From IMG/VR virus record IMGVR_UViG_3300022920_000004, positions 35,001-99,000 of that record: 64,000 nucleotides of DNA. The stretch is one strand, 5' to 3'. Each line of letters opens with the position of its first letter. Positions within the stretch are counted from its first letter, which is position 1. A program made the translations under genes and the position numbers. This document shows positions 1 to 64,000 of this stretch, one piece after another. The notes beneath the pieces were generated by a model that was not told the origin of the DNA, did not search any database, and saw only the letters and a program-made list of their open reading frames with translations. The stretch comes from a virus.

Positions 1-1391
1 GGTATATTACGTTCTTTAGCTTCTAACACTTTAGTTAATTCAGGATTTCTTCTAATATGAAGTCCTTTAGCATCATCATCAACATACACATTAGCAGCAA
101 TAGGTTCAATACCTTGTGATAAATTACCAGCAAGTTTTGAACTACTTCTATTAGGTGCTATAGCCATCAATGTTAAATTTCTCCTATTGTATCCTTTAGT
201 CCATTCAGGTTCACCATACAATTCAGCTAATTTTGTAGTAGCTAATTCAGCTTGTTTACGAATTAAACCAAATATTTTATTAGTTTGCCCAATAGCATAT
301 ATTGATATAAAAGGTATCTTTTTACTTTGTAAATAACTATGCCAACCTAAAGTTCCTAATCCTAATGCTCTTGATTTTTTAGCAAATCTAACAGCATCAT
401 CAATACCTTTAATATGTTCACCTTTATTAATAAATTCTTGAATTACAGCATCTAAAAAGAATATTGCTAATTCAACTGTATCAGTATCTTTCCATTCATC
501 AAATTTATGTAAATTCATAGAAGATAAACAGCATACTAAAGTATGATTTTCATCAGTGGGTAAAAATATTTCTGAACATAAATTACTATGATGAACTTTT
601 AAATTATGCTTTTTCCAAAATTCAGGTAAATTTCTATTAGCATTATCTTTAAACATTGTATAAGGTTCACCTGTTTTAACTCTCTTTTTAAGAGTAGCTA
701 ACCAACGTTTACGTTCTCTACCATTAGAAGCTTTTACAGCATGCATAAAACTATCAGAAATAACAGCCCCTTGATGTATATTATGACATTGCCTGTTTAT
801 ATCACCTTTAGGTTCTCTAACTTCTAAAAAATCATCATAATCATTATGCTCAATATCAAGATACATTGCTACAGCTCCTCTACGAGTTGAACCTTGTTTA
901 CTTGATATAATTGTACTATCATATGATTTCATGAATGGAATTACTCCATCAGATGTACCTAATAAACCATTTTTAATTAGTGTACCAGCACTTCTTAAAG
1001 GTGTAAAATCATAAGCAGTTCCTCCACCATGTTTAGATAACATTCTTAATTCAAGTTCTTTACGACCTATATCATGCATATCATCGCCAACTCTACCACT
1101 AAAACATGATATTGGTAAACCTTTATTTGTACCAAAATTAACCATAACTGGAGTTGAAGGAATTAACCAACCATTCCAAAATATATGAAAAAATTTACTT
1201 TCTAATTCAGGATTATTTAATAACTTACTAGCTGTTCTAGCTAATCTTTTATATGCTTGTTTAGGTGTTTCATCACCATTTAAATAATTACCTTGTATTG
1301 TTGTTAAATATAAATCATTATTCCCCCATTCAGGATAATCAACATTTACTTCCCAACCTCTGTCTTTACCTTTTTTATGTGTTTCTATCAT
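1..1391 (-). CDS. nrdA: Ribonucleotide reductase class I alpha subunit (partial, runs off left edge)
   Basis: Manual translation from ATG 1391 (MIETHKKG...) contains PISCF, QGSTRRGA, HSNLCSEI, VCCLSS and LMAIAPNRSS motifs; adjacent to beta subunit; not in ORF track. Confidence 0.93.
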   Translation of the reverse strand, partial: MIETHKKGKDRGWEVNVDYPEWGNNDLYLTTIQGNYLNGDETPKQAYKRLARTASKLLNNPELESKFFHIFWNGWLIPSTPVMVNFGTNKGLPISCFSGRVGDDMHDIGRKELELRMLSKHGGGTAYDFTPLRSAGTLIKNGLLGTSDGVIPFMKSYDSTIISSKQGSTRRGAVAMYLDIEHNDYDDFLEVREPKGDINRQCHNIHQGAVISDSFMHAVKASNGRERKRWLATLKKRVKTGEPYTMFKDNANRNLPEFWKKHNLKVHHSNLCSEIFLPTDENHTLVCCLSSMNLHKFDEWKDTDTVELAIFFLDAVIQEFINKGEHIKGIDDAVRFAKKSRALGLGTLGWHSYLQSKKIPFISIYAIGQTNKIFGLIRKQAELATTKLAELYGEPEWTKGYNRRNLTLMAIAPNRSSSKLAGNLSQGIEPIAANVYVDDDAKGLHIRRNPELTKVLEAKERNI

Positions 1392-1394
1392 ATA

Positions 1395-2363
1395 TTAAAA
1401 TAAATCATTATCGTTCCAATCTTCATTAGGTTTACTATAACCAGTTTCACGATTAGCAAAGAAATCTGTTTGCTGTTCACCTGAAACTAATATATAAAAC
1501 CACTCCATTTCATTTAATAATTGTTTATTTACATTATAAATAGGTTTTAAATTTAATTCTACTAATTTTCTATTAGCCCTATCATACATAAAATTCTTTA
1601 GTTGCTCTTTAGTAATTGTTTCTAAATCACCTAATTCAAAAATCTTATTAATATATGTAAATTCACTTTGTATTGCATAATGAATACCATCATAAACTGA
1701 TTTTCTCAATTCTTCAGTCCATAATTCAGGATTTTCCTCAATTATAGTTCTAAATATTTTACAACCAGCTTCACTATGAGTGCTTTCATCTTTTACACTA
1801 AAAATCATTTGTTGTCCTATACCAGTTAGTCTATTTGATTTCCTAAATGATAATAATACTGCAAATGAACTAAATAACTGTATTCCTTCTGCTGCTGCGC
1901 TAAATAGTGCTATACTTCTAGCTATTTCTGTTAAATTTGTTGTATCAGGATCAACATCCATTAATACTTTTAATTTAGCCATTGTAGCTTCATCTTCTAA
2001 AAATGCTTCAAAATTATCTAATCCTAATGTATCATTTAAATATGAATACGCATTAGCATGTATAGTTTCAAAAGCTCCAAAAGTTTGAGCCATCATTTTT
2101 ATTTCTGGAACTGGAAACCATTTTGGAACATAAGAACTCCAATAATCTCCAACTTCACATTCTGTTTGGGTAAATCCTTTTAAAATATTACCTATTACAT
2201 TTTTCTCTTCTTCATTTAAGTGCTCTCTCCAATCTGTAACATCATTTTGCATATTTATTTCAGTATGTAACCAATGTGCATTTTGTTGTTTAAACCAATA
2301 GTCATATGCCCATTGATATTGAAAAGGTTTGAAAGCAACTCTTCCTTCGTTAATTTTACTCAT
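1395..2363 (-). CDS. nrdB: Ribonucleotide reductase class I beta subunit
   Basis: Ferritin-like di-metal motifs ETIHANAY, EGIQLFSSF, DESTH; FKPFQYQWAY N-terminus; DFF near C-terminus. Confidence 0.95.
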   Translation of the reverse strand: MSKINEGRVAFKPFQYQWAYDYWFKQQNAHWLHTEINMQNDVTDWREHLNEEEKNVIGNILKGFTQTECEVGDYWSSYVPKWFPVPEIKMMAQTFGAFETIHANAYSYLNDTLGLDNFEAFLEDEATMAKLKVLMDVDPDTTNLTEIARSIALFSAAAEGIQLFSSFAVLLSFRKSNRLTGIGQQMIFSVKDESTHSEAGCKIFRTIIEENPELWTEELRKSVYDGIHYAIQSEFTYINKIFELGDLETITKEQLKNFMYDRANRKLVELNLKPIYNVNKQLLNEMEWFYILVSGEQQTDFFANRETGYSKPNEDWNDNDLF

Positions 2364-2419
2364 TATTTATTTTTTATTATTATAAGATTATCTTTTAACT
2401 CTATTTAATAAAAAATATA

Positions 2420-3025
2420 CTACCACATTTCTGTGTTTTTGTTTAATTTTGTTTTAATGTTTTCTAATACTTTAAAATCAAAAGTCTCATTTTCAATATC
2501 AATAATGTCACCTAATTCAGCTTCACTACTAATAACTATTTTTTGAGTTTTTGATGATAAAGATTGTTCTAATTTTTGTCTATATTTAGTTGTTTTAAAT
2601 AATATATCTTTAACTTTTGTCAAAAACGGTAATGAATTTGGATTCTCTCCATACATTACTGTCCAAAATTCTAATATCAATTCTTTTGCATCATCTTTAA
2701 ATTCTGAGTATTTACTGTTTTTTAAACAATTATATTCATGTAAATATTCTTCAGGAAATTTAAAAATGTACAAAACTTGATTACCTATATCGTACATATC
2801 TATAAATAATTCATTATTTATTAAATGATGTTCGTAGGTTGTAAATTTTGGATTTGACAAATCAAAATCATGTAATATATAAATACAATTTTCATATTTA
2901 CCTTCATTATCAACCATAAATGTGTTGTTAAGATAAGGTAAGTATTGTTTTTCTATATTTACAAGTTCTGATATTAGAGGTAAAAGGTAAGTTTTTGATT
3001 TATTGAACTTAACTTTTTTTACCAT
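2420..3025 (-). CDS. Hypothetical protein
   Basis: 201-aa ORF in co-directional operon. Confidence 0.6.
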   Translation of the reverse strand: MVKKVKFNKSKTYLLPLISELVNIEKQYLPYLNNTFMVDNEGKYENCIYILHDFDLSNPKFTTYEHHLINNELFIDMYDIGNQVLYIFKFPEEYLHEYNCLKNSKYSEFKDDAKELILEFWTVMYGENPNSLPFLTKVKDILFKTTKYRQKLEQSLSSKTQKIVISSEAELGDIIDIENETFDFKVLENIKTKLNKNTEMW

Positions 3026-3162
3026 TTAATTATTTTTTATTTGCTATATCTATAGTTGTAGGATATTTAAATAATCTACAAATATCATCAATAATGCAGT
3101 CTCCATATTCAGGATTATTATATTCTATTAATATATCTCTTAATAATTCATGTTTATCCATA

Positions 3163-4161
3163 TTAAATATTTATAAATTCATCATTAATTTTAACTAAAC
3201 CATTATTCTCGTATTGTTCTTTAGACATATTAAATACTTCATTTCTCCAATGCCATTCAATATTATCAACTAATTCAATTAATCCTCTATATTTATAACC
3301 AGCATTTGTTGTAAAGCCATTTAAAGCCCCTTTAAACCATTTATCAGTAAATTCTAATGTAGTAGGTATTTTCTCATATCTACCACAATATAAAAACTGA
3401 AATGGTAGTATTTCATAACTTTCTAAATCATTTGTTAAAGCGTAATATTGTAAAGCTAAACTATAAATAACTCCTTGTAAGTAGTATCTATATTTAATAA
3501 AGTTACTTAGAAATTCACTTACAGGTTTACTACCAGTTTTCAAATCAATACCTCTAATAGTTTTATTTACGTGGTCTATTTTAATATAATCTAAAAATGA
3601 TAAAAATTTAAAATTACCAATTTCAAAGTTAACTTCAACTTGATACTCCAAATCACCTAAAATAAAATATCTACTAAATTCATGTGTTTTTAATACACTA
3701 ACCATTTCTTCAGCTTCTTGTACTAATAAATTAGTTACTAGAGTTTTATTATATGACTCAATCATAGCTATAACATAATTATTAGCTTCTTTTGTATATT
3801 TAGCTAATAATTTAGTATCATCTTTAGTAGTTTTCCATAAACCTAGTTCTTTAATACAATTTAAAATAAAAGTATTTTCATCTGTGTTTATTTTACCTAA
3901 ATGTTCTACTAAATAATCACATAAAGTACCTAACATTGCTGTAGGTTTTTCACCATCAAATACATAATATTTATCTGTAATTTTAAAATCTGGTTGCAAC
4001 ATATCATCTACTAAACTACCAAAATCTAAAAATTCACCACTAATTTTTTTTCTATCAATTAAGGAACGTGGTCCATCCCTATCAAATTCAGATACTCTAC
4101 CAAATGAAAGTCTTAAATCTGTAATTAAATTATTTTCAATCATTGCATCATCTAACGTCAT
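3163..4161 (-). CDS. PD-(D/E)xK exonuclease (RecE/ExoVIII-like)
   Basis: FGSLVD, LDYIKID...IDLKT and YRYYLQGVIY motifs. Confidence 0.8.
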   Translation of the reverse strand: MTLDDAMIENNLITDLRLSFGRVSEFDRDGPRSLIDRKKISGEFLDFGSLVDDMLQPDFKITDKYYVFDGEKPTAMLGTLCDYLVEHLGKINTDENTFILNCIKELGLWKTTKDDTKLLAKYTKEANNYVIAMIESYNKTLVTNLLVQEAEEMVSVLKTHEFSRYFILGDLEYQVEVNFEIGNFKFLSFLDYIKIDHVNKTIRGIDLKTGSKPVSEFLSNFIKYRYYLQGVIYSLALQYYALTNDLESYEILPFQFLYCGRYEKIPTTLEFTDKWFKGALNGFTTNAGYKYRGLIELVDNIEWHWRNEVFNMSKEQYENNGLVKINDEFINI

Positions 4162-4175
4162 ATATTGTGTTTAAG

Positions 4176-4397
4176 TTAATAACCTAATTCATCATAAGCA
4201 ACTTCAATTTCATTAATTAAAGTATCTTGTACTTCATTTAAAACAGCATATTCAATACTGTCTTTTTCCATATCAATCATTTTTCTTTCAATTAATAGTC
4301 TTGCACTATTAATATTATCTTTTTTAATAAAATCATTAAATCTTATTAAATCATCTTCACCTAAAATTGGTGCTACTATTTTTGTTAATTTACTCAT
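4176..4397 (-). CDS. Hypothetical protein
   Basis: 73-aa ORF tightly packed in operon. Confidence 0.55.
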   Translation of the reverse strand: MSKLTKIVAPILGEDDLIRFNDFIKKDNINSARLLIERKMIDMEKDSIEYAVLNEVQDTLINEIEVAYDELGY

Positions 4398-4865
4398 TTA
4401 AAATATTTTTATAAATACACCATGACCAATCTTGTCAACGCTGTACCATTGTTCTGTTCTTAAATTATTTTCATTTGGCAATTCCCCATTAATTGTCATA
4501 GGTATAGGAAATACATATTTTACATTATCATCTTCTATTATATTATGAGATGTTAATAAATCTTGTATTAATTCTACACTATTACTAAAATCAAAAAGAG
4601 CTTTAGTTTTTCTTACATGATGATAACCTATAAATATAGGATTTTCTTTACCAATCATCATTTCTTCAAACTTACTTCTAAGTTTTTCTATTTCATTAGG
4701 TTTATTAGGGTCTACATAACCTTTAACTTCTTTCTTTCTTGAGTTAAAATGTTGTATTCCTAATGTTCTGATGTACTTACTAACTGTTGGGGAATGAAAT
4801 ATTCCTCTACTAGTTTTGACTTTGCTGTTTTTTAAACTTGGTACTGAACCTGGTATAAAAATCAT
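4398..4865 (-). CDS. RusA-like Holliday junction resolvase
   Basis: IPGSVPSLKNSK N-terminus; DFSN...IQDLL...IEDDN acidic triad. Confidence 0.7.
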   Translation of the reverse strand: MIFIPGSVPSLKNSKVKTSRGIFHSPTVSKYIRTLGIQHFNSRKKEVKGYVDPNKPNEIEKLRSKFEEMMIGKENPIFIGYHHVRKTKALFDFSNSVELIQDLLTSHNIIEDDNVKYVFPIPMTINGELPNENNLRTEQWYSVDKIGHGVFIKIF

Positions 4866-5086
4866 AATCGTATTAAATTATAATCATCTTCATAATCATT
4901 ATTTTCTAACCAAGTTTCTATTTCAGTTTCAGTGTTTTTAAAATTATAACTTTCAATTTCAGAGACTATAACTAACTCTAATAATGAAGTTGACACCTCA
5001 TAAAGTCTAATTAATTTACTACCTGTTGCAAATTCAAAATTATCATCAACACTAGTTTCCTTTTCTACTACATAATATAAATTCAT
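4862..5086 (-). CDS. Hypothetical protein
   Basis: 74-aa ORF, ATGA overlap with resolvase. Confidence 0.55.
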   Translation of the reverse strand: MNLYYVVEKETSVDDNFEFATGSKLIRLYEVSTSLLELVIVSEIESYNFKNTETEIETWLENNDYEDDYNLIRL

Positions 5087-5098
5087 TATATTTTATTT

Positions 5099-5257
5099 TT
5101 AACAGGATTGATCACAAGGAGCACTCCCACAAGTTTCACATTCAGTAGGTGAAAATCCACATTGTTCGTAAGCATCACCTTCTACAGTTTTACTACCACA
5201 ATCTGGACATTCACCATCTATTTCATCTTCACTATAACCACTTCCATCAAAACACAT
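5099..5257 (-). CDS. Small acidic Cys-rich (metal-binding) protein
   Basis: Manual translation MCFDGSGYSEDEIDGECPDCGSKTVEGDAYEQCGFSPTECETCGSAPCDQSC (52 aa, 8 Cys, two CxxC); below ORF-track cutoff. Confidence 0.6.
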   Translation of the reverse strand: MCFDGSGYSEDEIDGECPDCGSKTVEGDAYEQCGFSPTECETCGSAPCDQSC

Positions 5258-5377
5258 TATTCATCTTTATTTTCAGTTCTACAAATACCACACACTTGAT
5301 TACCTTCTTTTAAAGCATCCATTTTAGGAATATGTGTAGTTTCTTTATTACATTTTTTACAACGTAAATCTTTTAAT

Positions 5378-5845
5378 TTAACTTTTTTCATTATTATACC
5401 ATTTTATAAATTTTATTACTGCTTCGTAAGTGCTTTCAATTTTAGTGTTCAGTGTTGAATACAATTCAAAGTAATTTTTATCTAATACTGAATTACAATT
5501 AGTAGATAATCTACAATTATCTCCTTCTATTTCAATTATCATGTTACCGTTAAAAAGGTTTTCAATTTTTTCAACAACACCCATTAATAAATTCCAATCT
5601 GTATTATAATTTAAACTCCATTTATAATTATCATAAGGCTTTTTATCATTATAATAATCTTCATCTGCAAAACTACCAAACTTTTTCTGTTTTAGGAATT
5701 CTTCACTTGGATTTTTTACATAAATATCTGTAGTTTCCCAACCACCAGCTTTATCACCAGCTTCATATAAATCATTTTCATATTTACCATCAGGTATATA
5801 AATCCAACCATCAAATTCTGCTATTAATCTATTATTTTCTTCCAT
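5378..5845 (-). CDS. Hypothetical protein, paralog of 5832..6173
   Basis: LIAEF...DWNLLMGVVEKIE...TYEAVIKFIKWYN. Confidence 0.65.
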   Translation of the reverse strand: MEENNRLIAEFDGWIYIPDGKYENDLYEAGDKAGGWETTDIYVKNPSEEFLKQKKFGSFADEDYYNDKKPYDNYKWSLNYNTDWNLLMGVVEKIENLFNGNMIIEIEGDNCRLSTNCNSVLDKNYFELYSTLNTKIESTYEAVIKFIKWYNNEKS

Positions 5846-6173
5846 TATACCATTCTATAAATTCAATTATTGCTTTATATGTATTATTAATTTGAGGTAT
5901 GTTATCAATAATTATATTATATTTTTCTAATTCATCTAATTCACAACATATTTCTAAAATTTTACTAATACAAGGCATTAACCAATCCCAAGATTCTTTA
6001 AATCTAAGTGATGTAACATACCAAGTTTCATCTTCCATCTCATCGTAAATAAGGCTATTTAATAAATTTAATTCACTACTTGGCATCCATAATTTAATAT
6101 ATGAATTTTCACATTTTAAATTCATAAAATTAGCTATTAATTCATCACCAGATAATTTTTTCTGAGCTCCCAT
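5832..6173 (-). CDS. Hypothetical protein, paralog of 5378..5845
   Basis: LIANF...SWDWLMPCISKIL...TYKAIIEFIEWYN. Confidence 0.65.
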   Translation of the reverse strand: MGAQKKLSGDELIANFMNLKCENSYIKLWMPSSELNLLNSLIYDEMEDETWYVTSLRFKESWDWLMPCISKILEICCELDELEKYNIIIDNIPQINNTYKAIIEFIEWYNGRK

Positions 6174-6834
6174 TGTTTTCTTCTATTATTTTATTAATAT
6201 CATTAAAATGTGTACAATTCCAATCAATGTTTTTTTTAACAGCATCATTTGGGTTTGTAAATTCTAAAATATAATTATTATTACTATTTATATATTGTTT
6301 AAATGATTGAGCTTGATTACCCCATAAACAGTATATAATACCTGTATTAACCTCGCTAAGAGACTTTAATAAATATTTAATAAAGTAACTCCAATATATA
6401 GAATGACTTCCTTGTTTTCCTCTAATTGCACTTAAAGATGTGTTAATACATAAAACACCTTGTTTAGACCAATTACTTAAACCATAATCCATAAAATATA
6501 AACCATCTTTAACATTATTAGTTATACATTGCTCTATTTTAGAAAGGGGTTCACTTATGTAAACCCCATGTTTTTCTTCATTAGCAAATGCAATACCAAT
6601 ATCTTTATCATTAGCGTAAGGATTATCTCCTAATATAACAACCTTTAATTTATTATAATCAGTATCTGTAAAAGCTTTAAAAATATCCTTTTTTAGAGGA
6701 AATACTTTTTTACCACTTCTATATTCTTCATTAATAAATTTAATAAGTTTATGCATATATTTACTATCTAATAAATCCTGTCTTAATAAACTATACCAAG
6801 TATTAAATACTTGTTTTTGTACATTAAAATTCAT
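6145..6834 (-). CDS. ung: Uracil-DNA glycosylase (family 1 fold), catalytic motifs degenerate
   Basis: VFP..KDIFKAF, KVVILGDNPY, GIAF, WSKQGVLCIN, LWGNQAQ; canonical GQDPY/HPSP replaced by GDNPY/TNPN. Confidence 0.85.
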   Translation of the reverse strand: MNFNVQKQVFNTWYSLLRQDLLDSKYMHKLIKFINEEYRSGKKVFPLKKDIFKAFTDTDYNKLKVVILGDNPYANDKDIGIAFANEEKHGVYISEPLSKIEQCITNNVKDGLYFMDYGLSNWSKQGVLCINTSLSAIRGKQGSHSIYWSYFIKYLLKSLSEVNTGIIYCLWGNQAQSFKQYINSNNNYILEFTNPNDAVKKNIDWNCTHFNDINKIIEENNGSSEKIIW

Positions 6835-8566
6835 CTTCTATTTCTAAATTTTCAATTAATGCATTTACAACTTCTTCTTCATTATTATGAACTGCTACAG
6901 GTGCAATTGGTGGATTTAAACCTTCTAAAAATATTTCAATATCCCTATTTACAATAGCTTCAACATTATTTCTTCTAATATGTCTTGATGTTTCCCAAGT
7001 AAATTCTTTAATTTCATCTTGAATTTCTTTATTTTTAACAGGAACACTCCAATCTATTCTAGAATATGCAGATATTGCACTTTCATCACCTTTAACATTA
7101 CCTTGACAGTTTTGAGAATAAGTAATATCTTTTCTATCTCTAACATAACTATAAATACAACTGTATAAATTAGATTTATAAGCATTACTAAGATGAATAT
7201 TATTGTAGATGCTTTTTTCTAAAATACTATATAAGTTATTATTTCTAAAAGTTCTTTTATAATTAGACAAAATAGCTGTAGTATTATCTTTAACAAAATT
7301 AATAATACTTCCACACATTACAATATAATTAATTACTTTATTGGCTTCAAATGTAGGTGTATGAATTCTAAATTCAACAGTTTCTTTATTATCAAATATT
7401 AAAGGTAACATATTAGCCCATAAATAACGTGTTTTCACTTGCCACTTCCTATTACCATTTGGGTCTGAAGGATGGGATTTAACATTATCTAATGAATTAT
7501 AATTACCTTTAAAATCAACACCTCCAGATAAATAAGCAAATAAAACATCAAAATTATCAACAATATTTTCATTATTAATAACTTTATCCATTTGACTTAT
7601 TAATTTGTGAGATGGTAATTGTTGAGTATAATCATTTTGTTTAACTCCAAAATTATATTTCTTATATAAAGGAAATAATTCATATACATCATCTTGAATA
7701 TGAACTAAAGTTTTATATAATGCTAAAATAAATTCCATTGTTCTAGGAATACCACCTATATGTAAATGTAATGCACAATTATCATCAAAATCAGTTCTAT
7801 CTTTTAATAATTTACAAGATTCTACTACAGTTTGCAAACCTTTTTTACCAGATAAAGGTATTGTTACATATTCAATACCAGTAATACTACCATCTCTTAA
7901 AGGAATTAATCCTAATGGTTTAGCTAATCTATCAGGAATATTACCTTTAGTAGTTTCAAATTCTAATCCAAAACTTAAACCTTTAATAACATCACCATAT
8001 CTTTCAATATTTCTATTAATTTCAAGATTATTATTGTTGTAATCTTCAGTATAATTACCTATAATATTTTTACAATTATATTCTAAACTTCTTTTATAAG
8101 AAGAGTTAGGTATATGTTTTTTATTAAATGATTTTGCTTGAATACTATTTATATTATAAAATATACCATCTTGTAAACGTTCTCTAAATTTATTAGTATT
8201 TTTAAAAACATCTGACGATAAACTAATAATACAACCAATATTATTATTAACATATACATTTTTAAATTTATTAGGTGTAAAATATCCATAAATTAAATTA
8301 CCATTTATTACATCAACAATACCATTTAATAAATTACAATTATTTTTAACTACATACTCTTCAAGTTCATAGTCATATGTTATATAACCAGTTTCATATC
8401 TATAATATTTATCATTAATATAATAACAATCGCCTGAATCTATTATTTTAACATCTCCTATAATATAATAATCTCCAGATATTCTACGACATTTTGATTT
8501 ATCAATAGAAACTCCATTGATTGTAGTAACCATAACTACTTTTTTTTCTTCTATATTTTCGTTCAT
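6824..8566 (-). CDS. Putative amidoligase (glutamine synthetase-like COOH-NH2 ligase fold)
   Basis: FGLEFET, RDGSITGIEYVT, CALHLHIG, TVEFRIHTPT motifs. Confidence 0.8.
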   Translation of the reverse strand: MNENIEEKKVVMVTTINGVSIDKSKCRRISGDYYIIGDVKIIDSGDCYYINDKYYRYETGYITYDYELEEYVVKNNCNLLNGIVDVINGNLIYGYFTPNKFKNVYVNNNIGCIISLSSDVFKNTNKFRERLQDGIFYNINSIQAKSFNKKHIPNSSYKRSLEYNCKNIIGNYTEDYNNNNLEINRNIERYGDVIKGLSFGLEFETTKGNIPDRLAKPLGLIPLRDGSITGIEYVTIPLSGKKGLQTVVESCKLLKDRTDFDDNCALHLHIGGIPRTMEFILALYKTLVHIQDDVYELFPLYKKYNFGVKQNDYTQQLPSHKLISQMDKVINNENIVDNFDVLFAYLSGGVDFKGNYNSLDNVKSHPSDPNGNRKWQVKTRYLWANMLPLIFDNKETVEFRIHTPTFEANKVINYIVMCGSIINFVKDNTTAILSNYKRTFRNNNLYSILEKSIYNNIHLSNAYKSNLYSCIYSYVRDRKDITYSQNCQGNVKGDESAISAYSRIDWSVPVKNKEIQDEIKEFTWETSRHIRRNNVEAIVNRDIEIFLEGLNPPIAPVAVHNNEEEVVNALIENLEIEDEF

Positions 8567-8569
8567 TGT

Positions 8570-10414
8570 TTAATTTATTTGTAAAGTTGCTATTTTTTCC
8601 ATTTTAAGTGTTACATTTTTTAATATTTTAATAGAATCCATTGCTATTTTATTATCTCCATATTTCTCTAATTGACTTATGAAAGATGGTAATGAAATAT
8701 AAAAATTTATTAACATTTTATCTAAGTCAGCTCTTACTAAGTCATTAGTAAAATCTATTTGAGGTTTAGTTTCTTCCTTTTTATCATTTAACACTATTGT
8801 CATTAATGCAGTACTTGTTTTCAGTAAATCTTTATCTGAAACTAAATCCTTTTTCTTTTCAGGTTTAAAAGGAATTGTAGTTGCATTTCTAGCTGATTTA
8901 GTTTCTATTAAATTACCGTCTTTTATTTTATAAATTCTATCAGAACCTAACATACAATATATTCCTGTAAATAAAATACCATCTCTCATAATACCTTGAT
9001 TATTATAATGTGGAAATTTTTTTGTTATATCTACAATAGGATGTTTTGCAGCCCAAGATAATCTTTTTATATCAAGTATCATATCTCCATCTATCACAAA
9101 AGTATTTAATTGTGTAAAATCTAAATCAGTTTTAAGTTGAATACCATCAATAAAATAATATAAAGGTGGGTTAGTAATTTCTTTACCATCAATACCATGT
9201 ACAAAAGGTATAAAAGAATGTTGATCTAATTCAAACTCATCTTTTATGAAATCTCCTTGCCAAAATTCTTTATTTACAATATCATAAAATGCATCACTAG
9301 CAGCTTTAGGATCTTTTTCATCTAAAAAGTAATATCCATATCCTTTAACAAAAGTATAAATACCATTTATTAAATGACCATTTCTATAAAATCTAAGTTT
9401 ATTAAAATATACTCTACCATTATAATCATTTATATTTCTAATAGGTTTTTCATCATGAATACTAACTTTTGAAGAATTTTCAGAAGCTTTGAGCTGTTGT
9501 TTAGCTTTTCTAGCAAGTCTTCTAGTTGTAGCACCTCCTGTTATTAAATTTTTAACAGGTTCATGAGTTTTATTAAACTTATTACTATAAATTTGTTTAT
9601 ATTGATAATCATAAGTTTGCGTTGAATTAGATCTATCTACTTTAATTATAACAGCATTATCTACATCACCATCAGTAATTTTATATACTTTATTATGTTC
9701 AAATTCTCCTACATTTTTAATATCAGCACCTATAGCATAAAGTGAATCTTCTATAGAAGAAATATATAAGCTATTTTTAGATTCCTTATAATAATATAAA
9801 GGTCTTTCTTCAATATTTTCAGGAGTGTATCTATTTTTTTTACTTGCCCCATGATAACAATACATTACATTAGGTTCATTAACATTATAAAATATTAATG
9901 CTGCTGCTCCATTATAATCATTTAGTACTTTAAAATCGTTTTCTTGATGAATAATTTCTAATAATATTTCAGAATCAATTTTATTCCTATAAGTGATTAA
10001 TTCTTGTCCATTTTTTAATTCAGAAATGTCTCTAACATTTTTTTCAATACCATAATTTTCAGCAAGAACATCTTCATTATGTAAAGAGCCATTATGTACT
10101 CCAATAAAATCTAAAGTACCATCACCATTACCAAATCCAAATGGATGAGCATTTGTTTCATTATGAGCTCCACCTGTAGCCCATCTTGTATGCCCTATAA
10201 CAATTGGTATTGTTACAGGGTTTATATATTCTCTATTGTCAGCAACAAAATCTCTAAATAGTTTTTGTCCTGCTGTACCGTATTTTATAGTACCATCTAC
10301 AGTAATTCCACAAGAATGTTTACCTCTTGTTTCATTAATTATTCCTAATATATTAAATTTATCTACGTTAAAATCTTTAACGTCTTTACCAGCAAATGCT
10401 ATTACTCCGCACAT
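8570..10414 (-). CDS. Class II (Ntn) glutamine amidotransferase with C-terminal extension
   Basis: N-terminal MCG, RGKHSCG, GHTRWATGG, NAHPF, HNG, DSE. Confidence 0.9.
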   Translation of the reverse strand: MCGVIAFAGKDVKDFNVDKFNILGIINETRGKHSCGITVDGTIKYGTAGQKLFRDFVADNREYINPVTIPIVIGHTRWATGGAHNETNAHPFGFGNGDGTLDFIGVHNGSLHNEDVLAENYGIEKNVRDISELKNGQELITYRNKIDSEILLEIIHQENDFKVLNDYNGAAALIFYNVNEPNVMYCYHGASKKNRYTPENIEERPLYYYKESKNSLYISSIEDSLYAIGADIKNVGEFEHNKVYKITDGDVDNAVIIKVDRSNSTQTYDYQYKQIYSNKFNKTHEPVKNLITGGATTRRLARKAKQQLKASENSSKVSIHDEKPIRNINDYNGRVYFNKLRFYRNGHLINGIYTFVKGYGYYFLDEKDPKAASDAFYDIVNKEFWQGDFIKDEFELDQHSFIPFVHGIDGKEITNPPLYYFIDGIQLKTDLDFTQLNTFVIDGDMILDIKRLSWAAKHPIVDITKKFPHYNNQGIMRDGILFTGIYCMLGSDRIYKIKDGNLIETKSARNATTIPFKPEKKKDLVSDKDLLKTSTALMTIVLNDKKEETKPQIDFTNDLVRADLDKMLINFYISLPSFISQLEKYGDNKIAMDSIKILKNVTLKMEKIATLQIN

Positions 10415-10415
10415 A

Positions 10416-11243
10416 TTATATCTTTATTTTTTCTTTTGTTAATATTGTTACTATTTCTTTATTTATTTCTGTATATAATTCTTTAGCTAAATCTACATTA
10501 GATTCATTTATTGCTAATTGTATATTATCACCATACTTTTCAAATATCTCTGATAAATCATTGTTTAAAGCTAATTCTACAGCTTTAATAGTTTCATTAT
10601 AAACCCATTCAATAGTTTCATCAGATTGTATCCAAAAGTTAGATAATATTCTACATTCAACACCAAAATCTTTAAATCTAAATGCCCCTGCTTTACCATA
10701 CATTCTTCTACGTCTTGTATCAGGATCTAACCATACTGAAGGTAAACCTAGTAATATATCAAAAGCTTTAACAACGTTTTCTTGCTTCTCTTGAGTTACA
10801 TTAGGGAAACCTATATGAACGTGCCCTCCAGCACTTCTAAGTCTTCCTTTAGATGCTGGTGGTGTATTAGCTTCACGTTTCCAAACATTAAAATCAGGTT
10901 CGCAACCAAATCTTTTAGCTTGTTCAGTTTTAAGATACTTTTTATCCAACATTGATGAAGCTGAATAATTTAAAGATATATTATTTTTTTCAAACTTCTC
11001 ATTTAAATAATTTTTTACAAGGTTAATGTTATCTTTAAATTCATCCATTGTATTTGATGGTGGAATATTAAACTCCACCATTACGTTATCTTCTTGTACA
11101 CAATGTCCTTTATCTGTAATAGGTAAAGGTTCTTCTTTTGTACCACCAACTAATCCTTCTGCTGATATAATTTGACCATCTTTTTCTAAGAATAATTCTG
11201 GGTCACATCCTAATGTTATTACTGTTCTTTTATTATTTTTCAT
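10416..11243 (-). CDS. phiEco32-like COOH-NH2 ligase type 2
   Basis: LGCDPELFL, QEDNVMVEFNI, FGCEPDFN, RSAGGHVHIG, RRMYGKAGAFR, VECRILSNFW. Confidence 0.9.
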   Translation of the reverse strand: MKNNKRTVITLGCDPELFLEKDGQIISAEGLVGGTKEEPLPITDKGHCVQEDNVMVEFNIPPSNTMDEFKDNINLVKNYLNEKFEKNNISLNYSASSMLDKKYLKTEQAKRFGCEPDFNVWKREANTPPASKGRLRSAGGHVHIGFPNVTQEKQENVVKAFDILLGLPSVWLDPDTRRRRMYGKAGAFRFKDFGVECRILSNFWIQSDETIEWVYNETIKAVELALNNDLSEIFEKYGDNIQLAINESNVDLAKELYTEINKEIVTILTKEKIKI

Positions 11244-11441
11244 TTATTTTCTAATTTTATTCAATATCTATATTCACTTTGTCAACTAACATCCACTCAC
11301 AACTATCTATAATAAATCCAAATTCTGTTAAAAATTCTAAGATATCATCCCATTCATTTAAATCATAATTTTTTATATAAATTGTATTGTCTGTTTTATC
11401 TAAAATAATTAACTTTTTCATTTATTGTTATTTGTTTTTCA

Positions 11442-11822
11442 CTATTTTATTAATTCTAATGCTTTTTGTAAACCTTTTTCTAATGCTTGTTCGTATGTGT
11501 TCCAGCAGCCTGATTCATTAGGTCCTGAAAATTCAGAATCAGCAATATGAGTTCCTCCTCTTTCAGGTGTATAATGCGATTCCCAACAATACCCTGATGC
11601 ATTAGCATATGAGTTTACAATTATTTGATACTCTTCTCTCAACCAACGTTGTAATAAACTTTGTGTTGGTCTTAGTATAACTCTACTTACGTCTATTTGA
11701 GAATCTTCATAAACTAACCATTCATAAAAAAATTCACCATCTTCATAAAAGTAAGACATCCAATCAAATCCTTTTTTCTTAGCTAATTCAGCAACTTCAA
11801 AACTTACTAATTCATCTTTCAT
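11442..11822 (-). CDS. Hypothetical protein
   Basis: 126-aa ORF (VSFEVAELAKKKGF...PTQSLLQRWLRE...TYEQALEKGL). Confidence 0.6.
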   Translation of the reverse strand: MKDELVSFEVAELAKKKGFDWMSYFYEDGEFFYEWLVYEDSQIDVSRVILRPTQSLLQRWLREEYQIIVNSYANASGYCWESHYTPERGGTHIADSEFSGPNESGCWNTYEQALEKGLQKALELIK

Positions 11823-11834
11823 TTTTCTAATTGT

Positions 11835-12311
11835 TTAATTTGAATAATATTTATCAAAAGCATCCATTACTAAATTATAATTATGCTCATTGTAATTAGG
11901 ATATTCTTTTATAAATTCTGAAATTGGTTTTATTTTAATATCTTTTAAAAATTCAAAATTTCTAATTACTATTGCTCCCTTCGTACCTATTATATCTTCA
12001 ATAGCGTAATATTTACTACTACCTCTACCCATTGATGCTATTTCATCATAAGCATCCATTTTATCATAAGATTCACCTAGTATTTTTATAATATTTAAAA
12101 TAGAGAAATCTGAAGTGTAAATGTCACCATACAATATTACACCTTCTTCAATATTTCCTTGCATTTCACCTTCTAATCCAAATAAACTATTGTAATCACA
12201 AGGTTTTTCATTTACTAAAAAACATTTTTGTATATCATCATATTTTAAAGTAACAGATTTTAAATTTTCTATCATTACTTGCTTAATAAGTTTCTCACTA
12301 AATCTAAACAA
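11835..12311 (-). CDS. Hypothetical protein (true start possibly ATG 12275)
   Basis: ORF track; downstream ATG overlaps the upstream stop. Confidence 0.5.
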   Translation of the reverse strand: MFRFSEKLIKQVMIENLKSVTLKYDDIQKCFLVNEKPCDYNSLFGLEGEMQGNIEEGVILYGDIYTSDFSILNIIKILGESYDKMDAYDEIASMGRGSSKYYAIEDIIGTKGAIVIRNFEFLKDIKIKPISEFIKEYPNYNEHNYNLVMDAFDKYYSN

Positions 12312-12955
12312 TAATTAGAAGTTTCTGTATCACAACTACTAAATTCAGGATGTCCTTGTATAGCTAAAGCATTTGTATTTTTATAATATACAATTTCAGG
12401 TTCTAAAAACTCTCTAGGAATTTCCATTTCTTCATTTCTACCATTTAAATAAGTATCACTTTTAAAATAAGTAGACCAAGCTATTAAATCATAAGCATCT
12501 TTACTTAATTCATTAGGATACATCATTTGATGGTGTGTAGAAGTCATATTTAAAATAAGATTTTCTTTTGTACTAATAGTATGTTCACCTCCATGTCCAT
12601 TAACATGTTGTATTAAACTACCACCAGAAAGTGCTGTTAAAAACTGAGCTCCTCTACAAATTCCAATTTTAACTACAGATTTAGGTAATCTTTCCCAAAT
12701 ACTAACTTCAAAAGCATCTCTTTCTTTATCAATATGTGTAAATTTACCAATGTTTTGTCCATAGTAATCAGGATTAACATCTGAACCACCAGTAAATACG
12801 ACTAAATCAATAGTTTCTTCTTTTTTAACTAATTTACTAAAATCCGTTAAACTATTAATAACTTTAATGTTAAAATCTTTTAATTTTCCTAACCAAGTTA
12901 AATAATCGTTGTTAGAATTTCCTACTATAATAATATTTTTTTTAATTTTTGACAT
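12275..12955 (-). CDS. Class I glutamine amidotransferase / peptidase C26-like
   Basis: FTGGSDV, GICRGAQ nucleophile, THHQ, QGHPE. Confidence 0.88.
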   Translation of the reverse strand: MSKIKKNIIIVGNSNNDYLTWLGKLKDFNIKVINSLTDFSKLVKKEETIDLVVFTGGSDVNPDYYGQNIGKFTHIDKERDAFEVSIWERLPKSVVKIGICRGAQFLTALSGGSLIQHVNGHGGEHTISTKENLILNMTSTHHQMMYPNELSKDAYDLIAWSTYFKSDTYLNGRNEEMEIPREFLEPEIVYYKNTNALAIQGHPEFSSCDTETSNYCLDLVRNLLSK

Positions 12956-12966
12956 AATTTTTTATT

Positions 12967-13161
12967 TTATTTATTTTCTTTAATTGATTCTATTATTGTG
13001 TATTGACTTGGGTAACTTGCTACTAATATACGAGGTAAATATTGATTAGAATTTTTTTTATAAAAATCAATTCTAAGATTTTTCATAGTAACTTCATCAG
13101 CTATAACATCCGTACCAAATTTACTACTTGGCATACTTACGTATAATCTATAAGTTTTCAT
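12967..13161 (-). CDS. Hypothetical protein
   Basis: 64-aa ORF in operon. Confidence 0.5.
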   Translation of the reverse strand: MKTYRLYVSMPSSKFGTDVIADEVTMKNLRIDFYKKNSNQYLPRILVASYPSQYTIIESIKENK

Positions 13162-14002
13162 ATTTATCTATTAATAATTTAGGTAACTCTTCTATATACT
13201 TTTCAGAGGTTTTATCTCCAAATGAGGCGGCAGAATTTATTTCCACTACTATAAATTTAGGTGCTTCTCTCAAGTCACCGTCTTTATTTTTAGCAGATTG
13301 TATTCTTAAATCTACAGCTCCCATATCTAATCCTACAGCTTTTAAAGCTTTTACAGATTCGTCAATAACTTCATCCCAATTAACTGGTTTATCAAATAAT
13401 TCATTATCTTCTAAAATCCAATTGCAATGAGCATCATTTCTATACCATCTAACGTCTTGAGGAGCATCAGCTTGTAACATCTTTCTACAAGTATAGAAAC
13501 ATCCATTCTTAGAAATATGTAGTCTGTATTCTCTGTTATAGCTGTAATACTTTTCAAAGATATATTTACTTAAATCTTTACCTTCCATCCAAGCTTCTAA
13601 TGATTCTTGAGTATCGTGTTTTTTATTACCAGTTCCTCTACTACCAAATATATGTTTAGATATAATTGGATAAGGTAATTCTTCTATATTTTTATTTTCA
13701 CCAGTAAAGCTCTCCATAAAATTATCACCAGTATTTAAATACCAACCAGCAGTTTTAACTTCATCTTCAGTAAAACAAGTTTTCATTAATAGCTTATTAC
13801 TACTATTTTTAATAGCTTCAACAGTATTTAATTCAATTCTACCATCTGTAAATTCTTTACTACTACCAAATCTAATTACAGATTTAAATGGTAACAATGG
13901 TAATGTTTTATTTTCACGTCTTAATATATCGTGAGAAGGGTGGCGACTTCTAATAGCTGGTCTCCATCTTGTAAATCTATTTCTAATAGGCATGTTGTGC
14001 AA
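13148..14002 (-). CDS. ATP-grasp peptide ligase
   Basis: NKLLMK, GSRGTG, EYRLH, GLDMGAVD, EINSAAS. Confidence 0.85.
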   Translation of the reverse strand: MHNMPIRNRFTRWRPAIRSRHPSHDILRRENKTLPLLPFKSVIRFGSSKEFTDGRIELNTVEAIKNSSNKLLMKTCFTEDEVKTAGWYLNTGDNFMESFTGENKNIEELPYPIISKHIFGSRGTGNKKHDTQESLEAWMEGKDLSKYIFEKYYSYNREYRLHISKNGCFYTCRKMLQADAPQDVRWYRNDAHCNWILEDNELFDKPVNWDEVIDESVKALKAVGLDMGAVDLRIQSAKNKDGDLREAPKFIVVEINSAASFGDKTSEKYIEELPKLLIDKYENL

Positions 14003-14396
14003 GGCTTTTTTTAAACATTAAGTGTTCTTTCCAATCGCCACTTTTTACGATTTCTTGTTTATTTAATGGTGTATTATAAATATAACCAATAGCTTCTCCA
14101 AATGGAGTTTCAATAGTTGTTTTTAAATACATGCTCATAAAAGGATTATCTTCATTAAAACCTTCTAAGTTATCTAATTCAGCTAATGTATGATCATCAA
14201 CTTCATATACTTCCATATTTACAGAAGTGTTACCATTTTCATATAATCCAGGATAACTCCCTAAATCAACTAATGTAAATTCAGGTTCAGTTATAAAAGA
14301 ACCTTTAAATTCACTATCTTCTAAATATATATGATTATGTAATCCTTTCATTAAAGAACCATATACAGCTACTAAATATTTTTTATTGTTGTTCAT
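13983..14396 (-). CDS. Gamma-glutamylcyclotransferase (AIG2-like/GGCT)
   Basis: VAVYGSL, LGSYPG, EVYEV, LDNLEG, SGDW. Confidence 0.9.
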   Translation of the reverse strand: MNNNKKYLVAVYGSLMKGLHNHIYLEDSEFKGSFITEPEFTLVDLGSYPGLYENGNTSVNMEVYEVDDHTLAELDNLEGFNEDNPFMSMYLKTTIETPFGEAIGYIYNTPLNKQEIVKSGDWKEHLMFKKSLAQHAY

Positions 14397-14552
14397 TGTT
14401 TTTAATTGTTTTAACTGTAAATTTTAGTTATACCAGCAGATTTAATTCTTTGTTTACGTGGTAAAACTTTGTTATTATTAGTGTACTTACATTTAGGTTC
14501 AAATATCCAAAACATTAAACCTAGTATTATGTTGTATTTAAATTGTATCATT

Positions 14553-15596
14553 TTAAAAAGGTAATATATTATTAAGTTCTTGTTCTAAAATTGTAATAGC
14601 TTCTTCTTTATTAGTATTTTTAATTAAATCAGAAAAATCTTTACTTTTATAAATTGTAGGTATAAATACATTTTCAATATCAAATTCTTTTGATAATTTT
14701 TCTGCAAATATTTGTCCCCAATTTTCTTCTTTATCAAAATCATTATCATATAATAAATAAACATTAAAAAATCTATTTTTAAGTTCTGCAATTATATGTG
14801 TTTTAGGTGTTACACTTTCAGCTTGTAAACTAACAGCAGGTATTCCATACACCTCAGTTATAGCCATAACATCTTTTAATGATTTAGTAATTATCAAATG
14901 TGTACCACTTTCAGGTAATTGTTCCCAACCTTGCCAAGTAGAATAATCGTGGTTATTTAACCATTTATATTTTTCATTAAAAGGTTGATATATTTTAAAT
15001 GTTTCTAATCCATCTTTATATTCTGTAAAACAATAAGCATATTTATCAGCTTTTATTGGTTTATCATTTATAAAAATATAATCAATTGGTCTTACATGAT
15101 ATTTATCTAAAGTTTTTTTAGTTACACCAAAATCACTCCAAAATTTAATATCATACATTTTCCAATCTCTAGAACGTTTATTTAAATTAATTGGTCCACC
15201 TTCTTTAATTAAATTAGTTCTATCTTGTTTATCATAAGTAGTTTCGTGTACAACATTATCATATTTTTTATATACAAAATTATTTTGTATATTAAAATCT
15301 ACAATAATCTTAGATAAAGCTTGTATAAAATCAATATTAAATTTCATTTGAACAAACTTTACAAAATCTCCACTACCTTTGACAAAATCTTTAAAACATA
15401 CTTCACCATCTTTACCTATAAAAAATCCAAAGGAAGGGTTAGGGTCTTCTCTTAAAGGGGAATGTAATCCTCCTCTAAGTTCAACATCTTTACCATCCAT
15501 ATATTTTTTATAAACATCAATATCTTGTATATATTCAAGAATACCTTGTTTTGTAACTAATGGTTTATCTAAATATTTTTTATCATTTAAATTCAT
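14553..15596 (-). CDS. DNA primase (DnaG/TOPRIM)
   Basis: SPLREDPNPSF, FKDF, KIYQP, ITKSLKDVM, YDND, KDFSD. Confidence 0.85.
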   Translation of the reverse strand: MNLNDKKYLDKPLVTKQGILEYIQDIDVYKKYMDGKDVELRGGLHSPLREDPNPSFGFFIGKDGEVCFKDFVKGSGDFVKFVQMKFNIDFIQALSKIIVDFNIQNNFVYKKYDNVVHETTYDKQDRTNLIKEGGPINLNKRSRDWKMYDIKFWSDFGVTKKTLDKYHVRPIDYIFINDKPIKADKYAYCFTEYKDGLETFKIYQPFNEKYKWLNNHDYSTWQGWEQLPESGTHLIITKSLKDVMAITEVYGIPAVSLQAESVTPKTHIIAELKNRFFNVYLLYDNDFDKEENWGQIFAEKLSKEFDIENVFIPTIYKSKDFSDLIKNTNKEEAITILEQELNNILPF

Positions 15597-15956
15597 TTAG
15601 TAGTCATTCCATTCTTGACATTCACTAACATCGTAAGATTTAATTTTTTTTCCATTTTTGTCAGCAATTATTAATTCAATATTAGAACCATAATAACCAT
15701 TATTAGAACCATAACCAGGTACTTTTACAGAATGTCCTTTAATTGGTTTTAATTCAATACCATAATCTTCAATTCTATTAAAAAAGTTTTCATCTGTTAA
15801 ATCAAATTCCAAACCTTCAAAATCTTTTATTGTAGAATCACTAAAATCTAAATAATGGTGTTCACAACAATCTTGGTCGTGGTCAGAATATATTTTAAAA
15901 CCATTATCAAATTCAACATCATCACTAGTTACTTTTACTACTTTTAAATATTTCAT
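15597..15956 (-). CDS. Hypothetical phage protein (HDQDCCE / NGYY family)
   Basis: Start moved to ATG 15956 (MKYLKV) because the track start lies inside a terminator. Confidence 0.6.
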   Translation of the reverse strand: MKYLKVVKVTSDDVEFDNGFKIYSDHDQDCCEHHYLDFSDSTIKDFEGLEFDLTDENFFNRIEDYGIELKPIKGHSVKVPGYGSNNGYYGSNIELIIADKNGKKIKSYDVSECQEWNDY

Positions 15957-15980
15957 ATTTATAATTTTTAAGTTTATTAA

Positions 15981-16006
15981 AATAGGGGCTGTTTCCAACC
16001 CCTATT
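15981..16006 (-). terminator. Intrinsic terminator after SSB-like gene
   Basis: AATAGGGG / CCCCTATT 8-bp stem followed by T-rich run on minus strand. Confidence 0.65.
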
Positions 16007-16014
16007 AATATTAA

Positions 16015-16557
16015 TTATACCCAATCATCATCAGCTCCTGCATCAGAAGCCTTGGTTGTTGGCGCATCTTGTGCTACTTTTTCAAGTAAATCACCATTTT
16101 TAACTCTCAATCTTGTATTTTCAGTATCTGCTGGTTCAATAAAATCAAAGTATCTAATATTTAAATACTGAGAAGGTTTATAGTTAGCACTTCCGTAAGT
16201 ACAGAAAGTGTTAAATAATTTACCTTCACTATTATCTTTAATTAGCTTCATAATTTTATTCAAAGCATCTTTAGCAGATTCTGCTGGAGGAAACTTATAG
16301 TCTGCTCCTAAAACAGCTCTACCAACGTGTAATGCTCTACTAATAAGAACTTGTTCATTACCTTCGTAATAAAATCCTGCACTTGCAGAAGCACCTTCAC
16401 TATCTGTAAATACCACATTGTAATCTGGAGCATTTACATGTCCATCCAATGACTTTTTTTCTACTTTTATTGTAACATTGTCAACTTTCCCTCCTACACC
16501 GTTATTAAATACTTTAACAACTTTCTCTGCGAAATCTACTCCATTCAAATCGATCAT
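16015..16557 (-). CDS. Putative single-stranded DNA-binding protein
   Basis: Downstream of AAA_24 ATPase, acidic aromatic tail (ADDDWV), own terminator. Confidence 0.55.
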   Translation of the reverse strand: MIDLNGVDFAEKVVKVFNNGVGGKVDNVTIKVEKKSLDGHVNAPDYNVVFTDSEGASASAGFYYEGNEQVLISRALHVGRAVLGADYKFPPAESAKDALNKIMKLIKDNSEGKLFNTFCTYGSANYKPSQYLNIRYFDFIEPADTENTRLRVKNGDLLEKVAQDAPTTKASDAGADDDWV

Positions 16558-16616
16558 AATCTATCTTCGTTTTTAATTATTATTATTGTTTACTATTAAT
16601 TTTACTATTTTACTTA

Positions 16617-17378
16617 TTAGTCTAAAAATATTTCAGACCAATCTACTTTAATATTGTTATCATCATCAGATTCAATCAATACTACTTTTTTGTTTACTAA
16701 ATGTGCACATCTACCACCGCAAACTAATGATTCAGTTGCTGTAAAGTCTACTATAGTTTGGTTGTCCTTTCTATAGATATAACCTACCGCATCTACTTGA
16801 GAAGCTACAATTCTAGCCATTTGACCAGTTAATGCTAAACCTCTTTCATTCATTTCTTCACCACCTTTACCTACTAATTTCTCTTTCATATGTCCTAAAA
16901 TAATTAGAGTATCACAAATCTCTTCTAATTCATTTAAAACCATACTTAAAGCCATTCTCGTAAATCTGTAACCAGCTCCGTTAGCTAATAAAGTTACATC
17001 ATCTCCATCCCAATTTTTACCCATATTGGTATTTTTATATAATTTATTTGCAAGTGGAAGCACAATATCTTCCAAAGAAGATGCTGTATCTACTGCAATA
17101 TATTTATATAAATAAGTACCACTTTCTTTATTACGGGCTTTAATTGAATTAATAACATCCTTTAATACTATTAAAGGTGATCTATCAGATTCTCTAGCTA
17201 ATTGAAGTACATTTATTTTTAATGCTTCTACAAAATTACTACCATCTTCTAAATCTATAGTTAAACAATTATCTAATTGAGCTGTTGCGACTGTTTTACC
17301 CGTTTTAGGATTACCATAAATGATAATCTTTTTAGGGTTAACTCTACTAGCTTTTTCTTTTTTTATTGGTAATTCCAT
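16617..17378 (-). CDS. AAA_24 / Sak4-like ATPase
   Basis: YGNPKTGKT Walker A, IDLEDG, AVDT, ILGH, DAVGY. Confidence 0.85.
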   Translation of the reverse strand: MELPIKKEKASRVNPKKIIIYGNPKTGKTVATAQLDNCLTIDLEDGSNFVEALKINVLQLARESDRSPLIVLKDVINSIKARNKESGTYLYKYIAVDTASSLEDIVLPLANKLYKNTNMGKNWDGDDVTLLANGAGYRFTRMALSMVLNELEEICDTLIILGHMKEKLVGKGGEEMNERGLALTGQMARIVASQVDAVGYIYRKDNQTIVDFTATESLVCGGRCAHLVNKKVVLIESDDDNNIKVDWSEIFLD

Positions 17379-17411
17379 CTTTCATCATCATCCGTCCATC
17401 CACCACTTTAA

Positions 17412-17870
17412 TTAATCTATATAATCTATTATTTTTACTTTACAACTTGGAAATCCTTGATGTTTAAAAGTATTTCTAAAAAAATCTTTTTCTAAATAAT
17501 TCGAGTAAGGAGTAAAACCTCTAAAATTAGTTTTTCTAATATTAGGACAATATCCAAAGTAAAAATATTGTTCAAAAGTTTTTTGATATTTTAATATACT
17601 TTTTATTATTTGTTTAACTGCATGTTTAGGAAAATAATATTTACATACTCTAATAATATCATCTAAACTTCTACTTTTGTCTTTATGACAATGATGCCCT
17701 TCTCTAGAAAATACAGTTGCTTCAGATTCTCCATCTTGATAGTCTAATATCCTTTTTAAGATACTTCTAATACTTTTTGGTACTTCAGTATCTTTTCTAA
17801 ATTTAATCTTTCTACAAGTGTTATAATAATTCTCTAAATCTTCTTTTGTATTTACTTCACTTTTTTTCAT
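17412..17870 (-). CDS. Hypothetical protein (YCP family, copy 1)
   Basis: RSLDDIIRVCKYYFPK...GYCPNIRK. Confidence 0.6.
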   Translation of the reverse strand: MKKSEVNTKEDLENYYNTCRKIKFRKDTEVPKSIRSILKRILDYQDGESEATVFSREGHHCHKDKSRSLDDIIRVCKYYFPKHAVKQIIKSILKYQKTFEQYFYFGYCPNIRKTNFRGFTPYSNYLEKDFFRNTFKHQGFPSCKVKIIDYID

Positions 17871-17889
17871 TGTTTTAATTTAATTATTA

Positions 17890-19020
17890 TTAACTTGAAT
17901 ATGGTAACATTTCTGCTGGTATTGCTGATTGCTCAGTATGATTAGATAATGTAAAATCATTTATATCAAAATTTTCAAATATATCATTAAATAATATATT
18001 TTCTTTTTCATATTCATCTATTACTTCAATAGCTGAATCACCTATTAATAATTCACATTCACTATTATGCATATTAGTACTTCTACTTAATTGCTCTTTA
18101 ACAGCATCTAAGTGGGGTTCATAAATATGTACATTACTTAAATCACCTATAATACTTTTAGGAATCATATTAGTCATTTTACCTATAATCTGTGCTAAAA
18201 GTGCATAAGAAGCTATATTAAATGGAATTCCTAAATAAGAATCACATGAACGTTGATGCCATTTTAAAGTGAATTGATATTTGGGAGTACTAAAATCCCC
18301 TCTATTCTCTAAAGTTTCATAATAAGGTTGTATTTTAAATCTCTCGTTATCATTTAAAGGTTCAACCAATATCTCAAAAGACCAATGACAAGGTGGTAAA
18401 GCCATATTATCTAATTCAGCAGGATTCCAAGCTGTAACTATATGCTTAGTACCCATAGGATTTTCTTTTAATCCTTTAATAAGATTAGATATTTGGTCTA
18501 ATTTTTTACTAGGAAAATCTTCATCATAAACAGGTAAACCTTCTCCAGCTTCCAGTCCTTGCATATAACCAGCATCTCTTTCCTCAAAAGGAATACTCCA
18601 TTTTCTCCATTGAGCTCCATATATCCTACCCAAATCTCCTTTTATAGTTCCTCTGCCATCTTTAACAGCATCAACAAAATTATCTAATGTAAATGGTGTA
18701 AAATCAGTATTAACTATATTTCCAGAATATTGATTTTTATAATAATTATAAGCATCTTTATTCCAAATATTAATACCATTATCTACAAGATATTTAATAT
18801 TTGTATCTCCTCTTAAAAACCACAAAAGCTCCCCTACAACACCTTTCCAATATAACTTTTTAGTAGTTATAGCAGGAAAACCATCTTTAAAATCATGTTT
18901 AAATGTATAAGATGGTATTTGAATTCTATTTATACCTTTTCTATTAGGATCTTCATACATAAAACCATCATCTAATATTGTCTGTAAAAGATGATGGTAA
19001 GTTTTATCTATAACGCTCAT
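17890..19020 (-). CDS. thyA: Thymidylate synthase
   Basis: ELLWFLRG, YGAQWR, AWNP, LPPCH, QRSCD..LGIPFNIASY, HIYEPH. Confidence 0.96.
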   Translation of the reverse strand: MSVIDKTYHHLLQTILDDGFMYEDPNRKGINRIQIPSYTFKHDFKDGFPAITTKKLYWKGVVGELLWFLRGDTNIKYLVDNGINIWNKDAYNYYKNQYSGNIVNTDFTPFTLDNFVDAVKDGRGTIKGDLGRIYGAQWRKWSIPFEERDAGYMQGLEAGEGLPVYDEDFPSKKLDQISNLIKGLKENPMGTKHIVTAWNPAELDNMALPPCHWSFEILVEPLNDNERFKIQPYYETLENRGDFSTPKYQFTLKWHQRSCDSYLGIPFNIASYALLAQIIGKMTNMIPKSIIGDLSNVHIYEPHLDAVKEQLSRSTNMHNSECELLIGDSAIEVIDEYEKENILFNDIFENFDINDFTLSNHTEQSAIPAEMLPYSS

Positions 19021-19022
19021 GG

Positions 19023-19412
19023 TTATAAATTGTGTTTATTACGATAATTATCTAAATAATCTATTCTGTGTAAAATACTAATTTCTTCTAAGATATCATA
19101 ATTCAATCTATCTCCAAATTTCTCATTAACAACAGGTTCAGAAGGTGTTAAACCTAATTCAATGTCATCAATCATATCATCAATAGAAACTTCATGTTTT
19201 AATCTCATACCTGCTAAAGTACGTTCTCTAATTTCTTGGTTTTTTATAGATGCTTTATTAAAATTATGCATTCTATCTCCCCCACGAGCATATTCTTTTG
19301 CTTTAATTTTAAGAACATTTTTAGTTCTTTCCATTATTTTATCAAAGTATTTATCAAAATCTTCTTGTGATAAATCTTCTAAAAATAAATTATGTAATTT
19401 TTGTTTACTCAT
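19023..19412 (-). CDS. Helical protein resembling nucleotide-modification-associated / MazG-like domains
   Basis: KAKEYARGGDRMHNF...EKFGDRLNY pattern; next to thyA. Confidence 0.45.
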   Translation of the reverse strand: MSKQKLHNLFLEDLSQEDFDKYFDKIMERTKNVLKIKAKEYARGGDRMHNFNKASIKNQEIRERTLAGMRLKHEVSIDDMIDDIELGLTPSEPVVNEKFGDRLNYDILEEISILHRIDYLDNYRNKHNL

Positions 19413-19547
19413 AATTATTGTTTTAAAATATTATATTTGCTGTTAACATACCACCTAAATAAACTAATATCCAAGCTATGTTCCATTGTAGTCTACTATA
19501 ATGTGTTGTAACATTATGTTCATTATCTTTTAAAGTATACTTTTTCA

Positions 19548-20246
19548 TTACACTAAAATTTTATTAATTTCACTTATTGCAAATTCACAATTAAATTCTT
19601 CAGGATGATATTGAAAAGCAACTATAGGTAAATTTTTATGTTTAAATGCTTCTGTAAAACTAATATAATAATTTTTACCATACTTTTTTTCTGTTAAAAA
19701 CTCAGGTTCTAATAAAGAAGGACATCCTGAAATTACTGGACTAAAGCCAATAGCTTCTAAACCATCTCCTAATTTTTTAGCTGATTGATGATGAATAGTA
19801 TTAATTTTAAAAATACCATTTTCAGTCCATAAATCATCTTTAGTTTCAGATCTTGCACCATAACCTTTAGTTTGATTATGCCCTTTAACATCTTGAAATA
19901 AAGTTCCACCAAAAAAAGCATTTAAAGTTTGAAAACCTCTACAAATACCAACTATAGGTTTATTTGCCATTATAAAAGCAGGAATCATTACTGAATCTAA
20001 ATACTCATATTGAACATTACATCTACCTGTAGAATGATGAGGTATTTCATTATATCTCATTGGATTAATATCAGCACCTCCAGGAATTAATAACATGTCA
20101 CATTGTTCAGCTATTTTTTCTGGGTCATCATATTGTGTAATTAATCTTGGTATACCAAAATTTAATATAAAATTAATATAAGGTGCAGTTTGTTTCATTT
20201 CACCACCAATACTATCTGCGTAAATTCCTATTGTTTTTTTATTCAT
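19548..20246 (-). CDS. Second class I GATase / peptidase C26 (gamma-glutamyl hydrolase-like)
   Basis: PGGADINP, GICRGFQ, TIHHQ, QYHPE. Confidence 0.88.
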   Translation of the reverse strand: MNKKTIGIYADSIGGEMKQTAPYINFILNFGIPRLITQYDDPEKIAEQCDMLLIPGGADINPMRYNEIPHHSTGRCNVQYEYLDSVMIPAFIMANKPIVGICRGFQTLNAFFGGTLFQDVKGHNQTKGYGARSETKDDLWTENGIFKINTIHHQSAKKLGDGLEAIGFSPVISGCPSLLEPEFLTEKKYGKNYYISFTEAFKHKNLPIVAFQYHPEEFNCEFAISEINKILV

Positions 20247-20739
20247 CTTTAGTTTTTAATTTTGTAACTTGTTTTTCAATTTCTTCTGTTGTGTAACCTA
20301 ATTTTTTATATAAATAATATATAGTAAATTTATCTATTTCTTTAATTTCATTTTTACCAAATAATCTACGATAATCATAATAAGTTTCATTAAAAGCAAC
20401 TTTATTAATTTTATCTTCATCATCTATTACCCAATCTCCTGTATATAATACAATTTTATGAACGTGAGGACAATATATTAAATTATAATAATCATTATCT
20501 GTACATTTATCAATTATAATTTTTATTAATTGCTTATGTGTAATTTTAGAATAATAAGTTCTCATTAACTTATATAAATCAGAAAATGATCTTTTAGCAC
20601 CACATCTACATTGTTGTTTTGTACAATTTTTATCATAAAAAGTATAGGGAAAATCATAATCACTTTCATATAATCTATTAAAAAAATCTTCAGGTTTTTC
20701 ATTAACCTTTCTTTTATCTCTTACGTATAACTTATCCAT
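20239..20739 (-). CDS. Hypothetical protein (YCP family, copy 2)
   Basis: RSFSDLYKLMRTYYSK...IYCPHVHK. Confidence 0.6.
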   Translation of the reverse strand: MDKLYVRDKRKVNEKPEDFFNRLYESDYDFPYTFYDKNCTKQQCRCGAKRSFSDLYKLMRTYYSKITHKQLIKIIIDKCTDNDYYNLIYCPHVHKIVLYTGDWVIDDEDKINKVAFNETYYDYRRLFGKNEIKEIDKFTIYYLYKKLGYTTEEIEKQVTKLKTKDE

Positions 20740-20740
20740 T

Positions 20741-21040
20741 TTAAAGATTTTTAATATACATTGTTAAATCTCCCATTTTAGGATAACCAACTCTTCTTTC
20801 AAAAGTATGTACAGGTTTAAATCCTACAGTTTCTAAATTTTTAGCAAGTATGTCTTCTCCAGGACTTACAATAGTAAATATTGCAGTTTGTCCATTACCA
20901 GTTGTAATACCTACTTCAGTATTAGCAAGTTTTTCTGCTGTTAATTTTATAATAGCTCTTGTTAAATTATTTAAAGAAGTATCATTATCAACTCTACTTA
21001 ATTGCATTAATGCACAACAATCTGTTCTATGTTTTTCCAT
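20741..21040 (-). CDS. Hypothetical protein (N-terminal CC motif)
   Basis: 99-aa ORF overlapping helicase stop. Confidence 0.55.
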   Translation of the reverse strand: MEKHRTDCCALMQLSRVDNDTSLNNLTRAIIKLTAEKLANTEVGITTGNGQTAIFTIVSPGEDILAKNLETVGFKPVHTFERRVGYPKMGDLTMYIKNL

Positions 21041-22154
21041 TTTGTTTATCTTTTTTTCTTATGTTTTCTATTTTTCTATACACTTTTCTTAAATTTAATT
21101 CATCATTTGGTAATGGTAATTCTTTAAAAATGTTTACAGCTCCGTCAAAATATAATGGGCATATTGTACCTGCACCACCTTCTCTACCACCTAATATCTC
21201 TAAAAATCTGATAAAATCTTTAAAGAATGTTATATCGTAGTCAAAATGTGTTGGTATTCCATATCTAAATGGACTATGTAAACCTAATATTACATTAAAA
21301 TCTCTTTGAGTTGTTTTATTGTCACCTAAACCATCAAGAGTAGGTTTATTATTTCTAGCTTTACCATGTTCAATTGATTCACTAGCAGCAGCTTGTTGTT
21401 GAATTACAACAGGTATATAATTATACCTATTTCTAAGTCTAACAAAATACTTTGATGATAATAATGAAATTGACTCCCTTAATGATAGTTGTCTACCCTG
21501 TTGTTTCTCTTCTGAAATCAATCCGATATGATCAACTATGCACATTACATACTCTTCAGGATCATTTGGTTTATAATAATCAAACGTATCATGTTCCTGA
21601 CCATCAATAGTTATCTTTTTAGTTACAATAGTTCCATTTTTCCTAGCGTAAGTCTCTAATACAGCATTTATACCAGTCGGATTTCGTATATCATCTATAA
21701 AGGTAACAATTTCTTCAACTTTATCAAAATAAGGTTTATACTTAATAATTAACTCTAATATCTCTGGAGATACTGGAGCATCTTTTTTAGTACTTCTTAA
21801 ATCTTTAGGTGATACTCTTACACCTTCTTTTAGATATAATATATTAGAAAATATTGACCTCATTAATTCTCCTGATGTCATTTCTAAACTAAAATAAAAT
21901 ATTTTTAATTTAATATCTAACCCTTCATCTATAATTTGTCTAATTGGATTAAATACAAATAACCAGTTTGTTATCTGTGACTTCCCAATTTTACTTGATG
22001 CAGTTGCTAAATAAGATTTACCTTGTTCAATCCCTGGAGATTCTTCCTCAAATCGAGGTAATCCCCAAGGAATACAATTTATTTTGCCTGATAGAATTCT
22101 TTTACGACGATCTATCAGGTCTTCATATACTCTATTAAATAATTTATCGCTCAT
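21027..22154 (-). CDS. DnaB-like replicative helicase
   Basis: ASSKIGKS Walker A, YFSLEM, IVDHIGL, VIQQQ. Confidence 0.88.
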   Translation of the reverse strand: MSDKLFNRVYEDLIDRRKRILSGKINCIPWGLPRFEEESPGIEQGKSYLATASSKIGKSQITNWLFVFNPIRQIIDEGLDIKLKIFYFSLEMTSGELMRSIFSNILYLKEGVRVSPKDLRSTKKDAPVSPEILELIIKYKPYFDKVEEIVTFIDDIRNPTGINAVLETYARKNGTIVTKKITIDGQEHDTFDYYKPNDPEEYVMCIVDHIGLISEEKQQGRQLSLRESISLLSSKYFVRLRNRYNYIPVVIQQQAAASESIEHGKARNNKPTLDGLGDNKTTQRDFNVILGLHSPFRYGIPTHFDYDITFFKDFIRFLEILGGREGGAGTICPLYFDGAVNIFKELPLPNDELNLRKVYRKIENIRKKDKQNGKT

Positions 22155-22181
22155 ATTATGTTTTCACATAATACTAAAAGT

Positions 22182-22634
22182 TTAATTTAAATAATTGTTA
22201 ATTGCGTAATATGATTTAATCATTGGGTTATAATTTCCATATTTAACATAGTTAATATTACTTTCATTACAGTCATCTTCATCATAATCATTTATAAAAT
22301 AATAAGTACTATGATTACTTTCTGTAGATTCAAATACAATTTGGTTAATATTACCACAATATAATGTTTGAATAGAACCTTTTGAAAGTAAATCTAGTAA
22401 TACATAACTAATCATATATATGCTATATTTTTTATTAAATAAATATTCTCTAAGATATTTTACAGTAACTCCACTATAACCTTTTAAACAATAACCACAA
22501 TAATCATCAACATATTTTCTAGAATCACCATCTAATATGTCTAACCACATTGAATCATTTTTATTAAAATAATGTAATAAAGTAACCTCAATATCTTTTA
22601 AACCATTAATTATTTTTTGTCTATTCATAACCAT
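22182..22634 (-). CDS. Hypothetical protein (distant YCP family, copy 3)
   Basis: LYCGNINQIVF. Confidence 0.5.
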   Translation of the reverse strand: MVMNRQKIINGLKDIEVTLLHYFNKNDSMWLDILDGDSRKYVDDYCGYCLKGYSGVTVKYLREYLFNKKYSIYMISYVLLDLLSKGSIQTLYCGNINQIVFESTESNHSTYYFINDYDEDDCNESNINYVKYGNYNPMIKSYYAINNYLN

Positions 22635-23271
22635 ATTGTTTTAATACTGGTAATACATCGTATTCATGTGTTTTAGCTTTTCTAATTTTAGATAACAAAT
22701 TACTATTTCCATAACTAGAGTTAGTAAATCCAAATACACCAATACCTTTATATCTTCTATAATGCCAAACACCTTTTAAATCTTCAACTACAGCACATAC
22801 TAAAGAATGCCCCCAACCACCTGCATGGGTAGTACAACTATTTGCAAGTAATATAGCTTTTAATGGGTCTATATTAGGTTTTAAATCTAATATGTTTTTA
22901 GTTAATCTAGGTATGCAATCATAATGATTAGTACCTTCCCATAAAAATCTTATAGCTGTTAATATAATCATTGTTTTACCATAACCTAAATTAGGTATAA
23001 CTAAATAATCATTTTCTATAGTAATTTTAGGTTCAATTTTAATCATTAATTTAATCCAAAACTCTATTAAATCTTTATTCATTTCAGAACATTTTAATTT
23101 AAGTTTTAATTTAAACCACTTATTATTTCTAGGTAATTCACTAAAACAAGCTGTATTAACAGAAGATTTTAATAATCTATTATATTTACCATACAATTCA
23201 TAGGTTACGCACATTCTACTATTTATTTCAACAATATCAATAATCTTTTTTATTTTTTCATCATTTGTCAT
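22621..23271 (-). CDS. Hypothetical protein
   Basis: 216-aa ORF in operon. Confidence 0.6.
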   Translation of the reverse strand: MTNDEKIKKIIDIVEINSRMCVTYELYGKYNRLLKSSVNTACFSELPRNNKWFKLKLKLKCSEMNKDLIEFWIKLMIKIEPKITIENDYLVIPNLGYGKTMIILTAIRFLWEGTNHYDCIPRLTKNILDLKPNIDPLKAILLANSCTTHAGGWGHSLVCAVVEDLKGVWHYRRYKGIGVFGFTNSSYGNSNLLSKIRKAKTHEYDVLPVLKQYGYE

Positions 23272-23318
23272 TTTTATTCACTATTTTTAAGATTAAATTA
23301 AACTTTTAGTATTATATT

Positions 23319-23957
23319 TTAATTTAAAGTGTTAGTCCAATTTTCATTTTTATTTCCTACTAAATCTATTTCATCTATAAATGCAGATAGCCTAGAAGAT
23401 TCTTCTTTACCATCTCTTTTAAATATAAAATAATCAGCTTGTTGTAAAAATCTGTAATCACCATTAAATTGATTAATATAAATACTTACAGCTTTTAATA
23501 TATTTTCAAAAGTATATTCAGGATTTTCAAGCATCCAACGCTTTAATTTATCTTTACAGCTCTTTGGAGAACCCATTGAGCCAGGTTTTAATCCTTGCCA
23601 TTGTTTACGATATTCATCAATACCATTTTCAACAGCTTCGTTTATGTATCTTTGAGATAGTTTCTTTTTAATACTATCTTTTTTAACAGAAACAGTTTTA
23701 TCTGTAAAAGAATTTTCAATCAATACTTTAGATTTTTCTCTTAGTATATATTTTATCTCTTTTCTTTCATTTTCTTCTTTTATTGTTATTTTTATAAATT
23801 TTTTACTTTCTAAACTTTGATAATGAAAATATAAATCATCATAATCTATATTTTCATTTAATTCACTAAAGTATATCTTTAGTAAACATAAAAATTCATT
23901 TATAGACAAATTATTTTCTGCTAATACTTTAACATCTAATATAATTTGTTTATTCAT
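23319..23957 (-). CDS. Hypothetical protein, possibly replication initiator / helicase-loader partner
   Basis: wHTH-like N-terminus; C-terminal YINQF..YRFLQQADYFI helical domain; lies between polA and helicase. Confidence 0.4.
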   Translation of the reverse strand: MNKQIILDVKVLAENNLSINEFLCLLKIYFSELNENIDYDDLYFHYQSLESKKFIKITIKEENERKEIKYILREKSKVLIENSFTDKTVSVKKDSIKKKLSQRYINEAVENGIDEYRKQWQGLKPGSMGSPKSCKDKLKRWMLENPEYTFENILKAVSIYINQFNGDYRFLQQADYFIFKRDGKEESSRLSAFIDEIDLVGNKNENWTNTLN

Positions 23958-24093
23958 AAATTTATTTTAATTTTTTAATACGTAATATTCTTTGTTATTA
24001 TTTTTAGCAATTTCTTCATCATACCTACTAAATTTTATAAATAATACTGAGTGTGTAAAACCATACTCAAAATTATCTTTTAATACTACTAAA

Positions 24094-24285
24094 TCACCAT
24101 ACTTTGGCGTTTGTGTTAATTCTACTGTTGGCATAATTTTCTATTTTTAAATGTTTTAATATATCATTAATATGTATTTCCATATCTAAATCTTCTTCAA
24201 TTTTATCTTGTACTTCAAATGGTTCACTTATATTATAAGTGCTTGTTACTAAATCTACTGCTAATTTAATATGGTTATATTTCAT
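24094..24285 (-). CDS. Hypothetical protein
   Basis: 63-aa ORF. Confidence 0.5.
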   Translation of the reverse strand: MKYNHIKLAVDLVTSTYNISEPFEVQDKIEEDLDMEIHINDILKHLKIENYANSRINTNAKVW

Positions 24286-24307
24286 ATTTATTTTATATTA
24301 TTAATTA

Positions 24308-26281
24308 TTAATGAGTCCAATAGTCTGTAATTACAGCATCTGCTTTTAATGGTATAGTTTTACACCATATTTCACCTGCTCTTTGCATACAATCTTCTAA
24401 ATTTCTTGCAGCAATTTCTGTATAATTTTCTAATACTTCTAAGTTTATTTCATCATGTATTAAATTAGTTATAAAAATATAATCATTTAAGTTATTATCA
24501 TTTAACCATTTCCTAAAAAATATAGCTGCTAATTTAGTAATACTACCTGCTGCACCTTGTATAATATAATTAAGACAAGCTCTTTCATATTTACCTTTTA
24601 AAGAATAATAACGTTTCCAATCTTGGTCTTTTTTATATTCTCTTAATTTATCAAAATCACCAAAATAAAACTTTCTTTTGGTTACTGGGTCTATTTCTAT
24701 AAATCCTTGATTCATAGATTTTTTAATAGATTCATCAAAAAATAGTTTTAATTTTGGAAATGCATCAAAATAAGCATTATAAATATTTTCACCTTCTTCA
24801 GGAGAAACACCTAAATTATTAGAGATAGTAAAACCATTTCCTCCATAAGCTAATGCAAATGAAACTGATTTAGCAATTTGTCTTTTTTCTGGATGTTGTT
24901 TTTTAATCTCAGGTAAAGATAATTCTTGTAATTCAGGATATATTTTTTGAGCATTATAACTATGCATATCTAAATGTCCTTCATAATAAAAATTAAGAAT
25001 ATCTGGGTCTAATGATGTATTTGCTAAACAAATATTTTCTTGTCCACTATAATCAGAATTTACAATTTTATAACCTTTTGGAGCATCAAAAGCTCTTCTA
25101 AAATTATCATTACTTGGTATATTCTGTAAATTTGGATTACTACTAGAAATTCTACCAGTATTTAATATTTGCTTATAATTACTGTGTAATCTTTTAGTTA
25201 TTGGATTAATATATTTAAAGAAAGCAATTCCAAAAGTTGTACAACATTGTTCTAATTCTTTATACCTTAAATATATATCTAATAAATGTTTATATGTTTC
25301 AGGTATATCTTTATTCATTGTTTTTAAAGAAGCTTTTACAACTGTTGCATTAACAGTATAACTTAATTTTTTAGTGGATTTAGAGACTTCCTGTGGGCAT
25401 ATTTCTAAGTACTTAAATAAATCAATTACTTGTTTAGAACTTCCCCAATTTATACTACATTTTAAACCTGTTTCAAATAAATTTAATTGTTTATCTACAA
25501 ATCTAGTATCTTTAAAGCTATTTAAAATATATTTATTTAACTCAATTTCTAAAGTAGAATATGTAGCTTTATTATTATTATAGGTGTTTTCCCATATATC
25601 TGTATTAAAATTAATACCTTTATATTCTATATCACCTAATACTTGTAAGAATAACATTTCTAATGATACACATTTAGATAAATCTTTTCTAACTATATCT
25701 TCAGCTTGATGCTTTTCTATCATTAAAGGATATAAAATATCTTCAGCTCCATAGAGTATTTGTTTTTTAGTAAATGGTTTATCACCAATTGTTAAAAACT
25801 CTAATCTTGTTGCTTTCTCTACTTCAATTCCTAAATACTTTTCATTTAAATCTTTTAATCCTAACTTTGGTGAATAACCATTAAATAATATTTGTTCTAC
25901 AATCATAGTATCATAAACATTATTTAATTTAATTCCATTGTTGTGTAGAATATGTTTATATTCAAACTTTATATTATGACCAAGTTTGACTATGTGATTT
26001 GACTCAAGTATCTCTTTTAGGGGATTTATATCAACATATCTGTAATCTATTACATATTGTCTATTTATATCACCTACTTGAAACATTACAATATTTGATA
26101 AGTATGGGTCAAGTCCTTCTCTTTTACCATACTTACCATTAAATTTCATTGTGGTTTCAATATCTATTGCAATCAAAGCTTTATTCTTTAAATACTCTAC
26201 ACAATCTTGTATAGTTGTTGTATTTAAATCAAATAAATTATTTGGTCCAATATAATATATATTTTTTTCATTCTTCATCAT
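24308..26281 (-). CDS. polA: DNA polymerase family A with 3'-5' exonuclease
   Basis: DIET, GHNIKFE, YGAED (exo); TGRISSSNPNLQNIP, DYSGQE, RQIAKSVSFALAYG, NYIIQG, IHDE. Confidence 0.96.
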   Translation of the reverse strand: MMKNEKNIYYIGPNNLFDLNTTTIQDCVEYLKNKALIAIDIETTMKFNGKYGKREGLDPYLSNIVMFQVGDINRQYVIDYRYVDINPLKEILESNHIVKLGHNIKFEYKHILHNNGIKLNNVYDTMIVEQILFNGYSPKLGLKDLNEKYLGIEVEKATRLEFLTIGDKPFTKKQILYGAEDILYPLMIEKHQAEDIVRKDLSKCVSLEMLFLQVLGDIEYKGINFNTDIWENTYNNNKATYSTLEIELNKYILNSFKDTRFVDKQLNLFETGLKCSINWGSSKQVIDLFKYLEICPQEVSKSTKKLSYTVNATVVKASLKTMNKDIPETYKHLLDIYLRYKELEQCCTTFGIAFFKYINPITKRLHSNYKQILNTGRISSSNPNLQNIPSNDNFRRAFDAPKGYKIVNSDYSGQENICLANTSLDPDILNFYYEGHLDMHSYNAQKIYPELQELSLPEIKKQHPEKRQIAKSVSFALAYGGNGFTISNNLGVSPEEGENIYNAYFDAFPKLKLFFDESIKKSMNQGFIEIDPVTKRKFYFGDFDKLREYKKDQDWKRYYSLKGKYERACLNYIIQGAAGSITKLAAIFFRKWLNDNNLNDYIFITNLIHDEINLEVLENYTEIAARNLEDCMQRAGEIWCKTIPLKADAVITDYWTH

Positions 26282-26302
26282 CTTTCTTCATTAATATATT
26301 AT

Positions 26303-26980
26303 TTATATTTCTAATATGTTACCATTACTACTTAATTCTCCAAATTTACCATCTGTTAAAACACTTCCATTACTAAATATAGTATTATATCCAGCTAATT
26401 TAGTTGTCCCAGCATTTATAATATCCTTGTTATTATGTATATGACCAAATAAACATAATTTAGGTTGTATTTTAAGTAATCTTTTTTTAAGAGCACTACA
26501 ACCACACATTTCTACATTATGATCTACACTATAAGATAAATCTAATATTCCTTTAGGTGGTCCATGTACTACAACTATGTCAGTGTCATCAGGTATAGAT
26601 TGCCAAACTCTGTCAAGTTTACTTCTATTTTTCATAAAATACCAATTACCAAATTGAGGTGTATGAGGACTTCCCCATATTTTAATACCTTCTATTTCAA
26701 TTGATTCATTTTCTAAATAATCTATAGAATATTCTTTACAAAGTTCTTTAAACTTTTTACCTTCGTGAAATGCTAAAGCATCGTGATTACCAGATATTAA
26801 TACTTTACGTTTAATAGGTAAACAAGCATACCAATTTAAGAAATCTCTAGTTTCAGGTTCATTTTTATATACATCATAATAGTTACTAAAATCACCAGAA
26901 TGTATAACTATATCTATATTATCAGGTATTTTTAATAAACTGTGATATGAGTGAGTGTCTCCAATGTGCCAAATTTTCAT
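26303..26980 (-). CDS. Calcineurin-like metallophosphoesterase
   Basis: GDTH, HSGD, GNHD, HGPP, FGHIH. Confidence 0.9.
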   Translation of the reverse strand: MKIWHIGDTHSYHSLLKIPDNIDIVIHSGDFSNYYDVYKNEPETRDFLNWYACLPIKRKVLISGNHDALAFHEGKKFKELCKEYSIDYLENESIEIEGIKIWGSPHTPQFGNWYFMKNRSKLDRVWQSIPDDTDIVVVHGPPKGILDLSYSVDHNVEMCGCSALKKRLLKIQPKLCLFGHIHNNKDIINAGTTKLAGYNTIFSNGSVLTDGKFGELSSNGNILEI

Positions 26981-27159
26981 AATTAAATTGATCTATATTT
27001 TCTCTTGCTTCCCCATAATTGTCTATAAGATTTATTTACTAATGAGTATTTAGAGATACTTTTATTAATTGATTCTCTCGATTGTTGGGTTGTATTTTTG
27101 TTATTCATATTTAATATTTTAAAGGAGAGCTACTAATATAATAACTCTCCTTGATTTTA

Positions 27160-27441
27160 CTATTTTGTTGGAAATAATTCTTTAATTAAATCTTCTAAAC
27201 GTTTTTGACCTTTAGTTAAAGCTTCAACTTCATTTTCAGCAGATACAATATCAACAAGTGATAATGTTTGCGACGATTTCAAACTTTCTAATTTGGCTTT
27301 TGACGCACTTACCGCTTGCTTTGTTGCCAATAAGTCTGCTTGCGCTTGCAATTCTTCCTGTGATAACTGGTATCCTAATACTTGCTCCTCTAATTGTGCT
27401 TGACTCTGGTTTAATCTTTGTTCTCTTGTTAACTTGCTCAT
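27160..27441 (-). CDS. Coiled-coil protein
   Basis: Q/E/L heptad-rich 93 aa, followed by hairpin at 27122-27151. Confidence 0.65.
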   Translation of the reverse strand: MSKLTREQRLNQSQAQLEEQVLGYQLSQEELQAQADLLATKQAVSASKAKLESLKSSQTLSLVDIVSAENEVEALTKGQKRLEDLIKELFPTK

Positions 27442-28135
27442 AATTATTGTTTGTATTTAATTTAATATAATTTAAAATTGTTTCTTTTTTAATTGGTGTA
27501 TTAACTTTACTGAAAAAATCTTTTTCATCAGGCATTTTAAAAACTTTATTATTAATACTAACACCTAAACCAAAAGCTTCTGTGTATTGTACTTTTGTAG
27601 GTCCTGATATCCACTTGTAACCTAAACTAAATAAAAAAGTTTGTATAATTTTATGGTCTTCAGGTGTTAAATTACCTATTTTACATTTCTTTAAATCACC
27701 TATTTCAAATGGTTTACTAAACATTATATCTCTATCTACTGTAGGTTTAATAGGTGGTTTGTATGAGTTACTAAATCTAGTTATAAATGTACTAAATAGA
27801 TGACTATTACCACCAAATTCTTTGGTTGTTATCCAACCTGTAGATATATAATCAAATCCTGTAATAGTTCTAAGATCGTTATCTACGTTTAAATAAGTAC
27901 CACCAACTTCAGGTATTTGATTAATATTTGTTATACCTGCTTCAAACCATTTAATTTCATTATTTGTAGCTTTTCTAACTTTTGAAGAATGACTTAGCCC
28001 ATCTTGGTAATATGCAGAGTTTTTAGTAAATTTAGTTAATTTATTAATTTCCCATACATCACCTTTTTTACCACCATGTCTACTACTTGTAACAGTTGTA
28101 ATTATTTTTACAACTATATCTCCTATTTTAAACAT
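27251..28135 (-). CDS. Hypothetical protein; C-terminal ~63 codons overlap the next gene in another frame
   Basis: 294-aa ORF. Confidence 0.55.
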   Translation of the reverse strand: MFKIGDIVVKIITTVTSSRHGGKKGDVWEINKLTKFTKNSAYYQDGLSHSSKVRKATNNEIKWFEAGITNINQIPEVGGTYLNVDNDLRTITGFDYISTGWITTKEFGGNSHLFSTFITRFSNSYKPPIKPTVDRDIMFSKPFEIGDLKKCKIGNLTPEDHKIIQTFLFSLGYKWISGPTKVQYTEAFGLGVSINNKVFKMPDEKDFFSKVNTPIKKETILNYIKLNTNNNYEQVNKRTKIKPESSTIRGASIRIPVITGRIASASRLIGNKASGKCVKSQIRKFEIVANIITC

Positions 28136-28138
28136 AAT

Positions 28139-29107
28139 TTATAATTTAGTAGTTCTAATATAATTAAGTATAATATCCCATTGTATTTGACTTATACAAC
28201 CTGTATTTTTTAAATCTTGCATACTTAAACAAGGTTTATTCATCATAATATATTCTTCAGCTTTTTCTTTTGTTGAGAACCCTTTAATATCTTTATGTTT
28301 TTCAATTAATCTTGTATCTCTACTAGTACATAATCTTTTAAAACATTTAAAAGAATCATCTTCAGCGTCTAATTCTACAAAATAATATTTATCACCTTCA
28401 AAAATATCAACACCATCTTCTGTTTTAAATAATGGTTTTTTAATATGTGATAATTTATTTATTTCTTTCAACCAAAACTTTAAATCTTGAATAGTTGTTT
28501 GTTCACTACAAGGGTTTGATTTTGCACTTATTTTTACATTATCACCAACAGTAAATACTTCACCATCACTAAGTCTTTTAACTGAGTGTATTTTAAATCT
28601 ACCATTTAAACAATGTTTTAAACTTAAATGTGCTTTTGTAAAACTAGCCTCATATTTACCATCTGTTTTTAAAGTAAATGTTATACCATCATAATTACCA
28701 CCATCTCTTTTAAAAGCCAATATCTCATAATCTCTATCAACTATTTCTCTTATTAATTTATAAGAATCTGTAACTATACCATTACCACTATTATCTAATT
28801 TTTCCATCCAAGGATATCCACCACTTGTAATTCTAGTAATTATAGCTTTAAATGGTTTAGATTTACAATGAATATATTGTAATTCATAAGTTTTACCTAC
28901 TTCTAATTTTAGAGGATTTTTATCAACTATTTCCTCCCAATACTCAGGGTTATTTTCTACATTTTTTGCAGAAAATACAATATTTAAAGTATCTGTTAAT
29001 CTTTCTCCTAAATATAAAGGAGATGAGCATTTTGAACTAGTTATTATAGTTCCAACTTTTTGTTTACCACAACCAGGATACCATTTCAATAATTTGTATT
29101 TTTTCAT
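28139..29107 (-). CDS. Modular hypothetical protein
   Basis: KYKLLKWYPG, IHSVKRLSDGEVFTVGD and LFKTEDGVDIFEGD modules. Confidence 0.65.
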   Translation of the reverse strand: MKKYKLLKWYPGCGKQKVGTIITSSKCSSPLYLGERLTDTLNIVFSAKNVENNPEYWEEIVDKNPLKLEVGKTYELQYIHCKSKPFKAIITRITSGGYPWMEKLDNSGNGIVTDSYKLIREIVDRDYEILAFKRDGGNYDGITFTLKTDGKYEASFTKAHLSLKHCLNGRFKIHSVKRLSDGEVFTVGDNVKISAKSNPCSEQTTIQDLKFWLKEINKLSHIKKPLFKTEDGVDIFEGDKYYFVELDAEDDSFKCFKRLCTSRDTRLIEKHKDIKGFSTKEKAEEYIMMNKPCLSMQDLKNTGCISQIQWDIILNYIRTTKL

Positions 29108-29136
29108 TTTATATATTTTTTAATTATTAATTATAA

Positions 29137-29326
29137 TAAACTCTTTGTCCAAATTTCAGTTATGGAGCATACCCTTTTACTTCAGGTAGTTTGGCTAACA
29201 CCATGAGCTGAAGACACTCATGATATACATCTACAATAAAAACAATTGCTGATACAATCTTTGTATTACTTGATTTAAATTTACAAGTCTAAATACTTAT
29301 TATTTTATCTTTAATCAAAGAGTTTA
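29137..29326 (-). ncRNA. Candidate structured RNA with closing stem and H-type pseudoknot
   Basis: 11-bp terminal inverted repeat TAAACTCTTTG/CAAAGAGTTTA; interleaved 6-bp stems at 29180-29222; no ORF. Confidence 0.4.
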
Positions 29327-29512
29327 AAATAAAAAAAAGCTATGATCTAAGTATATTTATATACTTATATATATTTCTTTTATGTTACTTTTCTTTAGCA
29401 CTAGGTAATTTTAGTTTCATAAGTTTTAAGAGGTTTAAATTTGTTAAGTTATAGTAGTATATCATTTTATTGTTAAAGTTGCTTAAAACATATTTAAAAT
29501 GCTTTAAAAGTA

Positions 29513-29573
29513 TAAATAGACATCTGTTATGTATTCCCGATCTACAGTTATGTGTTTCCAGATTGTCTATTTA
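29513..29573. other. Intergenic stem-loop
   Basis: TAAATAGACA-TCTG / CAGA-T-TGTCTATTTA inverted repeat. Confidence 0.45.
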
Positions 29574-29969
29574 CTTCAATTAACCTTAAAAATTATTTAA
29601 AACTATGAACTTCAAATAATATTGTTATTGAGCAAATTGTAAGCGACTAGCACTTCTACAATTACTCATTTTAAGTTTATCCCACGATTGTTTCTTTGTA
29701 TATCCTAAAGATAAAAACATAGTCATCATGTCTAATTGTGATCTTACAGGAACACCTGTATTTTTGTTAATTCTTTTACGTTGTAATTTCATAGTGTTAT
29801 AATTTATAAGATTAATTGTTATACAATAATAGTACCAGGTTGTACTAAATAATTTTTATGATCTGAAACTTTTCTTTTGTTTAAATTCATAATGATTTTG
29901 TCAATAATTTGTCCTCTGTTTAATTCTACTCTGTTTTCTTGATTTTGCATAATGTTTGTTTATTTATAT

Positions 29970-30239
29970 TTAATTAATTAAAAATTTATCTCTTTGTAAT
30001 TGAATATGTTCTTTTTTAACATCAATTTCTTTTTGATGCATAATTATTTTATCTCTTTGAATTTGTTGATGATGAGCTATCATAACACCTTCCTTAGTAG
30101 CATTTATACTATTACGTGCTAATTTATTTATTTCAATAGATTTTTTTATTGAAAGTTTACCACTTATAATATCATCTATGCAGTTTGATAATTTATCTGT
30201 AACATTATTAAGAGTTTTTAAGTTGTTTTGAATGTTCAT
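29970..30239 (-). CDS. Hypothetical helical protein
   Basis: 89-aa ORF. Confidence 0.55.
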   Translation of the reverse strand: MNIQNNLKTLNNVTDKLSNCIDDIISGKLSIKKSIEINKLARNSINATKEGVMIAHHQQIQRDKIIMHQKEIDVKKEHIQLQRDKFLIN

Positions 30240-30756
30240 TTTTAAGTTTTTTTAAGGTTCTGTGAAATAATAATTGTTGTTTTTTAGCATTTATAATATT
30301 ATTTGGTAATATATCTTGTGGTGTATTTAATAATCCAGCAACATAACTATTTTTTAAACTATTAATTCTAATAATACTATGTTTTTTTTGAATATTACTT
30401 ACTTTATCTTTATTATTATTAGCATATCTTTTAACAAAAAATAAATGATTTATATAGTTACATTTAAAACAAAGCCATTTTCTATCTTTATGAGATATAG
30501 AAGAATTACATTTTCTACATTTTTGTATATTAAAATATTTATATAATAAAGTTTCTATTAATAAAACTGTTTTTTTATTATTAATTCTTATTGAAACAGT
30601 TGGTGTTAAATAATTTTTATTCTTTTTATAATAAACATTTAATACTTTATTAACTTTTTGTATTTTATTAGCATATTTAGTATAATTTATAATAACTTGA
30701 CCATCTTCTCTAATAGAATATTGTTTATTAGTATTTTCTATAAAATGTGTTTTCAT
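30208..30756 (-). CDS. Basic Zn-finger protein with NUMOD4-like N-terminus
   Basis: Start moved to ATG 30756 (MKTHFIENTNKQYSIREDGQV); CRKC...CFKC; track start lies inside the tRNA-like T-arm. Confidence 0.5.
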   Translation of the reverse strand: MKTHFIENTNKQYSIREDGQVIINYTKYANKIQKVNKVLNVYYKKNKNYLTPTVSIRINNKKTVLLIETLLYKYFNIQKCRKCNSSISHKDRKWLCFKCNYINHLFFVKRYANNNKDKVSNIQKKHSIIRINSLKNSYVAGLLNTPQDILPNNIINAKKQQLLFHRTLKKLKNEHSKQLKNS

Positions 30757-30783
30757 AGTTTTATGTTTAATTATTAATGTTTG

Positions 30784-30961
30784 TAGTTGAGGCAGGATTT
30801 GAACCTGCAATATAGTTACTATTATTCACTATAATAATTATATATGTTTACTAGCTTTATTTTAAATTTTCCACTCTAATATTAAAGAGCTAAGAAGGTC
30901 TCTTCTCCAGTTATCTTTAGTTGCTAATATAATTTACGTCTACCAATTCCGCCACTCAACT
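30784..30961 (-). tRNA. tRNA-Leu-like RNA with ~80-nt insertion in the anticodon loop
   Basis: Acceptor AGTTGAG/CTCAACT + A discriminator; D arm TGGCGGAATTGGTAGACGT; long variable arm; perfect T arm GCAGG-TTCAAAT-CCTGC. Confidence 0.7.
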
Positions 30962-30967
30962 GTTTAA

Positions 30968-31061
30968 AAACTATTTACTTCTGGATCTTTACCAGCCTTC
31001 TATTATACATGTAGCTCTCAGTTAAGAGTCACTACGAGTTTTATTACTTTGTAAATAGTTT
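30968..31061 (-). ncRNA. Candidate multibranched RNA immediately 5' of the tRNA-like gene
   Basis: 11-bp closing stem AAACTATTTAC/GTAAATAGTTT with internal CTGG/CCAG and GTAG-CTCT/AGAG-CTAC stems. Confidence 0.4.
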
Positions 31062-31067
31062 AATTTA

Positions 31068-31322
31068 TTATATTTTATTATGTAAAAGTTTAAGATATTT
31101 TAAATAAGCTTTTGCTATTTTTTTATTATGAAATCTTTTGATTCCTGAATCACTTAAATCAATTCTTGAATCATGTTCTCTTTTACTTGTTGCACTAGTT
31201 TTATTTTCTATTTTAATTAATTGTATTGTAAAAGGATAATAATGATTACATTTACTACCATCTTGTATACAATAATAAGCATCTCCTATTTTTTTTGTTA
31301 CTTTATCTTCTGTTTTAAACAT
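31068..31322 (-). CDS. Hypothetical protein sharing the FKTED module with 28139..29107
   Basis: MFKTEDKVTKKIGDAYY...KRFHNKKIAKAYL. Confidence 0.6.
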   Translation of the reverse strand: MFKTEDKVTKKIGDAYYCIQDGSKCNHYYPFTIQLIKIENKTSATSKREHDSRIDLSDSGIKRFHNKKIAKAYLKYLKLLHNKI

Positions 31323-31349
31323 GTTTATTTATTATTGGGTTAATTTAAA

Positions 31350-31427
31350 AACTATTATAATCTTTATGGAAACTTGTTGCACTTTGCCACATTGAGATTA
31401 CTAGTCCATGCAATTGGAATAATAGTT
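31350..31427 (-). ncRNA. Candidate stem-closed intergenic RNA
   Basis: AACTATTAT/ATAATAGTT closing stem with internal complementary segments. Confidence 0.3.
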
Positions 31428-31433
31428 AATTGT

Positions 31434-31907
31434 TTATATTAAATTTAATATTTCTTTAATTGCAAACCATTCTGGTGCTATTAAATATAGTAAGCCGTGA
31501 TATATTGTAAATAAAGAGATTGTAGATGTAATTATAGCTAAGATTAAACCTACTATAGCAGGTGTACCTCTACTAGCATCACACCAATCCTTAATATTTT
31601 CATTTTTTTGATTAATTAATGCTAATTTATAATTTGTAAAAAACATTATCCAAAATAATACAGATAATAATGGTATTAACATATAAGCTACACCTTTAGC
31701 TATTTGTAATTTTACAACCATTGTGAAACCTGCTTCAGCCATTGGTGCTACATTTTCAACCATTTTATTGAAACCATCTGATATTTTACTACCATATTTA
31801 TCAATAATTCTTTCTGTTTCTGTAATATTTGGTATACTATCTAAAGTAGATTGAGTATATGATTGTAATGATAATAATAATACTAATATTGTTATAAATT
31901 TTTTCAT
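31434..31907 (-). CDS. Membrane protein with signal peptide
   Basis: MKKFITILVLLLSLQSYTQ signal; two TM segments. Confidence 0.7.
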   Translation of the reverse strand: MKKFITILVLLLSLQSYTQSTLDSIPNITETERIIDKYGSKISDGFNKMVENVAPMAEAGFTMVVKLQIAKGVAYMLIPLLSVLFWIMFFTNYKLALINQKNENIKDWCDASRGTPAIVGLILAIITSTISLFTIYHGLLYLIAPEWFAIKEILNLI

Positions 31908-31928
31908 TTTGTTTAATTTAAGGTTAAG

Positions 31929-32192
31929 TTAAAATATTGCATAATTTTCTTTAGGTTTTGCTAATTCAAAAGCATCATCAAAAACTGTAATATTTTTTAA
32001 TTTAGTTCCATATGATCTACAATCTCCAGTTAATACTTCCGCATTAATTGTTAAATGTCTATCATCACTCCATCTTTGTCTAATTGATTTAATACGAATA
32101 GTTTCAATATTACGTATTGTAATATCATTAGATTTATATCTATTAGCTTTAGGTTGTAATATATCACCTATTTTAAATTGTGGTTTAGCCAT
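31929..32192 (-). CDS. Small beta-barrel-like protein ending YAIF
   Basis: PQFKIGD N-terminus. Confidence 0.55.
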   Translation of the reverse strand: MAKPQFKIGDILQPKANRYKSNDITIRNIETIRIKSIRQRWSDDRHLTINAEVLTGDCRSYGTKLKNITVFDDAFELAKPKENYAIF

Positions 32193-32194
32193 AA

Positions 32195-32662
32195 TTAATC
32201 TACTAAAATGTTAGCAATATCTTTTAAGTCTTTAGCTAATTTAGCTTCAGCAGATAAATTTGCTTCTAATTTAGTTTTAACTTTATTAAGTTTAGCTAAT
32301 TCTTGTTGAAAACCTACTTCAACAGTTCTTTTTTTAATATCAGCTAACCATTGATTTGCTGAAAAACCATTTAATTTAAATACAGGTTTTTTAACACCTT
32401 CTGGTAACATTTCTTTAGCTGCTTCATCATAACATTTTTGTCTGTTAGTAACTGATGAATAAGCTTTAATTAATGTATCAACGTCTTTAATATCATTGAT
32501 TTTACCAAAACCATCTAATTGTTCAGTTGTTTGAGGTTTATCTTCAACACCTTTTTTTAATAATTTAATTTTCTTTACTACAGTTTCTAACATTCCTGGA
32601 ATGTCTGCTTGTGTAAATTGAGTTGCTGTTGATAACTGAGTATTTTCTTCTTTTGTGTTCAT
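32195..32662 (-). CDS. Hypothetical helical protein
   Basis: 155-aa ORF. Confidence 0.6.
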   Translation of the reverse strand: MNTKEENTQLSTATQFTQADIPGMLETVVKKIKLLKKGVEDKPQTTEQLDGFGKINDIKDVDTLIKAYSSVTNRQKCYDEAAKEMLPEGVKKPVFKLNGFSANQWLADIKKRTVEVGFQQELAKLNKVKTKLEANLSAEAKLAKDLKDIANILVD

Positions 32663-32664
32663 TT

Positions 32665-32886
32665 TTAGTATATTTGATATAATTTGTTATTGTTTATTAA
32701 TTTATTTTCTCTTTTATTCAATTCAGATTCAAGTATTTGAACCCAATTATTTACGTGACGACCTTTATATCGTTCTGTAATACGTCCATTTAAAATACAA
32801 TTTACTGTGTTTCTTAAATGATCACTTGTCATGTTAGCTACAGCTATTTTATCTCCATTTCTAGTAGTCCAATAATGTTTTATCAT
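32665..32886 (-). CDS. Small phage protein (WTT..G...MTSDHLRN) ending YQIY
   Basis: 73-aa ORF. Confidence 0.6.
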   Translation of the reverse strand: MIKHYWTTRNGDKIAVANMTSDHLRNTVNCILNGRITERYKGRHVNNWVQILESELNKRENKLINNNKLYQIY

Positions 32887-32895
32887 ATTATATGT

Positions 32896-33009
32896 TTAAA
32901 ATATTTGATATAATATAGTTGGTGTAACTACAGTTTTTATCTCTCTTGGTTTATGATAACTATAGTCATCATAATAATCACCATAATCATAATATTTATC
33001 ATTCCACAT
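32896..33009 (-). CDS. 37-aa Tyr/Asp-rich peptide ending LYQIF
   Basis: Manual translation MWNDKYYDYGDYYDDYSYHKPREIKTVVTPTILYQIF; fills gap between ORFs. Confidence 0.5.
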   Translation of the reverse strand: MWNDKYYDYGDYYDDYSYHKPREIKTVVTPTILYQIF

Positions 33010-33013
33010 AATT

Positions 33014-33232
33014 TTATCTGTTTTTAGGATGTTTCCATATTACTACATCACTATATTTTATTGCAAGCCCTATTATTGTAGCTATCAATGTTAAATAACC
33101 CAATAATATAGCTAATAATAGAACTAAGATATCTTTTGTTTTAATATTTTCTTCAGCATGATATATTATTAATAATGTAGCTATTAAACCTGCTATAAAC
33201 CAAGTTATTAATATAATTGTTTCTGTTGTCAT
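33014..33232 (-). CDS. Small two-TM membrane protein
   Basis: Hydrophobic segments; resembles 34392..34628. Confidence 0.55.
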   Translation of the reverse strand: MTTETIILITWFIAGLIATLLIIYHAEENIKTKDILVLLLAILLGYLTLIATIIGLAIKYSDVVIWKHPKNR

Positions 33233-33411
33233 AGTTGTAATTTTAATTGGTTAATGTTTGTTTTTATTTGTTTATCAAAGTATTTAATACAATTCTTACT
33301 AACACTAGATTGTTTACCAGTTTTAATAAATTGTACTAAATATGTATGAGTAAATCTCTGTAATATTAATACAGCTTTATTATTAACTGTGTAAATTCTA
33401 TGTGTTTTCAT
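33229..33411 (-). CDS. Hypothetical protein
   Basis: 60-aa ORF. Confidence 0.5.
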   Translation of the reverse strand: MKTHRIYTVNNKAVLILQRFTHTYLVQFIKTGKQSSVSKNCIKYFDKQIKTNINQLKLQL

Positions 33412-33413
33412 TG

Positions 33414-34082
33414 TTATAAGTTTTCTTTAATCCAATCTTGTGGGATTATATCGTGTTCATAAGGGTACTTACTTTTTCTATTACCAATTATCTTTTGAGC
33501 CATCTCATATGTTAGTAATTCAAAAAGACCAATTACCTCTTCCCTACTATAACTATCTTTAATAAAGCTAGTAATAATATTATTAGATTGATTTGTTTTA
33601 AGTATACAATCCCAATGTTCTGAAGGCATATTAAAATGACCTCTATATACATACTCAACTTCAATTTCATCAAATGGTTTATTACAATAAGCTTGTATTA
33701 GTTGTTGTGATAGTTGTGGTAAAGGTTTAACTTGCGGAACACCATTTATTTCTTGTTGTCTTTTACCTGTCATATAAGGAGTTGTTAAAGAAGTATCTGT
33801 CGTTGCTATTATTTTATGATTAGTAGATAAACTATTACCTATTAATTTCATAAATGATGCATCAGCTTTGAAAACTGTTTTTTGAACTTTGTTATAAACC
33901 CAATCACCTTCTTTAATTTCATCATCTGAAGTGATGTATAAATGATATGAAGCTGCATTTATATCTCTTAAATATGATTGAGTAAAATACTCTTTAAAAT
34001 ATTTATAACTACCCATTTGCATAATTAAAGCATTATTTGCTTTACTTGTAGGTAACATTATTACTTTACATTTCTTTTTCAT
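33414..34082 (-). CDS. Hypothetical protein
   Basis: LYITSDDEIKEGDW...KIIATTD motifs, 222 aa. Confidence 0.6.
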   Translation of the reverse strand: MKKKCKVIMLPTSKANNALIMQMGSYKYFKEYFTQSYLRDINAASYHLYITSDDEIKEGDWVYNKVQKTVFKADASFMKLIGNSLSTNHKIIATTDTSLTTPYMTGKRQQEINGVPQVKPLPQLSQQLIQAYCNKPFDEIEVEYVYRGHFNMPSEHWDCILKTNQSNNIITSFIKDSYSREEVIGLFELLTYEMAQKIIGNRKSKYPYEHDIIPQDWIKENL

Positions 34083-34115
34083 TTTATTAGTTTTAAATTG
34101 TTAGTTTTGTTTAAA

Positions 34116-34142
34116 AATAAAAAGGGTGTTGTTGTACACCCT
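34116..34142 (-). terminator. Intrinsic terminator 3' of tRNA-Asn-like element
   Basis: AGGGTGT/ACACCCT stem then T-run on minus strand. Confidence 0.6.
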
Positions 34143-34172
34143 ACAGGTTACTGCTTTTTAAATATTATTTTG

Positions 34173-34259
34173 TACTAGATGTTGGACTCGAACCAACGCC
34201 AATCGATTAACTTGCGACTGCTCTACCAATTTTTAAGTCTTTTGCCTGACTATACTAAT
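34173..34259 (-). pseudogene. Degenerate tRNA-Asn(GUU)-like element
   Basis: Intact T arm GTTGG-TTCGAGT-CCAAC; anticodon arm GTCGC-AAGTTAA-TCGAT (no C32/U33); D arm ends TTGGTAGAGC but carries an insertion; imperfect acceptor. Confidence 0.55.
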
Positions 34260-34391
34260 ACTGATATTAAAAAGATTACTATAATTATAATTATTAGAAA
34301 TGCAGTTTTAATTACTCTACTGTCATTATTTTTCATAGTTATTTATTTTTTAGCTATATATCTACAAACTATTTGTAGTTTTAGTTAGAGT

Positions 34392-34628
34392 TTATTTAAT
34401 TGAACCTTTATTCTTTCTTTTAAGTTCTCTATTTGGTGATATTATATGTATATCAAATAATATAATAGCAACTAAACCTGTTGTTAATATACCTCCAAAT
34501 GTTCCTGCTAATATGTATTTCCAATCTCCTTTTTCATATTTAGGTGATTGTGATGTAGCTACTACTATTAAAGATGTAGCTAATCCTACTAATAACCATA
34601 TTAGTATTAATATTTTAATGTTTATCAT
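34392..34628 (-). CDS. Small two-TM membrane protein
   Basis: Two hydrophobic helices. Confidence 0.55.
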   Translation of the reverse strand: MINIKILILIWLLVGLATSLIVVATSQSPKYEKGDWKYILAGTFGGILTTGLVAIILFDIHIISPNRELKRKNKGSIK

Positions 34629-34848
34629 TTTGTTTAGTTATTTTATAAATAATACCCCATACTATAATGTTAAGTAACCACATTATATTTATTATTAAAT
34701 CTTCTTTATATATAATCGTTAATGTAAATGTTATTATAGATATTATAAATATAATTAACATAAAATGTCTTAATTTCATAGTTTATTATTTATTAGGTTA
34801 ATTTAAATACCTAACTTTTGAAGTTATCTCCAGTTAGGTTTAATGTTG

Positions 34849-35037
34849 TTATTTATTAAAATGTAAAGCTACTACTTTACGTTCTCCATTGTATAAGTCA
34901 AGGTACATATTATCATTATTTAAATGAATATCTTTTACGTCACTGACTAATACATTATGTTCTTTTTCTACTTGTGTTAAAATAAATTCTAACATTTTAG
35001 TAGTAACCTCTATTTGTTTTTTACTTTTTAGTGACAT
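34849..35037 (-). CDS. Hypothetical protein
   Basis: 62-aa ORF. Confidence 0.5.
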   Translation of the reverse strand: MSLKSKKQIEVTTKMLEFILTQVEKEHNVLVSDVKDIHLNNDNMYLDLYNGERKVVALHFNK

Positions 35038-35090
35038 AATATTGTTATTTATATTGTTAAACCTGTATACTAAAGTACTAAATGACTTAA

Positions 35091-35113
35091 ATAAAAGGGG
35101 ATTTTACTCCCCT
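35091..35113 (-). terminator. Intrinsic terminator after 35122..35493
   Basis: AGGGGA/TCCCCT stem then TTTTAT on minus strand. Confidence 0.6.
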
Positions 35114-35121
35114 AATATTTG

Positions 35122-35493
35122 TTATGCCTCTGCTGCAATTGGAGCTTGTACTTCAACTTCAGATGTTACATCTAATAATGCTGCAGGTCCTAAATGTTTA
35201 CCTGCCTCAACAACTTCCATAAGAGTTGCCTCTTTAATGGCTGTGAAGTTAAATTGTCTTCCATATTCAGCATCAGGTTCTCCCTCTGTTGCTTGGAATA
35301 AATACGCTTTACCTACCTCGTAACCATTACGCTCTGCAAGTGTTCCTGCAACAATACGTTTGTTAGGTGCTTGACCCGCAACTACGTTTAAGATAACAGG
35401 CATTTTACCGTGTTTATCAGGTGATGCAGGTGTTTCATTTGAACCTGTAAATGATGCTACTGTTGCTAAAAACATTGTGTTTAATCTACTCAT
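35122..35493 (-). CDS. Hypothetical protein (monocistronic, probably highly expressed)
   Basis: 123 aa, Ala/Glu-rich, own terminator and structured leader. Confidence 0.7.
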   Translation of the reverse strand: MSRLNTMFLATVASFTGSNETPASPDKHGKMPVILNVVAGQAPNKRIVAGTLAERNGYEVGKAYLFQATEGEPDAEYGRQFNFTAIKEATLMEVVEAGKHLGPAALLDVTSEVEVQAPIAAEA

Positions 35494-35780
35494 AATATTT
35501 GTAAGTACGATGCTCTTCAGCTTTAGATGGCTTTATTGCCGTTAAGTTATACTGATTTGGTACAGTTCAGTTGCTGTTGTATTATAAATGATAGCTAGGA
35601 ACATAAGTATGCAAAACCTAGTGACTGTTTTTTTATTTATTTTTACCTATCATTATATTAAATGTGCTATATGTTTTATAGCGATGTAATTACGTGATTG
35701 TGTGATAGTGTGCATTGATATACGACTGTGTGATAATGAGTGTAAAATACTAGGCTCACACTCACTATAACACAATAACT

Positions 35781-35960
35781 CTAAGCTTCAACAACTATAT
35801 CACTCAAATCATCTTGATTAGCGTTTTCAATAGCATCTCCTAATAATAACATAGCTTGTGCTATACCAAATGGTGTGTTATCAAAGGTTGATGACATCTC
35901 TCTTGATGAATTAGTATGATTGTTATCATTTACTTTAACTGTAATCGTAATAGTTTTCAT
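35781..35960 (-). CDS. Hypothetical protein (first gene of left arm)
   Basis: MKTITITVKVND... start at 35960 within track ORF 35781..36011. Confidence 0.45.
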   Translation of the reverse strand: MKTITITVKVNDNNHTNSSREMSSTFDNTPFGIAQAMLLLGDAIENANQDDLSDIVVEA

Positions 35961-36229
35961 AATTATATATATTTTTAAGTTAATATTCAAAGAAACACTC
36001 TTAACTACCATTGAGTGTTGACATCATTTAAGTAGAACCAAATACCATTGCTGATATTATCATAGGGCTGATGACATTTGATTAAGCACCTAATATTAGT
36101 AAGTGTAGCGAAGCAATAAAGTTCTATATCATTTTAACAATGATACTATATTTACACTATACTGATTAACACTTAATCAATGAAGAAAACCTAATCCCTC
36201 CAGAACTAAAGAAGAGTGTGACCCTCAAG

Positions 36230-36350
36230 CTTACAAAGGGGGTGGTAACCCAATTTGGAAGTGAAGAGGGGGTGATGTATTGGGTTAGTCCACACATTCA
36301 CTAAATTTTATTTTTTCCCAAAAATTTTTTAAAAATATTTTTTTTTCACA
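36230..36350. other. Divergence region with G-runs and A/T tracts (candidate terminus/pac/origin)
   Basis: AGGGGGTG twice (36237, 36267), TAACCCAAT/ATTGGGTTA inverted repeat, lies at the strand switch. Confidence 0.35.
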
Positions 36351-36393
36351 ATTAAGCCATACATATACACAATTTAAGTCTCTTTAAAAATAA

Positions 36394-36448
36394 TTTGAAA
36401 ATAAGTGCTCTAAAACTTGCATATTAAAAAAATTTATTGTACCTTTAC
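36394..36448 (+). promoter_or_regulatory. Bacteroidota sigma70-type promoter P1
   Basis: TTG(36417)-N20-TACCTTTA; ~55-bp unit repeated at P2 and P3. Confidence 0.7.
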
Positions 36449-36468
36449 AAAATATAAAACAATAGCAA

Positions 36469-36822
36469 ATGAAAATAATAATTGCAGGTTTAAGAAACTT
36501 TACTGATTATAACCTCCTAAAAACAACTATTAATAATTTACTAGATAAATCTAATATAACTATTACAGAAGTTGTAAGTGGTGGAGCTAATGGTGTTGAT
36601 AAACTTGGTGAACAATACGCTAACGAATATAACATACCTATTAGGAGATTTAATGCTGATTGGAATAAATATGGTAATGCTGCAGGACCTATTAGAAATA
36701 AACAAATGGCTGAGTATGCTGATAGATTAATAGCTTTCTGGGATAATAAGTCTAGAGGTACTGGAAGTATGATTAAATTAGCTAAAAACAATAAATTAAA
36801 AGTATATATTAAACAAATATAA
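36469..36822 (+). CDS. YspA-like SLOG family protein
   Basis: IIIAGLRNF.DY, VVSGGANGVD, ADWNKYGNAAGPIRN.QMA, AFWD..SRGT..MI. Confidence 0.85.
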   Translation: MKIIIAGLRNFTDYNLLKTTINNLLDKSNITITEVVSGGANGVDKLGEQYANEYNIPIRRFNADWNKYGNAAGPIRNKQMAEYADRLIAFWDNKSRGTGSMIKLAKNNKLKVYIKQI

Positions 36823-36824
36823 TT

Positions 36825-37217
36825 ATGAAAAATAAATATTACACACCAAGTATTGAAGAATTCTATGTAGGGTTTGAATGTGAGATATATGATGACGATG
36901 ATAAAACTTGGGATTTAGTATATGTTGATACACAACCAGGTCTTTGTAATATTACTGGGTTAGATTTAGATATTAGAGTCAAATACCTAGACAAATCTGA
37001 TATAGAGGATTTGGGGTTTACACATATAGGTGCTTTATGGTTTGAGAGTAAAGAACTTGATTGTAGAATTAGAAAATGGAAGGGTTTAGAGATTGATATC
37101 TACCACGATTGGAGTAGAAATGATGGTGAACACACTGATCATTATAAAGTCTTCAGAGGAACTATTAAAAACAAATCTGAATTAAAAATACTCTTAAAAC
37201 AACTTAATATAAAGTAA
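36825..37217 (+). CDS. Constant/variable family protein, copy 1
   Basis: YYTPSIEEFYVGFE / RVKYLDKSDIEDLGF / IKNKSELK..LKQLNI. Confidence 0.75.
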   Translation: MKNKYYTPSIEEFYVGFECEIYDDDDKTWDLVYVDTQPGLCNITGLDLDIRVKYLDKSDIEDLGFTHIGALWFESKELDCRIRKWKGLEIDIYHDWSRNDGEHTDHYKVFRGTIKNKSELKILLKQLNIK

Positions 37218-37222
37218 TACTA

Positions 37223-37248
37223 AACCCGTCTTAACAGATGGGTTTTTT
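37223..37248 (+). terminator. Intrinsic terminator
   Basis: AACCCGTC/GATGGGTT stem + T-run. Confidence 0.75.
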
Positions 37249-37275
37249 GTTGTAATAAAGTTAATTATAAAATAT

Positions 37276-37329
37276 TTTAAAAATAAATCACTTTTTACTT
37301 GCATATGTCAAATTTTTATTGTACCTTTG
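37276..37329 (+). promoter_or_regulatory. Bacteroidota sigma70-type promoter P2
   Basis: TTG(37299)-N20-TACCTTTG, matching the TAnnTTTG consensus. Confidence 0.8.
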
Positions 37330-37434
37330 CGGTGTTAATAACAAACACAACAAACATACAATGGCTTTCCATCAATTGGGGCTATGACGTTTCTGAAGGG
37401 GAAGGAGTATTTAAAAGAGGAGGGGAAACTCTTT

Positions 37435-37636
37435 AGCACCTAATAATAAAATATATAAATATGAAGGAAGAATTTAAATGGATTAATTATGATGAGTGGA
37501 AGTTTGAAAAGACTAGGGGTAGAAGTATTATATGGAAAGGTTTATCTAAAGAGACTTATCCTAAAGTAAAAGACGTTGTTGAACGTTATATTATAGGATG
37601 TGATCCTTATGATGAAGCACCTAATAAATAAAATAT
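37435..37636 (+). repeat. Direct repeat AGCACCTAATAA(A)TAAAATATA (37435-37455 and 37616-37636)
   Basis: Each copy lies just upstream of a mini-ORF start; core also at 36085 and inverted at 37830. Confidence 0.75.
37461..37631 (+). CDS. 56-aa mini-protein resembling the TerL nuclease active-site strand
   Basis: Manual translation ends ...ERYIIGCDPYDEAPNK; TerL has GRYIAGIDPIDAD. Confidence 0.6.
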   Translation: MKEEFKWINYDEWKFEKTRGRSIIWKGLSKETYPKVKDVVERYIIGCDPYDEAPNK

Positions 37637-37641
37637 AGATT

Positions 37642-37818
37642 ATGATAAAATTAATAAGTAACAAAGATCCTGAATTCTTTTTTAAGTATACAAACTCTTT
37701 AATGGATTTATATAATAAACAAAAACAAATGGATTTTACAGAAATGTTAAATAAATTTCCTATTAAAAATAGTAATGAAATTTATGAATGGAAAATAATG
37801 GGAAGATCTGCTAAATAA
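37642..37818 (+). CDS. 58-aa mini-protein resembling major capsid protein residues ~23-74
   Basis: MLNKFPIKNSNEIYEWKIMG vs MCP SLSLFPEKVLESSDDFVWKLVG. Confidence 0.6.
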   Translation: MIKLISNKDPEFFFKYTNSLMDLYNKQKQMDFTEMLNKFPIKNSNEIYEWKIMGRSAK

Positions 37819-37865
37819 CCCTTACTATTTTAGGTGCTTTATTAAAATAATTTAAAAATAAATAT

Positions 37866-38072
37866 ATGGATTACAACAGAGAAAGAATATTAGATGATTT
37901 AGTAAGAGAACGTGAGATGAAAGAACACTCTGAAAGATTTCAAGGGTACTTCTTACAACATAAATTAGGGTATATTACAGATGATCAATTAAACGATTGG
38001 TTATTAGGTAAGAGAGAATTTGGAGTAGTTGTTAGAGACCCTAAAAATGAAATACCTTTTAAAAAAATTTAA
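37866..38072 (+). CDS. Hypothetical protein
   Basis: 68-aa ORF. Confidence 0.55.
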   Translation: MDYNRERILDDLVREREMKEHSERFQGYFLQHKLGYITDDQLNDWLLGKREFGVVVRDPKNEIPFKKI

Positions 38073-38121
38073 AAATAAATGCTAAATAATTAGGATATGT
38101 CAAAAAAATGTTGTACCTTTG
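38068..38121 (+). promoter_or_regulatory. Bacteroidota sigma70-type promoter P3
   Basis: TAG(38091)-N20-TACCTTTG; shares ATATGTCAAA and upstream TTTAAAAATAAAT with P2. Confidence 0.7.
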
Positions 38122-38146
38122 TACAAGAATTAAATAATTAAAGTAT

Positions 38147-38434
38147 ATGACTAAAATAAACATAGAAGAAACTTATAATAGTATTAAAGAGGATATAAGT
38201 AAAGATTATAAAAAATTTATATTAGAATCTAAAACATTCTTAGATAAATATAGACAAAATAGGAAAGATGATGTATTCCTTGGATATGTTGAAGAACCTG
38301 GATCTGGTTATAGATATATTATTACTATTTATATTAGGGGCTTTAGATCAACTGAATCATTAACTTCTAATATTCATTTAGATGCTAATTATAAACAAGT
38401 AAGTGAGAATGTTAAAAGAAGATCAACTAAATAA
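38147..38434 (+). CDS. Hypothetical protein
   Basis: 95-aa ORF after P3. Confidence 0.55.
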   Translation: MTKINIEETYNSIKEDISKDYKKFILESKTFLDKYRQNRKDDVFLGYVEEPGSGYRYIITIYIRGFRSTESLTSNIHLDANYKQVSENVKRRSTK

Positions 38435-38451
38435 TTTTACATATTATAACG

Positions 38452-38727
38452 ATGAGTGGAATCAAGGAAATACTAACAAATAGAGTACATAAAATACATA
38501 ATAAAAGTCATAGAAGAATGATGACTAAGAATGGTGTATTAGATAAAGTAGATTTACAAATTAATAAAAGTTTTAGTATTATAGATGCTTTAGATGATTT
38601 AAATCACTTAGTTAAATACACTCAAGATTATCCAGTAGAGGATAGTTCTATTGTACATTTTGAAACTGACTTAGTGGTTATGAGTAGAGAGAATTATGAT
38701 GAACTTTTAAAATTAATAGATGGATAA
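38452..38727 (+). CDS. Hypothetical protein
   Basis: 91-aa ORF. Confidence 0.55.
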   Translation: MSGIKEILTNRVHKIHNKSHRRMMTKNGVLDKVDLQINKSFSIIDALDDLNHLVKYTQDYPVEDSSIVHFETDLVVMSRENYDELLKLIDG

Positions 38728-38905
38728 TAGGGATAAGAGTTTTTGTATACACAAAAGTGTATATAGATATCAATTAGAATTTGGAACTGTAGTATTTTTT
38801 GATAAAGAAGAAGGTCTTAATATAATGCAATTTGATATAAGAGATGGTGAAGATATTATAAAAAGTATTGATGAAATATTAAAATATGAAAAAGATAATA
38901 AATAA
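38720..38905 (+). CDS. Hypothetical protein
   Basis: 61-aa ORF, translationally coupled. Confidence 0.5.
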   Translation: MDNRDKSFCIHKSVYRYQLEFGTVVFFDKEEGLNIMQFDIRDGEDIIKSIDEILKYEKDNK

Positions 38906-39162
38906 TGGGATTAAATAGACAAGCTAAAAGGATTGAACGTAAGAAAGCATTAAAAGATGCTAAGTTTCATAAGAAAGAGTTTTACGCTAAGTTAAATGAG
39001 TTAGATTATATATCTAGCTTATTAGCTGTAGAAGGTGTTATACTTACTGAGGATAACATTGTAGAGGAAGTTGCTAAGGTATCTTCTATTACTTTAGGTG
39101 CTATGGAGAAGATGATATTAATTAATAAACAAAGTCAGTTAGATGAAAAAGATAACACTTAA
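38905..39162 (+). CDS. Hypothetical protein
   Basis: 85-aa ORF, TAATG coupling. Confidence 0.55.
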   Translation: MGLNRQAKRIERKKALKDAKFHKKEFYAKLNELDYISSLLAVEGVILTEDNIVEEVAKVSSITLGAMEKMILINKQSQLDEKDNT

Positions 39163-39433
39163 AAATGTTAAAAGCTTCATTAGAGGACATTATAATTTAT
39201 ACTTAGATAAACTAGGTATGTATCCTAGACATAAACAAGAACAAATCCTGTATAGAATATCTCTATGCAGTGATTGTGTTTCTAATAAAGGTTGTAAGTA
39301 TTGTGGTTGTGCTCCTAATAAAAAGGTTTATGATGATAAGTCTTGTAATGATGGTGAAAGGTTTCCTGATATGCTTAATGAAGTAGAATGGGATAAGTTT
39401 AAAATTGATAATAAAATAACTGTAGATGAATAA
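39143..39433 (+). CDS. Cys-rich Zn-binding protein
   Basis: CSDC...CKYCGC...SC. Confidence 0.65.
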   Translation: MKKITLKNVKSFIRGHYNLYLDKLGMYPRHKQEQILYRISLCSDCVSNKGCKYCGCAPNKKVYDDKSCNDGERFPDMLNEVEWDKFKIDNKITVDE

Positions 39434-39598
39434 CTACGTAGAAGACCATAATAAAGTATCTGAAGCTATAACTGCTGTAGAAGATATGACAACTATGTTA
39501 GAGGTGTTTATGGAGAATACTAATACTAATATACAGTTTGAACCATCTGTAAATAAAGTTGATGGTAAATGGAGATCTGAATTAAAAATATATAAATA

Positions 39599-39958
39599 AT
39601 GGAGAAATATTATACACCTGAAATTGAAGAGTTTCATGTTGGTTTTGAATATGAATATAATTACGAAGAAGGTATTACTAGGGTTTTAGGTACTAATGAT
39701 ACAGTAGATACTGAAGAGGTTAGAGTTAAATATTTAGATAAAGAAGATATAGAGAGTTTGGGGTTTAAGCTAGATAATGTACATAACGAGGTTAAATTTA
39801 ACTACTTAATGTTTCCTTATAGATTAGAGCATACACCTCATAACAACAGGTTAGATATCTATAAATGGGGTGACGAGTGCGATATGATAGGTTATATTAA
39901 CATCAAAAATAAATCAGAGTTAAAAAGATTATTAAAACAATTAAATATAATTGAATAA
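39599..39958 (+). CDS. Constant/variable family protein, copy 2
   Basis: YYTPEIEEFHVGFE / RVKYLDKEDIESLGF / IKNKSELKRLLKQLNI. Confidence 0.75.
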   Translation: MEKYYTPEIEEFHVGFEYEYNYEEGITRVLGTNDTVDTEEVRVKYLDKEDIESLGFKLDNVHNEVKFNYLMFPYRLEHTPHNNRLDIYKWGDECDMIGYINIKNKSELKRLLKQLNIIE

Positions 39959-40257
39959 TGGAAAGATTAGAATACCTTAACAAAGAATTAAAACATATAA
40001 CCTCAGTTAATAGAGGTGCTCCATTTCCATTATTTGATACGGAATATGTAGAATTAGTACAACAAGAAATAATTAATATAATGGATAAAATTAAAATAGA
40101 CTACGATGATGAACCTGTAGTATCTTGTAAACATTGTAAATCATTGTTTATTAAAGTAGATGAAGATGATAATAACTTATGTATGAAATGTGGTTCTATA
40201 AATGAAGTGATAGAACATAAAGATATATTTGATTACAAGAATAAATATAACAAATAA
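39958..40257 (+). CDS. Zn-ribbon protein
   Basis: YDDEPVVSCKHCKSL...CMKCGS. Confidence 0.65.
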   Translation: MERLEYLNKELKHITSVNRGAPFPLFDTEYVELVQQEIINIMDKIKIDYDDEPVVSCKHCKSLFIKVDEDDNNLCMKCGSINEVIEHKDIFDYKNKYNK

Positions 40258-40526
40258 TGAATAAGGTACAACAAAGTATTGTTCAGGATAATTATATTTC
40301 TAAACATCCTGAGTTATATAACATTATGAAACAACGATGTGAAGAGATGTTAAAAATTAAAACTATTGAATTCCATGATAAATTAGATGATAATAATTTA
40401 ACAGTTGTTGGAAGTGATAGTGGTAATATGTATTTTAAAACTGGTGTTGGAGAAATTACTAAAGAAGAATTTCTTAAAATAATGGAAGGAAAAACAATTG
40501 AATATGAAGAACGGGAAGATAGCTAA
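40257..40526 (+). CDS. Hypothetical protein
   Basis: 89-aa ORF, coupled. Confidence 0.55.
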   Translation: MNKVQQSIVQDNYISKHPELYNIMKQRCEEMLKIKTIEFHDKLDDNNLTVVGSDSGNMYFKTGVGEITKEEFLKIMEGKTIEYEEREDS

Positions 40527-40893
40527 TATTAATGTTAGTAGAAAGCGTTTATATTATAGGTGGTTAGAAATAACTAAACCTTTTCATAAACTAACTTCTC
40601 AACAACATAATATACTAAGCTTATTATTATACTATTTCTTTGAATATAGAAAGGATATAACTAATGATAAGTTATGTTGGAAGATGGTTTTTGATTACGA
40701 TACCAAGCAACTAATAAAGAAAGAACTTGGTATTAAAGACCCTAATCTACAGAATGTATTAACATCACTTAGAAAGAAAGGTGTAGTTATTGACAATGAG
40801 ATTGTATCTACTTATATACCAAATATAGAAGTTGATAGTAATAATTTTAAGATAATATTTAATTTTAATATTGTAGAAGATGGAAAGCAATAA
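40498..40893 (+). CDS. Winged-helix DNA-binding protein
   Basis: IKKELGIKDPNLQNVLTSLRKKGVVI HTH-wing pattern. Confidence 0.6.
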   Translation: MNMKNGKIANINVSRKRLYYRWLEITKPFHKLTSQQHNILSLLLYYFFEYRKDITNDKLCWKMVFDYDTKQLIKKELGIKDPNLQNVLTSLRKKGVVIDNEIVSTYIPNIEVDSNNFKIIFNFNIVEDGKQ

Positions 40894-41137
40894 AACTGTA
40901 ATAATAAAAAAATCTTTTAAAAGTAAACCTGATAGTTTAAGAGGGATACGTCCAGAAAATGCATTATTTCATATAGGAGACCCTGATATGGGAGAATTAA
41001 ATCATATTGAAGTTGAAGAGTTTAAAAAACTTTATGATGCTTGTAAACCTAAAAGTATTAATAATGTAGGTATAATAATAATAGGGACATCAGGAGAAAC
41101 CGATAATAATTTTAAAAATATTTTTTATGGAAAGTAA
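40880..41137 (+). CDS. 85-aa mini-protein resembling the TerL ATPase Walker-B/coupling segment
   Basis: PDSLRGIR...GIIIIGTSG...FKNIFY vs TerL PEKARGIR...GFMLAGGTGG...SEKLFY. Confidence 0.6.
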   Translation: MESNKTVIIKKSFKSKPDSLRGIRPENALFHIGDPDMGELNHIEVEEFKKLYDACKPKSINNVGIIIIGTSGETDNNFKNIFYGK

Positions 41138-41531
41138 ATACTATATACCAGATATATCTGAATTTTATGTTGGGTTTGAGTGTGAAGTTTATAATAAATA
41201 TTCAGAAGAATGGTATATTTTTTTATTTAACCAAGTTTTTGAAGACACATCTGTAGCGTATAATTTTACGGAAGGAAAATATAGAGTTAAATACTTAGAT
41301 AAATCTGATATAGAAAGTTTAGGGTTTAAACAAATAACTGATGACTGTTTTAATTTACCTTTAAATGATGATGAAGAACTTAGGTTATTGTATGAAGATA
41401 ATATTATAGTTATTTTCTTAGCTGACCAATATAACCGTAGTTTATTTAGGGGTTTAATTAAAAACAAATCTGAATTAAAGAAAGTTTTAAAACAATTAAA
41501 TATTGTAGATGAGGAAGAGAAGAAATCCTAA
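41127..41531 (+). CDS. Constant/variable family protein, copy 3
   Basis: YYIPDISEFYVGFE / RVKYLDKSDIESLGF / IKNKSELKKVLKQLNI. Confidence 0.75.
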   Translation: MESKYYIPDISEFYVGFECEVYNKYSEEWYIFLFNQVFEDTSVAYNFTEGKYRVKYLDKSDIESLGFKQITDDCFNLPLNDDEELRLLYEDNIIVIFLADQYNRSLFRGLIKNKSELKKVLKQLNIVDEEEKKS

Positions 41532-41796
41532 GCTTAAATCTGTAATACATAATATAATTAAAGATAATGAGATAACGGATCAACAGTTTGATGAAATAAC
41601 AGAATCTCCTTATAAGTTTACTAAAGAGACTATAGAGAAACTAAGTCTACAAACAGTAAATGAAGAAGAGTTTAATAAGTTAGAAACTAATTTTATGTAT
41701 AAGTTTATTGGTAAATTATATACTAATTATAGAATGGTTAAAGTAACACAAAATAGAGTATCAACATTTTTAAATAAGAATAAATGGAAGAAATAA
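41509..41796 (+). CDS. HU/IHF-like DNA-binding protein
   Basis: Two helices then NFMYKFIGKLY strand; position typical of crAss-like late modules. Confidence 0.5.
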   Translation: MRKRRNPKLKSVIHNIIKDNEITDQQFDEITESPYKFTKETIEKLSLQTVNEEEFNKLETNFMYKFIGKLYTNYRMVKVTQNRVSTFLNKNKWKK

Positions 41797-42143
41797 AACA
41801 CATGACACAGGAAGATGTAAACCAAGTAATTGAAGGTTTTCCAGTAGTACCAACATTTAATAAAGTATTAATTACTTTAAATACTGATGTAGAAGAAGAC
41901 GGATTAATTATATCTAATACTGGATTATCTGAAACACAATATATAGTTGCTAAAGGAGCTAATTGTACATTTGAAGTAGGACAGAAAGTTATAATTGATT
42001 TAGATAAGTTATCAGTTAAAGTACCTTCTGATACAGATCAAACACAAATGACTGTACAGATTAAAATTGATCCTATTCAAGTAGATGAGGTTATGTATAC
42101 ATTGATTGAAGATAGATTTATTAAAGCATTAGATAATAGATAA
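41784..42143 (+). CDS. GroES-like co-chaperonin
   Basis: PTFNKVLI, GLII mobile loop, IVAKG, VGQKVII, YTLIEDRFI. Confidence 0.7.
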   Translation: MEEIKHMTQEDVNQVIEGFPVVPTFNKVLITLNTDVEEDGLIISNTGLSETQYIVAKGANCTFEVGQKVIIDLDKLSVKVPSDTDQTQMTVQIKIDPIQVDEVMYTLIEDRFIKALDNR

Positions 42144-42148
42144 TAATT

Positions 42149-42460
42149 ATGAAGAAAACATTAAATAATACAACAGCTAATCAAGCTAAAGACCAAGTTT
42201 CTGATATTACATTTTGGGGTAATGGTGATACATTTAAATTAATAAGTAAAGCCTCTAGTAAAAAAGAAGGTTGGATGAAATCTACTAAAGCTATGGAAAT
42301 AGTTGGTGTAGGTTGTGTAGTTCAAGTTACAACTCAACAAGGTGATAATGTATCTGAAGCAGTTACATTTGTACCAGGAGTAAAAATAGAAGAGTCTTAT
42401 GACTCTTTAGATAATATAAATAAAATTGTAATAAGTAGAAGATTAATAGCATTTAGTTAA
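42149..42460 (+). CDS. Hypothetical protein
   Basis: 103 aa, beta-rich GWMKSTKAMEI.GVGCVVQVTTQQ. Confidence 0.65.
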   Translation: MKKTLNNTTANQAKDQVSDITFWGNGDTFKLISKASSKKEGWMKSTKAMEIVGVGCVVQVTTQQGDNVSEAVTFVPGVKIEESYDSLDNINKIVISRRLIAFS

Positions 42461-43018
42461 ATGAATCTATTTGAAATGAAAGATTGGGAACTCTCCATTG
42501 TTGAACAAGCATGGGGAATTCTCGCTTTTAAGAAGTTATTAACAAGAGATAAGTCTAAAGGTAAAACTAGGTCTCATTTAGAGATGCAGTTTATATGGCA
42601 TTATACAGATGTTAAATCTACTTATCAATATATAATTGACTTAGAAGTACGAACAGAAGAAATTAAGAAAGACATTGGATTACCTAAAACTTGGAAAATT
42701 GATAATGATGTGCAGGCTGCTATTGATCTTTATGAGGAACGTAGTAGTACTATTATAGAAGCTTTATATAAACAAACTTTAAAATCTGCATCTGCTATTG
42801 GTGAATATTTAGGTAGAACTAAAGAGTTGTTAGGTGAACGAGATGCTCAAGGTAAAATCATTACGGATATATCTAAGATTACTGGGGCTGTAAGTAAGAT
42901 GCCTAATTTAATGCGTGATTTAAAAGCAGCTTATAAGGAAGTTGTTATAGAGCAAGAGGAAGCTGATAGTAAAAAGAAAGGTGTAAGAACATTTAATACA
43001 TTTGAAGACGGTATATAA
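42461..43018 (+). CDS. Putative terminase small subunit
   Basis: RDKSK.K motif, helical, shortly upstream of TerL as in crAss-like phages. Confidence 0.55.
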   Translation: MNLFEMKDWELSIVEQAWGILAFKKLLTRDKSKGKTRSHLEMQFIWHYTDVKSTYQYIIDLEVRTEEIKKDIGLPKTWKIDNDVQAAIDLYEERSSTIIEALYKQTLKSASAIGEYLGRTKELLGERDAQGKIITDISKITGAVSKMPNLMRDLKAAYKEVVIEQEEADSKKKGVRTFNTFEDGI

Positions 43019-43019
43019 T

Positions 43020-43256
43020 ATGGAAGAAAATAATAGAGGAACGGGTAGAACTACTAGGTTAGTTCAATTTTATATAGATAAGTTATTTACAACAACTGAT
43101 GAGGTTATAATTTATGATCATTATGACCATAAAATAGCTCATAAGTTTTTAACTGATGCTATAATTAGACGTATGCATAATGAAATACTTCTTAGAAGAA
43201 AAGATCTTATTTTAAAAAGAATTAATTCAAATATATTACAATTAACAAAAATATAA
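43020..43256 (+). CDS. Small protein with N-terminal P-loop-like motif
   Basis: RGTGRTTRL; start set to ATG 43020. Confidence 0.55.
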   Translation: MEENNRGTGRTTRLVQFYIDKLFTTTDEVIIYDHYDHKIAHKFLTDAIIRRMHNEILLRRKDLILKRINSNILQLTKI

Positions 43257-44722
43257 TGGAAGAAATTATATCAAATAAAGAAGTATTAACTAAATTACTA
43301 GGTGGTATAGATAAACTAGCTAATACAGTTAAAGTAACTTTAGGACCGAGTGGTAATACAGTTATTATAGCTGATGAATATGGTAAACCTTATGCTACTA
43401 AAGATGGTGTATCAGTATCTAACTATATTAATCTTAAAGACCCTGTAGAAAATATAGGTGTTACAATGATTAAAGAAGTAGCTAAGAAGACTGCTGATGA
43501 AGCTGGTGATGGTACTACAACAAGTATTGTATTAGCTCAAGCACTTATAACTAACGGTATTAAGTTTTTAAACGATGGTGGTACTTATAATGATATTAAA
43601 GAAATTTATTCTACATTATTACCAAAAGTATTAAATCTCATTAAAGATGCCTCTACTACAATTACTGCTGATGATATTGTAGATGTAGCTACTGTATCTG
43701 CTAATAATGATCGTGAAATAGGAGAATTAATACAAGTAGCATTTAATCATTCCACAGTAGTTAAAGTTGAAGAAGGTAAAGCTATTAAAGATAGTTTAGA
43801 GTTAATAACAGGTGTAACATATCCTGTAACATACTTTAGTAAGAAGTTTATAACTAATGAAGCTAAAAATACTGCTGAGATTAATGATGCTGCTGTATTA
43901 TTACTTGGTTGTAAGTTAGATAAATTAGATAACTTAAAGAAAGTATTAACTTATTGTAATAAAGAAGAAAAACCACTATTAATAATAACAGAGTTTATTA
44001 GTGATGATGCTTTACATATGCTGGAGACTAATCATATTAATAATGCTTTAAAAATACTGGCAGTTAAAACACCTGGTTACGCTAACTATAGAAATGAGTA
44101 TATAAAAGATTTAAGTGATCTTACTGATAGTATTATTATAGATGATCTTTCTAAAATGGTTGAAGTAGAGCGATTAGGTAGAATTAAAAGTGTAACAGCT
44201 AAATCTAATGAAACGGTATTAATTCCATATGATGATATTGATATTGAGCAAAGAATTACCAACCTCTTTACATTAAGTAAACAACCTAATTTAGGAGGTT
44301 ATGATAAAAAGATTTTATTAGAAAGAATTGATAATCTTAATGGAAAAGTATCTATTATTAAAGTAGGTGCTAAGTCTGAGATTGAAATGAAAGAACGTTA
44401 TGATAGAATTGAAGATGCTGTGTATGCAGTATCATCAGCACTAGAAGAAGGTGTCTTAGAGGGTGGTGGAGTAGCTTTATATAAGATTGCAGACACTTTA
44501 GATATTGACAGTAGTAAATCACTACATTTAATATTACAAGCTCTTAGAGCTCCTAATAAGACTATTAATGAAAATGGTGCTAAAGTTAATCCTTTTATAT
44601 TTGATGATTACACAGTAGTTGATCCTACTAAAGTAACTAGATGTGCTTTAGAAAATGCAGCATCTGTAGCATTAACTATATTAGGAACTAAAGCAGTTGT
44701 ATTAAATGAACATTTATGGTAG
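43256..44722 (+). CDS. groEL: GroEL-like chaperonin
   Basis: TLGPSG, TKDGVSV, AGDGTTT, IKVGA.SEIEMKE..DRIEDA, EEG..GGG, VDPTKVTR.ALENA.S. Confidence 0.95.
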   Translation: MEEIISNKEVLTKLLGGIDKLANTVKVTLGPSGNTVIIADEYGKPYATKDGVSVSNYINLKDPVENIGVTMIKEVAKKTADEAGDGTTTSIVLAQALITNGIKFLNDGGTYNDIKEIYSTLLPKVLNLIKDASTTITADDIVDVATVSANNDREIGELIQVAFNHSTVVKVEEGKAIKDSLELITGVTYPVTYFSKKFITNEAKNTAEINDAAVLLLGCKLDKLDNLKKVLTYCNKEEKPLLIITEFISDDALHMLETNHINNALKILAVKTPGYANYRNEYIKDLSDLTDSIIIDDLSKMVEVERLGRIKSVTAKSNETVLIPYDDIDIEQRITNLFTLSKQPNLGGYDKKILLERIDNLNGKVSIIKVGAKSEIEMKERYDRIEDAVYAVSSALEEGVLEGGGVALYKIADTLDIDSSKSLHLILQALRAPNKTINENGAKVNPFIFDDYTVVDPTKVTRCALENAASVALTILGTKAVVLNEHLW

Positions 44723-46977
44723 ATTTATTAAGTTTAAAGTTAAACAAATATCAAACACCTATAACACAAGAATTAAAAGATTCTTTACATAAGGAAGTAT
44801 GGAATGATTTAGAAGAATATATTTCTACAGTATCATTTATAGAACATATGATATCAGATGAAACTGTTCGTGGTTATGCTAGAGATAAACCTCGTAATAG
44901 TAATGGTCGTATAACTGTAGACTTAACTAAACCTCATATATTAGAAGATATAGATTTTTTTAGAGAGAAAGCTTTATTCTTTGAAAAAAATGGTAAATAT
45001 ACTAATATACCTGTTAATTCAAACCCTAAATCAGAATATGCTGCTTTTTGGAAACAAGAGTTGTATAGATGGGAACATGGTTTAACTAGGGAATCTGATG
45101 GTGAATGGATACCAGGAGAATTATATTTTTACTGGAACTATAGTCCTATATGGTTAGTTAAAGAAGATAAAACTAATAGTAGTGATAATAAAAAGAGTAA
45201 AGGTAAGCGGGTTAGAGAATTTCCTAAACCTTGGTCTGGAGACTATTTATTTCATCATTATATAGAGCAAGCTAAAACTAATGGTAAACATGGTAAACTA
45301 TTAAAATGTAGGGGAATTGGGTTTAGTTTTAAATGTGCTTCTTGGAGCCCAAGAAATATGTATATATACCCAGGTTCAGGTAATCCTAACTTTCATTTAG
45401 CTTCAGAGAAATCCTTTTTGCAAGGAGATAAAGGAATTTTTGGTAAAGTAATGGATTGTTTAGATTGGATAGCTGATAATACACCTTTTGCTAAACTTAG
45501 ACTTACAGATAGTAAGAAAGGGATGGAAATTCAGTTAGGTTATTTAGATGATTATGGTGTACGTAGAGGATTATTATCATCTGTATTTGGTATATCATTA
45601 AAAGATAATCCTGAAAAAGCAAGGGGTATTCGTGGACCTTTAATTCATTATGAAGAAGACGGTTTATTTCCTAACTTAGAAACAGCTTGGAACGTAAATA
45701 GAAAGGCTGTTGAGGATGGAGATGTATCATTTGGATTTATGCTTGCTGGTGGAACTGGAGGAACTGAAGGGGCTTCATTTGAAGGATCTGAAAAGTTATT
45801 CTATAAAGCTGATGCATATAATATATATTCCATACCTAATGCGTTTGATAAGAATGTTAAAGGTGTTACAAACTGTGGTTACTTTTGGGGTGCTTATATA
45901 AATCGTAATAAATGTTATGATGAATCTGTTGGAGAATCTGATGTTGTAAAAGCGTTAATAGAAATATTACAAGATAGATTTTTAGTAAAATATAATTCAT
46001 CAGATCCAAAAGCTATTACACAAAAGAAAGCTGAAGAATGTATAACACCTCAAGAAGCTGTATTAAGAGTTGATGGTACTATATTCCCTGTAGCTGATTT
46101 GAAGGATTATTTAGAAGATATATTTCCACGCAAAGAATCTTTCTTAGCCGAACATTATGTAGGTGATTTAACATATAAAAATGATGGTGGGGTTAAATGG
46201 ACTCCTAATCCAAGTTTATATCCAATTAGATCATATTCTAATGTACCAGCTAATAAACGAGGTGCTGTAGAGATATTTGAAATGCCTAAAAAGAATGGTA
46301 GGGGAGAAATAGCTAGTGGTAGATATATTGCAGGTATTGACCCTATTGATGCTGATACAGGTAACTCATTATTCTCAATGTTAGTAATGGATACATTTAC
46401 TGATAGAATAGTTGCTGAATATACTGGAAGACCTAGAACTGCTAAAGATGCTTATGAAATAACATTAAAGTTATTAATATTTTATAATGCTCAAGCTAAC
46501 TATGAGAACAACTTAAAAGGTTTATTTAGTTATTTTGACAATAAGAATGCACTTTATTTATTAAGTGATACTCCTCAAATCATTCGTGATATGGAGTTAA
46601 CTAAAGCAACTAATGTATATGGAAATAAAGCAAAAGGAACTAACGCAAACGCTAGATTAAACAGTTGGGCTAGATTATTACAAGTAGATTGGTTATTAGC
46701 CAAAGTAAGTAAAGAAGAAGGAGCTGATGATAAGCGACTAAATATACATAGATTAAGATCTATTGGTTATATTGAAGAGCTAATATATTGGAATCCTGAT
46801 GGTAACTTTGATAGGGTATCTGCAGCAGGTATGTTATTTATACTAAGAGAAGATAGACTAAAACGTACTGTAACAGCTAAAGATAATCAATATAAAAAGG
46901 TTAATACTTTAGCTAATGATCCTTATTTTAATAAGAATTATAAAGGTGGTATGGGTTTAGATAAATTAATAAAGTAA
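44716..46977 (+). CDS. terL: Terminase large subunit
   Basis: YFYWNY, KCRGIGFS, HYEEDG Walker B, GGTGG, GIDPID, NYENN, GNFDRVSA. Confidence 0.93.
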   Translation: MVDLLSLKLNKYQTPITQELKDSLHKEVWNDLEEYISTVSFIEHMISDETVRGYARDKPRNSNGRITVDLTKPHILEDIDFFREKALFFEKNGKYTNIPVNSNPKSEYAAFWKQELYRWEHGLTRESDGEWIPGELYFYWNYSPIWLVKEDKTNSSDNKKSKGKRVREFPKPWSGDYLFHHYIEQAKTNGKHGKLLKCRGIGFSFKCASWSPRNMYIYPGSGNPNFHLASEKSFLQGDKGIFGKVMDCLDWIADNTPFAKLRLTDSKKGMEIQLGYLDDYGVRRGLLSSVFGISLKDNPEKARGIRGPLIHYEEDGLFPNLETAWNVNRKAVEDGDVSFGFMLAGGTGGTEGASFEGSEKLFYKADAYNIYSIPNAFDKNVKGVTNCGYFWGAYINRNKCYDESVGESDVVKALIEILQDRFLVKYNSSDPKAITQKKAEECITPQEAVLRVDGTIFPVADLKDYLEDIFPRKESFLAEHYVGDLTYKNDGGVKWTPNPSLYPIRSYSNVPANKRGAVEIFEMPKKNGRGEIASGRYIAGIDPIDADTGNSLFSMLVMDTFTDRIVAEYTGRPRTAKDAYEITLKLLIFYNAQANYENNLKGLFSYFDNKNALYLLSDTPQIIRDMELTKATNVYGNKAKGTNANARLNSWARLLQVDWLLAKVSKEEGADDKRLNIHRLRSIGYIEELIYWNPDGNFDRVSAAGMLFILREDRLKRTVTAKDNQYKKVNTLANDPYFNKNYKGGMGLDKLIK

Positions 46978-47045
46978 AAAGCTATATGCGTTCGATGTAT
47001 GTTTTGGATAAAATACCTAATTCTTGTATATTGAACGCTTATAAT
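46978..47045 (+). promoter_or_regulatory. Candidate late promoter / regulatory motif, copy A (before portal)
   Basis: AAAGCTATATGCGTTC...TTTG-N20-TATATTGA; colinear copy at 49436. Confidence 0.6.
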
Positions 47046-47055
47046 TATATTAAAT

Positions 47056-49437
47056 ATGGGAACATTTCAGAATGTAAAAACACCGCCTCAACGTCTTAGT
47101 TTTTCTAAGAAGGGAAAAGAGTGGAGAAAAAATAATGTAGATCACGGAGATGTTAATTCTTTATATCATAATGAAGGGGTTAGACAATCTTTAAGAAATA
47201 GAGTAATAAATCTTAATTTATATAATGGTATTATAAATGTCAATGATATGAAAGAAGTAGTTAATCCTTATGGGATTGATGCCGATTTTATACCTAAAGC
47301 AATACCACATCATCCTATTGCAGTACCTAAGATAGACTTATTAGTAGGTGAAGAGATTAAACGTAGATTTGATTGGTCTGTTGTAGTAACTAATCCTAAT
47401 GCCATAACAGCTAAAGAAAATGATAGAAAGAATGTTTTAACTCAAAAGATTACGCAATTTATACAAGGTAATTACTCAGAACAAGAACTTGAAATGAAAA
47501 TGAAAGATCTTGAGAAGTATATGAAGTATGAGTGGCAAGATGTTAGAGAAAAGATGGCTAATCAAATTCTTAAACATTATTGGGAAGAACAACAGTTTGC
47601 TTATAAATTTAATAATGGATTTAAAGATGCTATGATAATGGCAGAAGAAATCTATCAAGTAGATATAGTTGCTGATGAACCTGTGCTTGAAAAGCTTAAC
47701 CCATTAAAGGTAAGGGCTGTGCGTAATGGTAACTCTAATAGAATTGAAGACTCTAGTATAATTGTTATAGAAGATCATTGGTCTCCTGCTAAAATAGTGG
47801 ATACTTTTTATGGTGAAATAAAGCCTAAAGAGATTGATGTTATTATGGAATATGGAGGTAGATCTTCTAAAGGAGGTTATAGTGATGACGATAATAACCA
47901 TGTTCTATTACGTGATTCAGTTGAAGACTTTTTAGGGATTGCTGAAATTAATGGTCATAACTTTAGTAGAGATTATACAGATCCTGATGGTAATATTAGA
48001 GTATTAAGAGTTTACTGGAGAAGTTATAAAAAAATTAAGAAAGTTAAGTTCTATGATGAGGAAGGTGAAACTCAGTTTAAATTTATGTCTGAGGAATATA
48101 TTCCTAACAAAGATTTAGGCGAAGAAGTTACTGATTTATGGGTTAATGAAATATGGGAAGGTACTAAAATAGGTAAGGATATTTATATTCAAATGAGACC
48201 TAAAGAAGTTCAATTTAACAGATTGAATAATAAATCTCAATGTCATGCTGGAATTATTGGACAAGTGTATAACACTAACCAAGGTAAAGGTATTTCATTA
48301 ATGGATAGATGTAAAAACTATCAATATTTATATGATGCTATATGGGATAGATTAAACAAAGCTATTGCTACTAACTATGGTAAGATATTTGAATTAGATA
48401 TATCTAAAATACCTGATAACTGGGAAGTTGAAAAATGGATGCACTTTGCTATTGTTAATAAGATAGCTATTGTAGATAGTTTTAAAGAAGGAAATCATGG
48501 TGCTTCTACAGGTAAATTAGCTGGATCGTTTAATACTCAAGGTGGTAGATCTATTGACATGGAATCTGGTAATTATATTCAACAACAAATCCAACTCTTA
48601 GAGTTTATTAAGATGGAGATGGGTGAAATTGTAGGTGTATCACAACAACGTCAAGGACAAATATCTAATAGAGAAACTGTAGGTGGTGTTGAAAGAGCTG
48701 TTAATCAATCAAGTCATATTACTGAACATTGGTTTATGCAACATGAGAATGTTAAGTTAAGAGTATTAACTGCATTTTTAGAAACTGCTAAAATAGCCCT
48801 TAAAGGTAAAAATCCTAAAGTACAGTATATATTAGATGATCAAACTATACAAACTTTAAATGTTGATGGTGATGTATTCTGTGAAGCTGATTATGGTGTT
48901 GTAGCAACTAACTCTAGTAAGACACAAGAAATGGAGCAAACTATAAAAGGTTATGCACAATCTTTCTTACAGAATGGTGGTAATTTATCTACTATAATGG
49001 ATATTTATTTTAGCCCTTCATTAGCTGATATGAGACGTAAGATTGAAATTGCTGAAGATGATTTACATCAAAAGAATTCAGAAGCTTCTCAACAACAAGC
49101 TAAACTTGCTGAACAACAACAAGCTCAAGAATTACAACTTGAACAAGCTAAAATGAAACTTGAAGAAACTATTAATATTAGAGATAATGAAACTAAGTTA
49201 CAAATAGCTCAAATGTCACAAGATGGTTTAGATACGGATTTAAATAATGATGGTGATGGTTTAGATGCTGAAAAACTTAATTTAGAAGAAAGAAAGTTTC
49301 AAAATGATAGAACTAATTCAAGTAATGACCTAATGGTTAAAATAAAATCTTTACATAACGATATGGAGAAACACAGTGATAATGTAAAGTTAAAGGAAAA
49401 ACAACTTAAAAAGGCAGCTAATAAGCCGTCTAAATAA
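47056..49437 (+). CDS. Portal protein
   Basis: 793 aa after TerL; PKIDLLVGEE, W.NE.WEGTKIG, QRQGQI...ETVGGVERAV.QS typical of crAss-like portals. Confidence 0.9.
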   Translation: MGTFQNVKTPPQRLSFSKKGKEWRKNNVDHGDVNSLYHNEGVRQSLRNRVINLNLYNGIINVNDMKEVVNPYGIDADFIPKAIPHHPIAVPKIDLLVGEEIKRRFDWSVVVTNPNAITAKENDRKNVLTQKITQFIQGNYSEQELEMKMKDLEKYMKYEWQDVREKMANQILKHYWEEQQFAYKFNNGFKDAMIMAEEIYQVDIVADEPVLEKLNPLKVRAVRNGNSNRIEDSSIIVIEDHWSPAKIVDTFYGEIKPKEIDVIMEYGGRSSKGGYSDDDNNHVLLRDSVEDFLGIAEINGHNFSRDYTDPDGNIRVLRVYWRSYKKIKKVKFYDEEGETQFKFMSEEYIPNKDLGEEVTDLWVNEIWEGTKIGKDIYIQMRPKEVQFNRLNNKSQCHAGIIGQVYNTNQGKGISLMDRCKNYQYLYDAIWDRLNKAIATNYGKIFELDISKIPDNWEVEKWMHFAIVNKIAIVDSFKEGNHGASTGKLAGSFNTQGGRSIDMESGNYIQQQIQLLEFIKMEMGEIVGVSQQRQGQISNRETVGGVERAVNQSSHITEHWFMQHENVKLRVLTAFLETAKIALKGKNPKVQYILDDQTIQTLNVDGDVFCEADYGVVATNSSKTQEMEQTIKGYAQSFLQNGGNLSTIMDIYFSPSLADMRRKIEIAEDDLHQKNSEASQQQAKLAEQQQAQELQLEQAKMKLEETINIRDNETKLQIAQMSQDGLDTDLNNDGDGLDAEKLNLEERKFQNDRTNSSNDLMVKIKSLHNDMEKHSDNVKLKEKQLKKAANKPSK

Positions 49438-49505
49438 AGCTATATGAGTTCTATATATAATTTGACTTTAACTAGAAAAGTTATTATATTGAGTGCTCGT
49501 TATAA
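49436..49505 (+). promoter_or_regulatory. Candidate late promoter / regulatory motif, copy B (before scaffold-MCP)
   Basis: AAAGCTATATGAGTTC...TTTG-N20-TATATTGA. Confidence 0.6.
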
Positions 49506-49519
49506 AATTTGGGAGAAAT

Positions 49520-50635
49520 ATGGACGATGACAATTTAGAAATGGATCTTTTTGGAGAGCAAGGATTAGAATTAAACCTTGATGGATTAGAAGATTTTCAA
49601 GATAACTCAGAAGCACAAAATGATGCTGATGATGATTCGCAAGAATCAAATGATGAACAAAATAACCAAAGTGAGGATCAGGATTCTGATTCAGAGAGCG
49701 TAGCTGAGGAAGATGACCAGGATGAAGGTAGTGAGGGTAATGATTCTCCCAACTTATTTTCTTCCGTAGCCACTGTTCTTCAAGAACAAGGTTTACTACC
49801 TTCTCTGGATATCGCTGAAAATAAAATAGAGAGTGTTGATGATTTAGCAAATGCTATGAAAGCAGAGGCTGAAAACTTAGCAAAATCTACAATTATTGAT
49901 AAAATTGGGGAAGAGGGTTATGAATATATTAATAAAGGAATTTCTGTAGATGAATATAATGCATATAGAACTACGGCAGATGCTTTAAATAATATTACAG
50001 AAGACTCTTTATCTAATGATATTGAATTAAGTAAAAAAGTAATTTTTCAAGATTATATCAATAATGGTATAAGTGAAAGTAAAGCATCTAAATTAATAGA
50101 ACGTCTTTCTGATTTAGGAGATGATAGTATTATTGAGGATGCTACAGAATCTTTAGCAAACGTAAAAAGTTTTAATAAAGCTACTTTAGACCAACAAGCT
50201 GAAGCTATTGCTGAACAAAATGCTTTAATAGAAAAACAACAACAAGATGTTGAACAGAAATTAAAAAAATCTGTATACGATACAAAAGAATTAATTAAAG
50301 GGCAACCCATAAACAAAGGCTTTCAAGATAAAGTCTATAATAGTATGACTAAAATAGTTGGTAAATCTCCAACAGGTGAATCTGAGAACGCATTAATGAA
50401 ACAGCGAAGAGAAGATCCAGTAGATTTTGATACTAAGTTATATTATGTTTATGAGATGACCAAAGGATTTGAAGATTTTTCTAAATTTACAGCATCAGCT
50501 AAATCTAGTGCTATACAAGATATGGAAAGAGCTTTAAGAAACAATAGTATAAATAACGCAGAAGCACCTTCTTATTTAAAAGATAGTGAAAGTTACAGCG
50601 ATGGTCTAGGGGCTGAATTACATTTTGGTAATTAA
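49520..50635 (+). CDS. Scaffold-like head assembly protein
   Basis: Very acidic N-terminus, coiled coil, between portal and MCP; start set to ATG 49520. Confidence 0.65.
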   Translation: MDDDNLEMDLFGEQGLELNLDGLEDFQDNSEAQNDADDDSQESNDEQNNQSEDQDSDSESVAEEDDQDEGSEGNDSPNLFSSVATVLQEQGLLPSLDIAENKIESVDDLANAMKAEAENLAKSTIIDKIGEEGYEYINKGISVDEYNAYRTTADALNNITEDSLSNDIELSKKVIFQDYINNGISESKASKLIERLSDLGDDSIIEDATESLANVKSFNKATLDQQAEAIAEQNALIEKQQQDVEQKLKKSVYDTKELIKGQPINKGFQDKVYNSMTKIVGKSPTGESENALMKQRREDPVDFDTKLYYVYEMTKGFEDFSKFTASAKSSAIQDMERALRNNSINNAEAPSYLKDSESYSDGLGAELHFGN

Positions 50636-50668
50636 ATAACTAGAAAATAAATAAACTAAATATAAATT

Positions 50669-52174
50669 ATGAGTGTAGGTAAATTCGTTGTCACAAAGGG
50701 TAAACACTGGTCGGGGCTAACATTAAAAAACCATATTGGGGCTATTTTTGGAAGTAGACCGCAGTTGGCATCAAAGGTAACTACTGTATTACTTCAATCC
50801 GCAGGAATGAAAAATTTAGATACTTCGTTATCTTTATTTCCTGAGAAAGTATTAGAATCAAGCGATGATTTCGTTTGGAAGTTAGTTGGAAGTGATGAAA
50901 GAAATATTCCATTAACTGAAGCACGTTATAACGGAGCTGTTGTTACTGATGGTGACACAGGAATTGGAGCAGGTAGAACAACATTTGAACTAGTATTCGC
51001 TGAAAAGTGGTTTACTAAAGTTCATGTAATTTCTGGTATTCATCCAGATATCTATCAAATTAGAATTTTAGAAGAGCCTGTTGCAGAAGCTCCTAATAGA
51101 TATGTGTACACATGTGAAGCATGGGGTGGACAAGAATCATTAGCGGGTATTCCTGGTTCTGAATTAGTAGCAAACAATAGATTCTCTATTGAATCTGCTT
51201 ATGTTGAAGACGAACTTTCTATTGAAGGTGCTGGAATTCAATTTACATCTCCTTACTTAATGAGAAATAGTGTTTCTAACTTACGTTTTGAACATAAAGT
51301 TTCTGGAGCAATGATTGATTGTAAAGTTGAACCAGTTTATTTTGCAGGTATTGAGACAAGAGATCCTAATAGCGGTAAAGTACATTCATCTAATACATGG
51401 ATGCAAGAAGTACACTGGCAGTTTGAAAAAGCATTATCTAGAATTAAATCTAGAACATTGATGTTTGGTAAAACAAATCGTGCTGAAAATGGTGGATTCT
51501 TAAACAAAGGAAAATCAAATATTGAAATTAAAGCAGGTTCTGGAATTAGAGAGCAAATTGAAGTAAGTAATACTACTTATTACAATAGATTCTCAATTAG
51601 ATTACTAGAAGATATGCTTTATGAGTTATCTGAAGGTAAACTAGATTTCTCAGAACGTAAATTTATGTTGCGTACAGGAGAAAGAGGTGCAGCACAATTT
51701 CACAGAGCTGTAACTGCTGAAGCATCAGGATGGATTAACTTAACACAAAATAACCCTGCTGTAACGCAAAAGGTTAGTTCTAAGTTTCATTCAAATGCAT
51801 TTAAAACTGGATTCCAATTCACTGAATGGACAGCACCTAATAATGTAAGTGTATCTATCGAGGTTGATCCTATGTATGATGACAAAGTAAGAAATAAGTT
51901 ATTGCATCCAGATGGAGGTGTAGCTGAATCTTACAGATATGATATTTTATATATCGGATCTAGCGATGAACCAAATATCCAAAAGATTAAAGTTCGTGGT
52001 GAAGATGAATTAAGAGGTTATAAAGCTGGTATTAGAGATCCGTTTACGGGTCGTAGAGGTGGAGTTATGAATCATATGGAAGATTCTGCTGTTATTACAG
52101 CAATGTGCATGACTGGAGCGATGGTAAAAGATCCTTCTAGAACTGCAACATTAATCCCTTCAATATTAGGATAG
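50669..52174 (+). CDS. Major capsid protein
   Basis: 501 aa, GLT..NH N-terminus, G.GIREQI, TGERG, followed by strong terminator; crAss-like synteny. Confidence 0.9.
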   Translation: MSVGKFVVTKGKHWSGLTLKNHIGAIFGSRPQLASKVTTVLLQSAGMKNLDTSLSLFPEKVLESSDDFVWKLVGSDERNIPLTEARYNGAVVTDGDTGIGAGRTTFELVFAEKWFTKVHVISGIHPDIYQIRILEEPVAEAPNRYVYTCEAWGGQESLAGIPGSELVANNRFSIESAYVEDELSIEGAGIQFTSPYLMRNSVSNLRFEHKVSGAMIDCKVEPVYFAGIETRDPNSGKVHSSNTWMQEVHWQFEKALSRIKSRTLMFGKTNRAENGGFLNKGKSNIEIKAGSGIREQIEVSNTTYYNRFSIRLLEDMLYELSEGKLDFSERKFMLRTGERGAAQFHRAVTAEASGWINLTQNNPAVTQKVSSKFHSNAFKTGFQFTEWTAPNNVSVSIEVDPMYDDKVRNKLLHPDGGVAESYRYDILYIGSSDEPNIQKIKVRGEDELRGYKAGIRDPFTGRRGGVMNHMEDSAVITAMCMTGAMVKDPSRTATLIPSILG

Positions 52175-52191
52175 TATATTAAAGGCTTAAT

Positions 52192-52220
52192 AGGGGTGTG
52201 TCTTAAACACCCCTTTTTTT
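52192..52220 (+). terminator. Intrinsic terminator after MCP
   Basis: AGGGGTGT/ACACCCCT + T7. Confidence 0.85.
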
Positions 52221-52238
52221 ACAATTAAAATTTTAACA

Positions 52239-53105
52239 ATGGGAGTAGTTAAAGAAACAAGTTTTACATTACCAGATACAAAAGTAACAGTTAAATATAT
52301 TAAAAGACGTAAGGGAATGGCAGCAGGTGAGCATATCACTAATGATCATGTTATTTCAGGAGGAATGTTAATTAATTCCACTAAGCGTTTTACAGTACCA
52401 CTACAACGTAATGGAGGATTGGCTAATATATTAACTAAAGAAGAAAAAGATTATTTAGAAGGTTCTGATGCATTGAGAGGTGCTAATTTATCTATCTATA
52501 GTGATTTTTGGAGAGACTTTTATGTTACACTTAGAAAAGAAGATAATGTATTTGATATGAGTAGACCAATGGAGTTTATTCAAGTTAGATTATTAAAAGC
52601 TTTAAAAGATCATGTGGCACCTTCATGGGCACAACGAAATGACAAGCAAAGTTATCAGTTTGTTATAGTTGCTGAAGGAGAAGAGTTTAAAGAGACTAAG
52701 AGAAAGTACGATGCTAAGAAAGAAGCCTTTAAACTATATGGTAAAGTAGAAGATGATAAAGAACAATTACTTGGAATCTTAAAGTTAATCACTAATAAAC
52801 CTTTATCAAAAGGTTCTAAATTAGATTGGATTCAAGGTCAAGTTGAAGAGTTTATTGATAATTCACCAAGAAAATTTGTTGAGTTAGTTAAAGACACTTC
52901 ATTTAATACTAAGATTTTAATTCATAGAGGGGTTGATGCTGGTGTTATACTAAAAAGATCTAATAAATACAGTACTGTAGATGGTTTATCATTATGCGAG
53001 GCAGATGAAAATCCAACTTTTGATAATGCTGTTAAGTATTTAGATAATGATAGAAATCAAGAAGTTAGATCTTTAGTGGAAGCTAAAATTAAAAACGCTG
53101 AATAA
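52239..53105 (+). CDS. Conserved crAss-like protein downstream of MCP
   Basis: Synteny; C-terminal AVKYL...NQE motif. Confidence 0.55.
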   Translation: MGVVKETSFTLPDTKVTVKYIKRRKGMAAGEHITNDHVISGGMLINSTKRFTVPLQRNGGLANILTKEEKDYLEGSDALRGANLSIYSDFWRDFYVTLRKEDNVFDMSRPMEFIQVRLLKALKDHVAPSWAQRNDKQSYQFVIVAEGEEFKETKRKYDAKKEAFKLYGKVEDDKEQLLGILKLITNKPLSKGSKLDWIQGQVEEFIDNSPRKFVELVKDTSFNTKILIHRGVDAGVILKRSNKYSTVDGLSLCEADENPTFDNAVKYLDNDRNQEVRSLVEAKIKNAE

Positions 53106-53108
53106 TAG

Positions 53109-53852
53109 ATGACTACTACAGAATTTTCAAATACGTTTGACATATTATATGATAATATAGCAAGTAAAAGTGCTCCAGGTTTGGACTTATATGAAAAATC
53201 TGTTTACTTAACAAAAGCTCAACTTGAGATAGTTAAGAATCATTATTTAAATCAGAATAAGTATCAAGCTTCATTTGAAGGTAATGAGAAGCGAAGGGTT
53301 GATTTGAAAGAATTAATTAGAAATTATGAAACAAATACGTTACTAGTTTCTAATATTGGTTTATCAAATATGTCTAAGTTTTATGAATTACCCAATGATT
53401 TATTTTTAGCAATTCAAGAGCAAGTTATTTTTAGTTCAACTACTGATACTTGTATAGATAATAAAGTTGTTAAAGTGATTCCTAAGACACATGATGAATA
53501 TAATGTGCAAATTAAAAATCCTTTTAAAAAACCAGATGAAAATGTGGTATGGAGATTGGATTATAGTAAGCAAAATAATATTGATAATGTGGAACTAATA
53601 TCCAAGTATGATATTAAAAAATATCAGTTAAGGTATATAAAATTTCCATCACCTATAATATTAACCTCATTAGTTTTAGGGGATTTTGTAGGAATGGGAT
53701 TATCTATAGATAGTCAAACTGACGAACAAACAAGTGAGTTAGATGAGAGTATTCACGATGAAATAATTAATAGAGCTGTAGAATTAGCAGTTAGAGATTA
53801 CAAAGAATCTAATTTACAAAATAAGATTCAAACAAATTTAAGAGACGAGTAA
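53109..53852 (+). CDS. Head-tail ring / connector protein
   Basis: MTTTEFS..FD, EKSVYLTKAQ, YIKFP.PII, ELDESIHDEII.RAVELA. Confidence 0.7.
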   Translation: MTTTEFSNTFDILYDNIASKSAPGLDLYEKSVYLTKAQLEIVKNHYLNQNKYQASFEGNEKRRVDLKELIRNYETNTLLVSNIGLSNMSKFYELPNDLFLAIQEQVIFSSTTDTCIDNKVVKVIPKTHDEYNVQIKNPFKKPDENVVWRLDYSKQNNIDNVELISKYDIKKYQLRYIKFPSPIILTSLVLGDFVGMGLSIDSQTDEQTSELDESIHDEIINRAVELAVRDYKESNLQNKIQTNLRDE

Positions 53853-53878
53853 ACAATTTTTAAACTAAATTAAAACAA

Positions 53879-54904
53879 ATGGCAGTATTTGGACCAAATC
53901 AAGTAGGTGAATTAATCGTTGGTAATGCAGTAGCGGCAGAGACTACAGTACCTACTTTTATCGCATCAGCATCTGATAAAGAAATTAAAGTATTATCAAA
54001 GAATGGTGGAGCACCTGCAGTAGGTGTGCCGTTCAACATATTACAAAAGACTAGTGGAGACTCCGCTAAGAATTTAAATTACGAATTCACAGACGTAGTT
54101 AAACCAGGACAAGTAAATAGTGTTACACTAGCAGCTTATAGCCCTGCTGTAGCTAAAGTAGTTACAGTAAGTGGATTTACAGTAGGACCTAGAGCTAATA
54201 CAACTTACGAAGTGTTAATTAGAATTACTGAAGATGGTGGTTCATTATCTACTGAAAACTTTAGGGTTATTCAAGGTTTTTATGTAACTGGCGATGATGT
54301 AACAGGTATTACTAATAATATCATAATGGATGGTATTATAGCTAATATTAATAAAGCACAAGAAAAAGAAGGTACTAACAATTTTACTTTAGCTAGAGTA
54401 GGTACAACTATTACAGTAACTGAGGTATTAAAAGCTAGTGATCCAGCAAAAGATATTGCTGATCCATTACAATTTGATGTACAAGCTTACATTAAAGGTA
54501 ATACACCTAACCCAGCTACAGGAAACACAACTAGTTATAGTGATTTATCAGTAGCTGTTACAACTGCACAAAGCGCAGGTGTAGGTACTGGTAAAGGAAT
54601 TGCTAATTATGAGTGGTTTACTAAAGGTTATAAATATGAAGTATATAGAGACACTGGTTATCCAGCTAATTTTAATACTCCGTACTACGCACAAGACCAA
54701 TCTAAAACATATAATGTAATTAGTATTAATCACTATTCTGAAAATGTTGTAGCAGGTGTTGAACGCCAACCTAAATCAATTACAGTAGCTGTAGAATTTA
54801 CAGTAGGTGATGCAGCAACTAATGCTGCTACAAACGCTGTATTAGCTGATTTAAGAACTGTTTTAGGAGCAGGTAATGTACCAGCAGATTTAGCAGTAGC
54901 TTAA
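53879..54904 (+). CDS. Auxiliary capsid / structural protein
   Basis: F..NQV N-terminus, G.GK.IA.YEWF..G...YR, beta-rich, own terminator. Confidence 0.65.
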   Translation: MAVFGPNQVGELIVGNAVAAETTVPTFIASASDKEIKVLSKNGGAPAVGVPFNILQKTSGDSAKNLNYEFTDVVKPGQVNSVTLAAYSPAVAKVVTVSGFTVGPRANTTYEVLIRITEDGGSLSTENFRVIQGFYVTGDDVTGITNNIIMDGIIANINKAQEKEGTNNFTLARVGTTITVTEVLKASDPAKDIADPLQFDVQAYIKGNTPNPATGNTTSYSDLSVAVTTAQSAGVGTGKGIANYEWFTKGYKYEVYRDTGYPANFNTPYYAQDQSKTYNVISINHYSENVVAGVERQPKSITVAVEFTVGDAATNAATNAVLADLRTVLGAGNVPADLAVA

Positions 54905-54930
54905 TCAAAATAATTAAAAATAATTAATCT

Positions 54931-54965
54931 AAGGGGTTGAGTCTTGAAACTCTTCCCCTTTTTTT
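54931..54965 (+). terminator. Intrinsic terminator
   Basis: AAGGGG..GAG / CTC..CCCCTT + T-run. Confidence 0.8.
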
Positions 54966-54977
54966 ATTTCAAAAAAT

Positions 54978-55595
54978 ATGATATCAATAAATATATTAAA
55001 AATAACAAATGATAGATCTACTATAAATGTATCTGTAGAAACTTCAGTGGGTAATACTATTGATTCTGCTAAATTATGGACAGATTCTACATTTAAAGAT
55101 TATACAAAAGCTATTGATATATCTAGTAAACTTGAAGGTATTAATAACAAAGAAGTATTTTCTATTAATATAGGGGATATAGGTGAAACAGGTACTTTTG
55201 ACGGTATTTATTTTATTGAATTTACAGCAACTAACGTAGTATCTATAGGGAATGCTTGTGTAGATTATGACGAACTTATTTCATTAGGGGTTGTTGCTAA
55301 TTTAGGATATTTTCAGGAATGTTTATTAGAAGATATTTTAAAAATAAACTATAATACAGATGATGTAATTAATAGTGATAAAATAACAAATATAATAAAC
55401 GTTAAAGTTTTAATGGATGCCTTGTGTATATCAATTAAATTTGGTTATTATCAAGAAGCAATTGATATATTAAATAATTTACGTAAGTTATGTAAATCTA
55501 ATACAAATTGTATTAGCTGTAATGATCTTAATACACCTACTTTTAAAACAGGTTTAAATTTTGGCATTTTAGATGATAATATAATACTAATATAA
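54978..55595 (+). CDS. Virion protein (fibre-attachment type)
   Basis: Ig-like N-terminus plus Cys-containing helical C-terminus. Confidence 0.5.
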   Translation: MISINILKITNDRSTINVSVETSVGNTIDSAKLWTDSTFKDYTKAIDISSKLEGINNKEVFSINIGDIGETGTFDGIYFIEFTATNVVSIGNACVDYDELISLGVVANLGYFQECLLEDILKINYNTDDVINSDKITNIINVKVLMDALCISIKFGYYQEAIDILNNLRKLCKSNTNCISCNDLNTPTFKTGLNFGILDDNIILI

Positions 55596-55822
55596 TGGAC
55601 GAAATTAAAAATGGAAAAATATTAGTAGCAAATTCTATTAACGCAATAAATTATGCTAAACAATATGGTGAGATGAATTTAAAAAATATTTATTTATTAA
55701 ATATTGTAAATGAATTATTAACTAATTTAGGAAGTATTACTTTTGAAGAAAAACAATGTTTAGATACTTTATATAACTATATACGATACAACAATGTGCG
55801 AGGGAGATATAAAATCATTTAA
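55595..55822 (+). CDS. Small helical virion protein (possibly N-part of a split gene)
   Basis: 75 aa, overlaps next ORF. Confidence 0.45.
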   Translation: MDEIKNGKILVANSINAINYAKQYGEMNLKNIYLLNIVNELLTNLGSITFEEKQCLDTLYNYIRYNNVRGRYKII

Positions 55823-56555
55823 TAGTATAGTAGGACAAAAAGACTCTTGTAATAATTTACCATTAGGAATAAAAAATATAATTCCTAGCGTAGATAGTAA
55901 TAGTAAGTACATAGAAGGAGATTACCAATTTGTATTAGGGGATTTTACTAAAAACTTTACAACTTCAGATGGAAGCACGTTTAATACAACTCGTATAGTA
56001 AGTCTTCCTAATGAAGGTGTTATAAAATTTAATAATATTTCAATAACAAATGATTTTGAATTTGATTTAAAAGATATAAGTAAACTTATATATATATTAA
56101 ATGGTTATATTAATTCTTTTACACAAAATTTTACATTTCAAACAAGTAATAATAATTTAAATAAATATTTTAGTAACATGGCTACATTTACATTTAATAT
56201 AAATGAGTACGTAAATTTACCTCCAACAGCAGTGGGAGATAACTCAGTAACAATTGAAAATGCTGCTACATATACTTTTTCACCAGCAGATTTTACAACT
56301 AATACAACCCCAGCTTATAGTGATCCAGAAGGTGATGCTGCTGCAAATCTTAAAGTTTTAACTTTACCTACAGATGGTACTCTTAAATTTAACAATGTCG
56401 ATGTTACTGTAAATCAAATAATACCTTTTACAGGAGCTACAAGTATAACATCTGGAGCATTACAATTTATTGCTTCTCAAGTTAATGATGATGCTGATGT
56501 AGAGACATTCACATTTCAAATATCTGATGCAGGTTCTAATACTTTTGTAGGATAA
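55794..56555 (+). CDS. Fibre protein with two cadherin/Ig-like repeats; internal ATG at 56178
   Basis: Repeated F...DFT....D......SLP..G..KFNN...FTFQ.S unit. Confidence 0.65.
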   Translation: MCEGDIKSFNSIVGQKDSCNNLPLGIKNIIPSVDSNSKYIEGDYQFVLGDFTKNFTTSDGSTFNTTRIVSLPNEGVIKFNNISITNDFEFDLKDISKLIYILNGYINSFTQNFTFQTSNNNLNKYFSNMATFTFNINEYVNLPPTAVGDNSVTIENAATYTFSPADFTTNTTPAYSDPEGDAAANLKVLTLPTDGTLKFNNVDVTVNQIIPFTGATSITSGALQFIASQVNDDADVETFTFQISDAGSNTFVG

Positions 56556-56929
56556 TGGCAACTTTTACAATAAATATAAATGAAAATGTAAATATAGATT
56601 CTCAAATAACTACAGCTACCGTAAGTACAGCGTGTGACTCAGGAATGGTTGTTAGAGTAACTGTACCTGCAGGAGAAACACGAACTGTAAGTGTAATTAA
56701 AACAGGTTCTGCAAACTATGTGGGTGTAAATAGTAGTGGAATAACTGCCGATATAATACCATTAGTAGATGTGGTAGAACAAGTTATTAGTACTACAACT
56801 AGTTATGGTTTAATATTAGATGCTGAACCTGGAGATGGATCTGGTTCATCTTCTATAACTATTAGTACAGTGGGAGGTAACTCTATACAATTAAATAGAA
56901 CTCACCATTCTACACCTACATTCTGTTAA
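56555..56929 (+). CDS. Small beta-rich fibre/tip protein
   Basis: Starts MATFTININENVN; TAATG coupling. Confidence 0.6.
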   Translation: MATFTININENVNIDSQITTATVSTACDSGMVVRVTVPAGETRTVSVIKTGSANYVGVNSSGITADIIPLVDVVEQVISTTTSYGLILDAEPGDGSGSSSITISTVGGNSIQLNRTHHSTPTFC

Positions 56930-56951
56930 TATAAATATAAATAAAATTAAT

Positions 56952-59672
56952 ATGGCAATGACTTGCGACGAAATAAACCAAGTAGCTTCTGAATTAAAAA
57001 TGAAGTTTGAAGCTGGTATGAAACTAAGTGCTAATGATTTAGATTTATTAGTAGAATTAACATTAGCAGCAAGAGATTGTAGTGGTGAAGTTATTTCTAT
57101 TGATTCATCTCATTACAAAGAACCTCTAAATACAATAACAGATTTAACTAATTTAAACTATTTATTGTTAACAGATCAAGAAAGACATTATGTTAAAGAA
57201 ACTAATGTAGAATATATTTGGCAAGCAGAAGCTACTCAAGGACAATATGAGCCGTTTGACAAAGGAGTTAATACACAAGGTTTTTGGTTAAAAATGGATT
57301 ATATTTCTACTATTTTAGACACAGAAGATATAAAAGTTGAGGGAAGTGGCTTATTGTTATCAGATAGAGATAAAACGGTTGATTCTTTAGGTTATAAAAT
57401 TATAAGAAGTGACTTTGATTTTACTGATATTCCAGTTGGATATGATAATTCAATTTGGGAAATTAGACATTTTCACGATTTAGGTGGTTCAACAATCTCT
57501 TTACCTACAAACGTAACACTAAAGTTTAATGGTGGTAAATTAGAAAATGGCACTTTTCATTGTAATAATACAACATTCAAAGAGCCAAATTTAAGTGGTG
57601 TATATATTAGAGATTTAGTAGGAAATTTAGCTATTAAGTCAAGTTATGAAAACACTTCTTTTATAGAAACTGATATTGCAACAGACTTTATAGATTTAAG
57701 AGGCACGACAAACACTATAAATAAAATTTATATTAAAGGCATTAATTTTTCAAATATTAGAAATGTTTTATATACAGATTCAACTATTGATTTTATAGAT
57801 TTTAGTGATAATAAATTAAATAATATAATAAATGGTGTTGGGGCTACTTCTTGGAAAAGCAATAGAAACTCTATTTTAAACAGTCTTATCGCTACTGGTA
57901 ATAGGTTTGAAAATTATGGGGGTGGCTTAAACTTATTTTCCTTGGTGAAGAACTCCGTAATAAATAGCAACATTTTCATAAATGGCACAGCGTATGGCTA
58001 TCAATCAGCAATCAGAGTAGGGGAATCAGATTTGCCAGATAATAATGCTGATTATGACACATTTGCAGCATATAGGGCAGCAGCAAAGCGTTGTGTTGTT
58101 TCTAATAATATAATTGATAACTATGTAGCAAACTCACCGATAGGCACAAGGTCTATCGTTAATGGTGTTACAGTTACTGGGTGTTCAGAGGTGATTATTA
58201 CTAATAATGTATTTTCAAATATCTCTAAAACAAATAAAGATGAAAATGATGGTCACGCTGGAGCTGTTTATGTTAAAGCAGAAAAATGTTTAATAGATGG
58301 AAATATAATTACTGATTGTGGGGGTACTGAATCGGTAATAATGGTTAAAGGTGGAGCAACTGTTTTTAAATCTGGGTCAAGAACTCAATACCCCAAAAGT
58401 GATAAAGTTTCTGTAACAAACAATAAAATTTATTTTACAGATAACACTATACCTAATCAAGGTGGTATAAAGGTGTTTTCATCAATGACAAATAACATTA
58501 GTAACAACGACATTATTGGAGCTACCAATATAGCCATAGAAACCCCAATATGTTTAAATACTATTGTTCAAAACAACAGAATTTTAAAGTTTAATTTTTC
58601 ACGAGTTATAAATCTCACTAATATTTCGGAAGTGAATAGTGAGCATGATGTTACTTATGATGGTTTATATTTAGATTCTGAAAATTGCGTTGTAGATGGA
58701 AACTTCATCGAAACTGCTAGTGTAATTGATTTTGTTTTAAGTTACTCTTCATTATTTGTGGGGATAGCTTTTCAAAATATACAATACTTTAAAAATTTAA
58801 GTGTAACAAATAACGACATTAACCTGTTAGGGGATGATAGTTTTCCATTATTAACAAACTGTTTATACTTTGTTTTAGAGTCTTATAGTTTACCTTTGGT
58901 AGAATCAGAAGATATAAATATATCAAATAATAATTTCAGAATTTCTAATTCAGATAATAGAGCTTGGTTTTTATCTTTGTATGATTCTAACGAAGGTCAT
59001 ATATTAAATAATTTTAGTATAAAAAATAACACATTAATAAAAGCAGATAATTTATTGAGGGAACGGTCAAGTATTAATTCAATAACCGCTTTACGATATT
59101 TAGGCAAAAACAGTGTTATTAAAGACAATGATGCACCCACTGGAAATGATAAAGAATTGCTAGTTGGTAACATTGCTGGTTCAATTTTTTACGAAGTTGA
59201 TTTATCTACATTAGCCGTAGGTGATAACTTTATAGATATAACTGAAATTCCTTCAAACACTTATACTTCTGTATCTGTATATTATACTGGGTTAAATATA
59301 GTAGGTTCTAGCTTACTAAATATAGGTTATTCAACAGAGGATGAAACTTCTGGTTCTACTGTTGGAGGAGTTACATTAAATGACACTTTACCAAACACAG
59401 ATGTATTGAGAATAGTTAAGTTAAATACTGTTTTTAATAGAAATTACAATAGAAATATTTTACGGATAGTTGTAGGTTCTGGAGCAACAATGCCTTTTTC
59501 TGGAAGAATGAGTATAGCGTTTAAAACAGACACTATTTTGCAAGCAAGTGAAGTTGCTGAAGTTGCAACAACAGCAAGTGGTACTTATGATGCAACGCAA
59601 GTAAATTCTATCATAACAGAGTTGAGAGATTTAAAAACTAAAATGAAAAACGCTGGTTTACTTTTAGGTTAA
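56952..59672 (+). CDS. Tail spike/fibre with right-handed beta-helix (pectin-lyase-like)
   Basis: Many I.NN.I repeats; DLGG.TI.LP.NVTLKFNGG; C-terminal trimer-type helix. Confidence 0.8.
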   Translation: MAMTCDEINQVASELKMKFEAGMKLSANDLDLLVELTLAARDCSGEVISIDSSHYKEPLNTITDLTNLNYLLLTDQERHYVKETNVEYIWQAEATQGQYEPFDKGVNTQGFWLKMDYISTILDTEDIKVEGSGLLLSDRDKTVDSLGYKIIRSDFDFTDIPVGYDNSIWEIRHFHDLGGSTISLPTNVTLKFNGGKLENGTFHCNNTTFKEPNLSGVYIRDLVGNLAIKSSYENTSFIETDIATDFIDLRGTTNTINKIYIKGINFSNIRNVLYTDSTIDFIDFSDNKLNNIINGVGATSWKSNRNSILNSLIATGNRFENYGGGLNLFSLVKNSVINSNIFINGTAYGYQSAIRVGESDLPDNNADYDTFAAYRAAAKRCVVSNNIIDNYVANSPIGTRSIVNGVTVTGCSEVIITNNVFSNISKTNKDENDGHAGAVYVKAEKCLIDGNIITDCGGTESVIMVKGGATVFKSGSRTQYPKSDKVSVTNNKIYFTDNTIPNQGGIKVFSSMTNNISNNDIIGATNIAIETPICLNTIVQNNRILKFNFSRVINLTNISEVNSEHDVTYDGLYLDSENCVVDGNFIETASVIDFVLSYSSLFVGIAFQNIQYFKNLSVTNNDINLLGDDSFPLLTNCLYFVLESYSLPLVESEDINISNNNFRISNSDNRAWFLSLYDSNEGHILNNFSIKNNTLIKADNLLRERSSINSITALRYLGKNSVIKDNDAPTGNDKELLVGNIAGSIFYEVDLSTLAVGDNFIDITEIPSNTYTSVSVYYTGLNIVGSSLLNIGYSTEDETSGSTVGGVTLNDTLPNTDVLRIVKLNTVFNRNYNRNILRIVVGSGATMPFSGRMSIAFKTDTILQASEVAEVATTASGTYDATQVNSIITELRDLKTKMKNAGLLLG

Positions 59673-59793
59673 AAAAAACAAACAATCAAAATATGTACAG
59701 TAACCCACAAGCAGCAGTAGGATTAAGTAAATTAAAAAAACGGGTGGGTAAAACTACCCATTAAAACAAATCAAATATAAAAATAAACAAACT

Positions 59794-60288
59794 ATGAACG
59801 CTACTCCACACACAGTAATAGGTTATTCAATGATTAAACTAGCAGGTGGCAATCCATTAGGTTGCCTACTTGCTTTTACTAGTCATTTAGTAGCTGACTA
59901 TGTAAATGAAAATGGTTTAAAAACTACTAAACAAAGAATACTTTTTGATGTACTTCCTACTATAATTTTGTTTATTGCGAGTTATTTTTATGGGGGAGTA
60001 GATGAAGCTTATAAAGTGTTTCTAGGTAGTGTATTTGGAAATTTACCAGACTTAATAGATAAGAAAGGATATTTCAAGTATTGGTATCCTGGAGTTCAAA
60101 AATCCTTACCTAAACTTGTTTTCTATTTAGAAAGTAAAGCAAAAATAAAAGATTTCATAAATTGGGCAATGATTCCAACTGAATATTTACATTTTCAAAA
60201 AATAATTTTCAACCCTAAACCTATAGTAGTTAAGTGGCAAGGTTATGCAATGGTATTAATCGTATTAAGTATGTACTATTTTAAATAA
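59794..60288 (+). CDS. Membrane protein, YdjM-like metal-dependent hydrolase pattern
   Basis: TPH, AFTSH..AD, GNLPDLID, late His; several TM segments. Confidence 0.5.
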   Translation: MNATPHTVIGYSMIKLAGGNPLGCLLAFTSHLVADYVNENGLKTTKQRILFDVLPTIILFIASYFYGGVDEAYKVFLGSVFGNLPDLIDKKGYFKYWYPGVQKSLPKLVFYLESKAKIKDFINWAMIPTEYLHFQKIIFNPKPIVVKWQGYAMVLIVLSMYYFK

Positions 60289-60339
60289 ACAAAAAAATAC
60301 CTTATATTATAAATCCAATAATAAAATTAAAAGTATAAT

Positions 60340-61308
60340 ATGTATAGAATAAAAATATCAGGAAATTTTTTAGTAATATTAAATGAAACTGACCAATCAG
60401 AACATGCTCGACATCCTTTAAGGGATGCTGATTATGAACCATTTGATGAATTAACAGATAATCCTTTAATTAGGTTTACTGGTATTAATAAATCTTTTGG
60501 TATTAAAGCTGGTAATAAATCTGAGTTTAGATTTAATGAATTATTAGATGATGCTGGCGTAGCTTTCACATCATTTAGTGTATTAAGTGATCTTTTAGAT
60601 AATAATCTGGGAAAGTCTAGCCCCGTAGGTGGGGCTAATGAATATGATGATGGCAGATCAGGCTACTCTCATACAGGAGCTTTTGCAGGCAAACCTACAT
60701 CTAACAATTATGTATGGCAAGCAGGAGCAGGTATTAACTACACACAAGCTGACGTAAATGCAGGAACATTTAAGGTATTTAGCCTTGATAGAGCTGTACA
60801 CGAAGCAGTAGATAATCCTTATTGGACTAGCCCTGCACCTACAGGTCAAGGAGGAATAGGTCTTTTTGAAGGAGAACACCTACCTTATGGTGTGACTACC
60901 TTAGTAGATTATGACTATGATTATGATACTAACTACCCTACGTCAAGTGGAACAGGTTTTGAGGGTTCTACAGGTAGAATAAAGCTAAATGAAATAAAGG
61001 TAGGAGACCAATTAAGAGTAAGATTTGACTTTAACATCATACCTCAGATATCTAACACAACTGTAGAGCCAGCATTATGGTATTCTAACAGGGATGATAA
61101 CGATGATATTACGTTTACCTTCCCGTTAACAGCACAGCCTATATTCTTCGGAGCAGGTTCTGTTGCTAAAACATACCTAAATAGGGTGGAAATTAGTGCT
61201 TGGATTACTTCAGACGAAGACATCAATGCACTTACGTTACCTGCTATCAAGTCAGACAACCCTGTGATAGTACAACCTTTAGGACTACTAATAACTATTA
61301 TAAGATAA
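60340..61308 (+). CDS. Virion protein with N-terminal anchor and C-terminal beta domain; -1 frameshift site at codons 90-92
   Basis: 322 aa; G GGA AAG + hairpin at 60609-60637. Confidence 0.7.
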   Translation: MYRIKISGNFLVILNETDQSEHARHPLRDADYEPFDELTDNPLIRFTGINKSFGIKAGNKSEFRFNELLDDAGVAFTSFSVLSDLLDNNLGKSSPVGGANEYDDGRSGYSHTGAFAGKPTSNNYVWQAGAGINYTQADVNAGTFKVFSLDRAVHEAVDNPYWTSPAPTGQGGIGLFEGEHLPYGVTTLVDYDYDYDTNYPTSSGTGFEGSTGRIKLNEIKVGDQLRVRFDFNIIPQISNTTVEPALWYSNRDDNDDITFTFPLTAQPIFFGAGSVAKTYLNRVEISAWITSDEDINALTLPAIKSDNPVIVQPLGLLITIIR

Positions 61309-61312
61309 TTTT

Positions 61313-64000
61313 ATGGCTATAAAAATTGTAAGAAATAACGAAGGTAACTGTATAAACTTCTACGGTAGTAGTAATCCGACCTATTGGAATTCTTGTCTAT
61401 CAGGTGAAGTAGATTCAACAGATAACACCTTAGTAAATATAAAAAATGATATTAAAACTGCTGAAGCAGGAGCAACCCAATACGAGTTCTTTAGAATAGA
61501 ATACACAGAGTTTCTTGATGAGGATAATAATGGATTTGCAGATGCTCAAGCTGTAGCAGACTATATCACCTTAAAGGGTAATGTAACGATAGGTACAGGG
61601 GTAACTTATAAGGGTATTTGGGATGCATCTACCAACACTCCTGATATCACAACTAATACCGCTATATTCAACGCAGGAGACTTCTATAATGTAATAGCAC
61701 AAGGTACTCACGACTTAGGTGCAGGAGATGTAGACTTCATTAATGGTGACGAGGTTATCTTTGATGGTACTGATTGGCAACATAAGCCTTATGCGGGTGC
61801 TTTAATAGAGTATGATAGTACATCTATACTACTTAACAACAACGGAGCTGTATATGCTGATGGTGCACAAGGATTAGAAGAGCCTAATGGTTCTGAAGAT
61901 GGATGGTACTTTAAGAATGATGAAGTAGGCAAGAAGATTAACTGGTATTTCTTAGGTAATGAGAATGCAGGTTATCAGATTACTAAAGCTACACTACAAG
62001 GTGGATATGTTAGAATCAAGCTATTACAAGAGCTAGGAACTGACTCTCCATTCTTTTCTTTGTATACTACTCCAAAAGGAGATGGGTATGATAGATTCTG
62101 GTTTAGAAGTAGATATAGCTACATAGGAGACTTTACAGGAATTGCTGTAGGTCAAGAAGTTATAGCGTATTGGGGAGAAGACCCTAGTGTGCACCCTGAA
62201 TTGACAAGAGTTACTTTAACTCAGGATTCATTCAGTAGCTTGATATCTGAGCATCCTGATGTATCTAATGACTCAGTATACACTATGTCACTTGGAACTA
62301 ATTCTGCCGCTACTACAGACTCTATTGAGTTCATAGCAAAGGAATTAGGGTATAAGAACCAACAATACTTAAGAAGCTACCTATTAGAAGCTAAACTAGA
62401 GAGCCTAGTAGTAAGTCCTAATGGTCACGACTTACTTGACGAGGTTGTAGACTTCAAATTAGATGCTACATCTACTAGTATTATGCTAGATAATGGATAC
62501 GCATACGGAGTTAACACAATCAAAGCTGTAGACTTAGGTAATGGATTAATAACTATAAAATCAATACAAGGCGATTTAGAGCACTTTATTAACTTAGACC
62601 ATACAAATGTAACTATTGATGGAGAAAGTGCAGTAGGAGGCTTAAATGACGTTATTAACGTATTGAATGAGCTGTTCACCGTGGGTGCATTTCAATCTGT
62701 TGTAATTTCAGATCCTTACTCAACTATGATAGCTGATGTAGCTGGAGTGGTAACAACAGAATTAACTGCTGCTAAAGGTACTGCTATTGAAACAGGAACA
62801 GATGAATATGGAGCTACTACTGCAGGATATAACGCAGCAGGTTATAAGACACCTGAAACTATTAATCAAGCAGGAGAGTACTTTACATTTGATATTAGAA
62901 ATGAAGGTATAATAGGGTTTGGTTTAATTCCTAGTGATGCTGACTACGCTAATGGAGATTTTAACGGGAACTCTAGTTATGCAGATCCTTCTACATTCTG
63001 TAACGCAGCTAACAGTGGGCATTATGGATTCCAGTTTAGTCACTGGTTTCACCCTAGTCCTAATGGTCCTTGGACTAACTACGGAGCGAACACGTCTTAC
63101 TCTATGAGAGAAGGTTGGAGTAATGCTACTTGGAAGTTCTCAGGAAGTCCTGAAGGTGCTAAGTGGTTGAATGGGGATGTAATAAAGATGAGTGTAGGTA
63201 TTGATGAAAATAACTTCATTGTTATATCTTACTTTGACGAATCTACTTCACTATTCGTGCCTATAGCTAGAACTACATATCCTGTGCCAAATGGCTTAGA
63301 ATATCACTTAGGTATTAAGTTTGGAGATACTACAGTTAGATTAGTAGGGATTCCTAAAATTCACGAGCTTGAAGATTTAGCACCTACAATGTATTTCAGA
63401 GTTGTAGAGTCTCCTGATGGAATATACAATTATCCTGTATTTGCTACTACTGAAGAAGCTGAATACTACGATGATAATAATGGTGGAACGGGAACTTATA
63501 CTACAATAGTATTTCCTGACGACCCTACATTTACAACTTGGTATATACCTACAAATGGTTATACTAATAACGGAACAGAGATTCCTACTACAGATACATT
63601 CTTAAGTAACCCTGTAACATATACAGAGATTACTACATTGTCTAATGCAGACTTAGCACCTGATGCCTTTAGTGATGCTACAATGAATATAAATGAGCTT
63701 AGTGCAGTTAATATTCAGTTACATCCTGCAGGTGCTTCTTATGTTACTAGTATAGTAGATACAGACAGTAGTGGTTTAACTATAGATGTTAATGGTATAC
63801 ACTTAAATGGTACAGCTCCTGAAGTAACAGGTGACAACGTATCTAATCCAAGTGATACTTATACTGTTGAAGTAGTTAGAACTAACTCTTATGGTAGTGC
63901 AAGTGGAACTCTTACGTTAGTTATATCTAACTTAACTGCTCCTGTAACAGCTATTAGTGGATTTAATCACATAACTGGTACTACTGCTATGATTGATAGT
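61313..64000 (+). CDS. Large acidic/Thr-rich virion (fibre) protein, partial
   Basis: Open from ATG 61313 (MAIKIVRNNEGNCINF...) to the window edge; includes YKGIWDASTNTP motif; not in ORF track. Confidence 0.8.
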   Translation, partial: MAIKIVRNNEGNCINFYGSSNPTYWNSCLSGEVDSTDNTLVNIKNDIKTAEAGATQYEFFRIEYTEFLDEDNNGFADAQAVADYITLKGNVTIGTGVTYKGIWDASTNTPDITTNTAIFNAGDFYNVIAQGTHDLGAGDVDFINGDEVIFDGTDWQHKPYAGALIEYDSTSILLNNNGAVYADGAQGLEEPNGSEDGWYFKNDEVGKKINWYFLGNENAGYQITKATLQGGYVRIKLLQELGTDSPFFSLYTTPKGDGYDRFWFRSRYSYIGDFTGIAVGQEVIAYWGEDPSVHPELTRVTLTQDSFSSLISEHPDVSNDSVYTMSLGTNSAATTDSIEFIAKELGYKNQQYLRSYLLEAKLESLVVSPNGHDLLDEVVDFKLDATSTSIMLDNGYAYGVNTIKAVDLGNGLITIKSIQGDLEHFINLDHTNVTIDGESAVGGLNDVINVLNELFTVGAFQSVVISDPYSTMIADVAGVVTTELTAAKGTAIETGTDEYGATTAGYNAAGYKTPETINQAGEYFTFDIRNEGIIGFGLIPSDADYANGDFNGNSSYADPSTFCNAANSGHYGFQFSHWFHPSPNGPWTNYGANTSYSMREGWSNATWKFSGSPEGAKWLNGDVIKMSVGIDENNFIVISYFDESTSLFVPIARTTYPVPNGLEYHLGIKFGDTTVRLVGIPKIHELEDLAPTMYFRVVESPDGIYNYPVFATTEEAEYYDDNNGGTGTYTTIVFPDDPTFTTWYIPTNGYTNNGTEIPTTDTFLSNPVTYTEITTLSNADLAPDAFSDATMNINELSAVNIQLHPAGASYVTSIVDTDSSGLTIDVNGIHLNGTAPEVTGDNVSNPSDTYTVEVVRTNSYGSASGTLTLVISNLTAPVTAISGFNHITGTTAMIDS

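What the first reader, a model, noticed from the sequence alone, without database searches (positions are those of the whole stretch)
37435..41137. Candidate decoy/mimic system: mini-genes copying fragments of the phage's own terminase and capsid protein
Seen: at least three 56-85 aa ORFs (37461, 37642, 40880) each align by eye to a different short motif-bearing segment of TerL or MCP encoded in this window. They are strongly diverged, so they do not look like recent duplications. They have normal starts and stops and lie downstream of host-type promoters P2/P3, upstream of the real genes. Established: terminase, portal and capsid proteins are triggers for bacterial sensors (Avs/STAND NTPases recognise TerL including active-site residues; CapRel and others sense MCP). 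Inference: these peptides may be non-activating decoys for such sensors. Alternatives are dominant-negative inhibitors of competing phages or assembly regulators. I know of no description of such a set.
Basis: partly seen in the sequence, partly recalled or inferred. Interest (0 to 1): 0.88.

Follow-up and report, generated by a model that had tools for sequence, protein, structure and literature searches.

The report
Terminase- and capsid-piece mini-genes in phage
A marine crAss-like phage carries small, strain-variable genes, at least one and probably two of which are real diverged pieces of a DNA-packaging enzyme (a third may be a piece of capsid protein); this gives the idea of phage "mimic" proteins a concrete test case, but their function is untested.

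Summary
The three ORFs (37461-37631, 37642-37818, 40880-41137) are real. My first tests (Pfam, PHROGs, BLAST, narrow family HMMs) put their likeness to TerL and MCP at chance level. Two later steps reversed that.

- **ORF 40880:** an exhaustive search found five distant homologs. A profile of those five alone, without the window's ORF, matches a diverse crAss-type TerL profile at residues 288-366, from just before the Walker B strand to motif III (hhalign probability 79-88%, P 2e-5 to 3e-7). With the window ORF included, probability is 91-95%.
- **ORF 37461:** it matches the first nuclease catalytic strand, TerL 534-548 (P 6e-5). This is the best of 393 small ORFs scanned.
- **ORF 37642:** it aligns end to end with MCP 22-81. 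This is suggestive only (P about 1e-3).

The pieces are closer to the TerL and MCP of other phages than to this phage's own. Each is a single-gene cassette downstream of host-RNAP middle promoters. All three are absent from a sister strain with 95-99% identical flanks, and cassette 40880 is also precisely absent from three other seawater metagenomes.

Related phages carry MCP-like and portal-like mini-ORFs in the same variable region, and this scan has noted similar genes in other phages. The decoy function is untested.

The parts
40880..41137 (+). 85-aa mini-gene. Member of a small family of stand-alone proteins homologous to TerL ATPase residues 288-366. No Walker A; the Walker B acidic pair EE is replaced by GD; the GT-x-G motif III strand is kept.
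   Evidence: Homologs P0007-P0011. hhalign vs diverse TerL profile: probability 91-95%, 79-88% without the window ORF. Controls P>=0.02.
37461..37631 (+). 56-aa mini-gene. Residues 39-53 match the first catalytic strand of the TerL nuclease (R-Y-I-x-G-x-D-P-x-D). The ORF ends 4 residues later.
   Evidence: hhalign P 6.4e-5, probability 64%, 0 of 150 shuffles reach it. Best of 164 window ORFs. Only a 96% identical variant is known.
37642..37818 (+). 58-aa mini-gene that aligns over its whole length with the N-terminal region of MCP (residues 22-81). Relationship not established.
   Evidence: hhalign local P 1.2e-3; whole-length score 22.5 vs shuffles mean 4.6, max 12.4. Pairwise semi-global alignment reached by 2 of 1000 shuffles. 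No homologs found.
45577..45813 (+). TerL codons 288-366: conserved R-G-I-R-G stretch, Walker B strand (I-H-Y-E-E-D), helix, motif III strand (G-T-G-G). This is the segment the 40880 family matches.
   Evidence: TerL called by phrog_6681, E 4.6e-105.
46315..46359 (+). TerL codons 534-548: first nuclease catalytic strand, matched by ORF 37461.
50732..50911 (+). MCP codons 22-81, the stretch aligned with ORF 37642.
   Evidence: MCP called by PF23898, E 1.4e-176.
37222..37329 (+). Intrinsic terminator (37222-37245) followed by middle promoter P2 (37253-37329), which heads the variable unit 37461 / 37642 / 37866.
   Evidence: paper 10.1101/2020.03.07.982082.
38045..38121 (+). Middle promoter P3. 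ORF 40880 lies 2.8 kb downstream in the same gene string.
37433..37455 (+). Left copy of the 21-22 nt repeat G-C-A-C-C-T-A-A-T-A-A-(T)-A-A-A-A-T-A-T-A that flanks the ORF-56 cassette. The right copy is at 37619-37640 and encodes the ORF's last residues.
41127..41137 (+). Right copy of the 11-nt repeat A-T-G-G-A-A-A-G-Y-A-A (left copy 40880-40890). The 247-nt cassette sits behind a duplicate of the next gene's start.
   Evidence: The exact 247-nt skip 40879->41127 occurs in three DNA metagenomes.

Best explanation
**What they are.** These are accessory mini-genes made from pieces of packaging and capsid genes.

**Shown:**
- The window is a marine crAss-like phage related to Cellulophaga phage phi14:2.
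- Upstream of TerL it has a conserved string of small genes interleaved with slots that hold different single-gene cassettes in different strains.
- ORF 40880 belongs to a small family of stand-alone proteins homologous to the core of the TerL ATPase. It spans the strand carrying Walker B, the following helix and the motif III strand. It lacks Walker A and the acidic Walker B pair, so it cannot hydrolyse ATP.
- ORF 37461 carries a segment matching the first catalytic strand of the TerL nuclease, and nothing that aligns with later parts of the domain.
- Both score higher against the TerL of distant phages than against the phage's own TerL.

**Probable:** ORF 37642 derives from the N-terminal region of a capsid protein.

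**Inferred origin.** Pieces of foreign phage genes were inserted at gene boundaries by recombination at very short homologies, directly behind a duplicated start of the resident gene. They are therefore translated in their native frame and transcribed by host RNAP from middle promoters.

**Inferred function.** At least the 40880 family is kept as an inactive mimic that occupies a partner which normally grips TerL. That partner could be a host immune sensor or the packaging machinery of a competing phage. I cannot say which.
For: **Homology**
- 40880 family vs TerL, P 1e-6 to 1e-8. It is independent of the window ORF and of the phage's own TerL.
- 16 control gene families and 5 other cassette ORFs give P>=0.02.
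- ORF 37461. ORF 37642.
- the three ORFs are the top hits among 164 small ORFs of the window.

**The 40880 family looks functional rather than accidental**
- The three members that reach the C-terminal F-Y motif stop within two residues of it. Two members carry extra C-terminal domains, one of them KTSC.

**Foreign origin**
- Best pairwise scores are to cr55_1, Fpv3 and Fpv1 rather than to the own genes.

**Cassette nature**
- All three are absent from sister strain L060, whose flanks are 95-99% identical.
- Joints that skip exactly the 40880 cassette occur in three DNA metagenomes from 2016, 2018 and 2024.
- The identical genotype recurs in a 2025 RNA-library run.
- Four of five window-only inserts begin with a copy of the next gene's start.

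**Recurrence**
- L011 84 aa, in the same slot as 40880: MCP 392-433, P 2e-5.
- L057 105 aa: MCP 312-400. L055 48 aa: MCP 324-351. L043 62 aa: portal 424-453.
- By my count, 7 ORFs reach P<=1.3e-3 where about 1.5 are expected from 393 ORFs x 3 profiles.

**Promoters:**
Against: - Standard tools saw nothing: Pfam and PHROGs at E<=1, a PDB profile search, and tblastn against 50,697 phage genomes.
- The signal appears only with a hand-built diverse crAss-type TerL profile. With the narrow profile it was P 0.02-0.045.
- The 37461 match is 15 residues long. A low-confidence AF2 model (pLDDT 64) puts a helix where TerL should, from general knowledge of the fold, have a strand.
- 37642 would not survive correction for 164 ORFs on its local score.
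- 37461 and 37642 have no diverged relatives, so no selection test was possible.
- One comparable cassette ORF shows relaxed constraint (dN/dS 0.72).
- The Atlas model of 40880 has pLDDT 0.40.
- The genomic context of the 40880 homologs is unknown.
Confidence: 0.45

Rival explanations
1. Functionless captured scraps. Recombination between co-infecting phages drops random pieces of foreign genes into the tolerant slots. In this AT-rich DNA only the native frame of a piece stays open, so it reads as a mini-gene until it is deleted.
For: - The cassettes are dispensable and polymorphic in nature.
- 37461 and 37642 are confined to one genotype.
- Inserts sit behind duplicated resident starts.
- Cassette ORF 43002 vs L001 has dN/dS 0.72.
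- The pieces are closer to foreign genes than to own genes.
Against: - The 40880 family persists at 42-55% identity across unrelated metagenomes. Three members end at the same place, and two carry added domains.
- Cassette ORF 42149 vs L070 has dN/dS 0.32.
- Hits fall on conserved motif-bearing segments of TerL, MCP and portal. Other large genes were not scanned, so this point is weak.
Confidence: 0.3
2. Immune decoys. The peptides bind host sensors that recognise TerL or MCP without activating them.
For: - Sensors that grip TerL exist. Upx is modelled to bind unfolded core strands of the TerL ATPase by beta-augmentation (PMC13601566).
- 40880 consists of two such core strands and is not predicted to fold confidently on its own.
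- DSAD1 is a precedent for an inhibitor that occupies a trigger pocket (PMC10973363).
- The sister strain carries an anti-restriction-type methyltransferase in the same slot.
Against: - No sensor, host or binding was tested.
- The one described stand-alone TerL-like phage protein, T4 vs.8, activates Avs2 rather than blocking it.
- The host and its defence systems are unknown.
Confidence: 0.2
3. Interference with packaging or assembly. Dead pieces join or cap the TerL ring, portal or capsid lattice of a co-infecting competitor, or tune the phage's own assembly.
For: - The pieces resemble foreign TerL and MCP (cr55_1, Fpv-type) more than the own proteins.
- The matched TerL stretch includes a conserved R-G-I-R-G element just before Walker B. 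From general knowledge of TerL rings, this could be an inter-subunit arginine finger.
Against: Half of an ATPase core is unlikely to fold or dock alone. No competitor phage is identified.
Confidence: 0.12
4. Chance resemblance of ordinary orphan genes. This was my own reading up.
For: - In-window BLASTP gave E 0.6-2.9.
- Narrow-profile HMM scores were 1-6 bits, matched by real small ORFs of relatives.
- Other cassette ORFs get equal tblastn scores elsewhere in the genome.
Against: -: the signal grows with profile diversity, holds without the window ORF, and exceeds 229+164 real-ORF controls by 1-3 orders of magnitude.
- For 37642 alone, chance remains about even odds.
Confidence: 0.05
5. Relics of intron, intein or homing-endonuclease traffic that dragged flanking exon pieces of TerL and MCP to new sites.
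For: - crAss-like TerL and MCP genes do host such elements. cr111_1 TerL has an in-frame insert of about 340 aa, and cr128_1 MCP is split by a gene.
- L060 has an endonuclease VII gene in the P2 slot.
Against: The two mapped insertion points (TerL about 212-229, MCP about 293-297) are far from the fragment borders at TerL 288-366, TerL 534-548 and MCP 22-81.
Confidence: 0.05

Closest known systems
Phage T4 vs.8, a stand-alone TerL-ATPase-like protein (Evans et al. 2026, PMC13601566)
   Same: It is a separate phage gene homologous to the TerL ATPase and encoded outside the packaging module. It is predicted to sit in a terminase sensor's pocket.
   Different: vs.8 is a whole ATPase domain with Walker A and Walker B, and it activates EcAvs2. 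ORF 40880 covers only about 80 residues (Walker B strand to motif III), has no Walker A, and has a changed Walker B. It is of crAss type, not T4 type.
DSAD1 of SPbeta-like phages, inhibitor of DSR2 (PMC10973363)
   Same: It is a phage protein that occupies the pocket where a virion protein (the tail tube) would trigger the sensor. This is the mechanism the decoy reading proposes.
   Different: DSAD1's action is shown by structures. Here no sensor or binding is known, and here the likeness is sequence homology to the trigger itself.
Hyperplastic regions with PeSL cassettes in T4-type phages (Arbiol et al. 2010, PMC2839356)
   Same: Near-identical phages differ by insertion, deletion or replacement of small genes without known homologs, in regions rich in repeated promoter and terminator cassettes. 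Here a terminator plus the repeated middle promoter bound the P2 slot.
   Different: Here most single-gene inserts are bounded by 4-20 nt repeats that duplicate the next gene's start rather than by whole promoter cassettes. The cargo also includes pieces of virion and packaging genes.
Middle promoters of Cellulophaga phage phi14:2 (bioRxiv 10.1101/2020.03.07.982082)
   Same: The 76-nt element at 36371, 37253 and 38045 aligns with the regions upstream of g108 and g110, in the same position upstream of TerL.
   Different: Transcription was not measured for this phage.

Membership tests
TerL ATPase domain (ASCE P-loop packaging ATPase), for ORF 40880 | Profile-level homology to TerL ATPase | tested here: met
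   hhalign probability 91-95%, P 1e-6 to 1e-8, 70-73 columns. Probability 79-88% without the window ORF, and 95% against 8 GenBank TerLs alone.
TerL ATPase domain (ASCE P-loop packaging ATPase), for ORF 40880 | Walker A (P-loop) | tested here: not met
   The family aligns only to TerL 288-366. Nothing corresponds to the earlier part of the domain.
TerL ATPase domain (ASCE P-loop packaging ATPase), for ORF 40880 | Walker B: hydrophobic strand ending in an acidic pair | tested here: not met
   TerL I-H-Y-E-E aligns with F-H-I-G-D. The family consensus is G-D-P-D-M-G.
TerL ATPase domain (ASCE P-loop packaging ATPase), for ORF 40880 | Motif III strand (G-T-G-G in crAss-type TerL) | tested here: met
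   G-T-x-G is invariant in all six family members and is aligned to TerL G-T-G-G.
TerL nuclease domain (RNase H-like), for ORF 37461 | First catalytic strand with the conserved Asp | tested here: met
   Residues 39-53 align with TerL 534-548 and the D-P-x-D is kept; P 6.4e-5.
TerL nuclease domain (RNase H-like), for ORF 37461 | Rest of the fold with the further catalytic acidic residues | tested here: not met
   The ORF ends 4 residues after the motif.
Crassvirus major capsid protein (PF23898), for ORF 37642 | Match to the family profile | tested here: inconclusive
   No Pfam hit at E<=1. hhalign local P 1.2e-3, whole-length P 2.8e-4, probability 18-19%.
T4 vs.8-like stand-alone TerL ATPase | Complete ATPase domain with Walker A and Walker B | tested here: not met
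   See the rows above. Definition from PMC13601566.
Hyperplastic-region cassette (T4 PeSL type) | Insertions, deletions or replacements of small genes between near-identical phages, next to repeated promoter/terminator units | tested here: met
   Window vs L060. Natural joints. Repeat family D1 and the terminator.
Anti-defence decoy (trigger mimic) | Binds the sensor's trigger pocket and blocks activation | not testable with these tools

The most novel reading that the evidence does not exclude
Marine crAss-like phages, and by this scan's other notes several unrelated phage groups, maintain a class of accessory mini-genes built from short pieces of TerL, MCP and portal. These would act as sponges for host sensors that recognise those proteins. 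ORF 40880 would present the unfolded ATPase core strands that Upx-type sensors are modelled to grip. ORF 37461 would present the nuclease active-site strand that Avs-type sensors are reported to contact.
Probability: 0.2. Interest if true: 0.9.

Novelty: new variant of a known kind. Interest (0 to 1): 0.63.

Why it matters
Bacterial sensors that detect terminase, portal and capsid proteins are well described. Phage answers to them are mostly unknown. Small, catalytically dead pieces of exactly these proteins, encoded as separate strain-variable genes downstream of host-type promoters, would be a simple and general way to blunt such sensors or to sabotage rival phages.

This locus offers clean material for testing that idea:
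- a family-level TerL piece with defined borders;
- a natural isogenic pair, with and without the cassette;
- a cultured relative, phi14:2 on Cellulophaga baltica.

There is also a methodological point. Routine annotation, and my own first 80 calls, filed these as orphan genes. They became visible only with a diverse profile of the parent protein.

Tried and rejected
**Led nowhere for the TerL/MCP link**
- Pfam and PHROGs scans of the peptides.
- In-window BLASTP.
- Narrow family HMMs, with calibration against real ORFs. This led me to call the likeness chance.
- hhalign against narrow profiles.
- PDB profile search.
- tblastn of 40880 and P0008 against phage genomes.
- DNA-level comparison with the own TerL and MCP genes and with the whole 99-kb genome.

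**No relatives or context found**
- Word-index protein searches returned only self, or a 96% variant.
- IMG/VR, metagenome and genome scans found nothing.
The genomic context of P0002 and P0007-P0011, and any dN/dS on them, could therefore not be obtained.

**False leads**
- P0005 and P0006 are repeat-protein artefacts.
- P0013, listed in P0009's cluster, is an unrelated methylase.
- L081 and L084-L086 are spurious matches.

**Structure**
- The ESM Atlas model of 40880 has pLDDT 0.40 and no feature hits.
- The AF2 model of 37461 has pLDDT 64.
- Complex prediction of TerL 85-470 with the 40880 family returned no verdict.

**Other**
- The 130-nt leader downstream of P2 has no significant fold (z -1.2) and no Rfam match.
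- The sigma-70 promoter scan was at shuffle level.
- The two 247-nt cassettes, 40257 and 40880, share no sequence.
- RNA-library run X2 holds 38113-41269 as a contig. Contigs cannot show transcription, and it does not cover 37461 or 37642.
- Paper searches for terminase decoys or capsid-fragment inhibitors found nothing on point.

Full report
**What the window is.** The window is bases 35001-99000 of a 99-kb IMG/VR virus record with about 27% G+C. It encodes the following, all on the + strand:
- a crAss-type major capsid protein, 50669-52174 (PF23898, E 1.4e-176);
- a large terminase, 44716-46977 (phrog_6681, E 4.6e-105);
- a portal, 47056-49437;
- a GroEL-like gene, 43256-44722.

The nearest cultured relative is Cellulophaga phage phi14:2, with 67% MCP identity. 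The DNA recurs in seawater metagenomes.

**The ORFs and their setting.** ORFs 37461-37631 (56 aa), 37642-37818 (58 aa) and 40880-41137 (85 aa) exist as described. They lie in a tight + strand string of small genes between a divergent region near 36 kb and TerL.

I compared 36 loci that have at least 7.5 kb upstream of TerL. This showed a conserved backbone:
- 38147, 38905, 39143, 39958, 40498, 41509, 41784, 42461 and GroEL are present in 35-36 of 36 loci.
- Between them are slots that hold lineage-specific genes.
- The three ORFs and five further window ORFs (37866, 38720, 40257, 42149, 43002) are such slot cargo.

Locus L060 shares 99% TerL identity and 95-99% identical flanks, yet it lacks all three ORFs. 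In place of 37461, 37642 and 37866 it carries a DNA methyltransferase (phrog_757, E 2.7e-23) and an endonuclease VII gene (PF02945, E 4.7e-26).

Logan contigs of three DNA metagenomes (2016, 2018, 2024) contain joints that skip exactly 40880-41126 and exactly 40257-40503. One or two of them also skip 39595-39953 and 38720-38904. A 2025 RNA-library run holds a 3157-nt contig identical to 38113-41269 with both cassettes. The cassettes are therefore natural presence/absence polymorphisms.

Each cassette is filled by one + strand frame; shuffles reach that length in 0-30 of 5000 trials.

Four of the five window-only inserts begin with a copy of the first 4-20 nt of the downstream gene. For 40880 this is A-T-G-G-A-A-A-G-Y-A-A. 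ORF 37461 is flanked by a 21-22 nt repeat of the end of the leader.

**Promoters.** A 76-nt element occurs at 36371, 37253 and 38045. It aligns with the regions upstream of phi14:2 genes g108 and g110. Middle promoters used by host RNAP were mapped there by primer extension (bioRxiv 10.1101/2020.03.07.982082). An intrinsic terminator at 37222-37245 precedes P2. Transcription in this phage was not measured.

**First round on the likeness: negative.**
- Pfam and PHROGs gave no TerL or MCP hit at E<=1.
- In-window BLASTP gave 10-13 residue matches at E 0.6-2.9.
- HMMs built from 79 TerL, 43 MCP and 61 portal relatives ranked 37461 and 37642 second behind the true genes, but at only 6 bits.
- Real small ORFs from 78 related loci reached 6.1 bits at a rate that predicts 0.57 such hits per window.
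- hhalign against these narrow profiles gave probabilities of 40%, 5% and 7%.
- There is no DNA similarity to the own genes.
- Word-index searches found only self, or a 96% variant.

At this point I regarded the likeness as chance.

**Reversal for ORF 40880.** An exhaustive phmmer search of 1.84 billion representatives found five true homologs, P0007-P0011 (42-55% identity, 51-158 aa). It also returned two repeat-protein artefacts. The family shares four motifs: G-D-P-D-M-G-x-L-N, K/R-P-K, G-T-x-G, and, in the three members that reach it, a C-terminal F-Y followed by at most two residues and the stop. Two members carry extra C-terminal domains.

Against the narrow TerL profile the family scored only P 0.02-0.045 locally.

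I then widened the TerL profile with eight GenBank TerLs: crAss001, cr108_1, cr55_1, Azobacteroides phage, Fpv3, cr110_1, Carjivirus and a Leptolyngbya phage. Results:

| Comparison | Probability | P |
|---|---|---|
| Family vs wide TerL profile, local | 91% | 1e-6 |
| Family vs wide TerL profile, whole-length | 95% | 1e-8 |
| Five homologs only, no window ORF | 79-88% | 1.7e-5 to 3.3e-7 |
| P0007 alone | 67% | 5.4e-5 |
| Family vs profile without the phage's own TerL | 91% | 9e-7 |
| Family vs the eight GenBank TerLs alone | 95% | 2.7e-8 |

The main comparison aligns family columns 1-80 to TerL 288-366 over 70-73 columns. Its score is 48, against a mean of 13.6 and a maximum of 21 for permuted columns. 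Sixteen control gene families and five other cassette ORFs gave P>=0.02.

In the alignment:
- the stretch K-x-x-P-D-x-x-R-G lies on TerL K-D-N-P-D-K-A-R-G;
- F-H-I-G-D lies on the Walker B strand I-H-Y-E-E;
- the helix with the conserved Trp is matched;
- G-T-S-G lies on G-T-G-G;
- F-Y lies on F-Y.

There is no Walker A.

**ORFs 37461 and 37642 with wider profiles.**
- 37461 scores P 6.4e-5 (probability 64%) for residues 39-53 on TerL 534-548. No shuffle of 150 reaches it. A looser alignment extends the match over residues 9-56.
- 37642 was tested against an MCP profile widened with five GenBank MCPs. It scores P 1.2e-3 locally. In whole-length mode all 58 residues align on MCP 22-81 with a score of 22.5, against a shuffle mean of 4.6 and maximum of 12.4.
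- Among all 164 small ORFs of the window, 37461 and 40880 rank first and second against TerL and 37642 first against MCP. The next best are P 0.008 for TerL and 0.014 for MCP.

**Recurrence in relatives.** I scanned 229 variable ORFs from 35 related loci.
- No TerL-like ORF appeared (best P 0.0065). This also serves as a real-protein null.
- Three MCP-like ORFs appeared: L011 5259-5513, in the same slot as 40880, on MCP 392-433 with the D-P-x-Y-D and E-S-Y-R motifs (P 2e-5); L057 2630-2947 on MCP 312-400 (P 4.8e-4; 34-36 identities over about 98 residues pairwise); and L055 2997-3143 on MCP 324-351 (P 9e-4).
- One portal-like ORF appeared: L043 2403-2591 (P 2.5e-4).
- By my count, seven ORFs reach P<=1.3e-3 where about 1.5 are expected.

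This scan's earlier reports describe comparable mini-genes in other phages, including another marine crAss-like phage. Those are unchecked leads.

**Own or foreign?** The pieces score higher against foreign proteins than against the phage's own:

| ORF | Best foreign match | Own protein |
|---|---|---|
| 40880 | cr55_1 TerL, 24 of 69 identical, score 64 (Fpv3 next) | score 38 |
| 37461 | cr55_1 TerL, 17 of 34 identical | 7 of 10 identical |
| L011 and L055 pieces | Fpv1 MCP | lower |

They are therefore not copies of this phage's own genes.

**Test of the mobile-element idea.** The in-frame insert in cr111_1 TerL maps to residues 212-229. The gene that splits cr128_1 MCP maps to residues 293-297. 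Neither lies at a fragment border.

**Function.** Nothing measured here bears directly on function. The literature offers three reference points:
- T4 vs.8 is a complete stand-alone TerL-like ATPase that activates Avs2 (PMC13601566).
- Upx is modelled to bind unfolded core strands of the TerL ATPase (PMC13601566).
- DSAD1 occupies the pocket of the tail-tube sensor DSR2 (PMC10973363).

My best reading is that these are captured pieces of foreign packaging and capsid genes, and that the 40880 family at least is kept as an inactive mimic. Neutral debris is the main rival. Immune decoy and competitor interference remain untested sub-hypotheses.

**Limits.**
- No confident structure was obtained.
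- The hhalign profiles were hand-built. The portal profile was narrow, and other large genes were not scanned.

Noticed in passing
window 36825-37217, 39599-39958, 41127-41531: A three-copy paralog family is present in 14 of 36 related loci, in different slots, and in phi14:2 as g104. Three near-invariant motifs (K-Y-Y-x-P-x-x-E-F, R-V-K-Y-L-D-x-x-D-I-E, I-K-N-K-S-E-L-K) are separated by hypervariable segments of variable length. The motifs are also 77-87% identical at DNA level between copies. Copy 2 is precisely absent in two metagenomes. AF2 pLDDT is 75. The best PDB match is Z 5.7 to type III secretion chaperones, which is inconclusive.
   Followed up: partly
window 38720-38905, 40257-40526, 42149-42460, 43002-43256: Four further window-only single-gene cassettes are absent from the 95-99% identical strain L060. 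Three begin with a duplicate of the next gene's start. None resembles TerL, MCP or portal. Cassettes 40257 and 40880 are both exactly 247 nt long but share no sequence.
   Followed up: yes
L060:2940-4054: In the slot where the window has ORFs 37461, 37642 and 37866, the sister strain carries a DNA methyltransferase and an endonuclease VII gene with its own copy of the middle promoter.
   Followed up: partly
L011:5259-5513; L057:2630-2947; L055:2997-3143; L043:2403-2591: Variable mini-ORFs of related phages match segments of MCP (392-433, 312-400, 324-351) and of portal (424-453) above the real-ORF background.
   Followed up: partly
window 36469-36822: A strain-specific 117-aa SLOG-family gene (PF10686 YAcAr, E 3.4e-16) lies at the head of the region. 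It has DNA-level relatives in Bacillus, Cellulophaga and Limnohabitans phages.
   Followed up: no
L103 (cr111_1) and L104 (cr128_1): cr111_1 TerL is one 1099-aa frame with an insert of about 340 aa near the Walker A region, which is intein-like. cr128_1 MCP is split at about residue 295 by a 213-aa gene, which looks like an intron with an endonuclease.
   Followed up: partly
protein P0011 (homolog of ORF 40880): This family member carries I-A-G-C-D-P just before its G-T-S-G strand. On its own its best TerL match is the nuclease motif at 534-547, the same motif that ORF 37461 carries. This may be coincidence.
   Followed up: no
window 37330-37460: A 130-nt leader with higher G+C lies between promoter P2 and ORF 37461 and is 86% conserved in L060. 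It has no significant fold and no Rfam match.
   Followed up: yes

Follow-up and report, generated by a model that had tools for sequence, protein, structure and literature searches.

Among very close relatives, phages of the T4 type gain, lose and swap small ORFs at repeated regulatory sequences, in the form of promoter-stem-loop (PeSL) cassettes and hyperplastic regions (PMC2839356, PMC4122927). A separate phage gene can also resemble part of the large terminase (TerL). An example is T4 vs.8, a paralogue resembling the TerL ATPase, which triggers EcAvs2 (PMC13601566). The segments of TerL to which published sensors bind are short and may even be unfolded: EcAvs2 grips 11 residues of the nuclease domain, SeAvs3 reads active-site residues, and Upx has been modelled to bind TerL by beta-augmentation (PMC13601566). 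A phage mimic of a sensed virion protein exists in DSAD1, an inhibitor that imitates the tail tube protein and traps DSR2 (PMC10973363). TerL is also a site of intein insertion in crAss-like phages (PMC7886860).

The window analysed here is a stretch of 64,000 nt (bases 35001-99000 of a 99-kb virus record that is about 98% complete). It comes from a marine crAss-like phage, and its DNA is present in seawater metagenomes. The resident TerL (753 aa) belongs to the crAss-like terminase family phrog_6681 (PHROG scan, E 4.6e-105) and shows about 41-43% identity to those of Steigviridae phages such as crAss001. The genes point leftward as far as about 34 kb and in the opposite direction, rightward, beyond about 36.4 kb; the 36.4-43.2 kb region consists of small ORFs lying upstream of a Cpn60-like gene and TerL. 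This Cpn60/GroEL-like chaperonin gene (43256-44722; PF00118, E 3.3e-47) immediately precedes TerL, with a 7-nt overlap at the TerL start. A non-coding, G+C-richer stretch (36100-36300) marks the switch at which the leftward block and the rightward block diverge, and it has neither a convincing ORF nor an Rfam match. A search for tRNA genes found none.

One of the small early ORFs, ORF56, had been singled out in the initial annotation as an unannotated reading frame carrying the catalytic strand of the TerL nuclease. Translation confirmed its limits, its length of 56 aa and its sequence. It is indeed unnamed, but it has been predicted by public gene callers, and the exact sequence is present in JGI/IMG, Logan and ENA. 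The features of the locus are given in Table 1.

Table 1. Features of the ORF56 slot and of related sites, in window coordinates unless marked L063.
Feature	Position	Strand	Remarks
Terminator-like hairpin and T run	37222-37245	+	10-pair stem; 1 found, 0.1 expected; ends the upstream 130-aa gene
76-nt promoter-like repeat, TTG ... TAccTTTG	37253-37328	+	Family D1, copies at 36371, 37253 and 38045
ORF56 leader	37329-37460	+	132 nt, purine-rich; fold z -2.2
Direct repeat 1 (AGCACCTAATAA ... ATGA)	37435-37464	+	Translation-start region; contains the ORF56 ATG
ORF56	37461-37631	+	56 aa; six intact variants in public collections
TerL nuclease motif I look-alike, RYIIGCDPYDE (ORF56 aa 42-52)	37584-37616	+	Abuts direct repeat 2
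Direct repeat 2	37616-37645	+	Codons 53-56 (APNK) and stop of ORF56; start region and ATG of the next ORF
ORF58	37642-37818	+	Second small ORF of the variable slot; in seawater contigs, 218 other nt take the place of its body (37651-37811)
Right slot boundary	37813-37863	+	L063 homology resumes; inverted AGCACCTAA copy and upstream part of the promoter repeat (D6, I24)
ORF-sized indels, window versus L063	38724-38896, 40265-40503, 40891-41126, 42145-42459, 43033-43250; L063 5134-5352
ORF85	40880-41137	+	Optional; TerL likeness, ATPase segment aa ~290-365
Motif I of the resident TerL, RYIAGIDPID (aa 536-545)	46321-46350	+	Within TerL, 44716-46977

ORF56 is a 181-nt optional cassette between two direct repeats of about 30 nt, both of the form AGCACCTAATAA(A)TAAAATATA..ATGA. 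In a contig from seawater run X3, position 37434 is joined to 37616 with 12 nt (AGCACCTAATAA) common to the two sides of the joint, so that exactly the 181-nt unit is missing; the replacement of the ORF58 body by other DNA is seen in this contig as well. Occupied and empty forms are thus both found in seawater. The 76-nt repeat upstream has the pattern TTG/TAnnTTTG, which we take to mark a Bacteroidota-type promoter, and ORF56 would be transcribed from this predicted promoter. The leader is long, at 132 nt compared with the 23-27 nt that follow the other two promoter repeats. The sole match in an Rfam scan was a sub-threshold Phe_leader on the terminator at 37222-37245, and none fell on the ORF56 leader.

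The 9-mer AGCACCTAA is present in nine copies, on both strands, compared with 0.56 expected from shuffles (window positions 151, 13257, 35363, 36085, 37435, 37616, 37830, 39094 and 51832). Four of them are clustered in 36085-37838, where two head the direct repeats of ORF56 and one is inverted at the right boundary of the slot. The 9-mer may mark a boundary, or it may serve in regulation or recombination.

The sibling phage L063 has flanks that are 95-99% identical to the window, and shows a different slot content. Window positions 37165-37469 match L063 2638-2948, the homology running through the leader and past the ORF56 ATG to 37469, then resuming at 37813. The 3′ two thirds of the leader are near-identical in L063, while the promoter just upstream has diverged there. 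In place of ORF56 and its neighbour, L063 carries a 205-aa ORF (2940-3557) with no Pfam match, followed by an Endonuclease_7 gene (3647-4054; PF02945, 91 bits) that has no counterpart in the window. A by-eye identification of the 205-aa ORF as a C5 methyltransferase was dropped, as it had no Pfam support. Beyond the slot, the window and L063 are distinguished by at least six further ORF-sized indels in 38.7-43.3 kb (Table 1), with overlaps of 3-20 nt at the joints; turnover in the early region proceeds by single small genes. This region also contains three paralogues of about 120-130 aa (36825-37217, 39599-39958 and about 41134-41520), which share the pattern KYYTP.IEEF.VGFE ... NKSELK.LLKQLNI. 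Their conserved 3′ ends are repeated DNA (families D2-D5) and could be recombination sites.

The pattern resembles that of PeSL-type shuffling, i.e., ORF-sized presence/absence or replacement with joints in short repeats, as seen in the X3 contig and in L063. It differs in the repeat involved. The PeSL unit is a promoter-stem-loop, whereas the repeat bounding ORF56 is a translation-start element (AGCACCTAATAA...ATG); the promoter-like repeat of 76 nt occurs three times in the window, and a terminator lies close to ORF56. The hosts of the cassettes also differ, T4-type phages on the one hand and a crAss-like phage with predicted Bacteroidota-type promoters on the other, and in the present case the shuffling is read from sequence comparisons.

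The second small ORF of the slot, ORF58, was also compared with phage proteins. A likeness of its N-terminus to the C-terminal tail of TerL (IKLISNKDPEFFFKYTN vs IKRLSD-DPFFSKNYTN) was rejected as chance, with a pairwise E of 2.7 and no profile match. ORF58 was the top non-self match to an HMM of the major capsid protein (MCP), but at E 0.19 (6.3 bits), inside the control range, and this candidate was likewise set aside.

Six distinct ORF56 variants of 56-58 aa were found on at least a dozen contigs, and the frame is intact in all six. They differ by E3K, R19G, G20D, I24V, D38G, I45S, C47Y and A53S, and also in their first codons (MKE, MKK or MNVNE), a variation at the junction that is expected if recombination joins sit just after the start. 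Conservation of the motif in homologues had been named in the initial annotation as a check: RYIIGCDPYD is present in five of the six variants, while the sixth reads RYSIGYDPYD, keeping R, Y, G and D-P-Y-D. Across the variants the motif is no better conserved than the remainder of the protein, with changes at 2 of 11 residues compared with 5 of 41. Nucleotide changes in seawater runs X2 and X4 are unevenly placed: the covered part of ORF56 (about 150 nt) has a single, synonymous change (37511 G>A, AAG to AAA), compared with seven (5 substitutions, 2 indels) in the 200-nt leader before it. Selection or recent spread could account for ORF56 being less changed than its leader.

Beyond these variants ORF56 has a very narrow distribution, and the gene is absent from sibling genomes. 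An exhaustive phmmer search returned only the near-identical 56-58-aa variants, plus two artefacts from repeat proteins (P0002, P0003). Scans of IMG/VR and JGI metagenomes for relatives gave only L003, a spurious match to the antisense strand of a portal-like gene. None of 5.8 billion proteins was a longer protein sharing three 5-mers with ORF56, and a search of the ESM Atlas gave no usable match. No terminase family was found in comparisons with Pfam (E up to 1) and PHROGs (E up to 10), scans whose filters discard weak matches. An AlphaFold2 model built from the six variants had low confidence (pLDDT 52.5).

The claim of TerL likeness had been based on the resident TerL, and the reported correspondence of RYIIGCDPYD to RYIAGIDPID, with identity at 7 of 10 positions, is correct. 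As a single pair, ORF56 and the resident TerL give a BLASTP E of 0.016. Shuffled controls, named in the initial annotation as the check on this match, did not bear it out: the Smith-Waterman score of 38 (shuffle mean 32.1, sd 4.9) was reached by 275 of 2000 shuffles. The pairwise argument therefore fails, yet profile evidence supports a TerL-type motif. Sequence comparison places ORF56 nearer to the Cys-type alleles (GCDPYD) of other crAss-like phages than to the resident TerL, of which it is not a copy. Identity to any TerL is 10-14 of 37 aligned positions.

A tblastn search with ORF56 of 2.3 billion bases of phage DNA gave a sole match, to the TerL of cr124_1 at the homologous position (17 of 43 identical), with an E of 4 database-wide. 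The alignment of this pair has a z of 8.4 and was reached by none of 2000 shuffles. When the 1407 six-frame ORFs were scored with a full-length HMM of 111 TerLs, mostly from the window's own clade, the ORF56 frame ranked first after TerL itself (8.8 bits, E 0.024). A broad Crassvirales segment HMM was built from 37 sequences, comprising 17 diverse TerL segments (Steigviridae, Suoliviridae, Fipvunavirus and a cyanophage) and 20 non-redundant segments of the own clade. With this profile the proposed likeness was upheld: ORF56 was the top non-TerL among the same 1407 ORFs at 17.6 bits (E 1.5e-4), the next scoring 6.7 bits. The score thus climbs with the breadth of the profile, and each TerL sub-clade profile alone was positive for ORF56 (9.3-13.7 bits). 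None of 20,000 shuffles reached 17.6 bits (maximum 15.2 bits, a single shuffle), and among 25,344 natural ORFs, taken in six frames from 80 related loci, the highest score was 9.6 bits. In hhalign, the six variants aligned to 18 TerL segments with a probability of 89.6% (P 1.9e-6). Control HMMs of 13 late-protein families, which were built from close relatives only whereas the TerL profile alone was broadened, had best non-self matches of 3-11 bits, with one exception of 19.9 bits in an overlapping frame beside the family's own gene.

The TerL signal is confined to aa 42-52, and the 33 nt concerned end exactly at the start of direct repeat 2. Scored against the columns before the motif in four TerL sub-profiles, ORF56 aa 1-41 gave -2.0 to 0.9 bits, which is the level of shuffles; real cross-family TerLs, when tested in this way, mostly scored well above that level (medians of 2.4-34 bits, with a range from -1.1 to 47). 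A by-eye reading of ORF56 as collinear with about 45 TerL residues (G..IIW, YP) was dropped, since the upstream-only tests gave it no support. The 11 residues are identical at nine positions to the TerLs of L081 and L082, and at the DNA level the closest match to the 33 nt, in L082, agrees at 27/33 nt. From these residues it can safely be said that the C-terminal end of ORF56 carries motif I of the Cys/Tyr type (GCDPYD), copied over 11 residues. The catalytic strand named in the initial annotation is present to this extent, as a match above background to motif I of many crAss-like TerLs, but only these 11 residues are TerL-like. It is likely, on the profile comparisons, that the motif derives from a TerL.

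The resemblance to the Crassvirales TerL nuclease domain (phrog_6681, RNase H-like) lies in aa 42-52, which follow x-Y-I-x-G-x-D-P-x-D. The domain has about 250 aa, compared with 56 for the whole of ORF56, and outside the motif ORF56 is unlike it and has no Pfam or PHROG match. It ends about 5-8 residues after the Asp and has neither the second and third acidic residues nor the 200 or more fold residues that come after motif I in TerL. With one catalytic acidic residue and no fold, no nuclease activity is possible, as had been stated at the outset. The two also differ in setting, TerL being a packaging gene and ORF56 an early-region accessory cassette.

A second optional mini-ORF, ORF85, lies 3.3 kb from ORF56 and is absent from L063. 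An ATGGAAAG repeat bounds the insertion and duplicates the beginning of the following gene, so that ORF85 starts with M-E-S, as that gene does, and has a stop codon overlapping the gene's start. The likeness to TerL consists of S.K..P...RGIR, a Walker-B-like stretch in which the acidic pair is lost, and then G....GT.GE. Semi-global alignment to TerL aa 283-372 gave z of 2.4-4.8, hhalign a P of 0.013, and BLASTP an E of about 1 at one place; the likeness is rated as only moderate. A word-based homologue search returned only the query itself. ORF56 and ORF85 share an insertion design and a presumed parent protein, which raises the odds that the ORF56 motif is no accident.

ORF56 is probably a TerL-derived motif within a non-catalytic accessory mini-gene. 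The reading we favour, at slightly less than an even chance, is that it is a dispensable by-product of recombination, tolerated rather than needed. The 181-nt cassette sits in a fast-changing early-gene region between two copies of a translation-start element, the first providing the ORF56 start codon and the second its last four codons and stop, as well as the start region of the next gene. The last eleven unique residues, RYIIGCDPYDE, would be a copy of motif I from a Cys-type large terminase other than the resident one, and the first 41 may be unrelated to TerL or diverged beyond recognition. Heavy recombination could have produced the cassette, either by truncating a diverged TerL-type gene to its front end or by capturing a short patch. 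Any action of ORF56 would be through presenting that strand, without catalysis. Both the TerL descent and the neutrality of ORF56 are what we infer from these comparisons. Were ORF56 a scrap of recombination, it would show in good resolution how very small early genes are built and lost in crAss-like phages, with an ORF-sized unit inserted behind a duplicated start region and both occupied and empty forms circulating in seawater.

Several observations run against the by-product reading. An 11-residue match is short, and about 90 gene families and 1407 ORFs leave room for chance. There is no close donor TerL, the best DNA match being that in L082. Under neutrality, one would hardly expect a perfect motif next to 41 residues that cannot be recognised, except through capture of a patch or from a very distant donor. 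All six variants retain an intact ORF, and the presence of another optional mini-ORF with TerL likeness agrees better with a purposeful set than with an accident.

Such a purpose could be that of a functional TerL look-alike, an unlikely reading overall, in which ORF56 and ORF85 would be made early and would present conserved TerL strands. They could occupy a host terminase sensor (Avs1-3 or Upx type) without triggering it, or they could poison the packaging motor of a rival phage in the same cell, the resident TerL being spared because it differs at these positions. Consistent with this, TerL likeness is seen in two optional early mini-ORFs, each of which gained a duplicated start through its insertion, and both are nearer to foreign TerLs than to the resident one. 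The near-invariant TerL positions (Y, G and the catalytic D) and P-x-D are kept even in the most divergent ORF56 variant, and the intact frames and the low divergence of ORF56 relative to its leader point the same way. If it were correct, it would point to a route by which phages counter immune sensors that recognise terminase. The idea has published precedents. The binding of short TerL segments by sensors agrees with the idea, and both vs.8 and ORF56 are separate phage genes that resemble part of the terminase. However, vs.8 comprises an entire ATPase-like domain, which has Walker motifs and is structurally very similar to TerL, whereas ORF56 offers an 11-residue nuclease motif only; and vs.8 activates its sensor, while a decoy role of ORF56 would be an inhibitory one. 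DSAD1, a folded protein with a solved complex, is a precedent only for the functional idea.

The by-product reading is favoured over a look-alike since only 11 residues are TerL-like, the motif is no better kept than the remainder of the protein, the cassette is optional and narrowly distributed, and no selection is evident. The low-confidence structure model and the only moderate test results for ORF85 also speak against a look-alike. In its most developed form, which is less likely still, ORF56 (nuclease strand) and ORF85 (a piece of the ATPase core) would make up an early two-piece set of terminase look-alikes, gained as separate cassettes that each placed a TerL fragment behind a duplicated gene start, and blunting sensors of conserved TerL segments (Avs1-3/Upx type) or jamming the packaging motor of a rival.

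It is also improbable, to about the same degree, that ORF56 is an ordinary lineage-specific early ORF with no more than a chance resemblance of its C-terminus to TerL motif I. In favour of chance, the pairwise score against the resident TerL does not stand out from the shuffles, aa 1-41 have no TerL signal where real cross-family TerLs mostly score well above (up to 47 bits), the Pfam and PHROG scans are empty, the tblastn E is only 4 database-wide, and one composition-matched shuffle came to 15.2 bits. Set against these, 17.6 bits lies far outside the natural and shuffled backgrounds and the 13-family control, and the score rises from 8.8 to 17.6 bits with a broader profile. An accidental likeness would also have to account for a sole tblastn match in 2.3 billion bases that falls in a TerL at the homologous position, and for a second TerL-like mini-ORF 3.3 kb away.

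Many TerLs of the window's clade carry LAGLIDADG/Hint inteins, at three sites, although the resident TerL has none. The first site is after RG.GF near the P-loop (P0011, P0016, P0017, P0031, P0072), the second is inside AGG|TGG (P0029, P0005), and the third is inside the nuclease motif RYIIG|CDP, where P0018 has a LAGLIDADG intein exactly at RYIIG|CDPID. This last insertion, between G and C of the motif, is at the same TerL spot that ORF56 resembles, and the spliced junction of P0018 agrees with ORF56 at 9 of 10 positions. Inteins favour the most conserved or catalytic motifs. A Cys at the motif position is common in intein-free TerLs (14 of the 121 motif matches among the proteins fetched at that stage, including the ORF56 variant P0001). 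For these two reasons the P0018 junction is treated as a coincidence rather than as evidence. In a Pfam scan, ORF56 and ORF58 showed no intein splicing blocks and no endonuclease domain; only the extein junction is mimicked.

It is very improbable that the 33 nt are the copied homing site of a TerL intein (about 15 + 18 nt around the insertion point), left by ectopic insertion then loss or by a mis-repaired endonuclease cut: ORF56 does have the +1 Cys that such an intein needs, where the resident TerL has Ile, an Endonuclease_7 gene adjoins the slot in L063, ORF85 spans another intein site, and TerL inteins are established in crAss-like phages (PMC7886860), but the cassette holds no remnant of an intein or endonuclease, and coincidence with a conserved motif is expected in any case.

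During the TerL comparisons, in-frame stop codons were seen in the TerL genes of some Suoliviridae phages (L001, i.e., cr124_1, L090, L092, L094 and L095), which were taken as TAG=Q, an assumed codon identity; the resident TerL has no in-frame stop. The stops in these Suoliviridae genes fit the stop-codon recoding reported for crAss-like phages (PMC7886860).

Follow-up and report, generated by a model that had tools for sequence, protein, structure and literature searches.

A short open reading frame in a crAss-like phage raises the question of whether a phage can carry, apart from its major capsid protein (MCP) gene, a free-standing copy of one piece of that protein. The original prediction, made from the sequence alone, placed a 58-aa ORF at 37642-37818 and held that it resembles the N-terminal region of the MCP. 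An open frame of 58 codons plus a stop, running from ATG to TAA on the + strand (37642..37818), was present at this position; the ORF is called ORF58 here, and its protein is P0002.

The phage and its capsid gene

The window analysed is a 64-kb stretch of DNA (bases 35001-99000) from an IMG/VR virus record that is 99 kb long and was judged 98% complete. The phage is marine, crAss-like, and low in G+C, its nearest named relative is Cellulophaga phage phi14:2 (MCP identity of 67%), and parts of the ORF58 locus are contained in seawater metagenomes. The MCP gene (501 aa; 50669..52174, +) was identified by Pfam Crass_capsid (E 1.4e-176), by the PHROG major head protein, and by a match of 462 bits to crAss001 gp32 (PDB 7QOF). 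The terminase and portal genes are located at 44716-46977 and 47056-49437, respectively. A GroEL-like chaperonin of 488 aa (43256-44722, +; phrog_5725, E 3e-108) is encoded directly upstream of the terminase gene and overlaps it. The head of the rightward gene block is a gene for a 117-aa SLOG/YspA-type protein (36469-36822, +; Pfam YAcAr, E 3.4e-16; phrog_289). No tRNAs were found in the 64-kb window.

ORF58 is an optional cassette

The upstream gene is ended by a terminator-like hairpin (37222..37245, +), and the ORF58 unit therefore starts afresh. A promoter-like 24-mer, TGTCAAA-N6-TTGTACCTTTG, which contains TAnnTTTG, is located upstream of ORF56, ORF58, and ORF68 (37306..37329, +), and a second copy is located at 38098-38121. 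These two are all the copies in the window, against 0.1 expected, and they bracket the unit of three small ORFs; we infer that the 24-mer may act as a promoter. A leader, GCACCTAATAA(A)TAAAATATA, precedes both ORF56 and ORF58, and the sole occurrence of this leader 22-mer in IMG/VR was on one sibling contig. The 8-mer GCACCTAA lies just before ORF58 (37617..37624, +), with a copy before ORF56 (37436-37443) and an inverted copy after ORF58 (37830-37837, −); together with seven further sites, it occurs 10 times in the window against 1 expected.

The sibling phage contig L083, whose terminase is 92% identical, keeps the flanks at 86-99% identity (86-96% for the leader and the downstream intergenic stretch) and lacks ORF58. 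The variable slot is bounded by a conserved intergenic stretch (37813..37863, +) that is 96% identical in L083. In this sibling, the ORF56/ORF58 slot is occupied by a 205-aa ORF (L083:4445-5062) with a sub-threshold match to C5 DNA methylase (E 0.003), and the ORF68 slot is occupied by an endonuclease VII gene (L083:5152-5559; E 4.7e-26). Contigs from four other seawater runs also covered the flanks. Among the joints in seawater contigs, 37434>37616 removes ORF56 (two runs), 37632>37821 removes ORF58, and 37650>37812 replaces most of ORF58. The L083 slot and these joints therefore indicate that ORF58 is an optional cassette and that the accessory region around it is hypervariable; its upstream neighbor ORF56 (37461..37631, +) is a separate optional cassette. 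The joints of the other samples coincide with the GCACCTAA repeats, suggesting that these repeats are the recombination boundaries of the cassettes. The Rfam search returned nothing real in 35300-38300.

Several further features of the region were recorded. In ORF56, the motif KWINYDEWKFEK, which is common to L071:672-875, resembles MCP 241-257 (hhalign 22.0, P 0.007), and the motif RYIIGCDPYD, which is common to L002:3562-3738, matches TerL 536-545 (BLASTP E 0.016); neither is significant alone. Three paralogs of a 119-134 aa family are encoded at 36825-37217, 39599-39958, and 41127-41531 (all +), with the constant blocks YY.P.I.EF.VGFE, VKYLDK.DIE.LGF, and IKNKSELK..LKQLNI. At least 131 relatives were found in IMG/VR, most of them on crAss-like contigs of about 90-105 kb, and the family matches nothing in Pfam or PHROGs. 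For the 85-aa ORF at 40880-41137 (+), no similarity was found to the phage's own TerL by BLASTP, to Pfam at E 10, or to PHROGs at E 0.01.

ORF58 belongs to a very rare family

An exhaustive phmmer search of 1.84 billion representatives returned P0003 (54 aa; E 8.8e-14) as the sole true relative of ORF58. P0008 (58 aa), which has the same N-terminus as ORF58, is the full-length member of the P0003 cluster; the encoding contigs are 611 bp long for P0003 and 1,791 bp long for P0008. The other phmmer matches, P0004-P0007, are long repeat proteins and were dismissed as relatives. With ORF58, P0003, P0008, or their alignment as queries, no further relatives were found by tblastn in 50,697 phage records or by word-based and pattern scans of IMG/VR, JGI metagenomes, and GTDB genomes. 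A word-based search of 5.8 billion proteins also returned none, and the ESM Atlas held no usable neighbor of ORF58. The family thus has three known sequences in two lineages, and ORF58 has a single other lineage among about 15 billion proteins.

ORF58 and P0008 are equal in length and 57% identical, with 28 invariant columns and conservative replacements. This conservation in two lineages fits a translated, selected, and very rare protein and argues that ORF58 is a genuine gene. The location of ORF58 in a recombination-prone, repeat-bounded cassette region is also what would be expected of a nonfunctional, decaying remnant left when recombination duplicated the beginning of an MCP gene. However, ORF58 has its own start codon behind the leader that it has in common with ORF56, and in the second lineage the frame of 58 codons is still intact at this low identity, so that decay is an extremely unlikely explanation.

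Comparison of ORF58 with the MCP of the same phage

The original prediction aligned ORF58 with residues 23-74 of the phage's own MCP. The peptide strings that it quoted are exact, the MCP string begins at residue 23, and the alignment contains 14 identities in 55 columns. An unconstrained Smith-Waterman comparison of ORF58 with this MCP also chose the claimed region, with a score of 40 that was equalled by 43 of 2000 shuffles (whole MCP; p about 0.02). The 23-74 alignment was not reported by BLASTP of ORF58 against its own MCP, and among the proteins of its genome, compared as single sequences, the MCP ranked 5th against ORF58. The top BLASTP alignment, of ORF58 5-34 with MCP 297-329, was without profile support and was rejected.

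These results show that the match of ORF58 to its own MCP alone is not significant relative to chance. They are consistent with a chance resemblance, in which ORF58 would be an orphan accessory protein, such as a host-takeover or anti-defense factor, with a small number of aromatic, proline, and glycine residues that fall by accident on the most conserved columns of the MCP N-arm; once the many ORF-by-protein pairs of the window are counted, the own-MCP match is at chance level. On the full evidence, which includes the profile comparisons below, we consider chance rather unlikely, although it deserves serious weight.

Comparison of ORF58 with diverse crAss-type MCPs

ORF58 was further compared with profiles of the MCP family. 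The first MCP profile consisted of 120 close relatives and a few gut crAss MCPs. In hhalign, it matched only residues 31-57 of ORF58 (P 1.1e-3 to 1.2e-3; probability 19-20%), equally high scores were obtained for about 1.3% of 446 real small ORFs of related phages, and support for residues 1-29 was absent with this less diverse profile. These first-round results alone read as chance, and the reading was revised after the tests with a diverse profile, HMMER, and BLASTP. In the second profile, 15 MCPs from diverse marine crAss-like genomes were added, and the ORF58 family then scored 33.1 (P 5.7e-5; probability 66%). When the family alignment was compared with an alignment of 28 diverse crAss-type MCPs (A2 and A3, respectively), the score was 34.5 (P 3.6e-5; probability 71.4%), with ORF58 30-57 placed on MCP 48-77. 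The family profile comprises 3 sequences with a Neff of 1.3, and each lineage matched the same MCP region singly (hhalign scores of 28.9 and 28.1).

None of the 736 column shuffles reached the observed score (maximum 24.1 vs 33.1). In the null of real ORFs for the second profile, only 2 of 446 reached 28, both on another MCP segment, and these two may be true MCP relatives themselves. Several unrelated small ORFs scored 25-31 against the MCP, so that the real-ORF null is heavy-tailed, and this tail counts in favor of chance, as does the length of the alignment core, which is only 27-28 columns.

The HMMER and BLASTP results pointed to the same MCP segment. When 2,612 small phage ORFs were searched, with filters off, using an HMM built from MCP residues 15-85, ORF58, P0003, and P0008 ranked first (E-values for the family of 1e-4, 1.6e-3, and 1.8e-3), and the next ORF had an E-value of 0.28; the alignment at E 1e-4 spans ORF58 residues 17-57. 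BLASTP of ORF58 against P0021, a sister-clade MCP that is 79% identical to the MCP of the window, gave 19 identities in 55 over ORF58 residues 2-54 (E 2e-5), which reproduced the claimed whole-peptide alignment, and BLASTP of P0008 against the MCP of gut phage cr108_1 gave E 9e-5; as these partners are the best of 48 MCPs, the E-values of both pairs should be corrected by as much as about 50-fold. The best Smith-Waterman score of ORF58 against all MCPs was 62, whereas shuffles had a mean of 33.7 (sd 4.3) and none of 300 scored as high. Of the 59 small ORFs in the genome of this phage, ORF58 also scored highest. Its identity to MCPs is about 25-35%, and its similarity to own-clade MCPs is no higher than that to distant gut crAss MCPs.

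Curated models remained silent. Pfam Crass_capsid (PF23898; cut-off of 27 bits) did not match P0002 or P0008 even at E 10, a six-frame family search of the genome for Crass_capsid found the MCP alone, a PDB-wide hmmsearch that included crAss001 gp32 did not pick up ORF58, and PHROGs contained no match. The silence of the Pfam and PDB searches again favors chance. On the other side, a single MCP segment, in the same order, was reached by hhalign, HMMER, and BLASTP and from both independent lineages, the score climbs with the diversity of the MCPs, the shuffles stay below it, and the secondary structure is colinear (see below).

Taken together, the sequence comparisons suggest an above-chance similarity of ORF58 to the MCP family, of moderate strength. 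A non-significant HMM-HMM score against MCP profiles had been named in advance as evidence against the resemblance, and no such score was seen: the hhalign P was about 4e-5 at a probability of 66-71%, which is short of proof. The predicted N-terminal resemblance therefore stood, at moderate strength, against diverse MCP profiles and other MCPs by hhalign, HMMER, and BLASTP, but did not stand against the own MCP alone. Both the profile-profile comparison and the colinear pairwise alignment favor, at moderate strength, placing the family among derivatives of the MCP N-arm; the own MCP does not give this result in the pairwise comparison.

Predicted structure of ORF58 and the MCP N-arm

By BLASTP to P0021 and the order of secondary structure, residues 2-54 of ORF58 (37645..37803, +) are colinear with MCP 23-74, a segment that takes in the N-arm helices and the first E-loop strand. 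The best-supported MCP-like core by hhalign and HMMER is formed by residues 30-57 (37729..37812, +), with the pattern L-N-K-F-P ... Y-E-W-x-I-x-G. In the MCP gene, the ORF58-like segment by alignments and hhalign encodes residues 23-77 (50735..50899, +) and ends just before the I-domain insertion of the E-loop. In crAss001 gp32, the I-domain comprises residues 79-180 of the E-loop (PMC10172136), and ORF58 would therefore correspond to the N-arm helices and the first E-loop strand, stopping where the I-domain starts.

The ORF58 model, of low confidence (pLDDT 60.5), contains a strand at 3-6, helices at 10-27 and 32-38, and a strand at 47-50. The MCP model (pLDDT 78) contains helices at 31-44 and 50-54 and strands at 60-62 and 68-72. 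In these predicted models, the order of secondary structure agrees at the aligned positions and is colinear. A search by Foldseek (pdb) and a wide VIA-align search with the same low-confidence ORF58 model returned nothing above Z 3.4; the rows were weak and unrelated and did not include the crAss001 capsid protein. The ORF58 model shows two helices and short strands; neither the P domain nor the A domain of the HK97 fold is present, nor is the E-loop I-domain. Lacking the first two, ORF58 is unable to form a shell.

The structural order also bears on whether the shared pattern is a convergent short motif, L-x-K-F-P ... Y-E-W-x-I-x-G, that arose independently through binding of the partner of the MCP N-arm. 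The limitation of the strongest signal to the core of 27-28 columns would be consistent with such convergence, and so would a similarity that is no higher to own-clade MCPs than to those of distant gut phages. However, the BLASTP and HMMER alignments run through the preceding helix and the order of secondary structure matches, which argues for more than a linear motif and makes convergence a very improbable origin. Convergence and decay jointly carry only a small probability.

Probable origin and proposed action of ORF58

We consider it probable, at roughly 0.6, that ORF58 is a true derivative of the 5′ part of a crAss-type MCP gene, covering about MCP residues 23-77. This reading is based on the agreement of hhalign, HMMER, and BLASTP, the agreement of the two lineages, the growth of the score with MCP diversity, and the colinearity of sequence and secondary structure. 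Caution is called for because the match is short, the family has three sequences, the own MCP fails, the curated models are silent, the hhalign probability is about 70% and not above 95%, and the real-ORF null has a heavy tail.

If ORF58 derives from the MCP, its best-guess role is molecular mimicry, in which the protein would bind whatever normally reads the N-arm segment of the MCP. The partner could be a host sensor of capsid protein, for which ORF58 would serve as a decoy, or ORF58 could interfere with the capsid assembly of a competing or co-infecting phage. Since ORF58 is dispensable, a host sensor or rival assembly would be a likelier partner than the phage's own essential assembly pathway. 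An essential role in assembly is unlikely because close relatives do without ORF58. The original prediction had suggested a capsid-epitope decoy or an assembly modulator; among the present results, the optional nature of the gene alone bears on these roles, and it speaks against an essential part in assembly.

Other candidate MCP-fragment ORFs in related phages

Other small ORFs of related phages also matched parts of the MCP. A family of 10 members (46-77 aa; P0128-P0137), encoded at L014:5536-5757 and also in L015 and L039, matches MCP 297-355, which is the spine-helix region with the TGxRG..F motif. In hhalign, this family gave probabilities of 92-93.5% (P 2e-7 to 7e-7) and a score of 47.4, against a shuffle maximum of 20.7. 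The gene that follows directly downstream belongs to the 130-aa family, and this order is also seen in a 213-kb phage. A 121-aa ORF at L004:5357-5722 (= G001:7117-7482) matches positions 96-135 of Pfam Crass_capsid, in the I-domain (E 2.1e-5), and a full-length MCP HMM (E 1.9e-5), and is a candidate for another capsid-fragment mini-gene.

Weaker cases were found at 6290-6499 and 3076-3267 of L025, which is the cultured phage phi14:2 and contributes two ORFs, and at L016:5628-5774 and L040:2911-3330. Their scores (hhalign P 6e-5 to 2e-3; HMMER E 1.5e-3 to 8e-3) were best against MCP 304-356 or other segments; these ORFs are individually weak, yet they are grouped on the same MCP regions. Together, these cases suggest that the design of an MCP-fragment ORF is recurrent rather than a one-off. 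A broader proposal is that marine crAss-like phages hold optional cassette mini-genes, each a diverged copy of a different MCP segment (the N-arm, the I-domain piece of L004, the spine-helix piece of L014, and possibly terminase pieces next door). Such genes would act as mimics, either as decoys that occupy the immune sensors with which hosts recognize conserved virion proteins, or by blocking the head assembly of rivals in a dominant-negative manner. We regard this general scheme as speculative and quite unlikely in its full form.

Relation to known systems

Bacterial defenses read conserved virion proteins, including the capsid, portal, and terminase. Small proteins that act on HK97-type assembly are represented by SaPI1 CpmB and related capsid-size redirecting proteins, which are helical and occupy a capsid-protein site; they are satellite-encoded rather than encoded by the phage itself and are not known to derive from the capsid protein. 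The PDB-wide hmmsearch showed no sequence relation between SaPI1 CpmB and ORF58.

A further comparison is with the N-arm of crAss-type MCPs themselves (crAss001 gp32, 7QOF, PF23898). Residues of about 23-77 are colinear with ORF58, with conserved L, F/Y-P, Y, W, I/V, and G and the order helix, short helix, and strand. Unlike these MCPs, ORF58 has about 55 of about 500 residues, lacks the I-, P-, and A-domains and the HK97 fold, and has its gene in an optional cassette well away from the structural module; it is also far more diverged from MCPs (at the identity given above) than MCPs are among themselves.

A capsid-protein stretch that is read by a host defense is known from T4, in which the Gol region of gp23 is read by the Lit protease system of e14 (PMC3014915). 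Gol is a short and highly conserved stretch in the first quarter of the capsid protein and is active as a peptide, and a Gol-type peptide binds EF-Tu and activates a Lit-type protease (PMC3014915). The likeness to the proposal for ORF58 is that a short stretch of capsid protein has an activity of its own, and Gol shows that host defenses can read such a stretch. In contrast to this proposal, Gol is part of gp23 and not a separate gene, and it triggers a defense rather than blocking it; T4 gp23 and crAss MCPs belong to different families, and no Lit-like partner is known for ORF58. The small terminase-ATPase-like phage proteins T4 vs.8 and Ksap1/Ksap2 activate Avs2 (PMC13601566). They resemble the proposal for ORF58 in being taxon-restricted small phage proteins that look like part of a conserved protein of virion assembly and interact with the host sensor for it, whereas they differ in copying the terminase, in keeping a folded ATPase-like core, and in being reported as activators, not decoys.

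Significance for crAss-like phages

If the similarity is merely due to chance, the locus is one more orphan gene in a hypervariable cassette. ORF58 offers a candidate that is short and can be cloned, from the marine phages resembling phi14:2, for which a model host is in culture. A free-standing capsid-fragment mini-gene would be a poorly known kind of phage gene, and we know of no description of a free-standing copy of a capsid segment in Crassvirales. If the proposed origin and action are true, a free-standing copy of a sensed segment would offer the phage a simple way to counter such defenses or to attack its rivals.

Follow-up and report, generated by a model that had tools for sequence, protein, structure and literature searches.

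Why does a phage with an intact large terminase (TerL) also carry, 3.6 kb upstream of it, a separate and optional gene that reads like a piece of the TerL ATPase core? Among phage proteins, bacterial immune sensors rely most widely on the large terminase as an infection signature. The gene, ORF85, lies in a stretch of 64,000 nucleotides (the window), corresponding to bases 35001–99000 of a 99-kb IMG/VR virus record that is estimated to be 98% complete. The runs holding the window sequence are seawater or marine metagenomes, and the source of the window is a marine crAss-like phage (Crassvirales). A sequence-only reading had described ORF85 as colinear with the phage's own TerL, catalytically dead and translationally coupled to both of its neighbours.

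Gene layout and the resident terminase

The features around ORF85 are as follows.

40498..40893, plus strand: upstream gene, 131 aa, with weak winged-helix matches; conserved in ~47 related loci
40880..41137, plus strand: ORF85, 85 aa, an intact, TerL-core-derived mini-protein
41127..41531, plus strand: downstream accessory gene, 134 aa; one of three window paralogues (36825, 39599, 41127)
44716..46977, plus strand: resident large terminase, 753 aa, matching phrog_6681 at 4.6e-105; its AF2 model matches known TerLs
45583..45807, plus strand: TerL residues 290–364, colinear with ORF85 according to the profile alignment and the TerL model

The 85-aa frame at 40880–41137 was found to be intact. 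Its ATG is located 14 nt inside the upstream gene, within the last codons of the latter (stop at 40891–40893), and its own stop (41135–41137) is 11 nt inside the downstream gene (ATG at 41127), within the first codons. The overlaps with both neighbours are real in this sense; translational coupling itself would be deduced from these overlaps only. Along the protein, a strand is followed by a P-D-x-x-R-G loop, the degenerate Walker B strand LFHIGDPD, a helix, the C-motif strand IIIIGTSG and a short helix. Pfam and PHROG scans with ORF85 itself gave no matches. The AF2 monomer yielded a pLDDT of 49.9, too poor for a fold search, and the Atlas model scored 0.40, with meaningless structural neighbours. 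The ORF85 monomer is predicted to be poorly folded in isolation. Co-folding with TerL residues 80–500 resulted in an ipSAE of 0.01, which counts neither for nor against an interaction.

The window TerL shares ~41% identity with TerLs from crAss-like phages of the gut, and its AF2 model (pLDDT 82) matches T4 gp17, Sf6 gp2, D6E and P74-26 TerL. In this model, the segment matched by ORF85 comprises a strand (286–294), the Arg loop, the Walker B strand (309–313), a helix (321–329), the C-motif strand (341–346) and a further helix (355–363). Across 30 TerLs, R303-G304 of the loop, E313-E314 at the end of the Walker B strand and G346-T347-x-G349 of the C-motif are invariant. The Walker A block occupies residues 197–206 (K197/R199/G202/S204/K206).

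Two further observations concern the terminase gene. A phage-encoded 488-aa chaperonin of the Cpn60/GroEL family (43256–44722, plus strand; PF00118, E = 3e-47) overlaps the start of the TerL gene with its last 7 nt, and a 119-aa ORF near the chaperonin gene (41784–42143) gave no Cpn10 match. In some relatives (L153:8834–10000, P0007, P0009 and P0015), an in-frame insertion of ~390 aa splits TerL at the C-motif, downstream of about residue 333. Long TerLs of relatives contain LAGLIDADG and intein Pfam domains, and these interruptions at the coupling motif look like inteins by sequence.

Homology to TerL

Plain comparison of ORF85 with the TerL of its own phage gave no BLASTP match, and its Smith–Waterman score was reached by 4–20% of shuffles (p ~0.04–0.2). 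Therefore, the earlier alignment by eye is, taken alone, not beyond chance. For the profile comparisons, a TerL profile of 30 sequences was used, covering both the window's crAss clade and that of L081, another crAss-like phage. Against this profile, hhalign placed residues 7–78 of ORF85 alone on TerL 289–355 (P = 4.9e-4). A profile of nine members of the ORF85 family (see below) placed ORF85 8–84 on window TerL 290–364 (Prob 83%, P = 8.7e-6). The proposed colinearity with the resident TerL was thus recovered in position by the profiles, although it did not hold for the plain pair. As an empirical null, 81 small ORFs of the window were aligned with the TerL profile. The only outliers were ORF 37461 (8.6e-5) and ORF85 (4.8e-4); the next best value was 0.014 and the median 0.33.

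The TerL of L081 was matched by ORF85 in BLASTP with E = 4e-5 (residues 5–73 on 270–336). L081 itself carries a family member, P0131, located 3 kb upstream of its 725-aa TerL. P0131 matched the TerL of its own contig with E = 5e-7 and 36% identity over 69 aa (2–70 on 273–339), and the alignment includes an identical P-D-A-A-R-G-K-D. The sequence-only reading had suggested a comparison with terminase profiles, and this did not refute it: the sole PHROG match of P0131 is the crAss terminase family phrog_6681 (E = 0.008, profile positions 278–336). When the family HMM was run over 26,264 six-frame ORFs, the true members were followed by dozens of L081-clade TerLs, all of them aligned at residues ~270–340. 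In the reverse direction, a TerL HMM gave ~0 bits against single family sequences, this method being too insensitive. PDB sequence searches yielded chance matches only for the family profile (E ≥ 0.26) and none at E ≤ 0.01 for the TerL profile.

A generic strand-helix-strand motif resembling TerL by chance would agree with the non-significant pair of ORF85 and its own TerL and with the ~0 bits of the TerL HMM, but it is contradicted by the PHROG match of P0131, the BLASTP matches of both P0131 and ORF85 to the L081 TerL, the family-profile alignment, the 81-ORF null and the placement of dozens of TerLs at one position by the family HMM, and we regard it as extremely improbable. These comparisons indicate that ORF85 is truly homologous to crAss-type TerL, from the arginine loop through the Walker B strand and the helix to the C-motif strand.

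Retained and lost motifs

The Walker A motif is absent. No G-x-x-G-x-[KR]-[ST]-like loop occurs among the 85 residues, and the alignment begins at TerL 289–290, downstream of the Walker A block. The hydrophobic Walker B strand is kept, whereas the positions of E313 and E314 are taken by I/V-G or a gap; aspartates are found 1–3 residues downstream of the missing glutamates. The P-[DE]-x-x-R-G loop is present as K-P-D-S-L-R-G. In the family, its R-G is kept in ORF85, P0124, P0130, P0131 and the L104 member, and lost in P0127, P0128 and P0129. The C-motif G-T-x-G is also present: G69, T70 and G72, aligned to TerL G346, T347 and G349, are invariant in all nine aligned family members. ORF85 ends 13 residues past the C-motif, and the C-terminal RNase-H-like nuclease domain is absent. 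The TerL positions retained are K..P, R-G and G-T-x-G.

Without a P-loop and without Walker B glutamates in register, ORF85 does not qualify as an ATPase, and because three defining features fail (P-loop, catalytic EE and nuclease domain), it does not qualify as a terminase. Judged by these motifs, it cannot hydrolyse ATP. The earlier statements on the missing Walker A, the degenerate Walker B and the loss of catalysis are borne out. Compared with the crAss-like TerL ATPase (phrog_6681), ORF85 shares a homologous and colinear strand, P-[DE]-x-x-R-G loop, Walker B strand, helix, G-T-x-G strand and helix. In contrast, it covers only ~75 of ~750 residues, lacks Walker A, the in-register EE and the nuclease domain, and has invariant motifs of its own.

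A second ORF with a terminase motif

A 56-aa ORF at 37461–37631 (plus strand) ends with R-Y-I-I-G-C-D-P-Y-D, matching the nuclease catalytic strand of TerL (534–547). Its hhalign P against the TerL profile is ~8.6e-5 to 8.7e-5 over 14 columns, and its best non-self BLAST matches among the 26,264 ORFs are TerLs (9 of 11 residues identical, E = 0.03). The ORF is absent from a sister phage, L060, and sits in a separate replaced block near the array of five cassettes described below. Two members of the ORF85 family, P0128 and P0129, contain K-Y-I-A-G-C-D-P-I, which is similar to the end of ORF 37461.

A family moving between phage clades

The ORF85 family has at least 10 members, namely nine proteins including ORF85 and L104:7168–7422. 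They are 51–158 aa long and 45–55% identical to ORF85. A word-indexed search with ORF85 returned only itself. Exhaustive phmmer against 1.8 billion representatives retrieved five true relatives, P0124–P0128 (E = 3e-10 to 9e-5). The two top phmmer matches, P0122 and P0123, were discarded as spurious, since they are long repetitive proteins whose score is the sum of many weak stretches. A profile search added P0129–P0131, and a local HMM over 159 loci added the L104 member (9e-7). Neither tblastn with ORF85, P0131 and P0127 nor megablast of the ORF85 region found anything real among GenBank phages: the former returned no true relative and the latter no match.

The motifs of the family follow the order P-[DE]-x-x-R-G, a hydrophobic strand ending with G-D-P-D-M-G-x-L-N, a helix ending with [CA]-[KR]-P-K and a strand ending with G-T-x-G. 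ORF85 shows the pattern by which the family was delimited, h-h-h-h-G-D-P-D-M-G-x-L-N ... [CA]-[KR]-P-K ... G-T-x-G within 50–160 aa. DPDMG.LN and PK are invariant motifs of the family's own and are not TerL residues. Fusions occur: one member (P0127) has a KTSC domain, two have an acidic tail and some have SAM-like tails.

All family members that match TerL prefer the TerLs of the L081 clade, which are only 27–30% identical to the window TerL. The family members are ~46% identical across both clades. Since they are more alike than the TerLs of their phages, transfer between the clades is indicated. ORF85, which the sequence-only reading had set beside the TerL of its own phage, is thus no copy of that TerL but comes from another TerL clade. 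The simplest reading is that a TerL segment was captured once, long ago, in or close to the L081 clade, and that the family then spread horizontally. Concerted evolution with the resident TerL was considered, because the two window proteins share RGIR and the two L081 proteins share RGKD. It was rejected: P0131 fits a large number of TerLs from its clade to the same degree, and ORF85 fits foreign TerLs better than its own. An exon of a split TerL was also rejected for the window, L081 and L104, where TerL is intact and other genes closely flank the small one; this statement does not extend to the short contigs of P0124–P0126.

Codon alignments of the window member gave pN = 0.36 and pS = 0.64 with L081, and pN = 0.39 and pS = 0.70 with L082. 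These values are consistent with purifying selection on the family, the ratio being rough because synonymous sites are close to saturated. Members are rare: of ~45 loci of the L081-type clade, 2 carry one, and the ~47 loci of the window's clade yielded no member other than that of the window. The winged-helix-like upstream gene or its positional equivalent is present in the ~47 loci of the window's clade and the ~45 of the other. Among the loci examined, the window, L081 and L104 alone contain a member of the ORF85 family, and in all three it lies beside or close to this gene. What had been noted as a single ORF is thus no one-off but a member of a conserved, horizontally moving family.

Presence and absence of the cassette

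ORF85 coincides with a unit that is present or absent between closely related phages.

40880..41126, plus strand: cassette, 247 nt, present or absent; bounded by a direct repeat of 8 nt (exact) or 11 nt (with one mismatch)
40880..40890, plus strand: left repeat copy, ATGGAAAG(C)AA, which includes the start codon of ORF85 and the final codons of the upstream gene
41127..41137, plus strand: right repeat copy, ATGGAAAG(T)AA, which includes the stop of ORF85 and the beginning of the downstream gene

The sister phage L060 has a TerL 99% identical to that of the window and shares DNA blocks with it that are mostly 95–99% identical. It lacks exactly window 40880–41126. Because the loss is bounded by the ATGGAAAG repeat, the upstream and downstream genes overlap directly in L060. 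The same junction, 40879 joined to 41127, was found in seawater contigs of X3 and X4, two DNA runs from two further studies. Contigs with the cassette come from X1, which may be the source run, and from X2 and X6. In the contigs of the latter two, ORF85 shows no differences; X2 is an RNA library, but contigs are no indicator of transcription. Given the clean 247-nt indel relative to the sister phage and both alleles in independent seawater runs, ORF85 is a dispensable accessory gene in nature. The position of the short repeats on the start and stop junctions indicates that recombination between them inserts or removes the cassette.

The surrounding region behaves in a similar way. Between window 38711 and 43270, five gene-sized indels of 186, 247, 247, 318 and 238 nt separate the window from L060. 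They remove one ORF each (61, 89, 85, 103 and 84 aa), and each is flanked by an imperfect direct repeat of 3–20 nt over a start codon. By sequence, this looks like cassette turnover by microhomology.

Possible function of ORF85

ORF85 would act without catalysis, through its resemblance to TerL. It would occupy a partner that recognises the most conserved part of TerL, which is poorly folded in isolation. The likeliest partner would be a host terminase sensor (Avs2/Avs3-like or Upx-like), the packaging motor being a less likely one, and ORF85 would thereby take part in a phage-host or phage-phage conflict. We infer with a probability of roughly 0.4 that ORF85 acts by resemblance in a conflict, with the sensor decoy as the larger share.

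Avs2 and Upx sense the ATPase domain of TerL (Evans et al. 2026, PMC13601566). In a model, Upx binds or threads core strands in unfolded form through beta-augmentation; Avs2 grips a helix that has been drawn out of the nuclease core. The authors raise the possibility that TerL look-alikes serve as anti-defence proteins (PMC13601566). By analogy, a small unfolded core-strand fragment, together with the nuclease-strand piece of ORF 37461, fits that sensor picture. On the other hand, a look-alike could trigger sensors instead of blocking them, as T4 vs.8 does with EcAvs2. A bolder version of the decoy is that ORF85 and ORF 37461 are pre-unfolded terminase pieces plugging sensor pockets, and that fragment-decoy anti-defence cassettes circulate among marine crAss-like phages. 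We consider this version unlikely.

A comparable described protein is T4 vs.8, a stand-alone TerL-ATPase-like paralogue that has been discussed with terminase sensors (Evans et al. 2026, PMC13601566). Both are extra phage-encoded proteins descended from a terminase ATPase. However, vs.8 comprises the entire ATPase-like fold and retains both Walker motifs (PMC13601566), whereas ORF85 amounts to about one-third of the domain, has no P-loop and a degenerate Walker B, is crAss-type and is not predicted to fold alone. This distinction follows the published description of vs.8 (PMC13601566) and not a sequence comparison. We found no published description of the ORF85 family.

Three features speak against action by resemblance: the loop arginine is lost in P0127, P0128 and P0129, the family invariants DPDMG.LN and PK are not those of TerL, and few of the loci examined carry a member. 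A variable loop arginine along with non-TerL invariant residues makes a new function apart from mimicry possible. ORF85 would then be an exapted scaffold, that is, an old TerL capture now serving as a small regulatory or binding protein that relies on its family-specific residues. The fusion of some members to KTSC or to acidic or SAM-like tails would suit such a role, as would the position of the gene in three phages next to or near a conserved winged-helix-like gene. On the other hand, at ~30% overall identity, the positions kept in common with TerL are precisely those invariant in TerL (K..P, RG, G, GT.G), and the presence of a second mini-ORF with a TerL motif in the region argues that the likeness to TerL itself matters. 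We find the exapted scaffold somewhat unlikely.

The cassette turnover raises the question of whether ORF85 does anything at all. A TerL fragment may have been caught in microhomology-mediated shuffling and carried along without function. The five gene-sized indels with their 3–20-nt junction repeats, the dispensability of ORF85 in nature and the lack of a confidently predicted fold are what such a by-product would show. However, the frame is intact in every member despite saturated synonymous sites (dS at least 0.9–2), and pN is below pS. The conserved motifs are common to phages whose TerLs are only 27–30% identical, and the gene junctions are tight and overlapping. Neutral carriage is, on this evidence, quite unlikely.

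Finally, ORF85 may dock on TerL subunits, either those of the same phage or those of a competing one, and disturb or tune the assembly of the pentameric ATPase ring. It keeps the loop that carries a trans-acting arginine finger in other terminases (PMC7617512), the mapping of this function onto the crAss-type TerL being inferred, and the window ORF85 resembles the TerL of a competitor clade more than its own. Such a poison or modulator of the motor is improbable, as L081 and L104, phages of the other clade, carry the gene themselves and the arginine is not conserved in all members.

Returning to the look-alike, an ATPase-dead fragment of the most conserved TerL core is a concrete candidate for a terminase mimic in a conflict. 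The purifying selection, the movement between clades, the polymorphism in seawater and the adjoining second mini-gene with a terminase motif are the reasons to take this candidate seriously. ORF85 is small and easily synthesised. Even if the look-alike idea is wrong, the locus is a clean example of an essential-gene fragment turned into a new mobile gene.

Other genes of the variable region

The last of the five cassettes contains an 84-aa ORF (43002–43256, plus strand; absent from L060) in which a P-loop-like G-T-G-R-T-T precedes a hydrophobic strand with D as its last residue. The G-T-G-R-T-T suggested a Walker A piece of TerL, and this was rejected (hhalign P = 0.27). The three paralogues at 36825–37217, 39599–39958 and 41127–41531 (all plus strand) share an N-terminal Y-Y-x-P-x-I-x-E-F-x-V-G-F-E and a C-terminal K-N-K-S-E-L-K..L-K-Q-L-N-I. 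Their homologues gave 18 scattered matches in related loci, often at the junction where ORF85 is located. In a 69.6-kb contig of X4, the 169 nt at window 41301–41471, inside the downstream paralogue, are replaced by 208 other letters, which suggests that the variable middle of this gene is swapped between strains.
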